Source: an uncultured bacterium
GTDB taxonomy: Bacteria > JAGOEH01
Reading direction: 5' to 3'
DNA: 64,000 nucleotides
Assembly: GCA_964632485.1 (NCBI GenBank)
Contig: CAZWDO010000001.1
Location: 186,001 to 250,000 of the forward strand
This document shows, one piece after another, positions 1-64,000 of the stretch. How positions within the stretch are numbered: position 1 is the first letter of the stretch; every line of letters begins with the position of its first letter. The notes beneath the pieces were generated by a model. It was not told the origin of the DNA. It saw only the letters and a list, made by a program, of their open reading frames with translations, and did not search any database. A program made the translations under genes and the position numbers.

Positions 1-1350
1 AATACAAATATAATTCTCCTGAGCGAATGTTCGAACTTTTAATTGTTTTTTTGGAGAGTGATACATTGAATCCAGCGCATTTTTAATAATATTCAGCAAC
101 CCTTGACTGAAATCGCTATAAATTCCTTCAATTTTCGGTAAGCTCTCGTCCAAAATGAAGATTTTTTCAATTTTATGTTTAAAATTTTGATCAGCTTCTA
201 AAAATTGTAATTCCTGAGTTAAAAGATACGATATATCGATCGGTTGTTTTTTTATATTTTGTTCCTGCCGGCCTTTGTACATCATATTTTTAATGATGTC
301 ATTCATCTTATTAGCTTGGGCGATAATATTTTCAGCTTCTCTTAGATTTGGAATTTTTCTCAGTACCAGCTCAGCCGATCCACGGATCACAGTCAAAGGA
401 TTGCATAAATTATGAGCGATTCCCGATGTCAGCATTCCAATTGATGCCAATTTGGATTGATGTAATAGCTCAATTTCTAGCTCATGCTGTTTTTTTTCCA
501 TTTTTTTTCGCGCGGTAATATCACGCACGATTACCTGAATAGCGGATTTCCCTTTATATTCGATATAGCTTAAACTTGCCTCGATATCGATTTTTCCGCC
601 TGTTTTAGTTAAAGCGATAACTTCGCAGTTAATTGGGAAATTCTCTTTCTGTCTCATCAACAGGCATTGTTTCTGATAAAAAAGTAAACTCTCAGGAGCG
701 ATCAATTGGCTGAAATCAAAATTGTCCCCATAAATATCTTCATCATCATATTTAAAAATCTGCTTCAACTTTGGATTACTGAAAAGAATCTTCGAATCCT
801 GGATCAAGCAAATCCCTTCATTGGACTGTTCAACCAATACTTTATATTTCTCTTCTGATTCTTTAAGTTGTTGATTAAAACGAGTTAACTCCTGGACTTG
901 CTTTTCCAAATGATTCACAAGCTTCTGACTATATTCACGCAAATAAATTGTTTCTTCGGTCTGTTCAACTTTTTCTACCTTTCCCTGGAGAAATTCCTCA
1001 ACCTGGGAAGTAAACATAAAAGGATCGACTGGTTTTGCGATAAAACCATCGCAACCAGCGGTCAAGGCCATTTCTTTATCGCCTCGCATCGTTTTTGCCG
1101 TTAAGGCGACAATGGGAATTCTTTCCATTCCTTTTATACTCTTCATCCGGGTGGCGCACTCCTCTCCGGAAAGCCCCGGGATATTCATATCCATCAATAC
1201 TAAGTCCGGACTTTGCTTATTAGCCAGTTCAAGTCCGGTCAACCCGTCTTCAGCGCCGATCACTTCATAACCATCCCTTTCCAGGAGGGCTTGCACCAAA
1301 CGGAAATTATCCGGATTATCCTCAATATACAAAATTTTTCCTTTAACCAT
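1..1350 (-). CDS. REC-PAS-histidine kinase (3' end runs off window; absent from ORF track)
   Basis: Manual translation from ATG at 1350 (RBS AGGAG upstream): MVKGKILYIEDNPDNFRLV...LVLMDMNIPG...GCDGFIAKP (receiver), then a coiled coil and PAS, an H-box SGIAHNLCNPL and an N-box LLNIIKNALD. Open to position 1. Confidence 0.88.
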   Translation of the reverse strand, partial: MVKGKILYIEDNPDNFRLVQALLERDGYEVIGAEDGLTGLELANKQSPDLVLMDMNIPGLSGEECATRMKSIKGMERIPIVALTAKTMRGDKEMALTAGCDGFIAKPVDPFMFTSQVEEFLQGKVEKVEQTEETIYLREYSQKLVNHLEKQVQELTRFNQQLKESEEKYKVLVEQSNEGICLIQDSKILFSNPKLKQIFKYDDEDIYGDNFDFSQLIAPESLLFYQKQCLLMRQKENFPINCEVIALTKTGGKIDIEASLSYIEYKGKSAIQVIVRDITARKKMEKKQHELEIELLHQSKLASIGMLTSGIAHNLCNPLTVIRGSAELVLRKIPNLREAENIIAQANKMNDIIKNMMYKGRQEQNIKKQPIDISYLLTQELQFLEADQNFKHKIEKIFILDESLPKIEGIYSDFSQGLLNIIKNALDSMYHSPKKQLKVRTFAQENYICI

Positions 1351-1398
1351 AATAACTCCTCAGTGTCCTTCTTTTCCAGTGATACTCATTTTCGATCC

Positions 1399-4077
1399 CT
1401 ATCCGATTAAATGCGTGATCTGTTCAAGAAATTCCTCTTTATTCAATCCATTCTTACTGACAATTTCAACAGCATATTGACTGAGTTGATTCTTTTCAGA
1501 TAAAGACAACTCTTTAGCTGTCAATACAATAACGGGTATATATTCAGTTTTTTTATCCTTTTTCAATTGCGTTACTACTTCAAACCCATCCATTCCCGGC
1601 ATCATGATATCCAGAATAATGGCCTGAGGTTCAAATTCTCTGATCATTTCAATTCCTGATTTACCGTTATAGGCTTTTAAAGTCATATAATTCGCCTGCT
1701 CTAAAATCCGGCTCATCAGGATCACATCATTAATATTATCATCAATGATCACGATGTGCCCTTTGGGAATATGGATCTTTGACAATACACTCAAAAGATC
1801 GTTCCGGCTGATTGGCTTAACGATATAAGCCTCTGCTCCAAGGTTAAAAGCCATGTGCTTATCTTCAATAATGGAACATGCGATTACCGGAATATCTTTC
1901 GTTTGGGATGCCGATTTAATCTGCTTTAACAGCTCCAGTCCATGACTTTGGAAATGGAGGAAATCCAGGATGACTGCCGATGGTTTTATCTCAGAAATTT
2001 TTGTAATGGAAAAATTTTTTTCTGACAATGAATAAATTTCATAATTTTTATCGCTTAAATACTCTTTGTAAATTTTAACAAATGCGGGTTCATCTTCGAT
2101 GATCAAAACCACTTTTTTATTGGGGTTTATAGTTTTTTCGGTTGCCTCATTTCGCTCGGAAGGTAATGTAAAATAAAACGTCGTGCCGATTTCGGGTTGA
2201 CTTTCCAACCAAATCTGCCCACCCATCATTTCAACAAAGCGTTTTGAAATTGCCATTCCCAGTCCGGTACCGCCTTTATTTTTAGCAAGCGCGCTCTCAG
2301 TTTGGCGAAACTCTTCAAACACTTTTGAATAATCTTCTTCTTTAATGCCGCAACCGGTATCTTTCACCCAAATTTTGAGATATTCATCATTTTGGGTTAA
2401 AACAACACCGGAACTGATTGTTCCGGAATCAGTAAATTTGGCCGCGTTGCTAAGAATATTCAATAAAACCTGCCGAGTGCGAAACTCATCGGCACAGGCC
2501 CATACCGCCTTTTGGGAAAGACTCATTTTTAACTCAATATTTTTCCCTTTAATCAAAACACGGCATGTCGACATCGCGCTATTAATCAGATTTGTCAGAT
2601 TAAACGGCTTAATCTCAATTTCCATTTTCCCCGCTTCGATTTTTGAAAGATCCAGAATATCATTGATCAAATTCAGCAAATGTTTTCCATTATTATAGAT
2701 GGTCGTAAGGTCCTGAAGATGGCGATCACTCAAATCCTGATCAGTATTTTGCATCATCAGCCCGGAAAAACCGATAATAGAATTCAGAGGGGTTCTCAAT
2801 TCATGAGACATATTGGTCAGAAAAACCGATTTCATTCGATCTGCCTCTTTAACTTTTTCAATAGAATCGTGAAGTTTTTTATTCACCTGCTGCAGATCAA
2901 TCGTACGTTCATGAACCTTTACTTCCAGTTCTTTATTATAGTTTTCGATTTCATGATTTTTTAATGCAATTTCCTGATTTTTGATTTCCAAATTTTTCGC
3001 CATTTCATTAAACGATTGGGCCAGGAGGCCGAATTCATCATAGCGCTGGATTTGAATCCGGCTGTTCAGATTACCTTCCCCGACCCGCCTGGCGCCATCT
3101 ATCAATTGGGTTAAAGATTGAGTGAATTCGCGGGCGATAAAATAGCCCATGATAAATGTGAGAATGGAAACCAATAAAACACTTAAAATCAATATATATA
3201 AAGAAGCAGTTTTAGCTTTTTTTATCGTTTCGTTTTGTACACCAATAGCGAGCGCCCCTATCGGCTGTCCAATAATATCTAAAAGAGGAGCAGCCGCCAC
3301 TCGATAGGAACGTCCCTGGATTGTTAAGAATTGATAATAATTTTCATTCAATTTAAAAATTTGGTGGAGTTGCAATACATTTAAGGGAATATCGTAAAAG
3401 CGTTGGCCATTTTGATCAAAAAAAGAGGTGGATACAATTTCATTATTCGTAAAAAAAACTACTTCACTTTTTGATGCATCCTTGATTAAATCAGCAAATT
3501 CATTGGATAAGGGATAACTGACAATTACCGCTCCCAACACGTTCAGGGAAATACGATCGATAATCGGAGAGATGGACCGAATTATCAAACAGTTATTGTG
3601 GCTCTCAAGCAGTGTTTGCTTTTTGAATTCCAGTGCATCGTTGATCAAAGCGGATCGATCGGGAGAATAATATTGATCAATTCCTTCGATAACAGCATGA
3701 CTTCGCGCGATAATATCGCCTTGTTGGTCCGCCACTTCAATCAAAGCCATAAACCAATAATCTATTTTAGAATCTAAAAGCTCCTGAAGATTTTTCTTTT
3801 TATTCAGAATATTTTTTACTTCGTCCAATTCAGTTAAAAGGTTGGCAATATTATTGCTTTGCTCCAAATAATTGGCGATGAAATTCTCCGCATCTGAAAG
3901 ACTTCGATCAGTTTGTTCTTCGATCCCCTGTTCGACTTTATCGAAAATCATTCGTGTGGAAATCAGCATGGTTACGATTAAGGGAAATAGTACCATCAAA
4001 GAAAAAATCAGAATCAGTCTGGCGCGGATTTTTAATTGACGAAAAAAAGAAAACATCAAATTCCGCTCCTTATTCAC
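1399..4077 (-). CDS. Membrane hybrid sensor histidine kinase (Cache-like periplasmic domain, HAMP, HisKA, HATPase, two receiver domains)
   Basis: Two TM segments, HAMP (DEFGLLAQSFNEM), H-box MSHELRTPLNSI, N/G boxes (NAAKFT, DTGCGI, GGTGLG) and two C-terminal REC domains. GTG start overlaps the upstream stop. Confidence 0.93.
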   Translation of the reverse strand: MNKERNLMFSFFRQLKIRARLILIFSLMVLFPLIVTMLISTRMIFDKVEQGIEEQTDRSLSDAENFIANYLEQSNNIANLLTELDEVKNILNKKKNLQELLDSKIDYWFMALIEVADQQGDIIARSHAVIEGIDQYYSPDRSALINDALEFKKQTLLESHNNCLIIRSISPIIDRISLNVLGAVIVSYPLSNEFADLIKDASKSEVVFFTNNEIVSTSFFDQNGQRFYDIPLNVLQLHQIFKLNENYYQFLTIQGRSYRVAAAPLLDIIGQPIGALAIGVQNETIKKAKTASLYILILSVLLVSILTFIMGYFIAREFTQSLTQLIDGARRVGEGNLNSRIQIQRYDEFGLLAQSFNEMAKNLEIKNQEIALKNHEIENYNKELEVKVHERTIDLQQVNKKLHDSIEKVKEADRMKSVFLTNMSHELRTPLNSIIGFSGLMMQNTDQDLSDRHLQDLTTIYNNGKHLLNLINDILDLSKIEAGKMEIEIKPFNLTNLINSAMSTCRVLIKGKNIELKMSLSQKAVWACADEFRTRQVLLNILSNAAKFTDSGTISSGVVLTQNDEYLKIWVKDTGCGIKEEDYSKVFEEFRQTESALAKNKGGTGLGMAISKRFVEMMGGQIWLESQPEIGTTFYFTLPSERNEATEKTINPNKKVVLIIEDEPAFVKIYKEYLSDKNYEIYSLSEKNFSITKISEIKPSAVILDFLHFQSHGLELLKQIKSASQTKDIPVIACSIIEDKHMAFNLGAEAYIVKPISRNDLLSVLSKIHIPKGHIVIIDDNINDVILMSRILEQANYMTLKAYNGKSGIEMIREFEPQAIILDIMMPGMDGFEVVTQLKKDKKTEYIPVIVLTAKELSLSEKNQLSQYAVEIVSKNGLNKEEFLEQITHLIG

Positions 4078-5624
4078 TTTTTAAAGTAAACATGTTGGAA
4101 TCTAACCTGGCTGCTGGGACCCGGAACACAATTCCGGATTTTTTCATTTAGAATCCAAACGGATTTTGAATGCCATAACGGAATCCATGGAACATCGCAG
4201 TGGATGATCTCCTGGGCTTGTTTGTAAAGTTTTTCGCGTACAGGAAGAAACTCCGTTTTTCTAGCTTGAGTAAGAATAGCATGTAGCGAATCGTTTGTAT
4301 AAAAGGCCAGATTTTCACCGCCTAAACGGGCATTATCCCGGTCTAAGAGCACATACAGAAAATTATCCGGATCTCCGGTATCCCCTTCCCAGGTCGCAAC
4401 TAATGCTTCATGCTCGCCATTTTGGGCGGTTTCAATTAATTGCTTCCAATCCATGATTTCAATCAGCAGATTAATACCCATCGGCAATAAATTTTCCCGA
4501 ACCAGTTGCATGAACTTTAACTGTTCAAGATTGCCTTGAGGGATCAATACATGAATGTCCAGACCCCGGGGATATCCGGCTTCCCTAAGCAGATCCGCCG
4601 TCTTTGAGGGATCATACGCATAATCGTGAAGCGTATCGTTGAATCCCCACATTTCCTTCGGCAGGGGTGTGGTTGCTACTGTTACACGATCCTGATAGAC
4701 ATATCGGATCAAGCGCTCTTTTTGAAATCCGCTGGCTAACGCCAAACGTACCCGCACATCATCAAATGGATGCCGTTGAGTATTCATGGCCAAATATGTT
4801 ATATCCATAACAGGGGTTTGGATTATTTTTAAACTGGAAAGACCGGTTATTATGCTAAAATTATCAGATTCAGATTCCCGGACAAAATGAAGATTTCCCC
4901 GTTTTAATTCAGCCATTCGCAGGGTATTATCCTCAATAGTCCGGAAAATGACTGTATCCAGGAAAGGTCTTTTATCCCAGTAATTCTCATTAGCAGTAAT
5001 AATAATTCGATCTTCATGAAACCATTTATCGAAAACAAAGGGACCAGTGCCAATGGGATTTTCAAAAAAACTTTCCTGCCACTTTTTAACCGCAGTGGGA
5101 CTGACAATACCGGCTTGATCCAAGGTTAGATTTGAGAGGAACGGAGCGTAAGGTTCATTCAAGCTGATCTCAACGTCATATTCACTCAATGCCCGAATTG
5201 TTTTAATCATGCCAAATAAAGGATCCCATGCTTCGAAATCGCCAAACCGGAATGGAAAACTGGAATCCATTTGACGTTGAAAAGAAAAAAGGACGGCATC
5301 GGCATTAAATCGGGTTCCATCATGAAACAGTACATTCCTCCGCAATTGGAATTGCCAGACTAATCCATCATCGGAAACTTTCCAGGATTCGGCCAAACAG
5401 GGTTCGATATCAAAACTCCCTTCCTTATAACGTACCAGGGTTTCAAAAATATTCACGACTACTTGCGATGAATATAAATCCCATTGATCCCCCGGATCAA
5501 GGCTCAATGCGTCCGTAGCGCTTCCAATAACCAGGCAACCGCCCCGGAGAATCTCCTTATGAGAACACTGCAATAGCATACACAGCAAACCGCAACCCAT
5601 TACAAAAAATCGAATCGGACTCAT
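4074..5624 (-). CDS. ABC-type peptide/nickel-family substrate-binding protein (DppA-like, family 5), probable lipoprotein
   Basis: SLDPG, LAESW, FHDGTRFNADAVLFSF, PIGTGPF and GDTGDPDNF motifs; LLQC lipobox-like signal. Confidence 0.9.
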   Translation of the reverse strand: MSPIRFFVMGCGLLCMLLQCSHKEILRGGCLVIGSATDALSLDPGDQWDLYSSQVVVNIFETLVRYKEGSFDIEPCLAESWKVSDDGLVWQFQLRRNVLFHDGTRFNADAVLFSFQRQMDSSFPFRFGDFEAWDPLFGMIKTIRALSEYDVEISLNEPYAPFLSNLTLDQAGIVSPTAVKKWQESFFENPIGTGPFVFDKWFHEDRIIITANENYWDKRPFLDTVIFRTIEDNTLRMAELKRGNLHFVRESESDNFSIITGLSSLKIIQTPVMDITYLAMNTQRHPFDDVRVRLALASGFQKERLIRYVYQDRVTVATTPLPKEMWGFNDTLHDYAYDPSKTADLLREAGYPRGLDIHVLIPQGNLEQLKFMQLVRENLLPMGINLLIEIMDWKQLIETAQNGEHEALVATWEGDTGDPDNFLYVLLDRDNARLGGENLAFYTNDSLHAILTQARKTEFLPVREKLYKQAQEIIHCDVPWIPLWHSKSVWILNEKIRNCVPGPSSQVRFQHVYFKK

Positions 5625-7195
5625 TGAAAAACCCTGATCTTATAAAAATTGAATGAGTTGAACAGATTCGGCTCAATCTGAAATCCCTGGACGCGTTTGT
5701 TGACAATAAAAATCTCTTTCCGGTGACTGAGCGGAATCCAGGGAATATCCTTATGAAAAAGCTCCTGGGCATCTCGATATAATAAAATCCGTTCCTGTTG
5801 ATTAAAACTTCGTTGGGCTTTGAGTAAAATTCTGTGCATATCTTCACTTTCATAATATGCGCGGTTCATTCCTCCCGGAATGGCATTGTCTTTATCCAAC
5901 AAGGTATAAAAATAATTATCCGGGTCCCCGTTATCGCCGGTCCAGGAGATTAAGACCATGTCGTGTTCAGCATTATTGACTTTAGCCAACAAATCCCGCC
6001 AGCGCAATATATGTATTTCCAATCCGATATTGGCCTCTTTCAGATTACCCTGCAAGGCCAGCGCAATTTCTTTATTATCCGGAATACCCTCTGAAATAAA
6101 AATCGATACCTTAAATCCGCGCTCCAAACCGGCGATTTTGAGTAACGCTTTTGCTTGAACGGGATCATAAGGATAGTCCTCTATTTGTTCATTGTACCCC
6201 CAAATAAGTGGAGGTAACGGTCCTTTAGCCGGGATTGCCGTTTCCTGGTACACCAGTTGAACCAACGGTTTTTTATGGACCAGATAGTTAATAGCCCGGC
6301 GGACAATCACATTATCAAATGGGGGCTTCCGGTTATTTAAGGCAATATAGGAAACCTGAACAGAAGGTTGTTCATATATTACAAAATTTGTGTCACGTCT
6401 GAATTGTATCAAATCATCCGCTTTTGCGTGATATACAATATCCACATTTTTAGCTTTTAATTGGGACATTCGTAACGACTTGTCAGGGATGCACTTATAA
6501 ATTACGGTGGATAAATGCGGAGCGCCGCGCCAATAGCTCTGATTCGCTTTTAATACTATGCGATCATCATTCCATTCCTGAAATTGAAATGCGCCACTGC
6601 CCACGGGGTGTTTAGCAAAATCATACCGCCACTTTTTTACCGCTTCCGGACTAACGATGCTGGCTTGCACCTGGGAAAGATTGGCTAAAAACGGGGCGTA
6701 CGGTTTTGATAAAACAAATTTGACTTCATAGGGACCGATTGCTTCGATTTTTTCAAGAAAATTAAAAAGCGTATGAAAAGCCTTGAATTGGCCAAACCGG
6801 TGGGGATAGTTAATATCCATCTGCCGTTCGAAAGAAAATACCACCGCTTCGGCGTTCAATATACAGCCATCATGGAAACGCACTCCCTGACGCAACTGAA
6901 ATACCCATTCCATACCATCGGAAGACATACTCCAGGATTCAGCCAAAGAGGGTTCGATACCCGTTCCGCCCTCCTTGCTTTTGACTAATGATTCGTATAT
7001 ATTGACAAGTACCTGAGACGAATAGGTATCCCACTGATCACCCGGATCAAGACTGGTGGTTTCCGCGTTTTTGGCAACGATCAATACTTGTTCATTTTTT
7101 TCATCTTTAAAACAATAACAAAAAAAGAAATAATTGAAAGCGACCAGTAAAATAAAACCCGTAAAAATTTTTTTTCCATAATCGTTTAAAATCAT
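5621..7195 (-). CDS. ABC-type peptide-family substrate-binding protein (DppA-like, family 5)
   Basis: SLDPGDQWD, LAESW, FHDG, PVGSGAF and GDNGDPDNY motifs. ATG at 7195 preferred over the TTG at 7243. Confidence 0.9.
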   Translation of the reverse strand: MILNDYGKKIFTGFILLVAFNYFFFCYCFKDEKNEQVLIVAKNAETTSLDPGDQWDTYSSQVLVNIYESLVKSKEGGTGIEPSLAESWSMSSDGMEWVFQLRQGVRFHDGCILNAEAVVFSFERQMDINYPHRFGQFKAFHTLFNFLEKIEAIGPYEVKFVLSKPYAPFLANLSQVQASIVSPEAVKKWRYDFAKHPVGSGAFQFQEWNDDRIVLKANQSYWRGAPHLSTVIYKCIPDKSLRMSQLKAKNVDIVYHAKADDLIQFRRDTNFVIYEQPSVQVSYIALNNRKPPFDNVIVRRAINYLVHKKPLVQLVYQETAIPAKGPLPPLIWGYNEQIEDYPYDPVQAKALLKIAGLERGFKVSIFISEGIPDNKEIALALQGNLKEANIGLEIHILRWRDLLAKVNNAEHDMVLISWTGDNGDPDNYFYTLLDKDNAIPGGMNRAYYESEDMHRILLKAQRSFNQQERILLYRDAQELFHKDIPWIPLSHRKEIFIVNKRVQGFQIEPNLFNSFNFYKIRVFQ

Positions 7196-7270
7196 AGCAT
7201 AAAGTCCGGGATAAAAGTTTATACTAAAACCGATTTCCGGCAATATGAAAATCCCATTTATCTATTATAT

Positions 7271-7299
7271 ATGGTAATACAGTTTTAGCGCAATGTCAA
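7271..7299 (-). promoter_or_regulatory. sigma70-like promoter for the SBP-SBP-kinase operon
   Basis: TTGACA-17nt-TACCAT on the minus strand. Confidence 0.5.
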
Positions 7300-7484
7300 G
7301 TAAAATTAAAAAAAACAGTTCCGCGGAATATTCTGGAATAAGGCCGGATAATTTTGCCTGAAACAGGGTTTCATTTTTTCTTCCGACAAAGCCCGCCCCG
7401 GCAACTCATCAAAAAGCAATTCATATTTTCCAAGTCAGATATTAAAGTATCCGGGTAGAAAACATTTATATTCAGAATTGAAGA

Positions 7485-9056
7485 TTACGGATTATCGCCC
7501 AGATAATGACAGCCGATCGACCGGCGATTGTGCAGCGCTGCTTCCACGATGAGACGCGCGCAAATCACCGCGTTACGCAATTCAATAATTGAACGGGTCA
7601 GTTTGGCTTCGCGGTAAAATTTAAAAATTCGATGCTCATAGAAATTCAGATCCGATAACGCGCGTTCCAATCCCTTACGAGTGCGAACAATCCCGGCATA
7701 GTTCCATAAAGTCAGGCGGATCACTTTTAAATCTTGTTGAATGAGCAGGGGATCAAAATCCTCGCTTCGAGGGGGAGGAGTCCATTCCGGAATAGAATGC
7801 CAGGGGGGTTCCACGAGTTCATCGGGATGGAGCAGAATGTGATCGGCCGATTTACAGGCCCACCACAGGCCTTCCAGCAATGAAGTGGAAGCCAGGCGAT
7901 TCGCGCCGTGCAGCCCGGTGCAGCTAACCTCTCCAATGGCATACAAATTACGGATAGAAGTATAGCCATTCAAATCCGCCTTAACGCCTCCGCAGAAATA
8001 ATGCGCCGCGGGAACAATCGGAATAGGGTCGCGGGTAATATCGATGCCCCCTTGCAGACAGGTCTGGTAAATTTTGGGAAATCGTTCCGGAATCGGCAGA
8101 GTTCCGGTGTAATGACCAGCCAAATCGAGCAGCAAGTATTCAACACCAAGTCGATTCATTTCCGAGAAGATTGCCCGGGTGACCACGTCTCGCGGCGCCA
8201 GATCGCGCATATTCGTATAATTGCCCATAAATTCACGCATATCCGGCGTTTTCAGCCGCGCCCCTTCACCCCGCAGCGATTCTGAAATCAAAAAACGTTT
8301 GATGTCGCGATGAAACAGACACGTGGGATGGAATTGAACCATTTCCGCGTTGATAATAGCGGCGCCCGCGCGCCAGGCCATAGCGATGCCGTCGCCGGTA
8401 GCCAATGAAGGATTGGTGGTATGCAGATAAAGGTCCCCAACACCGCCGGAAGCTAAAACAACATAGCGCGATAAAAGCCGCTCCACTTCCCCACTCCCGT
8501 TATTCAGAGCATAAACTCCCATGACTCTCCGCGGTTTATAGAGTTCCTGACAGTCCCGGGCGTGATGGTTGTTGGTAATTAGATCGACGGCCGTATAATT
8601 AGTGCGAATCTCAATCTGCTGATTTACCGCATAACTATAGAGCTTGTTCATGATTTCCTCACCCGTCCGGTCACTATAATGCAGAATTCGCCGCACAGAA
8701 TGCGCCGCTTCCTCGGTATAATCCAGCGATTGATTTTTGGATCGGCTAAAATTGACGCAGATTTTATTAATCAGAAATTCGAAAACCAAGGCAGGAGCCT
8801 GCCGCGCCAATTCGCGTACCGCATCCAAATTATTGTAATGGTCTCCCGCGGCGAGGATATCTTCCTCAATCAGTTCCGGCGTATCGGATTCGCGCCAGGC
8901 AACAATGCCTCCTTGCGCATAGTAGGAATTCGAAAGGACCGGATCCGATTCCTTGGTGAGGACCATAACTTTGAATCCTTTTTCCCGCAAAAAAATAGCG
9001 CACGAGAGACCGGCGATTCCACTGCCAATGACGATAACGTCATAATCAATGATCAT
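7485..9056 (-). CDS. nadB: L-aspartate oxidase
   Basis: FAD GSGIAG, SYYAQGG, EAAHS, QFHPT, AHYFCGG and GLHGANRLASTSLLE motifs; adjacent to nadA/nadC. Confidence 0.96.
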   Translation of the reverse strand: MIIDYDVIVIGSGIAGLSCAIFLREKGFKVMVLTKESDPVLSNSYYAQGGIVAWRESDTPELIEEDILAAGDHYNNLDAVRELARQAPALVFEFLINKICVNFSRSKNQSLDYTEEAAHSVRRILHYSDRTGEEIMNKLYSYAVNQQIEIRTNYTAVDLITNNHHARDCQELYKPRRVMGVYALNNGSGEVERLLSRYVVLASGGVGDLYLHTTNPSLATGDGIAMAWRAGAAIINAEMVQFHPTCLFHRDIKRFLISESLRGEGARLKTPDMREFMGNYTNMRDLAPRDVVTRAIFSEMNRLGVEYLLLDLAGHYTGTLPIPERFPKIYQTCLQGGIDITRDPIPIVPAAHYFCGGVKADLNGYTSIRNLYAIGEVSCTGLHGANRLASTSLLEGLWWACKSADHILLHPDELVEPPWHSIPEWTPPPRSEDFDPLLIQQDLKVIRLTLWNYAGIVRTRKGLERALSDLNFYEHRIFKFYREAKLTRSIIELRNAVICARLIVEAALHNRRSIGCHYLGDNP

Positions 9057-10095
9057 GGCGCCGACTCCCTTCATGAATCCGGATCATCCGGTCAAGAGCT
9101 TGCGAGGCGGGGAGTTTCAACTCTTCTTCAACGCGAATGACCGGTAACTGATCCAAGCGCCGGTCTCGGATATTCTCCAATACGGGAAGTAGGATGTCCA
9201 AATCTGTTTTGCGCATATCCTCACAAGGGGAATCGGCTAAGGGCAGAATCGTTTTTTCCGGATAAGAGTCTGAAAGACGGCGAACAAAAGTGGATTCGGT
9301 ACCAATTCCCCAGATAGTTCCCGGAGCGCTGGCGGCCACTTTTTTTAATATCAGTTCCGTAGAACCGTTTTCATCGGCTTTCTCAACCACTAAAGGATCG
9401 CATTCAGGATGAACCATGATGCGAATTGTTGGGTATTGACCCCGTAACCGGTCGATATCATCCTCGGCAAATCGTTTATGAACATAGCAGAAACCGTCCC
9501 AGATAAACATTTTGACGGCATGGACCGCAGTTTCGGCTCCCGCCGCAAATTGACGATCAACGATTTGCCATTCCGCGGCAGTAAGCCCCAGGTGGCGAGC
9601 GGTGTTGATGCCCAGATTGCGGTCCGGAAGAAAAAGGACGGAACGGCCTTGCTTTAAAAAGTGGTCAACAACTACCCGTGAGTTGGAAGATGTGCAGATT
9701 GATCCTTCATGATTTCCGGTAAAGGCTTTGAGATCAGCGGAAGAGTTCATGTAACAGACCGGGACCGGGGATTGGGGCAATTGCCGGCTCAAATGAGAAT
9801 AAAGCGCTTCAAGGGGAGCATATTCAGCCATATCGGCCATGGGACAGCCGGCATTCATCGCGGGGAGTAACACGTGCTGGCCGGGACGCGCTAAAATAGC
9901 CGCGCTTTCCGCCATGAAACGCACCCCGCAAAAAACAATGAAATCAGCGGAAGATGCCTGGCAAGCCAAGGCCAATTTATATGAATCGCCCACACTATCG
10001 GCAATATCCACAATCTCTTTACGCTGATAATGATGCGCCGAAATAAACACCTCGCCCCCCATTTTTTGGTTAAGCTGCTGAATCAGGTCGCTCAT
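9046..10095 (-). CDS. nadA: Quinolinate synthase
   Basis: AHHYQ, FCGVRFMAE and three Fe-S cysteines (GCPMA, GFCYVH, PCEDM). ATG at 10095 follows AAGGAG. Confidence 0.95.
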   Translation of the reverse strand: MSDLIQQLNQKMGGEVFISAHHYQRKEIVDIADSVGDSYKLALACQASSADFIVFCGVRFMAESAAILARPGQHVLLPAMNAGCPMADMAEYAPLEALYSHLSRQLPQSPVPVCYMNSSADLKAFTGNHEGSICTSSNSRVVVDHFLKQGRSVLFLPDRNLGINTARHLGLTAAEWQIVDRQFAAGAETAVHAVKMFIWDGFCYVHKRFAEDDIDRLRGQYPTIRIMVHPECDPLVVEKADENGSTELILKKVAASAPGTIWGIGTESTFVRRLSDSYPEKTILPLADSPCEDMRKTDLDILLPVLENIRDRRLDQLPVIRVEEELKLPASQALDRMIRIHEGSRRHDH

Positions 10096-10118
10096 GCATG
10101 ACTCCTTATAATAATAAC

Positions 10119-10949
10119 TCAAATTTTAATTAACGAAAAATCTACCGGAACAACCCGATTGGTGAGCTCACCAAACGAAATGTAATCGATATCCATATCG
10201 TTCAGAGAGATCAGACGATCGCGAGTCATATTTCCGGACGCTTCTATTTCGCAGCGGCCCTGAATGATAGCAATTGCCGCCGTCATCTCCGCATCCCCCA
10301 TATTATCGAGCATAATCCGCTCCACATGGCAGGCAAGGGCTTCCCGGACTTCTTCCAGAGAACGGGTTTCCACTTCAATCGCAAAACGGTCGCCCCAACG
10401 CGCCCGAACCTTTTCCACGGCAGAAGTAATCGAACCAGCCGCATCAATATGATTGTCTTTGATCAATACCATATCAAATAAACCCATACGATGATTTAAC
10501 CCACCTCCGAGCGAGACGGCATATTTTTGCAACGTCCGAAAGCCGGGAAGTGTTTTCCGGGTATCGAGTATCCTGATTTTTCCAGGCGCCGCTTTAACAA
10601 ATTCGTTCGTCCGGGTCGCGATTCCGCTTAAATGCGATAAAAAATTCAAAGCCGTTCGCTCCGCCTGCAGTATCGTTAAAACCGATCCGGTAATCGCGCA
10701 GACCCGGTCGCCTTTGGCTACAAGATCGCCTTCACGAAAATAAACCTCCCACACAAGTTTCGGGTCCATTCGATCGAATACGGCCTGGAATATTGGGAAT
10801 CCGCACAATATTCCATCCGATTTACAGATCAATTGAAATGATGCCGTTTCCTCCCGCCCAAAAATAGCCTGACTCGTCACATCCCCGCAATCCCCGAAAT
10901 CTTCCTTCAACGCCATATCAATCAAAGCATAAGGTATATCCAATCTCAT
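10119..10949 (-). CDS. nadC: Nicotinate-nucleotide pyrophosphorylase (quinolinate phosphoribosyltransferase)
   Basis: ERTALNFL, LDTRKTLPG, NHRMGL, IKDNH, IMLDN and EASG motifs. Confidence 0.96.
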   Translation of the reverse strand: MRLDIPYALIDMALKEDFGDCGDVTSQAIFGREETASFQLICKSDGILCGFPIFQAVFDRMDPKLVWEVYFREGDLVAKGDRVCAITGSVLTILQAERTALNFLSHLSGIATRTNEFVKAAPGKIRILDTRKTLPGFRTLQKYAVSLGGGLNHRMGLFDMVLIKDNHIDAAGSITSAVEKVRARWGDRFAIEVETRSLEEVREALACHVERIMLDNMGDAEMTAAIAIIQGRCEIEASGNMTRDRLISLNDMDIDYISFGELTNRVVPVDFSLIKI

Positions 10950-11397
10950 AGCCGATTATCCTTTCAGTAGGTGTAATAGCTCTCCGAAATAACCCCATTC
11001 ATCCGAATCCGGACGGGCAGACCCATCGGTTGGAATGAAGAATTGAGCCCAACTGACAGTCAGGAGGAACTGAGTGAACAGTCAAATCCAGAACTAAATT
11101 GAGGTGGATTGTTGTATAAGGCGTTACTTAATCCTTCTCCCTATCAGCATAAACATTTCTTCCACAGGAACCCGCTTAAACTTCACAATTAAGATTGATC
11201 CAGGTCTTTTTCATATCGATGCAAATTTCGGATATCACTTTAGAAAAGAATTGGATGCCGACGACTAATTTCTTCATATCAATAATATACGCGAACACGG
11301 TTAAAATGCAAGGAAATTCTTAGTATCCAATTATTGTCGGTTTGAAATTGTCGGTATTATATATTTTCGATACTCAAAGCGAAATGAAGCAAAACCA

Positions 11398-13002
11398 TTA
11401 TCTCAGGAGCAGAAGTTTTGCGCCGTGTTGCTCTATTGGTGTTTTTAAAATCATAAAATAGATGCCACTGCCTACAGGGTTATTATTTTCATCCCGACCA
11501 TCCCAGTTTATTGAATGAACGCCAATCGGGCAATTTCCAGTTTTCAAAGTTTTAATTTTCTCCCCCAACGCGTTACAGATGAACAATTGAATATTTGCTG
11601 ATTGCGTGAGTTGATAATAAATCCGGGTAGTGGAATTGAACGGATTTGGATAATTGGGCAATACAATGGTGTTTTTAGCCGAGGTTGTATCTTTTTCCTG
11701 AATGCCAGTTAACGCAATGAAAACATGGTATTCTTGCTGATCTTCATCCGGGGGATTTTGTGAATCAACAACTCTTACTGTAAAATCAAAATTTCCATTC
11801 TCAGATATCATACCGGAAATAATGCCGTTTAGCGAATTCAGGTTTAAACTCTGAGGCAAATTACCAGAAACGATTTGCCATGAATAAGGGAGCAATCCAC
11901 CCGTTACAGTTAAAGTATCCGCATATTCTGTATGAATCAGTAAGGGTTTCAATTGTGATTTGGTAATTTTCAGATCACAGGGAGTGGCATCGTTGACATG
12001 AAATTTAAAAATATACACTCCACCTCCATCACACGTCATATAGAGAGTAGATCCGACAAGCAAAAAATGGGGCCGTTGTCTGGCTCCAAAATTAATATCC
12101 GTAACCGTCTGACGTTCTAGTAAGTTAAACTCATCGTCCAAAACAGCAATATCAATCTCACAATCATCCGGATTTTGATCTTTGCTGAAATGATGGAAGG
12201 CAATGTACCAACGCTGATTTTTTTCATCAAACACACAACCTGTGGAAAAATTGTTGCCATCCCCATCCTCCGTTTCCACTATTACCCTGGGCTGATTAAT
12301 CGCAGGGGTCCAATTATAATTCCATAAGGATAATATCACATTCGTATTGTACGCTAAAAAATTACCTGTGAACATATAAAACAGGCTATCTTTAAAAACA
12401 ACTCCGCCGATATTATTATGAATCAATTGAATGGAGGTAACCAACGGTTCTCTTGCAAGATTCAGATTTTGATCATAGCAGTAAACCCAATGTCTGCTTT
12501 CCGGATAAAAAAAGAGAACATATAAAAAAGTACTATCCGTAGTGAATATCATATCGTTAGTAGGATAATCACTTGAATTTTCAATAACGGCAGTTTTATA
12601 TATCCGATTTCCGTCCGGATCGATTTTAAGAAGATAAAGATGTTTATCCCGATGTTCCGCTGTATTCGCCAATGAATATGCAATATAAATATTGCCCTTT
12701 AGATATAATTGTTTATGATCCGTGATTTGGCATCCTTCCAGAAGATCATCATTATATGTCAGTTGAATGGCCGCGCCTGCCGAATTCAAAGTCGTATCAT
12801 ATTTCTGCAGGAAAAGATGCTTTATTGAGGGCTCAGTTTGCATCATGGTTGTCACATTGATCAGTTCTCCATCATAGGAAATACCGCCCCATACAGTAGC
12901 TCCTTCCACGGTTACCGTGTCTTTAATGCTTAAAACAGACTGACTTTCAACGCGAACCCCAAAAACCAACATACAACATAGTATCAAAATTGAATTTTTC
13001 AT
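11398..13002 (-). CDS. Secreted protein with putative Ig domain and C-terminal FlgD-Ig/T9SS-type sorting domain
   Basis: Signal peptide; beta-rich N-terminal region; GGLLPYSW...GNLP...GIISG Ig-like repeat; C-terminal NYPNPFNSTTRIYY...WDGRDENNNPVGSGIYF...KLLLLR. Confidence 0.8.
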   Translation of the reverse strand: MKNSILILCCMLVFGVRVESQSVLSIKDTVTVEGATVWGGISYDGELINVTTMMQTEPSIKHLFLQKYDTTLNSAGAAIQLTYNDDLLEGCQITDHKQLYLKGNIYIAYSLANTAEHRDKHLYLLKIDPDGNRIYKTAVIENSSDYPTNDMIFTTDSTFLYVLFFYPESRHWVYCYDQNLNLAREPLVTSIQLIHNNIGGVVFKDSLFYMFTGNFLAYNTNVILSLWNYNWTPAINQPRVIVETEDGDGNNFSTGCVFDEKNQRWYIAFHHFSKDQNPDDCEIDIAVLDDEFNLLERQTVTDINFGARQRPHFLLVGSTLYMTCDGGGVYIFKFHVNDATPCDLKITKSQLKPLLIHTEYADTLTVTGGLLPYSWQIVSGNLPQSLNLNSLNGIISGMISENGNFDFTVRVVDSQNPPDEDQQEYHVFIALTGIQEKDTTSAKNTIVLPNYPNPFNSTTRIYYQLTQSANIQLFICNALGEKIKTLKTGNCPIGVHSINWDGRDENNNPVGSGIYFMILKTPIEQHGAKLLLLR

Positions 13003-13141
13003 GGATTCCTCCATTTATTTAGTATAGTATTGAAAAAAAACGCGAAAAAAAGAGGGCTTTCATTAATAATTTCAAGGAAATTTCCACAAATTTTAACATT
13101 CCAGCCTGAAACAACAAATCGCGCCATCAGTTTATACCCGT

Positions 13142-13873
13142 TCAGTTGAAAATATAGCGCAGATTTTTAACATCTACATTGGGGGGGGTATGGTTATGCT
13201 CCTCAAAATAATCATATCCCTCCTTCAAATTTTCCCAAAAGGAATACCATTCCGATTGATTATGCTTTTCCATATTCTCCCGGTTCATTCTAAACGGGAA
13301 AATATGAATTCTGAAGAAGGGTTGACCGTTCCGCAACGCGCCATCGGCCAGCGTATATAAATCTTCGATGACCGGATCCGTCATTGCAAAACAACCGATG
13401 GAAACACAATTGCCATGTACCATGATCGCGGAACCGGTCCGTCCGCGCAACTGATCATAAAGATTGGGATACTCAGTATTGAAAGAAAGATGGAAAGCGC
13501 TGTATGGATTCAAGCTCGAAGGTTTAGTATAATAGAACCCTTCCGGCGCCTGAAAGTCCCCGTATTGGAGTTTAGGACCCAACGTACCGGACCAGCAACA
13601 TACCGGATAGGTTTTATACAGAACGAATTGGCTGTCATTTTGGACCCAAAGTTCCAATTCATGCTCTTCTTTAAAGATACGCATATAGATCGACGCGCCG
13701 AAACGAAGTCCGACACTCTCCATGTCCTGTTCCAGAATCGGCCGCACGCGGGCGGTTACCTGGCGAGATCTGTCGTTAGAGGGGATGTGTGGCTGACCTG
13801 ACATTGAGGTTGCGATTGATAGCCAGATAACTACATACGTCGTTAAAATTATGGATTTACCACTCCGTTGCAT
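13142..13873 (-). CDS. L,D-transpeptidase-family protein, YafK/DpaA type
   Basis: IFKEEHELELW, GPKLQYGDFQAPEGFY, catalytic HGNCVSIGC and FWENLKEGYDYF. ATG at 13873 follows GGGAGGA. Confidence 0.88.
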   Translation of the reverse strand: MQRSGKSIILTTYVVIWLSIATSMSGQPHIPSNDRSRQVTARVRPILEQDMESVGLRFGASIYMRIFKEEHELELWVQNDSQFVLYKTYPVCCWSGTLGPKLQYGDFQAPEGFYYTKPSSLNPYSAFHLSFNTEYPNLYDQLRGRTGSAIMVHGNCVSIGCFAMTDPVIEDLYTLADGALRNGQPFFRIHIFPFRMNRENMEKHNQSEWYSFWENLKEGYDYFEEHNHTPPNVDVKNLRYIFN

Positions 13874-14128
13874 TGGATTTCCTCCCGAGTTTATAAGATT
13901 TTCGTAATCCACTGCAGCTCTGGCAAGGGAATTCAATTTCTCAAGTATGTCGCTTTAAAATTAATAAAAACATAACGCAAAAACTAGACATTAACCATCA
14001 GCAGCATTTCGACCGCGTATAACTGCAATCCCATTTTTCAGATGATCTATATTTGATAGAGCTGCTCATTGAATTTCAGATAGTGATGAAGGGAATCAGT
14101 GAGAGGCCAGGACAGACCACAAGGAGAA

Positions 14129-14797
14129 TTAAGCTATTATCCGGGAGAGGGTCTCAATCGTAGCGAGTGGATCAGCGGCGCCGAACACAGCATTGCCCGC
14201 CACGAAACCTTGCGCACCGGCCTGGCGGCAAAGCGGCAGTGTATTTTCATCGATCCCGCCATCGACAAAGATTACAAACTCAAAATGGTGTTGATCCCGC
14301 CATTCCGCCAGTTTGCGGATTTTATCCAATGTGAACGGCAGGAATTTCTGGCCGCCAAACCCGGGATTAACCGTCATAATCAAGACCAGATCAATCTCGC
14401 CCAGTAGCGATTCCAGCGTCAAAACCGACGTGGCCGGATTGAGGGCGACTCCGGCAAGTTTATCCGCCTGGCGGATTTGCTGGATAACGCGGTGAAGCTG
14501 TGGGCACGCCTCCTGGTGAACGGTGATGGCCGCTACACCGGGCAATGCGAAAGCCTCTATATACGCCTCCGGATTCTCAATCATCAGATGCACATCCAGC
14601 GGGGTATCCGGGCAAATTCTTTCAATCACGCGGCAAATCCAGGGACCATAGGTGATATTGGGCACGAAATGGCCGTCCATGACATCGATATGAAATCCGC
14701 CGATCGGCGATTTCGTCAACGGAAGCAACGAAGCGCCAAGATTGCTAAAATCGGCGCTCAATACCGAGGGCCATAGCGAAGGGAGTTTCAATTTCAT
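14129..14797 (-). CDS. rpe: Ribulose-phosphate 3-epimerase
   Basis: PSVLSADF, HIDVMDGHFVPN, DVHLM, MTVNPGFGGQ and VDGG motifs. Confidence 0.96.
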   Translation of the reverse strand: MKLKLPSLWPSVLSADFSNLGASLLPLTKSPIGGFHIDVMDGHFVPNITYGPWICRVIERICPDTPLDVHLMIENPEAYIEAFALPGVAAITVHQEACPQLHRVIQQIRQADKLAGVALNPATSVLTLESLLGEIDLVLIMTVNPGFGGQKFLPFTLDKIRKLAEWRDQHHFEFVIFVDGGIDENTLPLCRQAGAQGFVAGNAVFGAADPLATIETLSRIIA

Positions 14798-14803
14798 TTT
14801 ACT

Positions 14804-15553
14804 TTAACGGCAAAGGATAATATGGACTGTATCGCCCCAAATTGTTTCTCTTCCGGGGGCAATGGATTGATTGATCACGGAACCGGGCAGCAAATCATTA
14901 TTTTCCTCTTCCGAAACCTTTCCCAGGACCAAACCACATTCCATCAAAACCATTTGCGCTTCATCCAATGATTTGCCGGCCAGGTTGGGAACAGTAACAT
15001 ATTGAGGAATCTGCCCTTTGCTGACTACCAGATTGACGGGGGATCGACGGAGTACGGGAGTATTCGGGGTTGGCATATTGCTAACGATCACATCCTTTTC
15101 ATACCGATCGTCATATACCCAGGTAATATCGCCCAGAACCAGTTCCATGGCTTGCAGATTAATCTTGCCCTGTTCAATATTCAAACCCGCCAAATCGGGG
15201 ACTAATATTCGTTCGGCTCCTTTGCTGACAGTCAGTGAAATCTCCTTGCCGAATTTTACCTTCATCCCAGCTTGCACGGATTGGCTCATAATTTTATTCT
15301 GTTGCACCGTCAGGTTGTAATCATACCGCGTAACCTTCACTGATAAGTGCGCATGTTCAGCCTGTATCTGCGCTTCCTCCATCGCCATGTTGGTAAAATC
15401 GGGCACTACCGTCTCTTCTCCTAAGCCCACATACGCCGGCATCACAAAATAATTCATCACCACAAAGCTTATAAAAAAGAAAAAAAGAGCTATCAGGAGA
15501 TATATCCCCAGTTTAAAAAAACCGCTGATCAGATTATCCCATCGCTCATTCAT
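14804..15553 (-). CDS. Membrane-anchored triple PASTA-domain protein
   Basis: One TM segment followed by three VP(D/N)-initiated PASTA repeats, two ending VSKG. Confidence 0.88.
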   Translation of the reverse strand: MNERWDNLISGFFKLGIYLLIALFFFFISFVVMNYFVMPAYVGLGEETVVPDFTNMAMEEAQIQAEHAHLSVKVTRYDYNLTVQQNKIMSQSVQAGMKVKFGKEISLTVSKGAERILVPDLAGLNIEQGKINLQAMELVLGDITWVYDDRYEKDVIVSNMPTPNTPVLRRSPVNLVVSKGQIPQYVTVPNLAGKSLDEAQMVLMECGLVLGKVSEEENNDLLPGSVINQSIAPGRETIWGDTVHIILCR

Positions 15554-16974
15554 TTGACTTCCATAGGGATTAGCAGAGTTTGGCCCAATTTTAAAACCGA
15601 TCGTTTGGTTAATTTATTCAACTGCAAAATAGTTTGCTGGGAAACGCCATATTTACGTGAAATTTTCCAGACATTATCACCGCGCCGTACCTTATGCTGG
15701 AACCACATTTTCTTCTGCTCCGCCTTCAAACCGGGATAAATCTGAGCAAAGGCATTCACTTTATCCGGCGGTAAGCGCAACGGATAATTTTTATAATCCG
15801 GCGGGGTATAGTCACGCGCCAATTCCGGATTGAGCAATTTCAACTGATCTTCAGATATACCCAAGGCCAGACTGATCGTGGACAATTTTAAAAACTTATT
15901 GATGGGGAAAATTTCATATTGCAAAGGTTCCGCTTTATACGTCGGATCGAATCCATAGTCTTCAAGGTTACGGCAAATATGCATGGCGGCCAAAAATCGC
16001 GGCACATACTTTTGCGTTTCTTTGGGAAGACGGTTAATCGACCAGTAATCCCCGGTATTCTCACGCCGCAAGGCGCGATCAATGCGCCCGGCTCCACAAT
16101 TATAGGCGGCCATCGACAAATACCAGTTATTATAACGATCCTGCAGGTCCCGTAAATGCCGGATCGCCGCATGCGTAGATCGATCGGGATTGCGCCGTTC
16201 ATCGACCCAGAAATTCATATCCAACTTATAAATTTTAGCAGTGCCGCTCATAAACTGCCACAGGCCCACAGCGCGGGCTGATGAGGATGCAAACGGACTA
16301 AACCCGCTTTCGATCATACATAAATAGATCAACTCATCGGGCAAACCGGCCTGGAATAAACTATCGGCCATCCAATCCACATAATAGCCTGAACGGTAAA
16401 TCCACTTTTCAAAATAGGGCCGCATCCCGCCCGTTAACACTCGGATCTGATCGGTTACCCGCTCGTCTTCAAAATAAGGTATTCCCAGACGGGCGAATCG
16501 CTCCCATTTCTCAAGATTTCCTAAGGAATACTCACTATTGATCACATTACGCAACATCTTGGATACTACTAAATGCGAATTGTCATACTGTTCATCGTAA
16601 ATGTTCATGACCATTTTCTCATACAACGTCAAGGTCGAATTTAACAACTCCTCGGTATTGGCTATCTGCCAGATATCTAATCCGTTGACTCCCTTGATCT
16701 GTTTAACGAGGTCCAGCGCGTACATCACATCCTTGATGGCCCGTTCGCGATTCCCTGCCAGATATTCCTGGCTCGAACTCTGGTACATCTTGAGCGCGAT
16801 ATCAAAATATTTTTGGTAATTAAATTGTTGGGGGTTCACTTTAATAGGCGTCGACATGGAAGCCTTGAGCTGCAACGGCGGACGCTTCTGGATTTTTTCC
16901 ACGGAGGAACTACAATGCCAACCGGTCAGTAGCAGACCGACAAAAACCAGGGGGATAATTCTTTTTGTATTCAT
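15550..16974 (-). CDS. Lytic transglycosylase with LysM domain (MltD-like lipoprotein)
   Basis: SLT motifs IESG, AVGLWQFM, AAYNCG and ETQKYV; C-terminal LysM HKVRRGDNVWKIS. Confidence 0.9.
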   Translation of the reverse strand: MNTKRIIPLVFVGLLLTGWHCSSSVEKIQKRPPLQLKASMSTPIKVNPQQFNYQKYFDIALKMYQSSSQEYLAGNRERAIKDVMYALDLVKQIKGVNGLDIWQIANTEELLNSTLTLYEKMVMNIYDEQYDNSHLVVSKMLRNVINSEYSLGNLEKWERFARLGIPYFEDERVTDQIRVLTGGMRPYFEKWIYRSGYYVDWMADSLFQAGLPDELIYLCMIESGFSPFASSSARAVGLWQFMSGTAKIYKLDMNFWVDERRNPDRSTHAAIRHLRDLQDRYNNWYLSMAAYNCGAGRIDRALRRENTGDYWSINRLPKETQKYVPRFLAAMHICRNLEDYGFDPTYKAEPLQYEIFPINKFLKLSTISLALGISEDQLKLLNPELARDYTPPDYKNYPLRLPPDKVNAFAQIYPGLKAEQKKMWFQHKVRRGDNVWKISRKYGVSQQTILQLNKLTKRSVLKLGQTLLIPMEVK

Positions 16975-16976
16975 AA

Positions 16977-17909
16977 TTAAAAATTGTAGGAAAAAGCAAA
17001 TTGTTTTTGTTCCATTACTCCAATTTTTCCGAAGGGTAAAAAAGCGACCGATAATGCATATTGACGATAACGCATATCGAGTCCGTAAGTGAATCCATGG
17101 CGATTGGTTTCATCGTTGCTGAATCGGATTTTGTCCTCCAGCGACGCATAATAGCCCAGGCGAACATTCATCGCCGGAACTAATTTCACATTCAATCCAA
17201 TGTGAGCGGTCGAGGGGGAACCTTCTCCTTTGGAAAGGGTGATTGAGGGAACCACCGGCAAATGAGCCAACGGTTTGCTCCAACCGATGGCGGCTAAAAA
17301 CGGTAAACGGGGCGCATCATCTTTATGGAATTTACTAAGAACCAATCCCATATTGAGTAAAGAAAGGCCAAAAGCGCCGTTGGCATCACTTTGAAAGATC
17401 AACCCGCCGTTCAGGCCCAAGCCACTGGCGTTCAATCCGTCCAAACTGCTGTACATAAACATGGCGCCGAGTCCCCATGCCCATTTCGCGCCGATTTTGC
17501 GGCCATAGTAGCAACTTAACGCGAAATCGCCTGCCGATAAATTCCCGGTAGAAACACCCATTTCATCCCGGCCGTCGATTTCGCCATACGAAAGATACTG
17601 CATGCCCAACCAGAAATGATGAACCTCACGCCAGGGCATCCCTCCGGCCACCATCCCCTGATGAATGCCATCAGTTATCTGCTGCCAACCCGTAAAAACA
17701 ATACGATTTTCCAAAAAAGCAAGACTCGCCGGATTCAAAGCTGTCATTGGCGCATTGTCAGAGTCCGCCACAGCGAGTTTACCCATCGCGGCGGCTTGAG
17801 GAACCGGATTGAGCCGGACAAAATTAAAATACGTTTTTCCCGCGTCATCCGAAAACTGCGCCAAAACAGTCTCCAAAATTAGACAACATAATAATAAAGT
17901 TTTTTTCAT
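16977..17909 (-). CDS. PorV/PorQ-family outer-membrane beta-barrel protein
   Basis: Signal peptide, FVRLNPVPQAAAMG, NPASLA and YGEIDGRDEMG motifs; C-terminal FSYNF. Confidence 0.75.
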   Translation of the reverse strand: MKKTLLLCCLILETVLAQFSDDAGKTYFNFVRLNPVPQAAAMGKLAVADSDNAPMTALNPASLAFLENRIVFTGWQQITDGIHQGMVAGGMPWREVHHFWLGMQYLSYGEIDGRDEMGVSTGNLSAGDFALSCYYGRKIGAKWAWGLGAMFMYSSLDGLNASGLGLNGGLIFQSDANGAFGLSLLNMGLVLSKFHKDDAPRLPFLAAIGWSKPLAHLPVVPSITLSKGEGSPSTAHIGLNVKLVPAMNVRLGYYASLEDKIRFSNDETNRHGFTYGLDMRYRQYALSVAFLPFGKIGVMEQKQFAFSYNF

Positions 17910-17920
17910 AAACCCATCCA

Positions 17921-19366
17921 TCAGACGTTAAGTTTTTTAAGTAAAATTTCGTTCACCAGCTTGGGATTGGCTTTCCCGGCGGTTTGGCGCATAATTTTTC
18001 CCACAAAAAAACCCAGGACTTTTTCTTTACCGGAACGATATTGTTCCACTTCAGCGGGATGAGCCGACACGATCTGCTCAATAATTGTCTCAATTTCACC
18101 GCTATCGGTTAACTGGGAGAGACCTTCCATTTTAATAATATCGTCAGGGGAAAGGGGATTCTCCAACATTTTTTCAAAAACCGTTTTGGCAATTTTGTTA
18201 TTGATTTGCCCTTCAGCGATCAGCAGGATCAATTCAGCCAGACGTAGTGGATTAATGGGCAATTGATTGAATTCAAGTTTCCGGTCTTTCGCCACTTTGG
18301 TCAAATCACCCATCATCCAGTTAGAGAGCAAAACAGGTTGCCGGCAAAAAGCGACGGCGGCTTCGAAATAATCGCCCATAATCTGCGATGTAACCAGGAA
18401 CGCGGCATTATATTCGGGAAGTTGATATTGTTTAACGAATCGTTCGAATTTAGCGCGGGGAAGTTCGGGCAATGAATCCCGAGCCTTATCCATCCAAGCC
18501 GCATTGATCGACATAGGCACCAGGTCCGGTTCCGGAAAATAGCGGTAATCATGAGCCTCTTCCTTACCGCGCATGCTGCGGGCTTCCTGCCGGGTATCGT
18601 CCCAAAGCAGGGTTTCCTGGACAATACTCTGTCCGGCGCCAAGAACGATTTCCTGGCGTCTAATCTCATAATTCAAGGCTCGTTGCACTCCGTGAAACGA
18701 ATTCATATTCTTTAACTCAGTTTTTACACCCAATCCCCGACTGCCGGCCGGTCGCAACGAAATATTCGCATCGCAACGAAGGGAACCCTCTTCCATATTG
18801 CAATCGCTGATTCCCAGATACTGAATCAATTGTTTCAATTCTGTCAAAAAAGCAAAGGCTTCCTGGGATGAATAGATATCTGGCTCGGTCACAATTTCGA
18901 TGAGCGGCACTCCACATCGGTTATAATCCAGATACGATTCGGCGATCAGGTTGTCTTTTTCGGGATGCAACGATTTGCCTGCATCTTCTTCCAAATGGAT
19001 GCGCCGGATTTTAATTTTACGCGATGGAGACTCTTCCGGAAATATTTCAAGATATCCATCTTCGGCGACTGGTTTTTCAAATTGGGAGATCTGGTAGCCT
19101 TTGGGAAGGTCCGGATAAAAATAATTTTTTCGGGCAAAACGGGTGACGGAATTAATGCGGCAATTCAGCGCCATCCCTGCCCGGAGAATATACTCGACAG
19201 CAGTATGGTTCAATACAGGCAAAGTCCCCGGCATTCCGGAACAAACCGGACAAACCTGGGTATTCGGTTGAGCGCCAAATCGGGTGCTGCACGCGCAGAA
19301 AATTTTAGATGCAGTGGATAGTTGAACATGGATTTCCAATCCGATCACCGGTTCAAAATGAGTCAT
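17921..19366 (-). CDS. gatB: Asp/Glu-tRNA amidotransferase subunit B
   Basis: VIGLEIHVQL, RKNYFYPDLPKGYQISQ and DYRYFPEPDL motifs. Confidence 0.98.
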   Translation of the reverse strand: MTHFEPVIGLEIHVQLSTASKIFCACSTRFGAQPNTQVCPVCSGMPGTLPVLNHTAVEYILRAGMALNCRINSVTRFARKNYFYPDLPKGYQISQFEKPVAEDGYLEIFPEESPSRKIKIRRIHLEEDAGKSLHPEKDNLIAESYLDYNRCGVPLIEIVTEPDIYSSQEAFAFLTELKQLIQYLGISDCNMEEGSLRCDANISLRPAGSRGLGVKTELKNMNSFHGVQRALNYEIRRQEIVLGAGQSIVQETLLWDDTRQEARSMRGKEEAHDYRYFPEPDLVPMSINAAWMDKARDSLPELPRAKFERFVKQYQLPEYNAAFLVTSQIMGDYFEAAVAFCRQPVLLSNWMMGDLTKVAKDRKLEFNQLPINPLRLAELILLIAEGQINNKIAKTVFEKMLENPLSPDDIIKMEGLSQLTDSGEIETIIEQIVSAHPAEVEQYRSGKEKVLGFFVGKIMRQTAGKANPKLVNEILLKKLNV

Positions 19367-20805
19367 GACGAATATTCCTTCATTATTTTTTCGATCCGGG
19401 CGCCAATTTGATAAAGGCGCGTTTCATCGAAATAATTGCCAATCAACTGGATACCCATTGGCAGACCGTTTTTGGCCAATCCGGCGGGCACAGCTAAAGC
19501 CGGCACTCCGGCCAGATTGGCAGATGTGGTATAGATATCCGACAAATACATGGTTAATGGATCTTCGATCTTTTCTCCGCGTAAAAACGGCAGCGTCGGT
19601 GTCGTTGGAGTCAAAAGCAGATCGCACTCTTGAAAAACGCGGATAAAATCTTCCTTGATCAAGGTTCTTACCTTGGACGCTTTTAAATAGTAAGCATCAT
19701 AATAACCTGAACTCAATACATAGGTACCCAACATAATGCGGCGTTTAACCTCTTTCCCGAATCCATTCGTTCGCGTCGCCCTATACATATCTTTCAGGGA
19801 TTCGGACGAGTGGCTGCGCAAACCATATTTTACTCCGTCATAGCGTTCCAGGTTGGATGATGCTTCGGCTGTTGTCAGGATATAATAAGTAGCCACCGCA
19901 TAGGGCGTATGAGGCAGGCGAACGGATTTAAAGCGAATTCCAGACTTTTCCAAAAGGTTGCGTACATCGTTGCACCGTTCACGGATTTCACCATCCAATG
20001 CATCGGTAAAATACTCTTCAGGAAGGCCGATCGTGATATCAGAGGTCAATTCCAACTGGGATGAGTAAACGGGTACCGCCAGATTGGCAGATGTCGAGTC
20101 ACGCTCATCATGCCCGGCAATCAATTCTAAAAGAAGCGCGTTATCATAGATAGATTGAGTGATGGGGCCAATCTGGTCGAAAGAAGAGGCAAAAGCTACC
20201 AATCCATATCGGGAGACCCTGCCATAGGTGGGTTTCATCCCGACTACGCCACAGAAAGCGGCAGGCTGACGAATCGACCCCCCCGTATCGGAACCCAGCG
20301 CCCAGGGTACCAAACCAGCAGCAACTGCGGCGGCAGAACCTCCGCTGGAACCACCAGGAATCCGATCCCTATCGATGGGATGACATACCGCGCCAAACGC
20401 AGAATTTTCGTTGGACGAACCCATTGCAAACTCATCCATGTTCATTTTACCCATCGTTATCAATCCGGCAGACTTCAACCGCTGTTGCACGTGAGCATCG
20501 TAGGGCGCGATAAAATTCTCCAGCATCCGCGAAGCGCACGTCGTTTTCATTCCCTCTATACATATATTGTCTTTAATACCAATGGGTATTCCAGCCATTG
20601 GCGGAATAGATCCGCTACTACCGCGCCGATCCCATTCTTCTGCTTCACACAACGACTGTTCATTGTTACGGCTAATGAAACTGTTAAGCTGGACGTCGCG
20701 GTCCGCACACTCGATATAATGTTGAACGAGTTCTCGCCGCGTAAATTTCTTGTCGGTTAATCCGTTGATAATCTCCCGCGCGCTTTGTTTTTTTTCTAAC
20801 GCCAC
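19363..20805 (-). CDS. gatA: Asp/Glu-tRNA amidotransferase subunit A
   Basis: Amidase signature PGGSSGGS, GSDTGGSIRQPA; EVKRRIMLGTY. Confidence 0.97.
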   Translation of the reverse strand: MALEKKQSAREIINGLTDKKFTRRELVQHYIECADRDVQLNSFISRNNEQSLCEAEEWDRRGSSGSIPPMAGIPIGIKDNICIEGMKTTCASRMLENFIAPYDAHVQQRLKSAGLITMGKMNMDEFAMGSSNENSAFGAVCHPIDRDRIPGGSSGGSAAAVAAGLVPWALGSDTGGSIRQPAAFCGVVGMKPTYGRVSRYGLVAFASSFDQIGPITQSIYDNALLLELIAGHDERDSTSANLAVPVYSSQLELTSDITIGLPEEYFTDALDGEIRERCNDVRNLLEKSGIRFKSVRLPHTPYAVATYYILTTAEASSNLERYDGVKYGLRSHSSESLKDMYRATRTNGFGKEVKRRIMLGTYVLSSGYYDAYYLKASKVRTLIKEDFIRVFQECDLLLTPTTPTLPFLRGEKIEDPLTMYLSDIYTTSANLAGVPALAVPAGLAKNGLPMGIQLIGNYFDETRLYQIGARIEKIMKEYSS

Positions 20806-20814
20806 TCCTCGCTC

Positions 20815-21051
20815 CTATTCCTGAATCTCTTTTTTCTCCGGTTGGGATTCCGCAATAATATTCCTGGGTTTTGAATTACCATTTTTCGGTTCTTCAATTT
20901 GCATTTCCTGCTGGACATTATTCATAGCGTCCTTAAACTCACGAATCCCTTTTCCCAAGCCCTTTGCCAATTCAGGCAGCCGTTTAGCGCCAAAAAAAAT
21001 AAGAATCACTAAAAATATAACGATGATTTCGGGCATTCCGATGGAACCCAT
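20815..21051 (-). CDS. tatA: Twin-arginine translocase subunit TatA/E
   Basis: MGSIGMPEIIVIFLVILIFFGAKRLPELAKGLGKGIREFK. Confidence 0.93.
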   Translation of the reverse strand: MGSIGMPEIIVIFLVILIFFGAKRLPELAKGLGKGIREFKDAMNNVQQEMQIEEPKNGNSKPRNIIAESQPEKKEIQE

Positions 21052-21064
21052 ATAATTCTCCTTA

Positions 21065-21328
21065 TTAATACCACTTAAAAATATAAGCGGCAATTCCTAA
21101 GCCAAAGATACTACATAAATTGATACGAAACCCCACTCCCAGGGTAAATTTTACCGCTAGAAGATCAAAAGTGAGGGGTCCAAATGAAGGTTGCACAGCG
21201 ATCGTCAGCACATCACGCACAACTCCGGCTGGGAGCAAGCTGGCCACTAATTCACTGATAAATGCTCCGATAATTAAACCAAAGATGACGATTAGTAGAA
21301 GGATAAATTTATTTTTCTTTAGACTCAT
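21065..21328 (-). CDS. Small membrane protein, DUF4321-like
   Basis: Hydrophobic 87 aa; LP.GVVRD...P..DL...FTLG...INL.SI.G pattern. Confidence 0.7.
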   Translation of the reverse strand: MSLKKNKFILLLIVIFGLIIGAFISELVASLLPAGVVRDVLTIAVQPSFGPLTFDLLAVKFTLGVGFRINLCSIFGLGIAAYIFKWY

Positions 21329-22083
21329 GGTTCGACCTTTGTTTCAGATGAAAAATAATAACGGACTAACCTGATCAGTTTTTTCACCGGATAATAAAAA
21401 ATATAGTACATCGTAATAACAAAAAACATTTTACGGGGTAAGATAGCAATGGCAATGATAGAAGAAAAAAGCAAAACCATGATGATCCGTTCCGAGGGGC
21501 TCTGGAATGAGATCCGAGGAAAAGACCGGAATTCAATTGTCGAGACCATTAAGATCGAAACAATGACCATTAGAATTAAAAAGAAATCACCATAAGCAAA
21601 TTCGCCAAAATAGTCTTGAGTGAAAATTATGTAGGATGAAATCGCGAAAGCAGCGGCAGGAATGGGTAATCCCATAAAATTTTCCTTACTGCTCAGGTTT
21701 TTCTTTTTTTTAGAAACCATATTAAAACGAACCAATCGAAAAATACCGGCGGTCAGATAAGCAAAGGGAACCAGCCAAAGAATGGGATGAGTTTTCCCGG
21801 AGGAGGTCAATACGGAATAAAAAAGAATAGCCGGGGCAATGCCGAATGAAACCACATCCGCCATAGAATCGAGTTCCACTCCGAGCTCGGAAGTGGATTT
21901 GATGAGACGGGCTACTTTTCCATCCAAAACATCGAAGATACCGGCCAGTATAATCAACCAGGCGGCGGGAATATAGTTCTGATTCATTGTGTATAATAAA
22001 GCCTGAAACCCGCAGAAAATATTCAAACCCGTAATTAGATGAGGAAAAAAACCAAGTCTGCTATTCACCGGACCACTCTCCAA
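21325..22083 (-). CDS. pssA: CDP-diacylglycerol--serine O-phosphatidyltransferase
   Basis: CDP-alcohol motif DVLDGKVAR...GVELDSMADVVSFG; adjacent to psd. Confidence 0.92.
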   Translation of the reverse strand: MESGPVNSRLGFFPHLITGLNIFCGFQALLYTMNQNYIPAAWLIILAGIFDVLDGKVARLIKSTSELGVELDSMADVVSFGIAPAILFYSVLTSSGKTHPILWLVPFAYLTAGIFRLVRFNMVSKKKKNLSSKENFMGLPIPAAAFAISSYIIFTQDYFGEFAYGDFFLILMVIVSILMVSTIEFRSFPRISFQSPSERIIMVLLFSSIIAIAILPRKMFFVITMYYIFYYPVKKLIRLVRYYFSSETKVEP

Positions 22084-22711
22084 TAATGGACGCCCCGCCG
22101 CGTACGCGGTCGCCCGGTTTTACTAACACATTAGTCTTCAAGGGGAAATAAAAATCGGTCCGCGAACCGAATTTAATCATTCCATAGCGCTCCCCTTTAG
22201 CGACTTCTTGTCCTTCCCGCAGATTATAAACAATGCGGCGGGCCAGAATTCCGGCAATCTGCACGACCAGGAACCGTGAATTTTTATGGCGGAACCCGAC
22301 ATACATCCGTTCGTTCAATTCATCAACTTTTTCATTAAATGCCGGCAAAAATTTTCCCGGCACGTACTTTAAAAATTCGATTTTCCCAGCATAGGGAATA
22401 CGATTGACATGGACATCGAAAACCGAAAGGAAAACCGCCACCCGGATGCACTTCCCTTTAATATACATCGGCGCATTAATTGTATCGACAGATATAACCT
22501 TGCCATCCGCCGGCGATACCAAAGCCCCGATTGACTGGGGAATTTCACGTTCAGGATCGCGAAAAAAGTTGAGAATTAATAAAGTCAGCGCCAAAAAAAT
22601 CAGCCCAATAACCATTAAAACGTAATGCCGCCATAGAAAAAACCAAATAACAAATGTTAAAAGAGTCGCGAAGATCGATCCAAAGATATAAGGGTATCCA
22701 TACCGGGTCAT
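22061..22711 (-). CDS. psd: Phosphatidylserine decarboxylase proenzyme
   Basis: FFRDPER, SPADGKV, DVHVNR and the autocleavage site IKFGSR. Confidence 0.95.
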   Translation of the reverse strand: MTRYGYPYIFGSIFATLLTFVIWFFLWRHYVLMVIGLIFLALTLLILNFFRDPEREIPQSIGALVSPADGKVISVDTINAPMYIKGKCIRVAVFLSVFDVHVNRIPYAGKIEFLKYVPGKFLPAFNEKVDELNERMYVGFRHKNSRFLVVQIAGILARRIVYNLREGQEVAKGERYGMIKFGSRTDFYFPLKTNVLVKPGDRVRGGASIIGEWSGE

Positions 22712-22714
22712 GAA

Positions 22715-23557
22715 TCAATCCCCTTCCATATCCGCATCGCCATCCAGATCCGCTTCAAATTCATCTTCAAATTCCTTGATGGCATCGCGACCGATCAGCC
22801 CATCATCCAACACTTTAATCCGCTCAAAAACCGGCTGAAAGACATCCGGAAAAATGATCTGGTACAATTCTTCATAGCTTGCCAACCCATCTTTTCCGCC
22901 CATTTGAACGGCATACTTTCCTAAAAAGCGGCCCGTATCCTTCCAGCGCAAAATCATTACATCGGGGCTCAATTCATCAATTAGTACCGGTTTATCATCC
23001 AACAATCCGATTTCCAGCTTAACGTACATAAGTTCGATGCCTCTGCGATTAAAATAGGATTGAAGGACCACATTCACTTTAGCCAGTAATTGTTTAATCG
23101 ATGTGAAGGGGATATCCTTGAAGAAGCGCAGGGTCTCTATTTCCGTATCGCTCAGCAGTGCCTGGGATCCCGCCTTATCATGATAATGAGTATCTAAAAT
23201 GAAAGTCGTCAAGCGTTCATTTTCGACGTTTCCCGTCCGCTCAGCAATCCAGGGCATGGCATTATTATAAATATTGAAAATCAATGGAATGGATTTGCAT
23301 TTGTGGACTAGCAGGCGGCTGTCCTCAACATAATGGATGCAATGCGTATTAACAAGAAATCCGTCTAAAAAATCAAAGAGGCGCTCGCTGATTTTAGCTG
23401 AATAAAAACCTTTTTTCGATGCGTGATACGATTCTTCCTTACGTTCATCATAAACGACATCCTTAAATTCGATAATATAGCGTTCACTATCATCTGAAGT
23501 CCACAAATTTTTTCTTTTTCCCTCTTGGATTAATTTCATCTTTTCTTTACGGCTCAT
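22715..23557 (-). CDS. SAICAR synthetase (PurC)-like protein, divergent
   Basis: EGK, EFKD, KLEIG and DELSPD are retained, but several PurC consensus residues are altered. Confidence 0.7.
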   Translation of the reverse strand: MSRKEKMKLIQEGKRKNLWTSDDSERYIIEFKDVVYDERKEESYHASKKGFYSAKISERLFDFLDGFLVNTHCIHYVEDSRLLVHKCKSIPLIFNIYNNAMPWIAERTGNVENERLTTFILDTHYHDKAGSQALLSDTEIETLRFFKDIPFTSIKQLLAKVNVVLQSYFNRRGIELMYVKLEIGLLDDKPVLIDELSPDVMILRWKDTGRFLGKYAVQMGGKDGLASYEELYQIIFPDVFQPVFERIKVLDDGLIGRDAIKEFEDEFEADLDGDADMEGD

Positions 23558-23568
23558 CTATTCCTCCT

Positions 23569-24819
23569 CTAATAGTAATTTTTTCTGGGTTGAGGGTTTT
23601 CTTTCAGTTTCATAGATATTGATATCTCATTTTTCTCACGAATAATCTTAAAAGCGACCCTGTCTCCTACCTGGGCGTCAGAAAACTCATCAAGGATTTC
23701 TTCCGAGTTTTTCATACGTTTATTATTAACACCGATAATAACGTCGCGCCGTTTCAATCCGGCCTCATCTGCGGGACTGCCAGTTTCCACATTGGTGATA
23801 ATCGCGCCGCCAGGCTGCTTCAAATTGAGGTATTCCGCGACCATTGGGCTGATATCGTTAATACTGATCCCGGTATAAAAATTACGTACCCGCCCGTATC
23901 GCCGAATTTCCTGCATCACTTTTTTGGCCTTATTGATCGGGAGGGCGAAACCCAATCCAATGGAACCGCTGTTTCCCTGCGTCAAAATAAAGGTATTGAC
24001 ACCGATTACTTCACCCAGTATATTCAGCAAGGGGCCGCCGCTATTTCCCTGGTTGATATCCGCATTAGTTTGAATCATCCGTTTGTAATATTTGTTCTCA
24101 CGATCAAATTTGATATTACGATTAACGGCAGAAATCCAGCCGCACGTAACACTGGGACCTGTTTCCGCTAAAATATAGCCAAACGGATTACCGATAGCGA
24201 TTGCGTACTCTCCGATCATCAGATCATCGGAATCACCCAACGGGGCAACCGGTAGATTATCTCCTTCGATTTTGATAATCGCGATATCCGCGGAATTGTC
24301 CAAACCAACTAGTTTACCCGGGAATTGGCGGCTATCCGGGAAATTGATGTAAATATCCTTAGCGTCTTGAACCACATGGGCATTGGTTATAACGTAACCT
24401 TCGGGATCGACGATAAAACCGGATCCCATGGATGAAATGCTGTATGGGACAATCTGACGCTGTCCCAATTCAGGAAAAAACATTTCAAAAAAAGGATCGA
24501 TGGGATACTGGTAGTAACGCACCTGGGTCACACTCACACTAACGACCGCTTCGCGCACCCTGGCCACAGCCGAGACAAAAGGTGTATAGCGCAATTGCCG
24601 CCGCAAGGTATCATTTAGCGTTACATCACTCCAGGCCACCGTTTGAAAGGAATTCAAAAAAACTGGCAGAGCGTCGCTGGGAGCGATTTGGGATTGATTT
24701 TCCTTTAACAAGGTTCTATCATTATAATAATATAACAGAATGGTACCAATGATCGAACCTAATATGAAGGTAATTGCAAACGAATAAACAAGCTTAAACT
24801 GAATTTTTTCCATTTTCAA
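23569..24819 (-). CDS. HtrA/DegP-family serine protease with one PDZ domain
   Basis: GSGF, TNAHVV, DIA and GNSGGPL triad motifs; C-terminal PDZ. Confidence 0.95.
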   Translation of the reverse strand: MKMEKIQFKLVYSFAITFILGSIIGTILLYYYNDRTLLKENQSQIAPSDALPVFLNSFQTVAWSDVTLNDTLRRQLRYTPFVSAVARVREAVVSVSVTQVRYYQYPIDPFFEMFFPELGQRQIVPYSISSMGSGFIVDPEGYVITNAHVVQDAKDIYINFPDSRQFPGKLVGLDNSADIAIIKIEGDNLPVAPLGDSDDLMIGEYAIAIGNPFGYILAETGPSVTCGWISAVNRNIKFDRENKYYKRMIQTNADINQGNSGGPLLNILGEVIGVNTFILTQGNSGSIGLGFALPINKAKKVMQEIRRYGRVRNFYTGISINDISPMVAEYLNLKQPGGAIITNVETGSPADEAGLKRRDVIIGVNNKRMKNSEEILDEFSDAQVGDRVAFKIIREKNEISISMKLKENPQPRKNYY

Positions 24820-25550
24820 TAATCAACTCTCATAAAAAATAAACCCTGCGGGGGCGCGGTCCGGCCGGTGGCGCGTCGATCCCTGGCATATAACCAGTTA
24901 TCCCAGGAATCCGGGCTGAATCGCCCCTGATAAATATCAACACTGCTGCCGACGATAATACGGACCATATTGTAAATAAAGCGATTGGCTTTAATCCGGA
25001 ATCGATAGAAGGGGTCTTCTTTGCACCATTGAAGCGATTCCACATCGCATCGATGATGAGGAGACCGGGAACCAGCCGCGCAAAACGAAGTAAAATCATG
25101 CATACCTTTAAGTGCCTGCAATGGCTCGTTGATCGATAAAAAATCATCTGTTATGCGCAATTCCCAGCAAAACCCATGATACATAGCAGTTTTACCGGGG
25201 AAAATCCGATACTCATAGCTCCTGGAACGGGCGGAAAACCGCGCATTAAAGCTAGGATCCGCTTCTTCTACCCAATGCACAGCAATCTCGCGAGATAAAA
25301 TTCCATTCAATTGATAGCATATTCGCGAGGTATCAACCGGCTGAGCGCTCTTAAAGCCCACGATCTGGCCTAAAGCATGCACGCCAGCATCTGTCCGGCC
25401 AGCGGCAATGACTGTGATCGGCTCCTTCAACAGGATCATTAGGGCCCGTTCCAATTCCAGTTGAACGGTGGGCTCATTCAACTGCTTTTGCCAGCCGGAA
25501 AATGCCCGGCCGTCATACTCAAGTTCCATCTTATAGTTATACATAGCCAA
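24816..25550 (-). CDS. truA: tRNA pseudouridine(38-40) synthase
   Basis: YDGRAFSGWQ, AGRTDAGVHA, FNARFSA and YNMVRII motifs. Confidence 0.96.
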   Translation of the reverse strand: MAMYNYKMELEYDGRAFSGWQKQLNEPTVQLELERALMILLKEPITVIAAGRTDAGVHALGQIVGFKSAQPVDTSRICYQLNGILSREIAVHWVEEADPSFNARFSARSRSYEYRIFPGKTAMYHGFCWELRITDDFLSINEPLQALKGMHDFTSFCAAGSRSPHHRCDVESLQWCKEDPFYRFRIKANRFIYNMVRIIVGSSVDIYQGRFSPDSWDNWLYARDRRATGRTAPPQGLFFMRVDY

Positions 25551-25790
25551 TATCCCGTCTCATTCCGCCAATCCTGATTGGCCGCTTTCCAAACATTCAG
25601 CGGACTATCGGTTCAATCCAATTAGCGGACTCATTCATATCTGTCTCTAACCCGCTCATTTTAAACGATGCGACTTGGGCCAATATCAGACAGAAAATCA
25701 TGGGTCTGAGAAAACTAATTGCAGCCATCGGTTCACGCCATTCGCCCGATCGGTTACCCATGAACGTCTATTGACAGACTCTGTCGCATA

Positions 25791-25819
25791 ATTATAATAA
25801 AAATAGTAGAGATTGTCAA
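25791..25819 (-). promoter_or_regulatory. Consensus sigma70 promoter upstream of the truA operon
   Basis: Exact TTGACA-17nt-TATAAT on the minus strand. Confidence 0.75.
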
Positions 25820-25827
25820 CACAAATT

Positions 25828-26892
25828 TTAATAATGGAAAACAAGTCCGATCTGGTGAGTGTTTTGCAGCGCCAGATGCCGCACAAAAGCATATTCCAGC
25901 CCCCACCTTTTCCACTTCAACCCTAAACCCGTCGTAAAACTTTTTTGAAAATAATCACTCAATTTGATTTTTTCATCGCTTTGTGATGAATCGAATCCCC
26001 AACTAAAACGAAGCCAATCATTCACCATCATCCTCAAGCCCCAGCTCAAATTCATATCCACCCAGGATGTATTCAGCATAGCAGCTTGGCCCAAATCGGT
26101 TGTAAACATGATCCAGTCCCCAAAACATTCGAGATTCATTTTCCAATTTTCATGCGCAACCCAGGGTTGAAAAGCATAAGCCACCCCTCCCACCAGTTGG
26201 GGATACGCGTATTCAGTCGCGCCGGATTTCCAACTGATCAAAGTGGTAGTCAGATCACGTAGCATACAGGCTAATTGCCAGGAACGATAGCGGTATGCCA
26301 ACCCGACATCCATGCCAATGCCGAAACCGCTGGTGGCATGCAGGTTGCGATAAATCATCTTTAAATTGAAGCCGTAATCGAATGCATGAAACCGTGAACT
26401 ATAGCCAAGAATACAAGCATAATCCTGAGTACCGAAATAGCTGATTTTTGAAGGATCGAGCGATTCTCCCGGATCAATCTGTCCATTGCCGTTCAAATCG
26501 ATCAGGGCATTACGGGTGTCGGCGATATCATCGACTGCCGCGCGTACGGCGATTAAGCTGACACTTTGCCGTTGTCCATGATAAACGACTGCCGCCGCGT
26601 CATGTTTTAAAAAGCCGTTAAAAAATTCGCTATGCACTAATATGGCGCTGGCAGGAGCGTGGCGCAGCATAGCCGGATTATAAAAGGCAGTAAACGCATC
26701 ATACGCCGAAGTTACCGCTGCCTGTCCCTGGGAACTCACGGCAGGACTCATGCCTATTTTCAGAAATTCATTCGTATAATCCGCGGCACTTAATTCGACC
26801 GACGCCCATAGCATCCAGAAAAGATTTAAATAAACGGCCAGTTCAACCACGGTGAATCGACGGCGGCCATTTCCAGTTACAAATCCTCTCAT
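25828..26892 (-). CDS. PorV-like outer-membrane beta-barrel protein
   Basis: NEFLKIG, FYNPAM and GIGMDVG motifs; C-terminal NTHQIGLVFHY; EF-hand-like insert DLNGNGQIDPGE. Confidence 0.7.
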   Translation of the reverse strand: MRGFVTGNGRRRFTVVELAVYLNLFWMLWASVELSAADYTNEFLKIGMSPAVSSQGQAAVTSAYDAFTAFYNPAMLRHAPASAILVHSEFFNGFLKHDAAAVVYHGQRQSVSLIAVRAAVDDIADTRNALIDLNGNGQIDPGESLDPSKISYFGTQDYACILGYSSRFHAFDYGFNLKMIYRNLHATSGFGIGMDVGLAYRYRSWQLACMLRDLTTTLISWKSGATEYAYPQLVGGVAYAFQPWVAHENWKMNLECFGDWIMFTTDLGQAAMLNTSWVDMNLSWGLRMMVNDWLRFSWGFDSSQSDEKIKLSDYFQKSFTTGLGLKWKRWGLEYAFVRHLALQNTHQIGLVFHY

Positions 26893-26894
26893 GG

Positions 26895-29138
26895 TCAGTT
26901 CCTCGAAAGATGGTATGTTACAAATCTATCCAGAGACTTAATAGCAGAACGGATATCAGTATAGACCGGCAATCCATTGTCTTCCAGAATAGAGATAAAA
27001 TCCTGGTAATAGCGGCCGGCATTAACTGAAATAACCATGGGTTTCGGATATTTCCGGCCTAATTGAACCAACCGGTTTGCCAACCCGCTGGGATCATTAC
27101 ATGTATCCGGAGTTGTTTTCAGGGTAATGGTGTGAGGAACCACAGCCACAAAAACACAGTCAACATTGGGATCCCGAAGCACAGCTTCCACAAAATCGGC
27201 ATACATCTCATCATCGGCCATGGGGGTGATATCCAGAAAAGCCGTTGACGTGTCGACCAGACCGTGTCTATTGATCGTGTGAAGTTTATTAAGAGTATCG
27301 ACTGAAAGTTTAGCTTGTTTTAACCGTTTCAATTCATCCGCGCCGACCGTGGATTCAAATCCGGCATTAACGACTCCGGCTACCCGATTTCCAGATGGCT
27401 GACGATGGGCCAGAAGCGAGAAAATTTTGACGTAATCATAGTGGTCTTCAATATTTTCCGCTAAAATCAGCCCAGCCTGCTGGCAAGTCGCTTTAAAAAC
27501 ATCATAGCTGCCGGACATAGAAGCGGTATGAGAGGCAGCCGCGCGCGCCCCGGCCTCTGTCCGACCCGATTTATACACAATGAGCGGTTTCGCCAGGCGG
27601 CATCCCAACTCAAAAAATCGACGACCTTCACCCGGGTCAAAACCTTCTACATATAAAGAGATGACGTCAATGTCGTCTTCATGATTAAAATATTCGATCA
27701 AATCGGTAATTTTAACATCATATTTATTACCAAAACTGACGATGGATTTAAAGGCCCGGGCATGTTGTAAACGATCGATTTCAGTGACGGCCAGAGCGCC
27801 ACTTTGAGTCAGCAACACCGTATTGCTAAAATCATTATATTTGATTTCGAGGCGTTTTTCTTCGATAAACAATGTATTTAAGCCCGGCTGGGATTCCCCG
27901 GGGGCATAAAACACACCCATGCAATTAGGTCCAATAACACGAACACCCTTAGGTACGGTCTGGTTCAACTCTTGCTCAAATTCACTATACCGAATATTTG
28001 CGGGAATCCCCGAAATCAGGATCACCGCGAGTGTCGAAGAACTGCCCAATTCCTTAAAAAAATCCAATGTGTATTGAGCGGGAGCGGTATATACAACGAG
28101 GTCGAAAGCGGCTGGAACCTCTGCCAGCGAATGGTATAGCGGATAAATCTTGTCATCAAATTGGATCGTACCGCCTTTAACATTAACAAAATAGATATCG
28201 TCCCGCTTCAAATCATGTTGCAATTGAGCAATTTCACGGCCCAGACTATATTTGTTCGCATCGGCGGATACTCCGACAATAACAATTCCACGCGGATGGA
28301 AAAAGCGATCCAGATTCACTTCATTGACACAAGGCATGATTGCCTGTTTGCCGCGCTCAAACGAAATTTGCGCAAAACCGTCGATAGCTACAAAACGATT
28401 ATCTTTAGTAAAAACAAACGGATTGATATCTAAAGCTTTAAAGATGAAATCCGGCCGCTCAGGCGCTATAAAAGAATACTGAAAAGCCAGACGACTCAGC
28501 AGATAGGCTGCCTGCGCCAGGCGTTTCAAATATTCGGGGCGGCCGATATCTATAAATTTCTGTTTGATTTTCAGAGTATCAACCATTCGCTCCGCTTCCT
28601 CCAACTCTAAAGGCGGAAGAAACAAATTAGCGGGATCGTAATTCAGGGCGAAAAATTCCGCGTCATCCCCCCCTTTGCTTAAAGTAAGAACGGGCCCAAA
28701 AGCAGAATCCTCCTTGAATCCTATCAGAGTTTCATACCCGATTGATTGAGTATGCGGTAAATACTCTACCAGCAAAAAACCATAAATATCCGGTTGCCGA
28801 TCTCTCGGGAAAAAAGAGAGAACCTCATTACGCATCCGCTGCACAACATATTGGATGAACATTAATTCCAGATTATCGACGATCTTAACTCCGCCGACTT
28901 TTTGCTTGTGAGCGATATCGGCCGATATGATTTTCAACACAATTTTCCTGCCGAAACCTTGTAATAGTTCCTCAGTTATTTCCGTTTCATCCTTAATATA
29001 AATAAATTTGGGAACTTCCAGCCCAATCGCTTCCAAAAGCTGATACACTTCAAACTCATACAAATTTTCACGATCTTCGTTTTTAGCGCTCAATACAATT
29101 TGATGAAGCTTTCTTTGGATTTGAGAATTAAAGAGCAT
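26895..29138 (-). CDS. ADP-forming acetate/acyl-CoA ligase, beta-alpha fusion
   Basis: N-terminal ATP-grasp (HKQKVGGV, FGPV, DINP), then the CoA-binding domain (IGPNCMG, QSGAL, SFGNK) and the phospho-His motif AASHT. Confidence 0.88.
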   Translation of the reverse strand: MLFNSQIQRKLHQIVLSAKNEDRENLYEFEVYQLLEAIGLEVPKFIYIKDETEITEELLQGFGRKIVLKIISADIAHKQKVGGVKIVDNLELMFIQYVVQRMRNEVLSFFPRDRQPDIYGFLLVEYLPHTQSIGYETLIGFKEDSAFGPVLTLSKGGDDAEFFALNYDPANLFLPPLELEEAERMVDTLKIKQKFIDIGRPEYLKRLAQAAYLLSRLAFQYSFIAPERPDFIFKALDINPFVFTKDNRFVAIDGFAQISFERGKQAIMPCVNEVNLDRFFHPRGIVIVGVSADANKYSLGREIAQLQHDLKRDDIYFVNVKGGTIQFDDKIYPLYHSLAEVPAAFDLVVYTAPAQYTLDFFKELGSSSTLAVILISGIPANIRYSEFEQELNQTVPKGVRVIGPNCMGVFYAPGESQPGLNTLFIEEKRLEIKYNDFSNTVLLTQSGALAVTEIDRLQHARAFKSIVSFGNKYDVKITDLIEYFNHEDDIDVISLYVEGFDPGEGRRFFELGCRLAKPLIVYKSGRTEAGARAAASHTASMSGSYDVFKATCQQAGLILAENIEDHYDYVKIFSLLAHRQPSGNRVAGVVNAGFESTVGADELKRLKQAKLSVDTLNKLHTINRHGLVDTSTAFLDITPMADDEMYADFVEAVLRDPNVDCVFVAVVPHTITLKTTPDTCNDPSGLANRLVQLGRKYPKPMVISVNAGRYYQDFISILEDNGLPVYTDIRSAIKSLDRFVTYHLSRN

Positions 29139-29245
29139 ACAATCTCCTCTTGTTATAAACTAGTCGAATTCATAGATAAAAGGCAATTCTTCAAAAATAA
29201 CCGCTCGCGGCGTTAGCTATCTCCGGTTTTTTTATCCATTATCTC

Positions 29246-29274
29246 ATAATAATCATAAGAAAAGCTATTGTCAA
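29246..29274 (-). promoter_or_regulatory. sigma70-like promoter for the acyl-CoA ligase gene
   Basis: TTGACA-17nt-TATTAT on the minus strand. Confidence 0.6.
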
Positions 29275-29331
29275 TAAGATTTTTAGTGTATTTGCAATTT
29301 CCCATTTTTTTGCAAAAAATGATAAAAGAGC

Positions 29332-29360
29332 TTGACATTTAATATTTTTTATGTTATATA
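29332..29360 (+). promoter_or_regulatory. sigma70-like promoter for the HU gene
   Basis: TTGACA-17nt-TATATA with an extended -10 TG. Confidence 0.65.
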
Positions 29361-29414
29361 TTAAGTCCGCTTTCGCTTGAAACATTCACCAGTCAATAGA
29401 GGAGGAATAACGAT

Positions 29415-29705
29415 ATGACAAAAGCGGATCTTGTACGGATAGTTTCCGAAAAGACCGGTATGACCCGCAATGAAGTGTCGATGATTGTTGACACTTTAAT
29501 TGAGTCGATTAAAAAATCAGTTATTCAAGACGAACGGATAGAAATCCGCGGTTTTGGTAACTTTTATCTTCGTCACAAAAAAGCTCGAAAGGCACGGAAT
29601 CCACGCACTCGGGAAGAAGTGCCGATTCCAGCCCGCATCGTGCCGGAATTCAAGATTTCCCGTGTGTTCCGCACAGAAGTCGATGAAATCCATAATAATA
29701 AATAA
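29415..29705 (+). CDS. HU/IHF-family DNA-binding protein
   Basis: MTKADLV, IEIRGFGNF and ARNPRT motifs; GGAGGA RBS. Confidence 0.95.
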   Translation: MTKADLVRIVSEKTGMTRNEVSMIVDTLIESIKKSVIQDERIEIRGFGNFYLRHKKARKARNPRTREEVPIPARIVPEFKISRVFRTEVDEIHNNK

Positions 29706-29716
29706 GGAGGATTACC

Positions 29717-29812
29717 TTGCCTTGTGGACGAAAGCGTAAACGCAAAAAAATTGCGACGCATAAGCGTAAAAAAAGATTAAGGAAAAATCGACATAAAAAG
29801 AAAAATCGGTAA
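29717..29812 (+). CDS. Small basic protein, AURKAIP1/COX24 (bS22/mS38-like ribosomal protein) family
   Basis: AGGAGG RBS, TTG start, MPCGRKRKRKKIATHKRKKRLRKNRHKKKNR (31 aa), followed by a hairpin. Confidence 0.85.
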   Translation: MPCGRKRKRKKIATHKRKKRLRKNRHKKKNR

Positions 29813-29821
29813 ATGGAATTA

Positions 29822-29850
29822 AATCCTCCTGGCAGCCTGCCGGGAGGATT
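29822..29850 (+). terminator. Hairpin/terminator after the HU-bS22 pair
   Basis: AATCCTCCTGGCA / TGCCGGGAGGATT inverted repeat (one G-U pair). Confidence 0.65.
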
Positions 29851-29884
29851 ATTAATCCATTCACCTTTTTTTTATTAGTATTCA

Positions 29885-31852
29885 GTGTTCCTAAAAAAAC
29901 TATTTAAATATATTCATTTATATGGGTTGATAATAATACCATTTCTACCACCCGTTGAGCCACAATCTACAGTTACATTGTTTAATCAAGATTATCAGAT
30001 TGTAAAGTACGAAGATAAATTATTAGTGGCATTGGGAGAAAACGGCCGAATAGAAACCCAACGTTATCCGATTATTTTTCATGCTGCCTATGCGCAACTT
30101 TTCCCCCATGCTCATATTGCGTTACTAAATCATCTCGTTCGATATCGCGCTATTCTTGAGGATTCTGTCCAAAATCCATATACCCATGTGTTCCAAAATG
30201 TTATCGAGCTGATGGAAGACACGTCAGTCATTGGGAAAGCTGCTCTGTGGCAAGCTGTGGAGCAGTTGTCTGAACGTTATAATGAAGCATTGCTCATCCC
30301 TCTTACACCGGAACGGGATATTTTTTTTGGGGAGATTAATCGCCTAATTACACAAAAAAATGGCATTTCTGACAATTTTCCACTTTTCCTATCGACCTAT
30401 ACCGAATTATTGCTCAACCAAACCATGGAAGAATTTGCCCTGGCTTTCCGCTTGATTGATGAGGAATTCCCGCTATTTACACGCCGTAGTGAACTATTGA
30501 GATTCTACAATTTATTTCAGAGAATTCAGCAAAGAAATCTGCCTCTGAGCGAATTAAGCGATGAACTTGTCGAAATCCGCCAGAAAATCCAACCATTTTA
30601 CTTCAACCTGCTGAATTTTCAGCATCGATACTATCAAAATCGTCTAGGTTGGTATCGTTTGACTAAAAATTTTTTTTTCTACCAATGTCCATTTCTAACT
30701 CAACCCTTTGAATTAAGAAGCTTGGTTGAGAGCTATCATTATGCTGATTTTATTAAAACTTCCATTATCATTAAGAAATATTTGGATGCCACAATCATTC
30801 AATTTTCTCTGGTTATACTTTTATTAATATGGGCGCTCCTGATCGGCATCCTTTTTTTCCGTCATTCCGTTAAAAAAAGGTGGATGCAAATAGTCATGGC
30901 CGGCTGGGGATTTTTAGCAATTTTCATTATGGCCCACATTGCCTGGTTTCATTTTACAACTCGATCACTCCTTAACGAGGAGAAAAACTCCTTTCAATGG
31001 CGTGAGAAGATAGAGCAACAATTAAAATTTCAAAGTAGTTGGCGGGATTCAACCTTTATATCACCCACTCATATTCTTGACAGCATCAATCAACTTAATC
31101 TATTAGTGTTGGGCAAGGGTGGGGAAACGCATCGCGATAAAAAGACCGGTCGCACTTTAGGAACCGAACTAACTGATGTGATTATGGCGATCCAAATCGA
31201 TTTTAACCAGCATCATATTAATTTCATATCGATCCCTCGGGATTTGTTATATCAGGAACAAAAGATTAACACGCTTTATCATCGACTGGGACCTCGCAAG
31301 ACCCAGCAAATCATCCGAAAAATTACGGATATCCCCCTGAGCAACTATGCGGTTTTCGATTTTGAGATATTCAAGGATATCATCGATTTAATTGATGGGC
31401 TGACCATTAACAATTCCCATGACATTAATGACAACCAATGGTTTCAATTGCCCATGGGCACATACCATTTAAACGGCCAACAATGTTTAAAATATGTTCG
31501 CAGCCGGAGAAACAGCTCCGATTTTGCCCGCGCGTACCGACAGCAACAAGTTATGATGGAATTATTGAAAAAAGTGCAAAACCCACAAGAATTAAAAAAA
31601 TTACTCTATAAAAAATTCTATTCGCTGGCGCTGCTTTATCAAAAAGTGGAAACTGACCTGGATATGAATATTTTGACCAGCCTGCTACAAAAGGATTTCA
31701 CTCAATTCACTTTCAGACAAATTGTTTTATCTTCGCAAAACTGTTTAATACCCAATGAAGATTTTATTACAGGTTATTATCTGAAACCCAAAGATGATAC
31801 CTGGGAATCAATTCAACGCTACATCCGCTTTAAAATCCATTACAACAATTAA
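29885..31852 (+). CDS. LytR-CpsA-Psr (LCP) family protein with large N-terminal extension
   Basis: C-terminal LTDVIM, SIPRDL, KINTLY, YVRSR, SDFARAYRQQQV; two TM segments in the middle. Confidence 0.85.
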   Translation: MFLKKLFKYIHLYGLIIIPFLPPVEPQSTVTLFNQDYQIVKYEDKLLVALGENGRIETQRYPIIFHAAYAQLFPHAHIALLNHLVRYRAILEDSVQNPYTHVFQNVIELMEDTSVIGKAALWQAVEQLSERYNEALLIPLTPERDIFFGEINRLITQKNGISDNFPLFLSTYTELLLNQTMEEFALAFRLIDEEFPLFTRRSELLRFYNLFQRIQQRNLPLSELSDELVEIRQKIQPFYFNLLNFQHRYYQNRLGWYRLTKNFFFYQCPFLTQPFELRSLVESYHYADFIKTSIIIKKYLDATIIQFSLVILLLIWALLIGILFFRHSVKKRWMQIVMAGWGFLAIFIMAHIAWFHFTTRSLLNEEKNSFQWREKIEQQLKFQSSWRDSTFISPTHILDSINQLNLLVLGKGGETHRDKKTGRTLGTELTDVIMAIQIDFNQHHINFISIPRDLLYQEQKINTLYHRLGPRKTQQIIRKITDIPLSNYAVFDFEIFKDIIDLIDGLTINNSHDINDNQWFQLPMGTYHLNGQQCLKYVRSRRNSSDFARAYRQQQVMMELLKKVQNPQELKKLLYKKFYSLALLYQKVETDLDMNILTSLLQKDFTQFTFRQIVLSSQNCLIPNEDFITGYYLKPKDDTWESIQRYIRFKIHYNN

Positions 31853-31957
31853 AGCCGGAAACCGCTTATTTATTTCGGACCGGAACCGTTCCATTAGACC
31901 ACTTCCCAGTTTACGGGCGCTTATAATATTATAGATTTGGATGGGGATGGTGAATTG

Positions 31958-33016
31958 TTAATTCAACAAGCGCTTGAGATTTTCAAGTAAATGATCGTCC
32001 ATGCGGACTTTGGTGGAAAGGACAAATGATTGGAGAGCTTGATTTTTATCAAGGCGCTGCAATTGGCTTTCAATTTGGTCCTGCCAATCCTTTTCATTAG
32101 AACTTATTGCCTTTTTAAATTCGGCCATTGCCTTTTTTATAGAGGCTTTTACGGTTAAAAGATACGCGTAGTTCAAATGCGCGAGGCTATTTTTCGGGTC
32201 CATCTCAAAAATCCGTTTAAACTCCTGCTCAGCCGCATCCCATAAATCCATGCGTCCATAGCAAACAGCCAAATTATTCCGAGCATCTGTCAGGTAAGGA
32301 TCAATTTCGATCGCCTTGCGATAATGGTCAACAGCTATCTTCAACTGTTCTCGCTCATGGTAAAAGCAACCCAGATTAAAAAATGCATCACTAAAAAAAG
32401 GATTGTAGTTGATGGCTTTTTCATAATGCCGGACTGCCAGTTCATCGCGTTTCAGGTCATCATAGACAATCGCCAGATTGAAATGAGCATCGATATAGCG
32501 TTTATTCAGGACCAAAACCTTCTCATAGGCGTCAATGGCCTCCTGCAGTTGATGATGTAATTGATAAATAAGGCCGCAGGTATAATGGTGCATTATATTC
32601 TGTTCAAGATTAGGAATCACGCTGCGTAGAGCGATTGACAGATCAGGCTGGTCATAGATAAGCAAATTAATAACATAGATAGTCCAAAAAAATTCGGGCG
32701 CAAAGCTCAACGAATTTCTAAAATAAAGGACTTTATCATCAAAGGCTTCACTAAGGATGCCCAACATCAGCATATTGACTTCATTTTCCTCGGATTTCAA
32801 CTGTTCCAAATAATCCTGATAATACTTGGAATGAGTTTGCGATTGATCCTTGAGAATCTCCCAATATAAGATATGCGCTGGTACAAAACGGGGATAGAAC
32901 ATAAGGGAGTTTCGCAAGGATCGGCATGCTGCATCAATTTTACCCTCTTTGATAAGTAGCCAGGCTTTTTGGAAACTTAGACGAGATTTTTCACGATTTA
33001 GTTGGTTGATTCTCAT
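31958..33016 (-). CDS. Tetratricopeptide repeat protein
   Basis: Tandem TPRs (AHFNLAIVY, AFFNLGCFY, ARNNLAVCY). Confidence 0.85.
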   Translation of the reverse strand: MRINQLNREKSRLSFQKAWLLIKEGKIDAACRSLRNSLMFYPRFVPAHILYWEILKDQSQTHSKYYQDYLEQLKSEENEVNMLMLGILSEAFDDKVLYFRNSLSFAPEFFWTIYVINLLIYDQPDLSIALRSVIPNLEQNIMHHYTCGLIYQLHHQLQEAIDAYEKVLVLNKRYIDAHFNLAIVYDDLKRDELAVRHYEKAINYNPFFSDAFFNLGCFYHEREQLKIAVDHYRKAIEIDPYLTDARNNLAVCYGRMDLWDAAEQEFKRIFEMDPKNSLAHLNYAYLLTVKASIKKAMAEFKKAISSNEKDWQDQIESQLQRLDKNQALQSFVLSTKVRMDDHLLENLKRLLN

Positions 33017-33050
33017 ATTAAACCTCTTGGTTTAGAATACGGGGTTAAAC

Positions 33051-33089
33051 AAAAAGAGCCGGATATCACCAATTGAAATCCGGCTTTTT
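33051..33089 (-). terminator. Rho-independent terminator after the 33103-33891 gene
   Basis: AGCCGGAT...ATCCGGCT stem flanked by A/T tracts. Confidence 0.7.
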
Positions 33090-33102
33090 CATTCATTGCA
33101 AT

Positions 33103-33891
33103 TTATTTTTCTTTTTTGATCTTTTCAATCCACTGGCGGGCGCCCGGAGTATTCATTTTGGCCAACCCCTCAAATACAACGAGAGCGTCACTTTTTTTGC
33201 CAAGTTTGTATAAGGCTTCTCCATAATAAAGTGAACTGTATTTATTTCGACTGTTCTTTTCATCATCCTTATATGTGCTGACGACTTTATCATATTGCTG
33301 GGTTTCCAGATAGCTGCGAAGCATCATTTCATAAACCTTATCTTTTTTAGAAGTCGGCAACTTCATCGCCATTACTTTTTGATAATCTTTAATGGCCTGG
33401 CCATAATCCTGGCCGTAGTAAGCGGCATTCGCCATGGAAAGTACCGGTTTATAATCATTAGTATCTAAAACAGCCGCTTTTTTAAAGGCATCATAAGCCT
33501 TGTCGAACTGCCGTTTTTCCTGATAGATATTACCCAGAAGGTTCAGAGCCTTATCATACTGCGGATTGGACTGAACCGCATCATTCGCAGCATAAAGGGC
33601 CTTGTCCAATAGATTGAGCTTTTTATAGGTCAAAGCCAACCCATATAATACCTTAAAATTCCCGGGGACCTTTTCATTTGCAGTCTGATACTGTTTCAAC
33701 GCATTCTCAAAATCATTGCCTCGATAAAAATCATTGGCTTTGCTGTAGGCTTCAGCGGCGGACAAATCGCCTTTAAATGTCGGATCATCGACCTGTCTCT
33801 GAGTCTGCTTCTGTTGAGCAAATAGTGATCCTGTCAACAGAACAACCATCGCGAGTATGGTTAAGCGTTTCAAAAACTGATGCCGTTTCAT
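33103..33891 (-). CDS. Exported tetratricopeptide repeat protein
   Basis: Signal peptide (SLFA) plus several TPRs; GAGGAGGA RBS. Confidence 0.85.
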   Translation of the reverse strand: MKRHQFLKRLTILAMVVLLTGSLFAQQKQTQRQVDDPTFKGDLSAAEAYSKANDFYRGNDFENALKQYQTANEKVPGNFKVLYGLALTYKKLNLLDKALYAANDAVQSNPQYDKALNLLGNIYQEKRQFDKAYDAFKKAAVLDTNDYKPVLSMANAAYYGQDYGQAIKDYQKVMAMKLPTSKKDKVYEMMLRSYLETQQYDKVVSTYKDDEKNSRNKYSSLYYGEALYKLGKKSDALVVFEGLAKMNTPGARQWIEKIKKEK

Positions 33892-34002
33892 GAGTTCCTC
33901 CTCTATTAGGGTTAAGTTAGTATTTCAATTACTAGTATAGCACATTCTATACCATAAATTATATCTCCTATAATTAAAACAAAAAAAACCGATTTTGTCA
34001 AG

Positions 34003-35046
34003 TCAAAAATCAGTTTTTAGCAAAAAATCATCGATTTTTTCACGGGCTACATCAAAGACTGGAATAGCCAGTCGCTGTCGGATAAAACCTACAAGCTCTT
34101 TCGCATTAATGAATTGACTATGAAAGACTGCATGTTTCTGCTGAGGAAAAAAGGGATTGAGAGTTACGGCTTGTAACCGGGAACTTTTCAAACTTTCTAC
34201 AAAGAGTTGATTTGAACGTCCTATCCAGGTAGATATTTGTCGAAAATTTCCATCTGCAATCAGGTAAAAGGGATGTCGGACAACCAGATGTAACATATTG
34301 TCCGGATTTATTTTCTCTAAAAATTCAATCAAAATCCGGGTTAAAACAAGTTTCGGCCAATACAACACAGTGTGTTCATCCGCAAAAACACGATACTGAT
34401 CCAGCATCATCCGATTAAGAAACGGTTCATCTTCATTAAATGCAACCCATAAAATTCCATTGCGGTAAATTCCGGCACGGGGGTTCTTGTCGCAAAATAA
34501 AGACGTTTGTCTAATATTCTGAAAAATTTGGAGCAGACTCATCAACTCGTCAGTCAATGTGGCAGGATCGGTATGGCGGGCTGCTCCAGTCGCTAAGAAC
34601 CAATCATCGCATACAGATAACGGGAGTATTCGGTTGAGCGCTCCATCCAGCAATACAGTAGTGACTGGCAAAGTTTCAACCGCGTTGATAACTTCAATAG
34701 CGCCGCGCAGGGAGGAAGGACCGGCGAGGAGCAGTTCCCCCCGGGATTCGATTTTTACCACGCTCAATGCGCCCAAAGGGGTAGAAAGAGCGAGGGGAAA
34801 AATCCGGGTAAAACGGGCAGTGGTTTTCTGCAAACACATCTCGGCTGTTACTGCATAATCCCCGGGATAGACCTCGATTCGCGGTTTGGGAAGCAGGGTA
34901 AGGTTATCGAACGGTTCTCCATCCAGTCCGATCGATGTTAATAGCGCCGAATTTTCGCCCAATTCCCGCAACCGCTGATGGACATGATTGAGAGTGGTGG
35001 TTTTTCCGGTATTTTTCGCTGTTCCGGCGAATCCAAGGGTTCTCAA
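34003..35046 (-). CDS. KamB-like P-loop protein (putative aminomutase reactivating factor subunit)
   Basis: N-terminal GTAKNTGKTTTLN, TSIGLDGE, KPRI, LAGPS, LDGALNR and LATGAA resemble the KamB protein of lysine-fermentation clusters. TTGA overlap with the upstream gene. Confidence 0.7.
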   Translation of the reverse strand: MRTLGFAGTAKNTGKTTTLNHVHQRLRELGENSALLTSIGLDGEPFDNLTLLPKPRIEVYPGDYAVTAEMCLQKTTARFTRIFPLALSTPLGALSVVKIESRGELLLAGPSSLRGAIEVINAVETLPVTTVLLDGALNRILPLSVCDDWFLATGAARHTDPATLTDELMSLLQIFQNIRQTSLFCDKNPRAGIYRNGILWVAFNEDEPFLNRMMLDQYRVFADEHTVLYWPKLVLTRILIEFLEKINPDNMLHLVVRHPFYLIADGNFRQISTWIGRSNQLFVESLKSSRLQAVTLNPFFPQQKHAVFHSQFINAKELVGFIRQRLAIPVFDVAREKIDDFLLKTDF

Positions 35047-36866
35047 TTAGTAAAGACCGTTCCTTTACCATTCCGCCCCGGATAGGCGCCTTCCTCGGGA
35101 TTACCCAGCGTTCCCCCGGAAATAGCATGGACCAGGCTTTCTTTTTGCGCGCACTCCTGCAACACTTTCAAAATATTTTCACGCAATTCATCGGCAAAAA
35201 CGACAGCGCGGGGACCCGGCGTCAAATTATCCGCTCCCACATCACGGAACATTTCCTTCAGCCCATTGAGAGTGTCGATTTTGGCGGGAATAGTGATCGG
35301 CCCCCGGGAATAGGCTTCATCGGTAGAAGCGACCGTAATTGCATCTACTCCGGCTCCTGCGGCGATCAGGGCATGCAGGGTTGTTGTGGTCGCCGACTGA
35401 ATACGTTCTTCCTGATGAGTTATAAACCCGATCGGTTCACCCGGCCAGATTGGCGCGTTAATAATGCTACGCAACGCCATGATTTTCGCAACATTATAAT
35501 CAACATAGTTTTCATCCGCCTGGCCATTCACCATCACTTCCGGCGAAATACAGAACAAGGGTTTTAGAATCGGCTGAGCGCCCAACAACCGTCCCAGCAT
35601 CGCCACAGCAATCATCCCTGCATAGGCTTTATAAGCAGGCACTCCGCAGAGTTCCTCATTCGTCGGAATATCAAATGGCAAGCGATAGGACGCGGCGCTT
35701 TTAAGACAATCCAACCCATCCACTAACAGCCGCTCAGGATCAGTTCCCGCCCCCAAAGCGCCATATACCATATTAATTTTCGTCAAATCCGCGCCCAACT
35801 CCCCGGCGAACATCGCCGTTTCGGGGGTATTCAATCCGCGATGAGCCCGAATCGACCAAAGGGTATAAGGCTCCAAAGCTCCGCCGACTAAAGCCAAATT
35901 TTCCGGCGTCATAACTGAACCATCTTCCTGGTGGGTAATATAACCGGCAAGGAATCCCTCAGTACGCGCACCCCAGGAGGGATCGAAATGAAGAACACCA
36001 TCGGAACCCCAGGCTTCACTCACTTTAATATGCATGATATCCATAAAAGGACATCCCGTGCCATATTGTGTAAAAACCAGGGGACGGCGGCGATGACGCA
36101 ATATCCGGACCGGATCGAAACTGCCTTTAACCTTACGGACCAATTGTTGAATTTGGAGCATTTCAGTTTCACTCAACCGTCGTGTTTTAGCGGGCAAGAC
36201 GCCATCCCTGTAATATCGGATCACTGTTTCATCCGCATAAACTAAATACCTTCGAATAAAGTCCTGTTCAACCTGGGAATCAATTCCGCCTGACTTACGC
36301 CACTGGATCCATTCCCGTCGGATCCGGGCGCGTTCAATACCCGGCGACGAGCGCTTCTGGTAATATGTTATCGTTTTCTCGGCAATTTCTTCCAGAAGAG
36401 GCGCAAATCGATCATCCTTTATCCGATAATCATAACCTTCCGTCAGATCGGGTTTGGTTTTAATGATCTTAAGCATATTCAGATCAACTTCCCGTTCTTC
36501 AATATAGGCTAACAGATATTCCAACGGTTCATCCTTGGAAAAACCCATATCAAAACCAAGTTCAGCCGCTAATGGTTTGGTAACGGCCATCCCTCCGATA
36601 ACAATTTTCATCCGATCCCGCAATCCCGCCGCATCCAGAACATCCAAAAAACGGGAGAGAAGTTCAGCAACTCCGTAGCCCAGCGTACGGCTAACTAACA
36701 AATAATCCGGCTGAAATTCGGCAACGGCTGATAGAATATCTTCATTTTTAAGGTCAGGCGGCAATAACCGCGCCTGATGGTGCCGGCTTTCCAATTCACG
36801 CTTGATGACCTTCAGCCCCACATCATGAACCGGATCGTAAGGCACAAGCAAAACACGTTTACTCAT
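35043..36866 (-). CDS. Cobalamin-binding domain fused to a lysine/ornithine aminomutase-type TIM barrel (putative AdoCbl-dependent mutase)
   Basis: N-terminal DPVHDVG...LLVSRTL...IVIGG...LAAELGFDMGF (B12 Rossmann domain). C-terminal PLVFTQYGTG..D......GSD, GLNTPETA, MVYG...ERLLVD and ITVASTDEA align by eye with KamD/OraE. ATG at 36866 follows AAGGAG. Confidence 0.8.
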   Translation of the reverse strand: MSKRVLLVPYDPVHDVGLKVIKRELESRHHQARLLPPDLKNEDILSAVAEFQPDYLLVSRTLGYGVAELLSRFLDVLDAAGLRDRMKIVIGGMAVTKPLAAELGFDMGFSKDEPLEYLLAYIEEREVDLNMLKIIKTKPDLTEGYDYRIKDDRFAPLLEEIAEKTITYYQKRSSPGIERARIRREWIQWRKSGGIDSQVEQDFIRRYLVYADETVIRYYRDGVLPAKTRRLSETEMLQIQQLVRKVKGSFDPVRILRHRRRPLVFTQYGTGCPFMDIMHIKVSEAWGSDGVLHFDPSWGARTEGFLAGYITHQEDGSVMTPENLALVGGALEPYTLWSIRAHRGLNTPETAMFAGELGADLTKINMVYGALGAGTDPERLLVDGLDCLKSAASYRLPFDIPTNEELCGVPAYKAYAGMIAVAMLGRLLGAQPILKPLFCISPEVMVNGQADENYVDYNVAKIMALRSIINAPIWPGEPIGFITHQEERIQSATTTTLHALIAAGAGVDAITVASTDEAYSRGPITIPAKIDTLNGLKEMFRDVGADNLTPGPRAVVFADELRENILKVLQECAQKESLVHAISGGTLGNPEEGAYPGRNGKGTVFTN

Positions 36867-37111
36867 GAAACCGCTCCTTCTGCGTTTAACGATCCGAGCC
36901 ATGAATAAACAGCGCCCGGACGGTTAAGATACACTCTGGCCCGGACCCGGGCGCCGAATCCGCGAAAATCAATCGATAACAGATCCGTATCCTCAAACCC
37001 CCGTTGCTCAAAAAATTGCAGAATTAACGATTTCGCTTCCTCAGGGCTATCACAAAGCAAAAAAGTCTCTAAATCAAAGGCATCGACAATTGCCTGTTCG
37101 GCAGTGCGCAT
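36863..37111 (-). CDS. Small protein resembling the OAM/KamE dimerisation domain
   Basis: 82 aa, AAAGGAG RBS, ATGA overlap with the next gene. The pattern D..DLETFL...PEEAK......RGFED......G.G......Y resembles the KamE N-terminus. Confidence 0.6.
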   Translation of the reverse strand: MRTAEQAIVDAFDLETFLLCDSPEEAKSLILQFFEQRGFEDTDLLSIDFRGFGARVRARVYLNRPGAVYSWLGSLNAEGAVS

Positions 37112-37188
37112 AATGACTCCTTTCACAATTTCGGCACAAATACTGCAATAATATTGTAATTAAGAAATTTAACCCAGGCAGGTAAACC

Positions 37189-37380
37189 ATGAAACGAAAT
37201 CTTCATCGCTATCTTCTCACACAAATTCAGGTCTGGCTCGAGTGGGACGAAAAAAAATCGTTAAAGTCTTGGGTCGATACTTACTCGGAAATATTCTGTC
37301 AGATCTATCAAAAATTTCCCGGTGACTGGGAAAAAATCAAACAGGAAATGATCCAAAGGGAAAACCACGCCCTTCATTAA
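37189..37380 (+). CDS. Hypothetical small protein
   Basis: 63-aa ATG ORF filling the gap, divergent from the mutase operon, with its stop abutting that of lolA. Confidence 0.5.
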   Translation: MKRNLHRYLLTQIQVWLEWDEKKSLKSWVDTYSEIFCQIYQKFPGDWEKIKQEMIQRENHALH

Positions 37381-38006
37381 TACATTTTTATTTCTTCAAC
37401 TCCAATTTTTTTTGAATACTCAAAAAATTCAGGTTTTTCACGAAATTTCCGATCAAATTTCGTTAGAGCGACCCGGGTCACTGTGTCGTTTTCATCCCGC
37501 ACGATGAGCAAAACCGGGGCTTTACTTTTCAATTCATAGTAGATTTCGATGAGAGAATAGGGGATTTGCTCCGCGCCTTCGTTGCGGACCAAACGAAACC
37601 ATCCTCGCTCTTTTTTATCAACACTTTTTTTTCCTATGGAATCCACGCTAAAAAAAGCATCAATATCGGAACTCATTATCAGCAACTCAATCGGACTTTG
37701 GATACCCTGGCGGCGATGAATGATTGTCTGCTTGTTAGGTTTATCATAATTCCATAAAAAAGCCGATGTCGCAAATATTTCCAAATCTTCAGTTTCTAAC
37801 CGGTAATAGTTGGGCAACATAAAATAGAACTCACCCTCTGATTCATTAATCCGGTCAATGGACTCATAGATAGTTTTTTCCTGATAATGAAACTTGAAAC
37901 CCGGCAATTTCTTTATTTCACTGGCCCAATTTAGATAAGCTTCCCGGGGGGGTTCCGCTCGCGCGAGAACTAAACTGATCATTAGTAAAAATATAGATCT
38001 TACCAT
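37377..38006 (-). CDS. lolA: Outer-membrane lipoprotein carrier LolA-like protein
   Basis: Signal peptide; EGEFYFMLPNYYRLE and LWNYDKPNKQ pattern. Confidence 0.72.
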   Translation of the reverse strand: MVRSIFLLMISLVLARAEPPREAYLNWASEIKKLPGFKFHYQEKTIYESIDRINESEGEFYFMLPNYYRLETEDLEIFATSAFLWNYDKPNKQTIIHRRQGIQSPIELLIMSSDIDAFFSVDSIGKKSVDKKERGWFRLVRNEGAEQIPYSLIEIYYELKSKAPVLLIVRDENDTVTRVALTKFDRKFREKPEFFEYSKKIGVEEIKMY

Positions 38007-38009
38007 ATC

Positions 38010-41000
38010 TTATTCCTCCTCAATTAACGGTTCCAAAGGTTTGATTATTTCCAATATACGCTGTTCAAGAATCATCATATCGACCGGTTTAAGCAGCGGC
38101 ATGGGACAGCCCTCGACGCAAGCGCGCACTGCAACATGATTAGGGTCATAGCCGAAAGCCGTCATGAAAAGGACCGGTGTATCCACATGTTCGGAGCGGA
38201 TTTTCTGAAAAAGTTGGTACCCATCCATTTCCGGCATTTTGATATCTGTAAGGATCAACTGATAAGAACGCTGACGGATTTTAGCCAGAGCTTCGCTCCC
38301 ATTGCTCACCATATCGACTTGCGCTCCCAAACCCATTAAAAACCGGCTGACATCCGTCCGGATTTCTTCTTCATCATCCGCGACAAGGATGAGATAATTT
38401 TTAAGGCGCTGTTTTTTCCCCATGGGTTTTAGATCGATCATTTTAATATCATGGGCATAAGCAACATCATCCGCCGCCTCATCATCACTCAGTACTTTCA
38501 GACGATCCGTAATATTTTTGATTCGATAAATCTGTTTCCAGATTGTCCGCGCGCGGACAAGATTATCATTAGAAGGGGGGGACCCCTGTTCTTGCTCCCG
38601 GATCATCACATTAATAGATTCAAATAAATTCCGCGTGTTATCCATGATAATTTGCAACGGATTGTTAATTTCATGAGCCACAGTGACAGCAATTTTATTG
38701 ATCGTATCCAATCGTTCATTTTTTCGGCGGATTTCCGCCAGTTTAATATGCTCAGTCATGTCTTTTGCAATCATCTCGATACCGATCGGCTGCCGTTTCA
38801 GATCACGTAAAACGGAAACTGAAATTGAAACAGGTATCAGTTTACCTTCCATGGAACGCATATAGGTTTCCCAATCCTGGATATGTCCTTGAGCGCTGTC
38901 TAAAAGGATACTATACATCTTATGACATGCCGTCGGGTCTTCAAACAATGTTGTAACTGAAAGATTGAGCACATCCGCAGACTGGAAATGCAAAATACTC
39001 TCCGCGCTTTTATTAAAAAGTACAATCCGGCAGTCAAGGTCCACTGTAATAATTATTTCGGAACTGCTCTCGATCAGATTCGAGAGATAAAGTTTCGTGT
39101 CGAGAAGTTCTTTATAGAGATTAACCATCGTAAACATATTGGCGGCCTTATTCGCGAACAGCTCAAGGATTTGGATCATTGATTCATTCGGCCGCAAACC
39201 GTCAAAGGGATCATCAAAGGAGATACAACCCATAATCACCCCATTGACCTCGAGGGGAATGAAAAGCATATCATCGGGATGCCAATTGATAAAGGATGAA
39301 ATTTGAAAATGGCTGGGAATCGTCCGCCCCGCCAGCAATTTCATCACATGGCTATTATGAGGGATCAAATAGGAATGTGAAATGCGCCATTCATCAACCA
39401 TTAGCGATAATCGTTCACTTTTTGATAAAAACCCCTTTTCTCTCAGCTTGTTGATTTCCTCCCTGCTAATCCCTGTATAACCCAAGTGACGAGGTTGCCA
39501 ATCCTCGTCAAAAATTGTCAGCAGGGAACGCCGAAAGAGGTGAGCGTCGGCAACTGATTGGCATAATTGATTCAGCAGTTCATCAATTGGCATCTCCATG
39601 TGTATGTTCAAATCCACTTTTAATAGCTGGTTCAAGGCAACATTCTGCATTTGAATGGCGGAAAGCGTTTGCTGAAGCCGCAACTCCAACTGCTTCTTTT
39701 CCGTAATATCACGGGCGATGCCCTCATATAAGATATCGCCCTCACGGGTAATCAAATGTCGTATGCGCAAATCCACCCAACAGACACCCCCCAGTTTTGG
39801 AACCATCGCCAGTTCAGTCTGATAATCTTCCAACTGCCAATTAGTGAGTGATTCAGCCGAATCGACATCAAGGTATTCCCGAATGTTGTGGTTAATCAGA
39901 TCGGAGGGTTTATAATTCAGAATTTTTTCTAAAGTGGCATTGACATTTAAAATCGTCAAATTGGAATCAAATGTGAAAATAATATCAGCGGCATGATCGA
40001 AAAGGTTGCGATAGCTTTGTTCCGATTCTTTCAAACGATCATAGACAAGAGCCAGATCAAGCACCATCTGGCCAATTTTAACCACACTGTAAAGCCGGTT
40101 CGTATTTTCCAAATTGAGGGGGTCTTTAGAAAATTTATTATTGCCATAGATAAACGCCTTAAAATGATTGCGATCATCCATCACCGGAATTAAAGCAAAA
40201 GGTACAGCTCCCAACGCGGAAACGATTTTTCGGTTGACGGGAGTCTCGGGCAACGGTGAGTTGAAAACAAGGGGATAATTTTGATTCTTTTGCATCATCT
40301 CAGAAAAAACATGGAGTTCACAGAGCGGTAACTCAAGGTAGCGCACAAATCGATTCAATTGTTGATCTGTTTGTTTACTAAAATTCTCAATCAGATCGCT
40401 GATGCTTTTATTACTTAATTTATTCAGATTTTGATAATATTCAGTCTCGGTTGAGGGCCCAATTGCCCAAATTGGTTGTAGAGTTTGGGATGTTTCATTG
40501 ACAATCCATAAAACCGCCTGGTTAAAATTCAGTTCGACCGTGGCATAGGTCAACAAGATAAAAGCGACTTCCTGGAGATCGATCGCTTTTAATAAATTGG
40601 TCGAGGTTTGAATATAGTTATTAAAATCATTAATAACTTTCTGATATTGTTCTTTCATGAAATCGAATTTTTTTTCCAGGGAGGTTTCCAGGACAATTGT
40701 ATTAACGCTTTGATTTTTTTGATTTAAGAAATTAGTAACCTCGGTAGATATCTGCGCTAAATTAAAGGGTTTGCGGATAAACCCATTGACGCCGTTGGCG
40801 CTAAGTTTCGATTCTAACTGATGATCTGAAACTCCACTAATGGCAATAACAGGGACTGTGAGATAACGGGCAAGAGAACGGATTTTAGTGACGATGGCGA
40901 AACCATCGAAATCAGGCAAATTCACATCAGTAATAATCAAGTCGAAACTATCCCGTTCAATGAGCGCCAAAGCATCATGTCCGGACCCTGCGGTTTTAAT

Positions 41001-41084
41001 TTGAAATTGGTTTAATTGGAAATATTCTTCTAAAAAAGAAAGGATTTCCGGGTCATCATCGATGATTAGAATCCGTTCATTCAT
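38010..41084 (-). CDS. Cytoplasmic signalling protein REC-GAF-PAS-GAF-PAS-HisKA-REC (no HATPase domain)
   Basis: Two receiver domains, two PAS, two GAF-like regions and H-box VAHEINNPL. No N/G boxes. Confidence 0.85.
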   Translation of the reverse strand: MNERILIIDDDPEILSFLEEYFQLNQFQIKTAGSGHDALALIERDSFDLIITDVNLPDFDGFAIVTKIRSLARYLTVPVIAISGVSDHQLESKLSANGVNGFIRKPFNLAQISTEVTNFLNQKNQSVNTIVLETSLEKKFDFMKEQYQKVINDFNNYIQTSTNLLKAIDLQEVAFILLTYATVELNFNQAVLWIVNETSQTLQPIWAIGPSTETEYYQNLNKLSNKSISDLIENFSKQTDQQLNRFVRYLELPLCELHVFSEMMQKNQNYPLVFNSPLPETPVNRKIVSALGAVPFALIPVMDDRNHFKAFIYGNNKFSKDPLNLENTNRLYSVVKIGQMVLDLALVYDRLKESEQSYRNLFDHAADIIFTFDSNLTILNVNATLEKILNYKPSDLINHNIREYLDVDSAESLTNWQLEDYQTELAMVPKLGGVCWVDLRIRHLITREGDILYEGIARDITEKKQLELRLQQTLSAIQMQNVALNQLLKVDLNIHMEMPIDELLNQLCQSVADAHLFRRSLLTIFDEDWQPRHLGYTGISREEINKLREKGFLSKSERLSLMVDEWRISHSYLIPHNSHVMKLLAGRTIPSHFQISSFINWHPDDMLFIPLEVNGVIMGCISFDDPFDGLRPNESMIQILELFANKAANMFTMVNLYKELLDTKLYLSNLIESSSEIIITVDLDCRIVLFNKSAESILHFQSADVLNLSVTTLFEDPTACHKMYSILLDSAQGHIQDWETYMRSMEGKLIPVSISVSVLRDLKRQPIGIEMIAKDMTEHIKLAEIRRKNERLDTINKIAVTVAHEINNPLQIIMDNTRNLFESINVMIREQEQGSPPSNDNLVRARTIWKQIYRIKNITDRLKVLSDDEAADDVAYAHDIKMIDLKPMGKKQRLKNYLILVADDEEEIRTDVSRFLMGLGAQVDMVSNGSEALAKIRQRSYQLILTDIKMPEMDGYQLFQKIRSEHVDTPVLFMTAFGYDPNHVAVRACVEGCPMPLLKPVDMMILEQRILEIIKPLEPLIEEE

Positions 41085-42619
41085 GAAAACAGGTCCCGAT
41101 CCAGGGCGCGGTACTGGATAGCTTCACTGATCTGGTGAGCTTTAATAGATTCGCACCCTTCCAAGTCGGCAATGGTTCGGGCCACCTTGAGCACTTTATG
41201 GTAAGCGCGTACGGAAAGATGAAGTTTTTCCATTGCCAGTTGTAAAATATGTTGACTTTGAGTATCGGTAGTACAAATCGATTTGATTTGACGACTGCTC
41301 ATGTGCGCATTAAAAAAAACGGAACTATGGTTTTTAAATCGTTTGAGTTGAACCAAACGCGCTCGTTCAATACGCTGTCGAATATGGGCAGAATTCTCCG
41401 GGTGATCGGATTGCATAATCTTTTGATAACTTGCGGGAGGCACTTCAATATGGATATCAATTCGATCCAGTAGCGGACCTGAAACCTTACTGCGGTATTT
41501 TTGGATTTGCAAGGGGCGGCAGATACATTCCCTGCGGGGATCAGTCAGGAAACCACAGGGACACGGATTCATCGCCGCGGCCAAAATAAAACGAGCTGGA
41601 TAGGTTAACGTCATGGCGGAACGCGCAATCGTAACAACGCCATCTTCCAGTGGCTGGCGTAAGGCCTCCAGTACATTGCGCCGGAATTCGGGAAATTCAT
41701 CCAGAAAAAGAACGCCATTATGAGCCAAACTGACTTCACCCGGGCGGGGGATCTGCCCACCCCCGATCAGTCCCGCATCACTTACCGTATGATGAGGGGA
41801 ACGGAAAGGGCGCTCGCGAACCAGAGGCTGGTCAAGAGGCAACAATTTAGCTGCAGAATAGATTTTAGTTGTTTCAATAGCTTCTTCTATGGACAATTCC
41901 GGTAAAATTGTCGGAAACCGACGCGCCAACATGGTTTTACCCGATCCGGGAGGGCCTACTAATATAATATTATGTCCGCCGGCAGCGGCAATTTCCAAGG
42001 CGCGTTTCGGCGCTTCCTGGCCTTGAACATCCGAAAAATCAATCGCATAATCGTTAATACGCTGGTATGCGACACTGGCCGATTGACGGGAAGTAATCGA
42101 CTCATCCCCCTGCAAAAATTCAACAACCTCTGATAAATTGGATAGCGGAACCGATTCAACCCGTGGTACTAATGCCGCTTCTTCAGCGTTTACCGCAGGA
42201 AGGATAATTTTGCTGACTCCCATTTGCTGCAGCGACGAAACAATTGATAATACACCGCTAACCGGCCGCAATTCACCATTCAATGCCAATTCTCCGATAA
42301 GCATATAGCGCCCTAATTCGACGTTCTTCAATCGGAGTTGATTGGAAGCCCACAGGATGCCAATAGCGATCGCCAAATCCAGACTGGAACCTTCTTTACG
42401 CAATTCAGCAGGAGCCAGGTTGACAGTAACCCGTTGCAAAGGCATTTGGAAACCACTATTCTTCAGCGCCGAAGTCACTCGTTCCCGACTTTCCTTCACA
42501 ACGGGATCAGGCAATCCCACTGTCTGAAAATTGGGCAGTCCCGGAGTAATATCGATCTCAACCTGAACAGGGTGAGCCTCAATTCCAATCAATGTACAAG
42601 AAAAAATTCGTGCAACCAT
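41081..42619 (-). CDS. comM: YifB/ComM Mg-chelatase-like AAA+ ATPase
   Basis: VNLAPA, GPPGSGKT, PFRSPHH, LFLDE and NPCPCG motifs. Confidence 0.93.
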   Translation of the reverse strand: MVARIFSCTLIGIEAHPVQVEIDITPGLPNFQTVGLPDPVVKESRERVTSALKNSGFQMPLQRVTVNLAPAELRKEGSSLDLAIAIGILWASNQLRLKNVELGRYMLIGELALNGELRPVSGVLSIVSSLQQMGVSKIILPAVNAEEAALVPRVESVPLSNLSEVVEFLQGDESITSRQSASVAYQRINDYAIDFSDVQGQEAPKRALEIAAAGGHNIILVGPPGSGKTMLARRFPTILPELSIEEAIETTKIYSAAKLLPLDQPLVRERPFRSPHHTVSDAGLIGGGQIPRPGEVSLAHNGVLFLDEFPEFRRNVLEALRQPLEDGVVTIARSAMTLTYPARFILAAAMNPCPCGFLTDPRRECICRPLQIQKYRSKVSGPLLDRIDIHIEVPPASYQKIMQSDHPENSAHIRQRIERARLVQLKRFKNHSSVFFNAHMSSRQIKSICTTDTQSQHILQLAMEKLHLSVRAYHKVLKVARTIADLEGCESIKAHQISEAIQYRALDRDLFS

Positions 42620-42819
42620 AATCGATCCATCGTTCAAACAGATATTGGCGAACTACAATCGTTCATGCTTCATGAAGAGATCAGTTTGCGATTCCGGGTT
42701 TGGCATTATTATTCTTTTCCTTGCCCGACAACTGCAACATATTCAGCGCAAATAGACTACATACGATACACCAAAAAAATAAAAGAATATAACGGCTAAA
42801 AAGCAGTTAAATCGGTAAA

Positions 42820-43317
42820 TTACTGAGAATATTGCTGCGCCAGGGTATTCATAGCAATGCCCGCCGCAACAGCTACGTTTAAAGAATTTTTTATCCCCAG
42901 CATGGGAATGGCGATTAATTCCTGTGACAGGAAAGATTCAGAAACTCCCATAACTTCATGCCCGAAAACCAGGTAGCAGGGAAAACGAAAGCGAGTTTCC
43001 CATAAGGAGCGGCTTTGGCTGCTGGTTTCCAATGCATAAATCGGCCAATCCGGTTTCGCGCCTTTTTGCAAAAACTCTTCACCATCGAACCAATACTGAA
43101 AAGATACAGTTTTTTCAGCATTTTTAGCCGTCTTGAGAACTACGGCCTGGTCCGGCTGGGGCGTAATCCCAAGCAGATGAATCGCCGCGCACCCAAAGGC
43201 ATCGGCCGCTCGGATAATCGAACCCACATTAAACCCACTCCGAAGGTTGTCCAGAACCAGTTCATAGGGCAGGACCCTTTGCCGGGATTCTCGATCATGC
43301 CTCCAAATTTCAGGCAT
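42820..43317 (-). CDS. TrmH/SpoU-family RNA methyltransferase
   Basis: LDNLRSGFNVGSIIR, FGHEVMG and IPMLGIKNSLNVAVA motifs. Confidence 0.9.
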   Translation of the reverse strand: MPEIWRHDRESRQRVLPYELVLDNLRSGFNVGSIIRAADAFGCAAIHLLGITPQPDQAVVLKTAKNAEKTVSFQYWFDGEEFLQKGAKPDWPIYALETSSQSRSLWETRFRFPCYLVFGHEVMGVSESFLSQELIAIPMLGIKNSLNVAVAAGIAMNTLAQQYSQ

Positions 43318-45430
43318 CTGGTAATCGGGTAACTTTTTCAATACGCTTGACGCGGTAAACCTGATCTTCAATTAACAAATTATCATCGACATGCTTACCA
43401 ATAATCTTCTGGACAAATGAGGAAAGATAGGAATAAATTTTATGTTCACTATCCGCTTCCCAGGGGCCCAGAATAATCAATTCCTTCTCTTCACCGGTAT
43501 CAATATGATTTAGCCAGACATGCGTGCCAACGCCAATCATATCGTTGTTAATCAAATCCAGCTTCAATGCGCGGACACGTTTCAGGTCCTGATCCAATTG
43601 AGACGCACGGGTCATAAAAAGCTGCTGCCGGTCTTTAGCCGCTTTATACTCAAAATTTTCGCGTAAATCTCCATAAGAAGCCGCATTCCCAATTTCTTTC
43701 GCATTCTCCGGAATCTCCTTTTTAATCAGATTCTCCAACTCCAAACGTTTTTTTTCAATTGTTTCAGCAAACGCGAAAAATGTATTGTCTTCTTCTTTTT
43801 TGAACAAACTTGGAAAACGGTGCTGCATTATATTAAGTATCTCTTTTTTCTGATAGTCATCTAATTTCCCAATAATTTTTAAAAAATCTAAAACCCGCTG
43901 AGCTTCTTCCAGTTTTGCATCCTTCAAGCACCGTTCAACAAATAGAAAATTGGAAGCGGAAAGTTGTGTGACGCCTTTTTTCCAAATGGCGGCATCACTG
44001 AAAAATACGATCATTTCTAATAAACGATAGAGCAAGTCAGAATTCAAGTATTCCTGATACTCCTTCTGGCTGAATGCTTTTTTACAAAACCACAAAAACT
44101 GATGGGGATTTTTTCCGTAGTTTGTTTTTATATTATCGAACATTTCGTTTATTTCCGAAGTACATTCCTGACGGCGTAATTCATTAATAATACCATCAAA
44201 ATACCGGGGGTCTTCCAACAGATAAAAGGCATCCTTATAGAGTTGCACCCAATCCGGGAAATTTTTCCGGGCATGGTCCAATATTCGAATCACGCTATCG
44301 GTCAGTTGGGCTTGCCGTATAGCCGGTAAAATTTTATCTGAATCACCAATTAGTTTATCCCCTAGGGCGCTCATACGATCCGGGGAAAATTTTAAACCCA
44401 GAGAGAGCGCGATTTCAAGCGCCTGGAAATTTTCTTTGCGCTCCGCTTCATCAACCATCTCAATCAATTGATTTAAAAAATATTCAAGGGTTTTGGGATC
44501 ATTAACAATAGCGCGATTGTAAATATCGATTTTTTTGATCCAGTTAGCCTGATCAAACTGATCGATAATCTTCTGATCAGCAGATTCTGCGGAAGACGCA
44601 TAGGAATAGCGCCGAGGCCGTTCAACCGAAATATGGACATTCGGATCCTTTTCAGATAGTTTGGATACTTTTTTCCAGTATGAATCCCAGCGATCCGCGG
44701 GAATAATTCCTGTAAAAAAACTTTTAATCTCTTGTCCCGACAATGTTTTCTTTTCGCTTTGAAGTAAAAGAAGTAAAGCTTTTATAGGCTCTTCTTCAAC
44801 CATTTGCGTCAATATCAGGGGAGACTTGTAACGTAAGCTTAAAAAATGATCCGGAGCAATCTGTTGTAAAAAATTATCCGCAATTTTAAATTCTACTGAA
44901 TACCCTGGTTGTTTTTCAAAATCTACAATCAGTTTATTCAAATTAAACTTTATTTCTCTAATTTCTCCGACCCCAAAACGTTCGAAATAAAATATTCCGC
45001 CTGGCCGATAGCGGATAAAAAACTCAATTTTCTGCAAACCCTCCGACAAGGGAATTGTTTCATCACCCAAACGGCTGTAGGAGATAAACTCATCAATTTG
45101 AGAAATATCCGAATATAATGCCCGATAAGCTTTAATCATGAACTCACGTTGCTGATGATATTTTGGATAATATTCATAAATCTTGCGACCGACTTCCAAA
45201 ACATGGTTCCACTTTGCCATTTTTTCGTATTCCGGTAAAATCAACAGCAGTAAATCAGATGCCCGTGTCGCGCCATTTGCACGTTTACGGACTTCATTGG
45301 TTATAAAAAAAATCAGATTAAGATCATCGCTGTTTTCTTCGAATTTTTCCAGAAAAAACTCCTCCACTTTCTCATACCGTTTTTCATTCAACAACTCCAA
45401 AAGACTTTGTTTAATCTGATCATAACTCAT
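43310..45430 (-). CDS. Long GreA/GreB-family transcription elongation factor
   Basis: C-terminal GreA domain (AASYGDLRENFEYKAAK, ILGPWEAD, YSYLS) behind a large helical N-terminal region. Confidence 0.87.
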   Translation of the reverse strand: MSYDQIKQSLLELLNEKRYEKVEEFFLEKFEENSDDLNLIFFITNEVRKRANGATRASDLLLLILPEYEKMAKWNHVLEVGRKIYEYYPKYHQQREFMIKAYRALYSDISQIDEFISYSRLGDETIPLSEGLQKIEFFIRYRPGGIFYFERFGVGEIREIKFNLNKLIVDFEKQPGYSVEFKIADNFLQQIAPDHFLSLRYKSPLILTQMVEEEPIKALLLLLQSEKKTLSGQEIKSFFTGIIPADRWDSYWKKVSKLSEKDPNVHISVERPRRYSYASSAESADQKIIDQFDQANWIKKIDIYNRAIVNDPKTLEYFLNQLIEMVDEAERKENFQALEIALSLGLKFSPDRMSALGDKLIGDSDKILPAIRQAQLTDSVIRILDHARKNFPDWVQLYKDAFYLLEDPRYFDGIINELRRQECTSEINEMFDNIKTNYGKNPHQFLWFCKKAFSQKEYQEYLNSDLLYRLLEMIVFFSDAAIWKKGVTQLSASNFLFVERCLKDAKLEEAQRVLDFLKIIGKLDDYQKKEILNIMQHRFPSLFKKEEDNTFFAFAETIEKKRLELENLIKKEIPENAKEIGNAASYGDLRENFEYKAAKDRQQLFMTRASQLDQDLKRVRALKLDLINNDMIGVGTHVWLNHIDTGEEKELIILGPWEADSEHKIYSYLSSFVQKIIGKHVDDNLLIEDQVYRVKRIEKVTRLPDA

Positions 45431-45704
45431 CGTTGCTATTCTCCTTAAGTCTCAGCTTTTCATTCTCCAGTAACTCACGAATTACCGGCATCACAAAATA
45501 GTCTTCCGGAATTACGCGGGCAATGGCTCGGGTATATAGGCGGATTTGCTCTTTCACCGCACTTTTCGATTTAATTAAAACATAATGTTTTGCTTGATAC
45601 CGACAGATACCGCCAGGCCCGGTCAAGTTCTTATCATGGATGACTTTGATAGCCAATTTGCGGGCGAGTTCTTCTAAATTCGTCAGTAATAATTCATCAT
45701 TCAT
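45420..45704 (-). CDS. Conserved-looking hypothetical protein
   Basis: LEELARKLAIKV...GGICR...YFVMPVIRELLE; overlaps the start of the GreA-like gene. Confidence 0.7.
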   Translation of the reverse strand: MNDELLLTNLEELARKLAIKVIHDKNLTGPGGICRYQAKHYVLIKSKSAVKEQIRLYTRAIARVIPEDYFVMPVIRELLENEKLRLKENSNDEL

Positions 45705-45711
45705 CAATTCT

Positions 45712-45740
45712 AATTTACATTATTTTTAGTATGAAGTCAA
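45712..45740 (-). promoter_or_regulatory. sigma70-like promoter, probably leaderless transcript
   Basis: TTGACT-17nt-TAAATT, with 7 nt between the -10 box and the ATG at 45704. Confidence 0.5.
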
Positions 45741-46020
45741 GTAAAAACTCAGGAAATTAAGATTTTAAATAGAGTCTGTCGGGAAAATGACATTTTAAGT
45801 AAGCGTCGTTTATAAAACCGCGCATTTTACCCTACCGCTTATCGTCATTTCCCAGCTTAGCCCGAGAATCAATTGGCACTCATAACGTTAATTTCATTGG
45901 ACCGTAGTTGCCCGGCGTGAACCGCTCTGCCAATCAAAGCCGATATAGTTGGAATGATATGGTAAGATCTATAAAAAATAATTCGCTTGCATTATAAAAA
46001 ATTTTGCTTATATTTTTATC

Positions 46021-46857
46021 ATGCAAAAAGTATTCCGATTATCCCCAGTAAAAGGCCGGCAACTATTGAATCAGTTATTACCCCTGGCCATAAAATCCGA
46101 ACAGAAACCTTATCATCAACTATTGAGGTTAATAGATTGTACTATAGCAATTTACGATACTGGTTCGATTGTCATTCAAGGGGCTTCGATTCCGAAAAGT
46201 TTATTGGAGCTCATGGATTCAAATAATTCAACCTATTATGGAATTGGAGTCGATGAATCCGGCAAAGGGGATATATTCGGGGGATTAGTCGTAGCTGCGG
46301 TTTTTATAGAAAAGGAACCGGATACAGGAATGATGAGTGATGTTACGGACAGTAAAAAACTTGCGGATGCGCGGATCCGGTCTCTGGCAACTTTAATCCA
46401 GAAAACGTATCCTCATATTATCATCGAACTGACCCCGGAGGAATACAACACAACCTACAGCCAATACAACAACATCAACCACCTTCTGGCCGAACTCCAC
46501 CGAAAAGCTGCCTGTGGCCTTATCGCTACGACTAAGTCCCAAACAGTAATTTGCGACCAGTTTGCACATTCATCCGATTTATTGCGCGCGAAATTTCCAC
46601 CCGAAGTGATTCTTCACCAGTTTCACCAGGCCGAATCACGTTCACTCCCTGTAGCGGCCGCTTCGATTCTGGCGCGGGACCGGTTTATCCGGCAAATCGA
46701 TCATTTAGCGCAAGAATGGAAAATTTCGATACCCAAGGGGGCCACTTTTGGCCGCGCAACCATCACTAAAATTGTCAAGGTATGCGGTTTCCCTTCTCTA
46801 AATAAACTCTCCAAACTCCATTTCAAACCCATCCAGGCCCTTTTAAATGAATCCTAA
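46021..46857 (+). CDS. rnhC: Ribonuclease HIII
   Basis: N-terminal TBP-like IYDTGSIVIQG; GVDESGKGD, DSKKL, CDQF, VAAASILAR and KLHF motifs. Confidence 0.88.
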   Translation: MQKVFRLSPVKGRQLLNQLLPLAIKSEQKPYHQLLRLIDCTIAIYDTGSIVIQGASIPKSLLELMDSNNSTYYGIGVDESGKGDIFGGLVVAAVFIEKEPDTGMMSDVTDSKKLADARIRSLATLIQKTYPHIIIELTPEEYNTTYSQYNNINHLLAELHRKAACGLIATTKSQTVICDQFAHSSDLLRAKFPPEVILHQFHQAESRSLPVAAASILARDRFIRQIDHLAQEWKISIPKGATFGRATITKIVKVCGFPSLNKLSKLHFKPIQALLNES

Positions 46858-48145
46858 CACCCTTCATTTCGTTCTGATTTCACCCACTCAGTTCCAATTC
46901 ACTTTCTTCCAAAAACTTTTGACCTCACTGAATGCTGCTTGGAATTGGTTCGCTACCTTTGAGGAAGCATCCGGGCATTTTCACGATTATATCCAAAACA
47001 TAGACATCATCTTTATCGAAATAGGAGAAATACCTCCCCTGCTGAATTTTCTCAAACGCCTGGAAAAAAAACCGGGATATCATTTCAAACGTTATCCCAT
47101 TATTCTGATCGGCCAGGGAACCCCTCACGATTCATTGCAGCTATATTTCGATCTGGGCGCTCATTACATCGAAAAACCCTTTGCCCCTGATTTTTTTCTT
47201 GAGGAAGTCAATAAATTCCTGAACCCGCCTCTCCCTCGGTTGATCTTTAATCGACAATATATCCCCTCATTAAAAAAATCTTTGCTGAATATCCGCCGAA
47301 CCTGTTTAATATGTAAAAACACGATAAGCCTGCTGACTATCGACCCTAAAAATATCTACCAGGACTATGATGAATTTTTCCTGCCCGTTTATAAGGCCAA
47401 GGAAGGGTACGTCAATTTCAATTTGGGAGATGAAATATTTATTTGCCCCTACTGCCTTTTCAGCAGTACTCATCGCCACGATTTTTACTCCGATTCGGTT
47501 GACGATTGCTCTCATTCAATCCTTTATACTGCCGAAAAAGCTATTGATGCCCTGCAAGTGAACTATGACCAGCGATTCCATTTGTTCAATTCATATTTCA
47601 AAGGACTGAGTTATCATGAAAAAAAGGAACTGGGAATTTTAGGAAGCGGAGGCGATGAATTTTTCATGCCACAACGGGATAGCCAAATTATGAACATTGT
47701 TTTTACTCCTCCTCGCCCCCTTTCCCTGCGCAAATTTCTCTATCAGCTTCTACTTTTGACACATAAAACATTACAACCGTTTATCTATTCCGAAGAAAAG
47801 CAAAAGTTAACGCTTTTAGAAAGCGCCAATAATTACTTAAAGTTGGGAAAAATTCACACCGTACTGAACGAAAAAGATAAAACACAGGAATATTATCAGT
47901 TGGCGCTCGATAAATATATTCGCTTTCTGGACATTTCAACCAGTTACTATGTACTATATCGTACAGCTTATCTGATCAGCATTCTGTATGACATAGAACG
48001 AAACCATGAAAAACGCTTGAATATGTTGCAATATTTAGGTCAAATCTTTTCACAAGCCCGACAAGCCGAGAAAGCCAATAAAGAAAAAATCCCTAAAGCA
48101 TTATTGGATAAAGCCCAGGACCTGTATGCCTGGCTCAGACGATAG
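46847..48145 (+). CDS. Hypothetical protein: degenerate receiver-like N-terminus plus a DUF2225-like CxxC/CPxC domain
   Basis: DIIFIE...PIILI...GAHYIEKPF; CLICK and ICPYCLFS; helical C-terminus. Confidence 0.55.
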   Translation: MNPNTLHFVLISPTQFQFTFFQKLLTSLNAAWNWFATFEEASGHFHDYIQNIDIIFIEIGEIPPLLNFLKRLEKKPGYHFKRYPIILIGQGTPHDSLQLYFDLGAHYIEKPFAPDFFLEEVNKFLNPPLPRLIFNRQYIPSLKKSLLNIRRTCLICKNTISLLTIDPKNIYQDYDEFFLPVYKAKEGYVNFNLGDEIFICPYCLFSSTHRHDFYSDSVDDCSHSILYTAEKAIDALQVNYDQRFHLFNSYFKGLSYHEKKELGILGSGGDEFFMPQRDSQIMNIVFTPPRPLSLRKFLYQLLLLTHKTLQPFIYSEEKQKLTLLESANNYLKLGKIHTVLNEKDKTQEYYQLALDKYIRFLDISTSYYVLYRTAYLISILYDIERNHEKRLNMLQYLGQIFSQARQAEKANKEKIPKALLDKAQDLYAWLRR

Positions 48146-48159
48146 GGGGGAGAAGTTTC

Positions 48160-48558
48160 ATGATTATTGGCATTGGCGCCGATATTTGCGCGATAAGACG
48201 CATAAAAGCATCGGTTCAACGGCATGGCGAACGGTTCATTGAAAAAATTTACACTCCACTGGAAATTGAAGATTGCCGGAATTCCCTCAACGAATGGCGT
48301 TATGAATCCCTGGCCGCCCGATTTGCCGCTAAAGAAGCCTTTTATAAAGCCTTCAACCCACATACCCGGAAATTTATTCCCAGTTGGCATGATTTTATCG
48401 TTGCCAAGTCTTCCGAAGGTATTCCATTCCCTCTTTACAGCATCTCTTTACAGAAAATTATGGAGAAACTCCAATGGACCACTCATCTTTCCCTTTCACA
48501 CGAAAAAGACCAGGCAATCGCTATGGTCGTTATTTCATCCTCTTCCCTCTGCAACTGA
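48160..48558 (+). CDS. acpS: Holo-[ACP] synthase
   Basis: IIGIGADIC, AARFAAKEAFYKA and HLSLSHE motifs. Confidence 0.95.
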   Translation: MIIGIGADICAIRRIKASVQRHGERFIEKIYTPLEIEDCRNSLNEWRYESLAARFAAKEAFYKAFNPHTRKFIPSWHDFIVAKSSEGIPFPLYSISLQKIMEKLQWTTHLSLSHEKDQAIAMVVISSSSLCN

Positions 48559-50231
48559 TTCTTTTTTTTGCGACGACACCGGGAAATCCTTATTGGTTAC
48601 CCGTTAAAAAACTCTTACTTGAAAACAGCATTGAACCGACAGATTTATATATTATCAAAAACGCTTCCGGCAGTTCCTCATTCCGCATTGATCTCTTGTT
48701 GGAACGGCCATTGACTTCCATAGATTATATCTTACAAATAGCTGAAGTTAGTCACAAGCCAGATTGGCCCCTTTTATTGAATCAACAACCTATCAGCGAA
48801 GTTTATCCCGCTTCGATTAAAAACCTGACCGAACTTATCGGTTTTCTTGAAGCTTATGATCAAGACATGAATCAAATTTTACAAAAACTGCATCAAAAAA
48901 TCCTTTCACACCTTCCTTCAGATTACCTCGAATACTGGACACGACATATTTTCAATCAGAACCCGGGAACACAGTCATTGATTGAGCAGGAAAGAATGGA
49001 TAGTCTATATTTTTCAATTCTCGATTCGATATCGAACCGGGAATTGGTCCAGCCGCTATATAAAGCTCTCAAACTGATTGGTCTTATGGAGCAAAAAAAA
49101 ATAACATTCAAAATTAAAAACTCTCCGCAAACGATTGATTATCCCCAGGGCCGGGTCGTTATCGGAACGTTAGGGGATGATATCTACACTGAACCCGTTT
49201 GGTTGATCATTGATCCTGGCGGAAACGACCGATATAGTTTTTCGCGCGGAATGCCGATGTTTCACAATCAATTCATCATCGATATCCAAGGCAACGATGA
49301 ATACAATGGTTCCCGGGAATTATCATTGAATGCAGCCTATATGAATTCGAACATCCTGATCGACCTGGCCGGGGACGATCATTACACAGCCGAATCTGCT
49401 TCTATAGGCAGCGCCTTAATGGGAAACTGTGTGTTGTATGACGGTATGGGAAACGACACCTACCAAATTGAAAAATATGGTCAATCCTTCGCATTTTTGG
49501 GTAATGCCATACTTTGGGATCGGCAGGGCAATGACCATTACCAGGGAGGCTGTTTTATCCAGGCAAGCGCATTCCCCCAGGGTTTAGCTATTCTGTTAGA
49601 CCAGGATGGGGACGATGAGTATATTTCCCAGGGGATACAGCCCGATATCCGCGACACTAGCGCTTATGACACATTCGGCCAGGGATACGGGATGGGATTT
49701 CGCCCCTGGTGCCATGGCGGCTGCGGAATGCTAATCGATATTAACGGTAACGATTACTATTGGGGTTCTTATTTTGCCCAGGGATGCGGCTACTGGAAAA
49801 GTGTTGGCATCCTGATCGATAAAACCGGTGATGATCAATACCAGGCCCGCCGCTATGCTCAGGGCGCCGGCATTCATCTGGCGGCAGGTTTGCTCCTCGA
49901 TCAAGACGGAAATGATTCCTACCAATCATGGGGTGTCAGCCAGGGATGTGGGTATGATTATGCTCTGGGCTGTTTAATCGATGAAAATGGGTCCGATGAT
50001 TACCGGGCGGAATGGTATTCCATGGCAGCCGCTGATAAAAATGGCTGCGGAATACTGATAGATACTAAAGGAAGCAATCAATTTATAACTCTTCAAGCCA
50101 ACTGTTTAGCGTTTGCCGACACCGCTCGGGCCACTTGCAGCTTTTCTCTTTTCTTATACGATTCTCTTTTTTCACAATGCATCTCTCAGCCCCATACTCC
50201 CCGCGCCATCGGACTTGGTTATGAAAAATAA
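48474..50231 (+). CDS. Exported protein with tandem (I/L)D-x-x-G-(N/D)-D-x-Y repeats
   Basis: About ten repeats such as IDPGGNDRY, IDIQGNDEY and LDQDGDDEY. True start uncertain. Confidence 0.7.
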   Translation: MDHSSFPFTRKRPGNRYGRYFILFPLQLILFFATTPGNPYWLPVKKLLLENSIEPTDLYIIKNASGSSSFRIDLLLERPLTSIDYILQIAEVSHKPDWPLLLNQQPISEVYPASIKNLTELIGFLEAYDQDMNQILQKLHQKILSHLPSDYLEYWTRHIFNQNPGTQSLIEQERMDSLYFSILDSISNRELVQPLYKALKLIGLMEQKKITFKIKNSPQTIDYPQGRVVIGTLGDDIYTEPVWLIIDPGGNDRYSFSRGMPMFHNQFIIDIQGNDEYNGSRELSLNAAYMNSNILIDLAGDDHYTAESASIGSALMGNCVLYDGMGNDTYQIEKYGQSFAFLGNAILWDRQGNDHYQGGCFIQASAFPQGLAILLDQDGDDEYISQGIQPDIRDTSAYDTFGQGYGMGFRPWCHGGCGMLIDINGNDYYWGSYFAQGCGYWKSVGILIDKTGDDQYQARRYAQGAGIHLAAGLLLDQDGNDSYQSWGVSQGCGYDYALGCLIDENGSDDYRAEWYSMAAADKNGCGILIDTKGSNQFITLQANCLAFADTARATCSFSLFLYDSLFSQCISQPHTPRAIGLGYEK

Positions 50232-50844
50232 ATTTTTGCAATTTCTGTTCCTCTTCGCAATGCTTCGCAGCGCAATAGGTCAATTTAATTCTCCGGATTC
50301 GCTTTTACGCATCGCCACACCGATTGATGCCGATTCCATCGCCTACAGGATTGCCCGTCAGTTTTCCTGGCAGACCCTTTACCCTTATTTCAGCTTAAGA
50401 AATCCCTTACACATTCAGATCATGCGGGATGCGATCGCGCAACAGCCCGAATACCCATTTTTTATGGATTCTTTGCGGGACGAAATTAATTCACGAATTA
50501 TGCTCAATGGCTTGATAGCCTGGGACAAATATCGATTAAATTTTCCTCAATCCGATCCCCTTCAGGGGGAATCCCTGCTTTTATTATTCTCCCATTCTTC
50601 TCATTTTGAGATACGGGTATTGTGCGCCGATCTATTAAATCGCTTGCAACCGGAGAAAGCGGTTCCCCGCTTGAGACAACTACTAACCGACGATCATCCC
50701 ATGGTGATTCGGATGGCCGCCTATTCTCTTTCAATCTTAGGGGATACGGCTTCATTACCGCGCCTGGACTCTCTTCAAGAATCAGAGGATTTCTACCTCC
50801 GATTCACAATCCGTCAGGTGATCAAAAAACTTAAACAACTCTAA
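50221..50844 (+). CDS. HEAT-repeat protein with signal peptide
   Basis: MKNKFLQFLFLFAML signal; AVPRLRQLLTDDHPMVIRMAAYSLSILGD HEAT repeat. Confidence 0.7.
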   Translation: MKNKFLQFLFLFAMLRSAIGQFNSPDSLLRIATPIDADSIAYRIARQFSWQTLYPYFSLRNPLHIQIMRDAIAQQPEYPFFMDSLRDEINSRIMLNGLIAWDKYRLNFPQSDPLQGESLLLLFSHSSHFEIRVLCADLLNRLQPEKAVPRLRQLLTDDHPMVIRMAAYSLSILGDTASLPRLDSLQESEDFYLRFTIRQVIKKLKQL

Positions 50845-50854
50845 CGAGGTGTCT

Positions 50855-52546
50855 ATGAATTCACGATTCATCCAGCATTTTCATTTAAAACGGCTCAATT
50901 CCATCAAAACCGTATTGATAATTGTCTTAGTACTGATGATTTTCGCGGTCTTACACTTACTGGCCCATCTGTTCATTCCCTTTATCCTGGCGTTATTCAT
51001 GGCCTACCTGATCCATCCAATGGTCCAGAAGGTACGAACTTGGGGTGTTCCATCACCTCTGGCCATTGCTGGTGTATTGTTTCTAATTTTAGCGATCATT
51101 GTGTCCATCTCGCTGCTGTTTTTCAAAAGCATTCAAAATTTCATTGCTGACACGGCCAAACTAGATTTTTATGAGCAGCGCTTGAACCAGATCGTGGATG
51201 AGGTCCGGGAACTGCTGATCAATACAAATCTCATTGAGCAGGAGGAATGGTTTCAAATTCCCCAGAAACTATTCAGCCAGGCAAGAAACTACCTACTCAA
51301 TTTTATTAGTTCAACGACTAGTTTCGTCAGTTATTTTATCCTATTTCTTTTCTATCTTCTTTTCATACTGCCGGGAATCAAAAATTTCAACACCAAGATA
51401 AACCGGGCGTACGGCGTCGTTCGAGGGCAACGGATTACCGGTTTGAACCAGCGGATTATCCGACAATTACAGCAGTATATCAAAGCCAAAACAATTGTTT
51501 CATCGATAACGGGCATCTCAGCCTATCTGGTATGTTTGCTTTTTGGACTTGAATTCCCGTTTATATGGGGAACTCTGGCATTTATTTTGAATTTTATTCC
51601 GAATATTGGCTCGATCATTGCAACATTTTTGCCCACGTTATTAGCGATACTGCAATTCAATAATTTTCCCCAGGCGCTGGCCATGATGGGAGCGCTCATT
51701 TCTATTCAATTCTCACTGGGAAATATTCTCGAACCCCGATTATTATCCCAGCAATTATCCATGAGTCCTCTGGTGGTGATCATTTCCCTGGTTGTATGGG
51801 GGTGGCTGTGGGGTATTCCCGGAGTAATCCTTTCGATACCAATTATGGCCAGTTTCAGCATAATTGCTTCCAATTTTCCATCGCTCAAACCAATCGGATT
51901 GTTAATGCTCAGCTCTTTTCCAATTCCCGAGGATGAGGAACGGATCAGCCTGCTGATCCACATGATGCTCGCCGACAATCGCACATCGGAAAAAGATGAA
52001 CACTTCTTCAAGAAAGAGTTCCATCACCTGGTATCCAATCCCCGATATTTAGAAAAAACCTGGAAACAGTTAAAAAAGAAGCCCCGCAAACTTGACCAGA
52101 TATTTGAAGACACCCCTCCCGAGCAAACCGTTCAGCTCTATTTGCTGGCATGTGAGCAAGCGCTGGCTGATCGGATCATCACCGAAAATGAAAACCAAAT
52201 GCTGGAAACTATCCGCTCAATCGGCGGGATCCACTCAGATGTCGCTACTCTGGTCCATGAGTGCGCATATATTTCCAGAGGAATTGAATCGCCAACAGAA
52301 ACCCAGCATTTCACCTTGCCAGCCGATAGTAATCCGCTGCCATCGTTAGAAATGTTAGCCTATAGCCATCAGACACTCGCACGAAACTATTTCGAAAAAG
52401 AAAAATGGCATTCCTCACTGAGTCATTACAAGCAATCCCTGCGATATTTCAGCCGGCTGCGCTTAACCCAGCAAATTCCTTACTGTCTTGAGATGATGAC
52501 GATTATCCATGAACAATTGGAAGAGTCGCAGGAAATGTCCCGTTAA
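50855..52546 (+). CDS. AI-2E family transporter with C-terminal TerB-like extension
   Basis: LNFIPNIGSIIA, GNILEPRL and WGWLWGIPGVILSIP motifs; extra ~210 aa with ADNRTSEKD / ADRIITENE. Confidence 0.85.
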   Translation: MNSRFIQHFHLKRLNSIKTVLIIVLVLMIFAVLHLLAHLFIPFILALFMAYLIHPMVQKVRTWGVPSPLAIAGVLFLILAIIVSISLLFFKSIQNFIADTAKLDFYEQRLNQIVDEVRELLINTNLIEQEEWFQIPQKLFSQARNYLLNFISSTTSFVSYFILFLFYLLFILPGIKNFNTKINRAYGVVRGQRITGLNQRIIRQLQQYIKAKTIVSSITGISAYLVCLLFGLEFPFIWGTLAFILNFIPNIGSIIATFLPTLLAILQFNNFPQALAMMGALISIQFSLGNILEPRLLSQQLSMSPLVVIISLVVWGWLWGIPGVILSIPIMASFSIIASNFPSLKPIGLLMLSSFPIPEDEERISLLIHMMLADNRTSEKDEHFFKKEFHHLVSNPRYLEKTWKQLKKKPRKLDQIFEDTPPEQTVQLYLLACEQALADRIITENENQMLETIRSIGGIHSDVATLVHECAYISRGIESPTETQHFTLPADSNPLPSLEMLAYSHQTLARNYFEKEKWHSSLSHYKQSLRYFSRLRLTQQIPYCLEMMTIIHEQLEESQEMSR

Positions 52547-54951
52547 TTCTCTTTCATCGTGTATAGTCGATTACGGAAATAGGCATCATATACCACATCG
52601 CAATAGATATCCAGTTTTTCTCGTAGTTGGTTTGTTTCCGCGTATTTCCAAAACCCGTAGATTTTAGCGAGTTTTATCAGCTCCTTAACATGCAGCGTCC
52701 AATTATAGCGCTCGGAGATACGTTTCATACCTTGTTTTGAAATTTTTTCCCACTGCTTAGAATTATCCTGACAGGAATTGAAGAACTTTATTAATTCACC
52801 CGCAGTTTCACTACTCAAAGTCGGGTTAATCAGAAAACCATTGACACCGGGCCGGATAATTTCCCGGGGACCGCCAAACTTTGTGGCGAAAACCGGCAAT
52901 CCCGATTGCATCGCTTCCAAAACAGTTAATCCAAAGGCTTCAAACAAAGCCGGCTGAACAAATATTCCTTTGTGATCGGCAATCACCCGATAAATCTCAC
53001 CACTTTCCGTTTTAGTGAACATCATTCCCAACCAACGGATGCGGCCGTTGAGTTTAAACAGGTCGATCAATTCATACAAGCGGTGGATTTCCTGCTTTTC
53101 TTCATCATCCGAGCTTTCTTCACTATTGATTTTTCCAGCGATAATAATCAAATTAGCGTGTACTTGCAGTTCGGGATGCTGACCATAGATTTCAACAAAC
53201 CCTGAAATATTTTTTATTTTATCCAAGCGTGAAAGTAAGAGTATCGGGGTTTTCTCAGGATCATCGAGTTCGCCAAATATCTGTTGATGCTGAATTTTAA
53301 AAAGAAGCTCCTCAATATGGCGGGTCAATTCGGCATCCCGCTTTTCCACTTGAGAAAATGGAAAATAATGTTGGTCGGAAACTCCCGGAGGCACAACATT
53401 AAATTTCGGGTAAAACAGATCGATTCCATTAACAACATGATAAAGCCCCGGCATGGAAAAACACTGGTAGGATTCATATTGGCCGCGCATTTCCTGGGTT
53501 CCGGCAATCTCCTGGGAGGTGCTGGTGATAATAAACGAAGCCATATTCATGGCAACCAGATCAGCAGTAAATTGAAGCGAAAAATGGTATTGCGTCTCCA
53601 TATCCTGCCAATATAAATCAGAAAAAAGATACTTAGTTTTTTCAAGGGCGTGAGCGATATTGCATTGGGTAACTCCCAGTTTTTTTGCCATCAAAGAGGC
53701 GACAAGATTTCCATCGGAATAGTTGCCGATAATCAAGTCCGGCTGACCGCCATCAAATTCGGATTTTAAAACAGGCAGCGCTTCATTGGCAAATCGTTCA
53801 AGGTATGGCCAGATTTTGAATCGGGAAATCCATTGTGACACCACATTCCCGGATTCATTCGTAAAAGGTACTCGAACAATACAACTGTAATTCGTTTCAT
53901 CAATGAGTTCACGAGTGAGGTGGCAAGTTGTTCCCTGGCTTTCGGGAATCTGCCGGGTTAAAATCACAATTTTGGGGTTTACATCCAACCCGGCCTCAAC
54001 TAATGATTGACGTAAAAATGCCTCGAGATAACGGACTTGATCCAGAATATAGACAACTTGACCCCCGGTATCAGGACGACCTAACACATCATGTTGACCA
54101 AAAAAACCATGAGGTGATACAACACAAATACGAGATATCATGGGAATTTGCGTCAGAAAATCTTCTAAATTATTAGGATCCGGTTCTTTAAACAAAGCTA
54201 AGGCTTTTTCCATATTCCGCCCGATCTGTTCAATTGTCCGCCCCCATCCCGGCGCAAAACCCAATGACTTCATCTCCTGTTCAATGTTCTGGCGTAGCGT
54301 TTTCTCCGGTTTTTTCCTGATTGATCCTGTAAGATAAACTAAATGGGAAATCAACTGGGGGACATTCGTAATCCTGCTGCCATCGATCAACAGGGTTTTC
54401 CCCTGCAAACTATGAATTTTCAAAAAATTAAAAACTTTTTCATTCCACTGTTCCGAATTATGAAACATATTATCAGCTAAATAGCGATTTAAAAAACGTA
54501 TTCCATCTCCCAAACTCCTGGAATCCTTTATTAAAGGGAAATAATCATAAAAGGGCTGAAAGTTTAATGAAGGGATATTGGTTTTAAAATCGTGGTTACT
54601 GATGATTTGATCACGCAAATTTAAATAATCGATGGATTTGATTTCCCTGAATTGCCAATCAGTTTCATCTAAAATACTATAATGATAACGCGCCAGATCA
54701 TAACGTAAAACAATTACAACACCCCGTTCGGAAAAGATGAGTTCAGGCACATTGCAGAAACTACGGTATAAGTAGGTTTCTTTTCCTTCATTTTTGAATG
54801 AATTCGGGGCAGACAAGAAAAACAATCGCATCTCATTAATAATTTCATTACGAAGAAAATAGGATTTCCCCATTTTTTTTAAATAGCGGATATACTGTTG
54901 TAAAAGTGGAAGTTCAATACGCTGAAATTCAACCGGGAGTTGATGTTGCAT
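52543..54951 (-). CDS. Sucrose synthase (GT4)
   Basis: SPHGFFGQ, PDTGGQVVYILDQV, IGNYSDGNLVA, AHALEKTKY and EAFGLTVLEAM motifs. Confidence 0.95.
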   Translation of the reverse strand: MQHQLPVEFQRIELPLLQQYIRYLKKMGKSYFLRNEIINEMRLFFLSAPNSFKNEGKETYLYRSFCNVPELIFSERGVVIVLRYDLARYHYSILDETDWQFREIKSIDYLNLRDQIISNHDFKTNIPSLNFQPFYDYFPLIKDSRSLGDGIRFLNRYLADNMFHNSEQWNEKVFNFLKIHSLQGKTLLIDGSRITNVPQLISHLVYLTGSIRKKPEKTLRQNIEQEMKSLGFAPGWGRTIEQIGRNMEKALALFKEPDPNNLEDFLTQIPMISRICVVSPHGFFGQHDVLGRPDTGGQVVYILDQVRYLEAFLRQSLVEAGLDVNPKIVILTRQIPESQGTTCHLTRELIDETNYSCIVRVPFTNESGNVVSQWISRFKIWPYLERFANEALPVLKSEFDGGQPDLIIGNYSDGNLVASLMAKKLGVTQCNIAHALEKTKYLFSDLYWQDMETQYHFSLQFTADLVAMNMASFIITSTSQEIAGTQEMRGQYESYQCFSMPGLYHVVNGIDLFYPKFNVVPPGVSDQHYFPFSQVEKRDAELTRHIEELLFKIQHQQIFGELDDPEKTPILLLSRLDKIKNISGFVEIYGQHPELQVHANLIIIAGKINSEESSDDEEKQEIHRLYELIDLFKLNGRIRWLGMMFTKTESGEIYRVIADHKGIFVQPALFEAFGLTVLEAMQSGLPVFATKFGGPREIIRPGVNGFLINPTLSSETAGELIKFFNSCQDNSKQWEKISKQGMKRISERYNWTLHVKELIKLAKIYGFWKYAETNQLREKLDIYCDVVYDAYFRNRLYTMKEN

Positions 54952-57130
54952 GAAGCTCCTCCATAAAATGATAATGTTCAATCGCTTCTAAAATAGCGCC
55001 GGCATAAGGTCGTTGAGCATAATATATGTTTTTCAAGCCACGCAGTTCTTTTTGATGATTGGCAACAACAACGGATTTGGGAATAATACGCAGCATTTCC
55101 TTGTCATTGCCGGCATCACCGGCAACCAGAATCTGATCAATTGAAATATCCCATTGTTTACACAAGTATAAAATTGCCTGTAATTTTGAAGCCCGTTTAG
55201 GAATGATATCCACTAATCGTTCTTCAGTAACGATTATTTTGCAACTCAATTTAGCAGTTTTAAAAATCCGGCGTAATTCACGGATGTACTTGATGTCATA
55301 TTTTTCGACTAAATAATAGCTCAGTTTAAAACGGCGCAAATCTAGTTGTTTGCGTAAAAATGAACACGTTTCCAATAAATTTTCAATTTTTTCAGACTCC
55401 CATTTATAACGGATTACCCGCTCCCAACCTCGGCTGGGAATAATCTTGCCGCCAGTATGATAATAAATTTCAGTACCCACTGAAGTAATCAGTATATCCG
55501 GAATTGGAACATTTTCTTTTTGGAGTACATCCNNNNNNNNNNATTCAACATTTCTACCGGTTGCAATAGCAAAACCCATCTGCCCTTTCTGACTAACCAG
55601 CCAGGCCACAAATTGTTCCGTCCAATCAGTCGATCCAATTAGTGTATTATCAATATCACTTATTAAAAAACCCTTGAATCGGGTCAGATTTTCACCAATA
55701 GAAAGAGTCTGGAAGTTAGATTGAACTTGAGTTTTAAGAATTTCCCGCCGTTCGAGTTCCTGGACTAAATATTGACAATGATATTTCCAGACGTAAAACT
55801 TTTGGCTATTGATAACGCCATTATTAGATAATTCTGACCAGTATTCAGAGTCTGAAAGAATTTTTCTGAGGCCGTCAGCGATCGATTTCTCATCAGTGGA
55901 ATCGACTAAAATCCCATTTTGACACTGTCTGATGATTTCGCTCGGTCCCCCATCCTGAGTGGCAACGATCGGCAAACCGGATACTGCAGCTTCGATTAAA
56001 GTCAAGCCGAATGGTTCAGTGAAAGCCGGATTGATAAAAACACCCCGCAACCGCGCAGCGAATCGATATAAAGCGGGGATTTCAAATTCAAAGCTATGCT
56101 TTTTCGGAATCGCCATTCGTCCATAAAGATCATATTTATCCATCAGCAACAGCATTTCAGTCAGTATCTGGCGTTCAGAATGATCTTTGGCCGTAATATC
56201 GCGTCGTATCCCGGCAAAAATGGCCAAATTCGCCATTGACTGTAATTCCCTATCTTTTCCATAGGCATGGATCAAACCCTCAATGTTTTTGCGCTTTTCA
56301 GCCCGGCAAATTACTAAAATCAACGGTTTCCCCGGGTCAACTAAAAAACGGTTCAATTCACACGTAATTCGCTCATGCGCTTGCAACTGTTTCTCATAAA
56401 CCTCATGACCTAATTCTTCGACTGTCGGCTGATAGTAATAAGGCCAGAACTGATCAAGAGATATCCCAGGCGAAATCACACAAAATGCATCTTCCAAAAA
56501 TCCGTCATAAACTCCCCATTGCTCCCGGATCTCCTGCTGCGTCGAGGTGACGATCATTGCGGATTTTTTAACAACCTCAGTTTCAGCCTCAATCCGGCGG
56601 GACATCTGGTATTCTTTTTCAATCAGCTCGTTAGAGTACCCCTGGTCTTCCAATTTTTTTAATTTCTGATATCCCAGGGAGTGTCCAGTATGAATAAACG
56701 GAATGTTTAAATAATCCGCCATGATACCGGCTACATAACCTGCATCGGCATAATGACTATGTATCAAGTCAAACCGCAATCCTCTACTCTTCAAAATTCT
56801 CAAGGCATTATCGACAAATTCATCCAGATGCGGCCACAAACGCTCCTTACGGATATAACGTTTTCCACCGCAGGCAACACGCAAAATCCGAACATTCGGC
56901 GATAAAATCTCCTCTTCTTCATTATAATCCGCACTATACCTTTTATCATGAATCTGCCGAGTTAACACAACCACGGAATTCACCTGCGGATGCTGCCCTA
57001 ACTCCTGAGCATATTCCAGCACATATTTGGTTTGTCCACCAGTATCGGCATCTCTGCCTAATTCAAGCTGGCGCCCCCGCAATAAACCATGAATATTAAT
57101 TAAGAGAAACCGATAGCTTTTATCAATCAT
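54929..57130 (-). CDS. Sucrose-phosphate synthase with C-terminal HAD (SPP-like) domain
   Basis: LELGRDADTGGQTKYV, HSHYADAG and EPFGLTLIEAA; C-terminal SDIDNTL and AGDAGND. Contains a 10-N gap. Confidence 0.93.
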   Translation of the reverse strand: MIDKSYRFLLINIHGLLRGRQLELGRDADTGGQTKYVLEYAQELGQHPQVNSVVVLTRQIHDKRYSADYNEEEEILSPNVRILRVACGGKRYIRKERLWPHLDEFVDNALRILKSRGLRFDLIHSHYADAGYVAGIMADYLNIPFIHTGHSLGYQKLKKLEDQGYSNELIEKEYQMSRRIEAETEVVKKSAMIVTSTQQEIREQWGVYDGFLEDAFCVISPGISLDQFWPYYYQPTVEELGHEVYEKQLQAHERITCELNRFLVDPGKPLILVICRAEKRKNIEGLIHAYGKDRELQSMANLAIFAGIRRDITAKDHSERQILTEMLLLMDKYDLYGRMAIPKKHSFEFEIPALYRFAARLRGVFINPAFTEPFGLTLIEAAVSGLPIVATQDGGPSEIIRQCQNGILVDSTDEKSIADGLRKILSDSEYWSELSNNGVINSQKFYVWKYHCQYLVQELERREILKTQVQSNFQTLSIGENLTRFKGFLISDIDNTLIGSTDWTEQFVAWLVSQKGQMGFAIATGRNVEXXXXDVLQKENVPIPDILITSVGTEIYYHTGGKIIPSRGWERVIRYKWESEKIENLLETCSFLRKQLDLRRFKLSYYLVEKYDIKYIRELRRIFKTAKLSCKIIVTEERLVDIIPKRASKLQAILYLCKQWDISIDQILVAGDAGNDKEMLRIIPKSVVVANHQKELRGLKNIYYAQRPYAGAILEAIEHYHFMEELHATSTPG
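55533..55542. other. Assembly/scaffold gap (10 N)
   Basis: Run of n in the sequence. Confidence 0.99.
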
Positions 57131-57468
57131 ACGGCGCTCCTTTCATAAGTAAATTGATATTTTCTATATATTTAATATAAACAATAGATTATAAAAGTCA
57201 ATGTTTTATTTTTAAAAAATTCTGAGTTCCACAATAATATATATAAAATCGACACATAGTATCCAAATTTAACGCCAAGTCAGAGCGTTTCAGACGGAAA
57301 AAAAAATCTGCTCAGACACAGCGCCAAAATGGGAGGGTTCTCACCGAACTCTATTTCATACAGGGTTCCAGTGCATTTCGCCATTCTGCTTTCAATTACC
57401 GACAATAACCTCTATTTATGCTACCAATTTTTTTTTAATTGGAATCTTCAAACAAGCGATCAGGCAGA

Positions 57469-60400
57469 TTAGGTTAATAGAGCGGGAGGAATATCAGACA
57501 TGGAAATAGGAAAAAACAAACGGAAAGTGGCGCCTTCCCCGGGAGTTGATTCCAGACGGATATATCCGCTATGTTGTTTTACCAGTCCATATACCATGGA
57601 CAATCCCAGACCGGTGCCTTTACCAACAGGTTTAGTAGAAAAAAACGGTTCAAATATTTTCTGCTGGATATGGCGTGGAATCCCCGGACCATTATCTTTC
57701 ACAGAAATTTCCAAATAATCGCCATAACTGATTTGCTCATCCAACATCGTCAGTGATTCGTTAATAGAGATAAAAGATTGTGAAATGATAATTTCTTTCG
57801 AATCGCATTCCTGCAAAGCATCCTTAGCATTGAGGACCAAATTTAAAATAACCTGGTTTAGCTGGTGGGGATCGACATAAATCTGGTAAGGCAGACTTTT
57901 TTCATCAATATTTATATAAATTTGAATTGTGGTATTTTGGAAATGTTCGATCATTGAACAGACATCATGGATGACTGAAGCCGGATTGATCCACTTGCTT
58001 TCATAGGGTTGTTGCCTGGAATAGGATAGAATTTGGCTGGTCAACCGGGAAAGTGTTGAAGAGGCATTTAGAATCTGTTGTAAATACCTTGACTGTTTTT
58101 CATTGACCTGAGTTTTAGAGAGAAGGTCGCTAAATCCTTTGATAACAGCGTTTAAATTATTGAATTCATGCGCAATTCCTCCGGCCAGAATACCCAGACT
58201 TTCAAGCTTTCGCGCCTGAGAAAGAGCGCTTTCATACGCTACTAATTGAGAAACATTGGTTAGAACACCTTCATAAAGAGGAGATTCCGGATTTTCCGTA
58301 TTGATGAGCACTGTTAGTAAAAAAGTATAATTCACACTCTTAACACTGATTTTCGTGCGATAATTAACCACACTTTTTTTCTTATCGAGAATTTTGAGAA
58401 TTCGCCTGAGTTTGTATGGGGATAATATACTGGTAATTCCCAAAGATGAAACTTGATCTAAAGATTTCAAATTTAAAAAATTTATACCCACTTTATTTAA
58501 ATATTGAAACTCACCCTGGCGGTTAATGATAAAGATAATCTCCTGCGTTTGATCGATAATTCGTTTATATTTCATTTCAGCGCGAATCAATTCAGCCGTT
58601 TTTTGACGGACCATCTCTTCCAAAGATTCGGAGTAGTGTTGCAACTCTTCTGTTTTTATATTCACTTCATTTTCCAAGGTATTAATATACGATTGCTTAA
58701 GCTGGAATATCTTTTTTTGGTGCTGATAACGCATTCTGATAAAAGATATGGCAATCCCGGCCATTGTCAGGCCGATCGCAAAATAAAACCAATTCGAAAG
58801 ATAGAAGGGAAGCACAATTTCAATTTCATATTCCGGAGTAGTTTGGCTATTTATACCGAATTTATCTGCAACACGAAACTGTACCCGATAAGCGCCATGC
58901 TCCAATCCCGACGCGTAAACGTAAGGAGGATTAAGCAGTGGAGACCAATCGCTCATAATGGGATCAATCCGATAGAAATAGTCTAATTCATGATCAGCCT
59001 GATAATTTAGATCAGCCAATTCAAATTGAAAATTATTTTCCAAATAGTTAAGTTTTATTGGTTTATTTAAATCAATCCGTGAATTACCTGCCCAGAAGTT
59101 TTCAATACGGATGGGTTGCAATTGGGGGATTTTTTCATTTATATCCGCCTGATAAAGATAAAACGAGCCCTTCCGTGGAAACAATAAAAATCGCTGGTTC
59201 CAGACAAGCATTATATTAATATTTAACGATTTATCTTTTTTAGTCAATCCATCAGATGATGAAAAAGATCGGCCCCCTCCATGGGGATAAAAAACAAAAA
59301 CTTCTCCGGATATACTTACCCACAGATTTCGAGAGGGATCAACAAACATGTCAATCAATTTTAAACCTTCAGGAATATGCTGAACAAAACGTACAGAATC
59401 GGAATTCCCTATAAACAGGGAATCGTTATTAATCAAATAAAACGAATCGGGACTGATTTGATAGGCATAAAAATATTTATTTAAAAAAGCGGGCAACTTC
59501 AAATTATTTTCGTTTATAAAGAAATCAAACAGCATAAAAAATGTGCCGTAGGAATCAGAAATCGTATTTTTAAAAGTTTTTCGTAAAATGACATCCGCTC
59601 TATCACCCCGATGAATATATTTTAAGTAAAACGCCTCTGAGGAATCAACATTGAATACAGTATCAATCCCCCCGGAAGAATTCAGTCGCAATATCTCTTT
59701 TTTAAGCATAACATATTGTTCATTTTGAAAACAAAAAAAAGACTTGATATCAATATTTGCCAAAAAAGGCAATTTTTTTCTTCCCATTGATTGCCAATTG
59801 TTGGTATTAAGGTATTCAATCGTATGAAATTTGTCCTTCACCCCCAAAATTGTGTCATCAATTGCAATCAAATCCCGTAGATTATCATGGTGATAAACCA
59901 CCTGCGTTTGCATATTAGTGTCAACAGAGATAATTTTAGAATTGGAATTGATAAGTAATTGATGATTAAACGCCAATAAATCATTAATCTCATACGTCAT
60001 AGAATCAAGCAGAAAGGGACTAAACAGCGGATTGGCAATGCAATAAAGTTTAGTAAGTGACACAAACCAAACTAATTTTCTGGAATCAACCATTCCACAC
60101 AGCACACCATCTCCCTGCTCCGCAAATATTTGTACCGAATCCAAAAAACGGTTATCCCGATACGTCAATATTTTATCCCCGCTCACAAAATAGGTTAAGG
60201 TAGGGCTTTGCCAAAACGGAATGATCAATTTATCAGATGTGAAAAGGGGTGTCACCACGGCTGAACGCGGATTCATCCTGACCGCCTTTCGGATACTCTT
60301 TTCACCGCGAATAATCCCATAAGCGATTGTATCATTGACAGGGATAATAGAAATTAATCTATCCATCCATTGTTTAATAGGATATTTTTGAATATCTGTA

Positions 60401-60972
60401 TCTGTATAACGGATCAACTCATTTTTTTTTTGGATCCAAAGCGATTGATCTTCAGGAGAAACTGCTATCTCATTTTTATCAGTTAAAAAATCCAAAGAAT
60501 CATAAGCGGATCCGGTTGGGTCATAAAGGATCAACCGCGCACCGTGATGAAGATTATTCTCCCATTTAATCGCCAATTGATTATGGCCAAATTTTAGCAT
60601 TGTTTTTGGAGATTCGTCAGCCCTTACAATTTCATCAAGTTTTTCCCAATTAGACTGAGTATAAATTTGAATGTTTTTCTTTGTGAGAACCCATACGCGG
60701 CCATTCGGCAAAAAAATCGCATTCCAAATCGAATTTTTCTCTTCATTGAATTTAATTGTAAAAACTTTTTCATAATTGAATCCAGTGAGTTTGAAGATTT
60801 CTTTTTGAGTGATTAAATAAATAAATCCGCAGGTATCCTCAACAATTTTTCTTACGGCCACTCCATGGACGAAATTCAATTCTATTTTCCTGATATTTAA
60901 TTCCTGCCCATATAAAAGATATATACCCATCAGTCCGAAAACCAAAACAAAAGAAAGTGTATGTTTCATCAT
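57469..60972 (-). CDS. Sensor histidine kinase with large periplasmic beta-propeller/Y_Y_Y region and PAS
   Basis: Signal peptide, YFYRI...GAYRVQFRV (Y_Y_Y), TM, PAS, GGIAHEFNN, NLVLNAKDA and GKGTGLGL. Confidence 0.9.
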   Translation of the reverse strand: MMKHTLSFVLVFGLMGIYLLYGQELNIRKIELNFVHGVAVRKIVEDTCGFIYLITQKEIFKLTGFNYEKVFTIKFNEEKNSIWNAIFLPNGRVWVLTKKNIQIYTQSNWEKLDEIVRADESPKTMLKFGHNQLAIKWENNLHHGARLILYDPTGSAYDSLDFLTDKNEIAVSPEDQSLWIQKKNELIRYTDTDIQKYPIKQWMDRLISIIPVNDTIAYGIIRGEKSIRKAVRMNPRSAVVTPLFTSDKLIIPFWQSPTLTYFVSGDKILTYRDNRFLDSVQIFAEQGDGVLCGMVDSRKLVWFVSLTKLYCIANPLFSPFLLDSMTYEINDLLAFNHQLLINSNSKIISVDTNMQTQVVYHHDNLRDLIAIDDTILGVKDKFHTIEYLNTNNWQSMGRKKLPFLANIDIKSFFCFQNEQYVMLKKEILRLNSSGGIDTVFNVDSSEAFYLKYIHRGDRADVILRKTFKNTISDSYGTFFMLFDFFINENNLKLPAFLNKYFYAYQISPDSFYLINNDSLFIGNSDSVRFVQHIPEGLKLIDMFVDPSRNLWVSISGEVFVFYPHGGGRSFSSSDGLTKKDKSLNINIMLVWNQRFLLFPRKGSFYLYQADINEKIPQLQPIRIENFWAGNSRIDLNKPIKLNYLENNFQFELADLNYQADHELDYFYRIDPIMSDWSPLLNPPYVYASGLEHGAYRVQFRVADKFGINSQTTPEYEIEIVLPFYLSNWFYFAIGLTMAGIAISFIRMRYQHQKKIFQLKQSYINTLENEVNIKTEELQHYSESLEEMVRQKTAELIRAEMKYKRIIDQTQEIIFIINRQGEFQYLNKVGINFLNLKSLDQVSSLGITSILSPYKLRRILKILDKKKSVVNYRTKISVKSVNYTFLLTVLINTENPESPLYEGVLTNVSQLVAYESALSQARKLESLGILAGGIAHEFNNLNAVIKGFSDLLSKTQVNEKQSRYLQQILNASSTLSRLTSQILSYSRQQPYESKWINPASVIHDVCSMIEHFQNTTIQIYINIDEKSLPYQIYVDPHQLNQVILNLVLNAKDALQECDSKEIIISQSFISINESLTMLDEQISYGDYLEISVKDNGPGIPRHIQQKIFEPFFSTKPVGKGTGLGLSMVYGLVKQHSGYIRLESTPGEGATFRLFFPISMSDIPPALLT

Positions 60973-60977
60973 TTAAA

Positions 60978-62132
60978 TCACCGGGTATCGATGACCTTTA
61001 CGATTCGATACAAATACTTACTGGCCGAACCGGCCCGTGTTTTTAGAGACGTATCAACGATCTTTGTTTTGGGATTCCGGTAGCGATCGAACTTAATCAA
61101 TACCTTTGGGTGTTGAGGCTCAGATTTGTTTTGCATAATGACCTTTCCCACATCGCCATTTTCGAGTTGGACCAATGTTCCTACTGGATAAAATCCAATT
61201 GTCTCCAACAAATTCATATAAATTTCCCGCGATATTTCCTTATCCACCATTTCGTTCATTTTTCTTAATGCGATAACCGGGCTGACGCGTCGCGAAATAT
61301 CGGCGTTCGCAATCAAATTGTTATAAATATTCGAGGTAACGAGAATCAATTGATTCAATTCAGTATTCAATACTCCTTGCGGATAGCCACTGCCATTGTA
61401 ATATTCATGGTGCATAAGAATATAATGAATAGTTTCCTCATCCATATTTCCCATTTTACGCAAATAGTATTCAGAAAACCCGGGATGTTTGGCCAATTCC
61501 TTTTGCTCGGCCTCAGTTAGCATTCCGATTTTACTTAATATCCGGTTATCAATCTTAATTTTACCCATGTCATGAAGCAATGCGGCCGTACCCAGGCGAA
61601 TCAACTCTTCTTTCTTAAAATTCAGATGCATCCCAAGAAGTAAGGCATTGGTACAGACATGGACACTATGATTCAATAAATTTTGATCTTTATCCTTGAT
61701 TTCCTCAAGACTGGCATAGATTTCTGAATTAGCTTCGATATCAACAATATAATCATTGACGATTGCCTTTGATTTTTGGCCCATTTCTTCATTGATATTA
61801 TTCTCATCAATTACTTTATTAAAAATCTCACCGGTAAGATTGACGACTTTATTAATTTGGGCGCGGGCGGATTCGATTTTTGCGGTAATGTCATTTAACA
61901 CCATTTCTGTAGCGTCGATGGTCTTAGTAACCTCATTCACTCGCTCCTCATCAACAGTTACTCCCGGCAAGGTTGCGTTGACGTACTTAATCCCTTCTTT
62001 CATTAAAATATCGACTTGCTTGGGAGAGGAAATCCGTACTTCTTTCTCCAATAGTAATACACCATCTTTGTTATAGACATTTTTGCCGATTTTCATCCCG
62101 ACTTTTAAATCAGAGATTTTTATTAATGCCAT
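60978..62132 (-). CDS. HD-GYP domain protein
   Basis: N-terminal DLKVGM, HSVHV, LLHDMGK, HHEYYNGSGYP and YPVGTLVQL motifs. Confidence 0.88.
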   Translation of the reverse strand: MALIKISDLKVGMKIGKNVYNKDGVLLLEKEVRISSPKQVDILMKEGIKYVNATLPGVTVDEERVNEVTKTIDATEMVLNDITAKIESARAQINKVVNLTGEIFNKVIDENNINEEMGQKSKAIVNDYIVDIEANSEIYASLEEIKDKDQNLLNHSVHVCTNALLLGMHLNFKKEELIRLGTAALLHDMGKIKIDNRILSKIGMLTEAEQKELAKHPGFSEYYLRKMGNMDEETIHYILMHHEYYNGSGYPQGVLNTELNQLILVTSNIYNNLIANADISRRVSPVIALRKMNEMVDKEISREIYMNLLETIGFYPVGTLVQLENGDVGKVIMQNKSEPQHPKVLIKFDRYRNPKTKIVDTSLKTRAGSASKYLYRIVKVIDTR

Positions 62133-62160
62133 TTCTATCCCCGGTTAAAGTTGCTATACT

Positions 62161-62189
62161 AATATAAACGAATTCGTGGGGATTGTCAA
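62161..62189 (-). promoter_or_regulatory. sigma70-like promoter for the HD-GYP/kinase operon
   Basis: TTGACA-17nt-TATATT on the minus strand. Confidence 0.6.
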
Positions 62190-62220
62190 TATGAAAAAAA
62201 AATACTCCGCATTTTTTATC

Positions 62221-62249
62221 TTGACAAATTATATTGTGATTATTATACT
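62221..62249 (+). promoter_or_regulatory. sigma70-like promoter for rpiB
   Basis: TTGACA-17nt-TATACT. Confidence 0.65.
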
Positions 62250-62403
62250 TTACAGGACTTATAAAAAATCAAGCCTTGAGCTTTTTAAGAAGTGTTAATG
62301 TAGGTTCGCGCAAAACCCATAAAAAGGAAACAGGTCTTTAAACACTCGCTCAAATGGTGATCGAATCGATAGTCAGGTAATCTTCATTATGATAAGGAGA
62401 ACT

Positions 62404-62850
62404 ATGATACGCATCGCAATTGCTTCCGACCATGGGGGATATCAATTAAAAAAGTATTTAATTGAAAACCTACCGCAAAATGAAATCGTATTACTGGATT
62501 TTGGAACTGACTCGGAACAGAGCTGTGATTATCCCGATTATGCCCAAAAAGCCGCATTGGCGGTGGTTCATGGCCAAGCGGAAGCAGCGCTCGTTATCTG
62601 TACGACTGGAAATGGAATGAACATAGCCGCCAATAAAATACAAGGAATTCGATCTGCATTGTGCACGAACACATATTTGGCGGAGATGGCTCGCAAACAC
62701 AACCACGCCAATGCGCTGGCGCTTGGAGCCAAAAACCAGTCGCCCCAGGAGGCGTTACAAATTGTGCTGGCCTTTATTCACACTGAATTTGAAGGCGGAC
62801 GCCATTTACGGCGGGTCAAAAAAATTGAACCTGCGGCAGCCAGTATTTAA
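62404..62850 (+). CDS. rpiB: Ribose 5-phosphate isomerase B
   Basis: ASDHGG, DYPDYA, CTTGNG and FEGGRH motifs; AAGGAG RBS. Confidence 0.96.
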   Translation: MIRIAIASDHGGYQLKKYLIENLPQNEIVLLDFGTDSEQSCDYPDYAQKAALAVVHGQAEAALVICTTGNGMNIAANKIQGIRSALCTNTYLAEMARKHNHANALALGAKNQSPQEALQIVLAFIHTEFEGGRHLRRVKKIEPAAASI

Positions 62851-62851
62851 A

Positions 62852-64000
62852 TCAATTCAGCAAATTGGCGCCATCCATCTCCTTGGGTGGTGTAATATTC
62901 ATTAGAGACAACATTGTCGGCGCTATATCCGCCAAACGTCCGCCAACTTTCAACTGGATGCGATTCTTTTGCAGGTAAGAACGGTTTGAAATCAGATGCA
63001 GCCAGACCAGATTGGTTGTATGCGCTGTATGCGGCTGCCCGGTTTCATAATCAATCATTTGTTCCGCATTGCCATGATCAGAGGTTAAAAACACAACTCC
63101 GTCCTTATTAAGGATCGTTTGAACAACTTCACCCACGCAAGCATCTACGGTTTCAATCGCCTTAACAGCCGCTTCAAATACACCGGTATGACCCACCATA
63201 TCAGGGTTGGCAAAATTAAGTACTATTAAATCATACAGATCGGCATTAATCAGCTCAATTATTTTATTTTTAACTTCAACGGCGCTCATTTCAGGTTGCA
63301 AATCATAGGTAGCCACGCGGGGACTGGGGATTAGAACTCTGTCTTCCTGATCAAAAACAACATCGCTTTGACCATTGAAAAAGAAAGTAACATGGGCATA
63401 CTTTTCGGTTTCGGCAATACGAAGTTGACGCAGGCCAAGATCGGCAAAAACCTGTCCAAAAAGATGGACTAAGGCAATAGGAGGGAAAAGAATCTCGACG
63501 TGAGCACGCGTAGAGTTGGCTACCCCATCATAATACTCGGTCATGCAGATAAATGTCAGTTTTTCCAGAGCGAGCACGGGAAACTCGCTGAACTCGTTTT
63601 CAACAAACGCCCGGGTCAACTCGCGGGTCCGATCCAGTCGATAATTGAAAAACACGACAACATCACCGCTCCGGATAGGTTCAAAATCATTAGTAATGCG
63701 GGGTTTAATGAACTCATCTGTCTCGCCTAAATTATAGGCATCGGCAACGGCTTGCTCAATACCAGCAAATGGGGGCCGCGTGGAAATTCCCTGGGTCAGC
63801 ATATCATAAGCCAACTGCACTCGATCCCAGCGATTATCGCGATCCATACTATAATAACGTCCCGAAATAGAAGCGATATGCCCTGTTTGTTCGGCTTGAA
63901 TAAAATCGAGGACCGGTTGGACATAGGACATAGTAGAGCTGGGCGGCGTGTCGCGGCCATCGGAAAAAACATGAACCAACAATTGGCGGGATGATAATCC
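62852..64000 (-). CDS. gpmI: 2,3-bisphosphoglycerate-independent phosphoglycerate mutase (5' end outside window)
   Basis: DGRDT, GRYYSMDRD, AETEKYAHVTFF, ANPDMVGHTG and SDHGNAE motifs. Confidence 0.97.
   Translation of the reverse strand, partial: GLSSRQLLVHVFSDGRDTPPSSTMSYVQPVLDFIQAEQTGHIASISGRYYSMDRDNRWDRVQLAYDMLTQGISTRPPFAGIEQAVADAYNLGETDEFIKPRITNDFEPIRSGDVVVFFNYRLDRTRELTRAFVENEFSEFPVLALEKLTFICMTEYYDGVANSTRAHVEILFPPIALVHLFGQVFADLGLRQLRIAETEKYAHVTFFFNGQSDVVFDQEDRVLIPSPRVATYDLQPEMSAVEVKNKIIELINADLYDLIVLNFANPDMVGHTGVFEAAVKAIETVDACVGEVVQTILNKDGVVFLTSDHGNAEQMIDYETGQPHTAHTTNLVWLHLISNRSYLQKNRIQLKVGGRLADIAPTMLSLMNITPPKEMDGANLLN

Follow-up and report, generated by a model that had tools for sequence, protein, structure and literature searches.

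The window analysed here, a stretch of 64,000 nucleotides from an uncultured bacterium, encodes a protein (the mutase) that is homologous to the aminomutase KamDE and lacks both the PLP-anchoring lysine and the phosphate arginines of that enzyme. It is considered here, with moderate confidence, to be an adenosylcobalamin radical isomerase of the KamDE lineage that would work without PLP, probably on a D- or meso-amino (di)carboxylate. The homology, the order of the domains, the loss of PLP contacts, the invariance of residues and the gene neighbourhood are observed; the use of adenosylcobalamin, the independence of PLP, the class of substrate and the role of an invariant lysine, Lys363, are inferred. 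Since the parts that hold PLP have been lost, the radical rearrangement would probably follow a route not yet described for the group formed by KamDE and OraSE. The adenosylcobalamin isomerases and eliminases known to date are of only about twelve kinds, among which a need for PLP is confined, to our knowledge, to these two aminomutases.

Gene, domains and fold

The open reading frame of the mutase (35043..36902 of the window, minus strand, 619 aa) extends to 36902, upstream of the likely start; its homologues begin at Met13 (ATG at 36864-36866), so that the protein is taken to be 607 aa long. Residues are numbered on the 607-aa protein (ORF number minus 12) unless the 619-aa numbering is indicated. 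From the N- to the C-terminus the chain comprises a B12-binding domain, a helical region like the N-terminus of KamD, a TIM barrel of KamD type and C-terminal helices (Table 1). The AlphaFold2 model has a pLDDT of 88.1 and a pTM of 0.83.

Table 1. Location of the cassette genes, the domains of the mutase and selected codons (window positions)
Feature	Position	Strand	Remarks
Small protein (87-aa ORF, about 80 aa in relatives)	36863..37126	(-)	First gene of the cassette; stop overlaps mutase ATG (ATGA)
Mutase gene	35043..36866	(-)	607 aa from Met13; predicted domains, model, fold matches
B12-binding Rossmann domain, D-P-V-H-D-V-G motif	36498..36860	(-)	PF02310 and profile alignments; PLP-lysine loop absent
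Helical region aligning with the N-terminal part of KamD	36117..36419	(-)	hhalign and VIA
TIM barrel and C-terminal helices, remodelled active site	35046..36101	(-)	Profile pairings, invariance counts
Asp307 codon (619-aa numbering)	35982-35984	(-)	
Arg355 codon (619-aa numbering)	35838-35840	(-)	
Lys375 codon (619-aa numbering), Lys363 of the 607-aa protein	35778-35780	(-)	In LTKINMVY
Tyr380 codon (619-aa numbering)	35763-35765	(-)	
Ala385 codon (619-aa numbering)	35748-35750	(-)	
Glu529 codon (619-aa numbering)	35316-35318	(-)	
KamB-like protein (347 aa)	34003..35046	(-)	NF052386 match; start overlaps mutase stop

The best match of the model in VIA is KamD (8t0v_A; Z 32.2, rmsd 3.7 A, 389 residues aligned, model residues 150-607 on 10-502), which is also matched by Foldseek (E 4.8e-16). 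It is followed by GlmE of GlmES (PDB 1CB7, 6H9E; Z 26.8, rmsd 3.1 A, 336 aligned), OraE of OraSE (PDB 3KOW-3KP1; Z 25.2), methylmalonyl-CoA mutase (about 20) and pterin-binding TIM barrels (about 16). KamDE (PDB 1XRS, 8T0V, 9Q1A) is the best match both for the fold of barrel and helical region and for the profile of the B12-binding domain. The mutase differs from KamDE, with which it shares 14-19% identity, by a permuted domain order, its Rossmann domain preceding the barrel on a single fused chain. In OraE, on the other hand, the related barrel comes first and the Rossmann domain at the end, and the N-terminal piece is a subunit of its own, OraS, whose counterpart is the helical region of the mutase (PF09043 is matched over positions 6-100 by OraS ORFs). 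The mutase and OraE have a C-terminal Y-P-x-R-x-G motif in common.

GlmES, which uses adenosylcobalamin without PLP and has an amino dicarboxylate as its substrate, provides a working model for the mutase. The sequence S-x-D-E-A in strand 8 resembles K-T-P-H-E-A of GlmE, which carries the ribose-binding Glu330. The mutase differs from GlmES in that the subunits are fused and the accessory protein is KamB-like and not of the GlmL type. It has no PF06368 match, and hhalign against 20 GlmE sequences gives 0.5%. Weak PF06368 matches to ORFs of 550-615 aa belong to a separate family with a C-V-H-V-A-G motif.

No Pfam family is found on the barrel even at E<=10, and the mutase is absent from the PF09043 matches in its own genome and in five other carrier genomes, two of which have no PF09043 protein at all. 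A 607-aa ORF with a weak PF09043 match was discarded as a chemotaxis receptor. The source genome also encodes canonical KamD/KamE and OraS/OraE. A scan of 185,579 species genomes yielded 313 relatives among the pattern matches, and the family is 50-72% identical across Atribacterota, Thermotogota, Bacillota, Sumerlaeota, Delongbacteria and one Treponemataceae genome; no remote relatives appeared in 1.84 billion representative proteins. At present its members carry either no more than the label 'B12-binding domain protein' or the mistaken one of a methylmalonyl-CoA mutase subunit, and a search in a limited collection of main texts found nothing on the family or on DUF6917, a frequent neighbour.

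B12-binding domain and loss of the PLP lysine

The B12-binding domain matches PF02310 with 38.9 bits (cut-off 32.1), and the family profile scores 65 bits (E 3.7e-17) against KamE (8t0v_C) and 43.7 bits against 1y80. Its motif departs from DxHxxG: Asp stands at His-3 and Pro at His-2 in 183 of 183 sequences, with the His and the Gly/Ala in place. Given these two positions, even the base-off/His-on binding of cobalamin by the mutase is presumed from the sequence.

A non-radical enzyme, in which a methylcobalamin corrinoid protein would be fused to a methyltransferase-like TIM barrel, has to be weighed at this point. With single sequences the B12-domain matches of corrinoid proteins equal that of KamE (1y80, E 8.5e-10; MtgC, 40.7 bits), and the pterin-binding barrels do occur lower in the VIA list. 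The family profile, however, prefers KamE to 1y80 by the scores given above, the barrel resembles that of KamD (Z 32) and has invariant residues in common with it, including the ribose-binding Glu, and the gene is accompanied by a conserved KamB-like reactivase, with no conserved methyltransferase partner in the neighbourhoods of 80 loci, so that such an enzyme is very improbable.

The PLP lysines of the two aminomutases are named as Lys144beta and Lys629 in the review PMC3958899. The sequence HDVGLKVIKRELE (residues 26-38, 619-aa numbering; His codon at 36825-36827) has Leu37 at the eleventh position after the His. Lys occupies this position in 31/31 KamE and 15/15 OraE sequences taken from genomes and in none of 183 distinct sequences of the mutase family, where Leu (169), Ile (8) or Phe (6) is found. 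The stretch between the His and the next strand measures 20 residues in the family (182/183), 24 in OraE (15/15) and 28 in KamE (from the 22 of 31 sequences that match the search pattern), the loop being shorter by 4 and 8 residues, respectively. Alignment of the domain with the C-terminal domain of OraE by hhalign (97.5%) places a 4-residue gap exactly at OraE 'DIKH', in the loop of Lys629. The original prediction had given the lysine at His+11 as a rule of the aminomutases and had read Leu and no loop here, and both statements hold. Neither lysine of the segment LKVIK fits the canonical position: that at +5 is invariant and lies on the helix, and that at +8 is variable (55/183).

Remodelling of the barrel active site

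The residue pairings described in this section rest on profile alignments at 14-19% identity and not on structure coordinates. By hhalign the mutase aligns with KamD with a probability of 87.4% (E 3.7e-6; residues 154-591 on KamD 14-485) and with a merged KamD and OraE profile with 83-96.4% over four settings. The register after residue 483 was taken from the merged profile, as KamD alone was mis-registered there. An HMMER alternative (-1.6 bits), which pairs HFDPSW with OraE HQDPQY and would keep the stacking residue and an Arg, was rejected because all hhalign runs agree on the other register, in which the motifs [WY]-G-A-x-T-E-G-F and Y-G-x-L...[DN]-P-x-R match without gaps.

According to PMC3958899 the PLP phosphate pocket of KamD is formed by Arg184, the backbone of Gly187-Ser189 and Arg268. 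None of Arg184, Tyr236, Ser238 and Arg268 varies among 32 KamD and 15 OraE sequences. In the mutase family Arg184 is replaced by Asp295 (183/183), Tyr236 by Ala341 (Ala in 182/183), Ser238, which faces the pyridine N, by Arg343 (183/183; paired so in 3 of 4 alignment settings) and Arg268 by Ala or Gly at 373 (106/77). The phosphate loop containing Gly187-Ser189 is deleted as part of a 9-residue stretch, and Asn299 of KamD falls in an alignment gap. The IRTAGQS and LYR phosphate contacts of OraE, like its Lys629, are absent from the mutase, whose translation contains FDPSWGA, LTKINMVY and LGA. Of five invariant barrel contacts to PLP only the stacking Tyr263 is retained, as Tyr368 (183/183). 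Residues invariant in the mutase family, KamD and OraE alike are D276, E303, E349, Y368, R379, D383 and E517, the last of which pairs with Glu338 of OraE, the ribose and C-Co bond facilitator according to PMC3958899. The position of OraE Glu81, the ligand of the alpha-amine, is Gln267 in the mutase.

Lys363 is invariant (183/183) and pairs with Leu258 of KamD and His182 of OraE; K19, K413 and K461 are equally invariant. The claims that the phosphate arginines had been replaced, that the stacking Tyr had been kept and that a lysine five residues before it takes the place of an active-site His of OraE are borne out by these profile alignments, with a phosphate pocket that is not intact and a barrel lysine that is conserved. 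Because the canonical Rossmann-loop lysine is missing, the pocket is remodelled and the phosphate loop is deleted, the mutase cannot, as far as its sequence tells, hold PLP in the way of KamDE and OraSE. The original prediction had offered three readings, a PLP-independent enzyme, PLP attached through the barrel lysine and a Schiff base of lysine and substrate, between which sequence and fold do not discriminate. A fourth, plainer role lies outside that list: as His182 is among the ligands of the substrate carboxylate according to PMC3958899, Lys363 may simply bind an anionic group.

The mutase could still be a PLP-dependent aminomutase which anchors its cofactor otherwise, by an aldimine with Lys363 at the end of barrel strand 4. 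In such a site the ring would be stacked by Tyr368, with Arg343 opposite the pyridine N, and the phosphate would be held by a Gly-rich loop with Thr375 and by the N-terminus of the helix that follows, the 'lock' between Rossmann domain and barrel being absent. The invariance of Tyr368, the pair of the stacking Tyr263, is unexpected in a PLP-free enzyme if no planar cofactor or group sits there. Lys363, just as invariant, lies five residues before it, at the position of OraE His182 in the substrate pocket. Furthermore, the Arg at the pyridine-N position and a Gly-rich G-A-G-T loop at the former site of Arg268 could make a different PLP site; the nearest relatives by fold and sequence are two PLP aminomutases, and the neighbouring genes point to amino-acid substrates. 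Nevertheless, neither phosphate arginine is left, and the invariant Asp in place of one would be expected to repel a phosphate. The phosphate loop is missing as well, as are the counterparts of Tyr236, Ser238 and Asn299. In addition, a separate PLP enzyme is co-conserved with the mutase, which means that the PLP chemistry of the pathway is already accounted for. On balance this anchoring through the barrel appears unlikely.

Cassette and gene neighbourhood

A homologue of the small protein lies immediately 5' of the mutase in 78/80 loci. It belongs to no Pfam or NCBIfam family and has no invariant Lys in 25 aligned sequences. By hhalign it resembles residues 22-58 of KamE (88.9%, E 2.4e-6), with values of 27% for OraE 517-567 and 0.3% for OraS, and it is probably a separately encoded counterpart of the N-terminal domain of KamE. 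Prediction of its complex with the mutase gave a median of 0.44 (control 0.57).

The KamB-like protein scores 159.3 bits (E 1.1e-46) on NF052386 (reactivase_KamB), under the cut-off of 210, and canonical KamB beside KamC/KamD scores 304-313 bits. Homologues occur in 70/80 loci, mostly directly downstream of the mutase. It is related to KamB and is a putative cobalamin reactivase or chaperone subunit. In the lysine system KamB is paired with KamC, a MutS-like ATPase; no KamC-like gene is among the conserved neighbours in the 80 loci.

The other neighbours in these 80 loci are a PLP enzyme of fold type I (59), an FAD oxidoreductase (56), DUF6917 (50), a GntR-FCD regulator (46), RidA (41), a DcuC-like transporter of dicarboxylate type (29) and DAO (3). 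In the source genome the only partners that tblastn finds elsewhere are the PLP enzyme (58.6% identity) and DUF6917; FAD oxidoreductase, RidA and the other queried context genes gave no homologue, diaminopimelate dehydrogenase not being among the queries. The idea that the PLP enzyme and DUF6917 are analogues of OrtB/OrtA was abandoned, as BLAST found no similarity. Directly upstream of the cassette, DapF (240-245 bits; cut-off 115) is encoded in 9/80 loci and diaminopimelate dehydrogenase (281-288 bits; cut-off 181) in 5/80, all from Pseudothermotoga and one Atribacterium, that is, from two phyla. Other loci contain Asp/Glu-racemase-like, DAO, D-cysteine-desulfhydrase-family, LD-carboxypeptidase and D-Ala-D-Ala carboxypeptidase genes. 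DapF and diaminopimelate dehydrogenase could nonetheless be ordinary lysine-biosynthesis genes, and most Firmicute loci are without them. Downstream in the loci of Thermoanaerobacterales lie genes for spermidine synthase, agmatinase and GNAT proteins, which were judged to form an unrelated neighbouring operon.

These neighbours bear on a further reading, in which Lys363 would form a Schiff base with a carbonyl substrate, such as L-2-amino-6-oxopimelate from diaminopimelate dehydrogenase or another 2-oxo or imino acid, and the iminium carbon would migrate by a radical 1,2-shift, likened to that of the thioester carbonyl or acrylate group in carbon-skeleton mutases. The invariant lysine does stand where a barrel strand ends C-terminally, within what was the cofactor and substrate pocket. 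Makers of imino or oxo acids share the operons (diaminopimelate dehydrogenase, FAD oxidoreductase and DAO, in the proportions given above), and RidA handles imines. The chemistry would have its analogue in 2-methyleneglutarate mutase, a cobalamin-dependent single chain of about 600 aa by which an sp2 carbon group is moved; no nicotinate-fermentation genes were seen in the 80 neighbourhoods. However, the reaction has no known precedent, and a lysine that takes a carboxylate-binding position does not require such a function. Three further lysines show the same invariance, and the source genome shows no homologue of the FAD oxidoreductase, RidA and the other context genes queried. This Schiff-base chemistry is accordingly regarded as quite improbable. 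The broader idea that Lys363 is a covalent catalytic residue, either carrying PLP in the barrel or forming an iminium with a 2-oxo or imino acid (for instance 2-amino-6-oxopimelate), after which the cobalamin radical would drive migration of the C=N carbon, is likewise doubtful.

Proposed mechanism

In the preferred, PLP-free reading, the Rossmann domain of KamE is fused ahead of the body of KamD, the N-terminal domain of KamE probably being left as the 80-aa protein, and the KamB-like partner is retained to repair or reload cobalamin. The PLP machinery has been lost: the lysine of the Rossmann loop, the two arginines and the loop that hold the phosphate, the serine at the pyridine N and the tyrosine that flanks the ring. 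The former PLP pocket is now lined by the invariant charged residues Asp295, Arg343, Lys363, Glu405, His293, Arg340 and His342 together with the retained Tyr368. The substrate itself would occupy this pocket. It would probably be a small zwitterion derived from cell-wall peptides, namely a D- or meso-amino (di)carboxylic acid such as diaminopimelate or one of its products. The 5'-deoxyadenosyl radical would start a 1,2-rearrangement without PLP, and Lys363, which takes the place of OraE His182, would hold an anionic or carbonyl group of the substrate. Deamination of the product would fall to the separate co-conserved PLP enzyme together with DUF6917, aided in many genomes by RidA and the FAD oxidoreductase.

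The original prediction spoke of new chemistry for this family. This is fair for the KamDE/OraSE clade, but adenosylcobalamin mutases that handle amino acids without PLP are already known, glutamate mutase, the second fold match, being one of them.

Implications

The mutase family represents a widespread and unstudied sister family of the aminomutases with a rebuilt active site, and it constitutes a natural experiment on the contribution of PLP to radical 1,2-shifts. Identification of its substrate would extend the list of B12 reactions by a new one and would probably bring to light an anaerobic catabolic route that is still missing, perhaps for peptidoglycan-derived diaminopimelate or D-amino acids, and annotations in the metabolic reconstructions of uncultured anaerobes would be corrected. 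If Lys363 did prove to be a covalent catalytic residue, the enzyme would define a new mechanistic class of B12 isomerase and would be the key step of an unknown anaerobic breakdown of diaminopimelate or cell-wall D-amino acids.

Gene organisation and distribution

The mutase (B12-binding domain plus KamD-type barrel) is encoded between two overlapping genes. Database relatives and the alignment place its start at Met13 of the open reading frame (ATG 36864-36866), which gives a protein of 607 aa, whose numbering is used here (adding 12 gives ORF numbering). The genes flanking the three-gene cassette (29885-33891 and 37377-42637) look unrelated to it. G+C content is 48.4% at 34001-36000 versus 39.7% (32-34 kb) and 43.6% (36-38 kb), and identity within the mutase family is 50-55% across distant phyla; taken together, these two features suggest that the cassette moves horizontally.

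Coordinates of the cassette, its flanking genes and related genes elsewhere
Feature	Location	Strand	Remarks
Mutase ORF	35043..36902	-	619 aa
Cobalamin motif of the mutase	36825-36836	-	
Small upstream ORF	36863..37126	-	87 aa; stop codon overlaps mutase start codon
KamB-like downstream ORF	34003..35046	-	347 aa; start overlaps mutase stop codon
LolA-like protein	37377-38006		Pfam match
TPR protein	33103-33891		Pfam match
Second repeat-rich protein	31958-33016		translation read by eye, sole basis
Response-regulator/sensor-kinase-like protein	38010-41084		1024 aa; translation read by eye, sole basis
YifB/ComM-like ATPase	41081-42637		translation read by eye, sole basis
Membrane protein	cassette flanks		655 aa; translation read by eye, sole basis
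Canonical kamD-kamE, then two ORFs of about 218 aa	G000 (window's own genome) C2:64227-66541	-	
Putative ornithine cluster (OraS, OraE)	G000 C16:47837-50447	-	other ORFs assigned by length/position alone
Four-ORF run with second KamB-like gene	G000 C7:49323-54284	+	
Separate 544-593 aa family, example	L155:2041-3696	-	unannotated
Separate 544-593 aa family, example	L157:2143-3795	-	unannotated

A word-indexed search yielded at least 1069 relatives among 8000 scored candidates, the best 120 of which have 592-651 aa, 51-73% identity and no informative name. When the barrel was scanned by itself, free of filters, against 1.84 billion representatives, 44 matches were obtained at E<=0.001: one more full-length protein (614 aa, 47%), one of 553 aa and others of 355 aa or shorter, which are probably fragments; neither KamD nor OraE was among them. 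When 185,579 species genomes were scanned with a sequence pattern, 364 stretches matched, 313 of them encoding a relative; among the carriers are Atribacterota, Pseudothermotoga, many Bacillota, Sumerlaeota, Delongbacteria and a Treponemataceae genome.

Domain and fold assignment

The only Pfam match of the mutase is the B12-binding domain PF02310 (ORF residues 19-118, 38.9 bits, cut-off 32.1), the other 479 residues giving none even at E<=10. In NCBIfam this domain weakly matches MtgC, KamE and OraE, and the downstream protein is KamB-like (159.3 bits, under the cut-off of 210). The second KamB-like gene of the window's genome scores 102.8 bits, below the 159 of the window copy, and its four-ORF run is taken as kdd-kamA-kamB-kamC by length and position alone. 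Searches of PDB sequences, with the single sequence and with the family profile, gave matches confined to the B12 domain, KamE being the best with the profile (65 bits, E 3.7e-17).

AlphaFold2, supplied with 47 homologues, gave a model (pLDDT 88.1, pTM 0.83) that Foldseek ranked closest to lysine 5,6-aminomutase alpha (8t0v_A, E 4.8e-16; 1xrs_A, 6.6e-16), followed by OraE (1.5e-11) and glutamate mutase E (5e-10). VIA-align superposed model residues 150-607 on KamD residues 10-502 (Z 32.2, rmsd 3.7 A, 389 aligned); Z was lower for GlmE (26.8), OraE (25.2) and methylmalonyl-CoA mutase (about 20). From these matches the modelled mutase consists of a B12-binding Rossmann domain with an entire KamD-like body behind it, an order opposite to that of OraE.

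The cobalamin motif D-P-V-H-D-[VI]-[GA] is present in 183/183 family members, with Asp three residues before His and Pro at the usual Asp position; it thus departs from the DxHxxG kept by KamE (DAHTVG) and OraE (DEHSVG). A separate family at loci L152-L157 has an N-terminal B12-like domain in which C-V-H-V-A-G replaces DxHxxG and a C-terminal part weakly matching PF06368 (glutamate mutase E, 18-31 bits); outside the B12 domain it shows no sequence kinship with the mutase.

The PLP site

The comparison set drawn from genomes comprised 32 KamD, 31 KamE, 15 OraE and 14 OraS sequences, including the canonical KamD, KamE, OraE and OraS of the window's own genome. The rule given in the original prediction, a PLP lysine 11 residues after the cobalt-ligating His, holds in 31/31 KamE and 15/15 OraE, in accord with the PLP lysines Lys144beta (KamE) and Lys629 (OraE) named in a review (PMC3958899). 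The predicted loss of this lysine and its loop extends across the mutase family: position +11 is Leu in 169, Ile in 8 and Phe in 6 of the 183 distinct members, and the motif His is separated from the next strand by 20 residues, versus 24 in OraE and 28 in KamE, the 4-residue gap falling exactly on 'DIKH' of OraE (hhalign, 97.5%). No LKVIK lysine takes the canonical position, since the invariant Lys at +5 sits on a helix and that at +8 is found in just 55/183. Among the aligned sequences of the small protein no Lys is invariant, so this protein cannot supply one.

The barrel residues, numbered in the review and mapped through PDB alignments, were compared by profile alignment, on which every equivalence rests. 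According to the review (PMC3958899), the PLP phosphate in KamD is contacted by Arg184 and Arg268, by Ser189 and by the Gly187-Ser189 amides; Ser238 touches the pyridine N, the ring is stacked by Tyr263, and Tyr236 and Asn299 make additional contacts. The mutase family aligned with KamD over 393 columns (hhalign 87.4%, E 3.7e-6) and with a merged KamD+OraE profile at 83-96.4% over four settings, the pairings being unchanged save for Arg343. In this alignment, which reproduces the predicted one in every point, both phosphate arginines are replaced (Arg184 by Asp295, Arg268 by Ala/Gly373), the phosphate loop is lost through a deletion of 9 residues, Ala341 pairs with Tyr236, Arg343 with Ser238 (3/4 settings), Glu405 with KamD Asp298 (OraE His225), and Asn299 faces a gap. 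Lys363 falls, as had been proposed, on the active-site His182 of OraE (KamD Leu258). The replaced residues are invariant in the 32 KamD and 15 OraE sequences, and those replacing them are invariant or almost so among the 183. The register is supported by seven residues invariant in all three families (D276, E303, E349, Y368, R379, D383 and E517), one of which, Tyr368, pairs with the stacking Tyr263 and is retained as predicted.

By these alignments the canonical PLP site is absent from the mutase, and the invariant Asp at the former phosphate-arginine position argues against PLP in its old pose. The cofactor might still be used in a re-anchored form, given that the stacking Tyr is retained and that an Arg/Gly-loop site could form; we regard this as unlikely.

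E517 aligns with the OraE glutamate described in the review as acting on the adenosyl ribose (PMC3958899). This conserved glutamate, the lineage and the KamB-like partner argue for an adenosylcobalamin radical enzyme; that the mutase is instead a methyl-corrinoid protein appears very improbable.

Two observations concern OraE itself. In the profile alignment its Glu338 pairs with the 'L-T-E-A' glutamate of KamD (99.9%; residue 410 in the genome's own KamD, about 411 in 1XRS), in disagreement with Glu341, the KamD counterpart proposed in the review (PMC3958899). Beyond a point that lies between indices 182 and 222 of chain 3kow_A, the literature numbers of OraE exceed the chain index by 3.

Conserved neighbours and proposed function

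Of the best 80 among the 313 loci, 78 carry the small-protein gene immediately upstream of the mutase and 70 have a KamB-like gene. Profile comparison matches the small protein to the KamE N-terminal domain (88.9%, E 2.4e-6) and not to OraS, so the system looks like a KamE split in two, its Rossmann half fused to KamD. The same 80 loci contain a 488-aa fold-type-I PLP enzyme (59 loci; S-M-D-K motif, mean column identity 76%, remote from DgaE/SelA), an FAD oxidoreductase (56), DUF6917 (50), a GntR-FCD regulator (46), RidA (41) and a 462-aa membrane protein (29), placed by the ESM Atlas among DcuC/GntP-type transporters. In the window's genome the PLP enzyme and DUF6917, paired on another contig, are the only conserved neighbours found; the core set is therefore the cassette plus these two. 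Desulfosporosinus sp. OT (L035, L064) and sp. BG (L055, L078) each carry, on one contig, two full copies, about 17 kb apart, of a cluster of DUF6917, RidA, PLP enzyme, FAD oxidoreductase, small protein, mutase and KamB-like protein.

Directly upstream of the cassette, DapF (9 loci) and diaminopimelate dehydrogenase (5 loci), both above equivalog cut-offs, are found among the best 80, in Pseudothermotoga and one Atribacterium. Other loci contain genes of Asp/Glu-racemase-like, DAO, D-cysteine-desulfhydrase-family and 3-hydroxy-D-aspartate-aldolase-like proteins, of LD-carboxypeptidase and D-Ala-D-Ala carboxypeptidase, and of transporters for peptides or of the TRAP type. A theme of D- or meso-amino acids, as in peptidoglycan, is offered as a lead.

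The PLP chemistry of the operon comes from the separate PLP enzyme. A Schiff base between Lys363 and the substrate, which the imine-handling neighbour genes would suit, seems to us improbable. Given the loss of the canonical PLP site, the invariant Asp and the separate PLP enzyme, we lean towards the mutase being an isomerase that works without PLP and takes up its substrate in the pocket once occupied by the cofactor, where Lys363 would hold a carbonyl or anionic group in the way that His182 of OraE holds a carboxylate.
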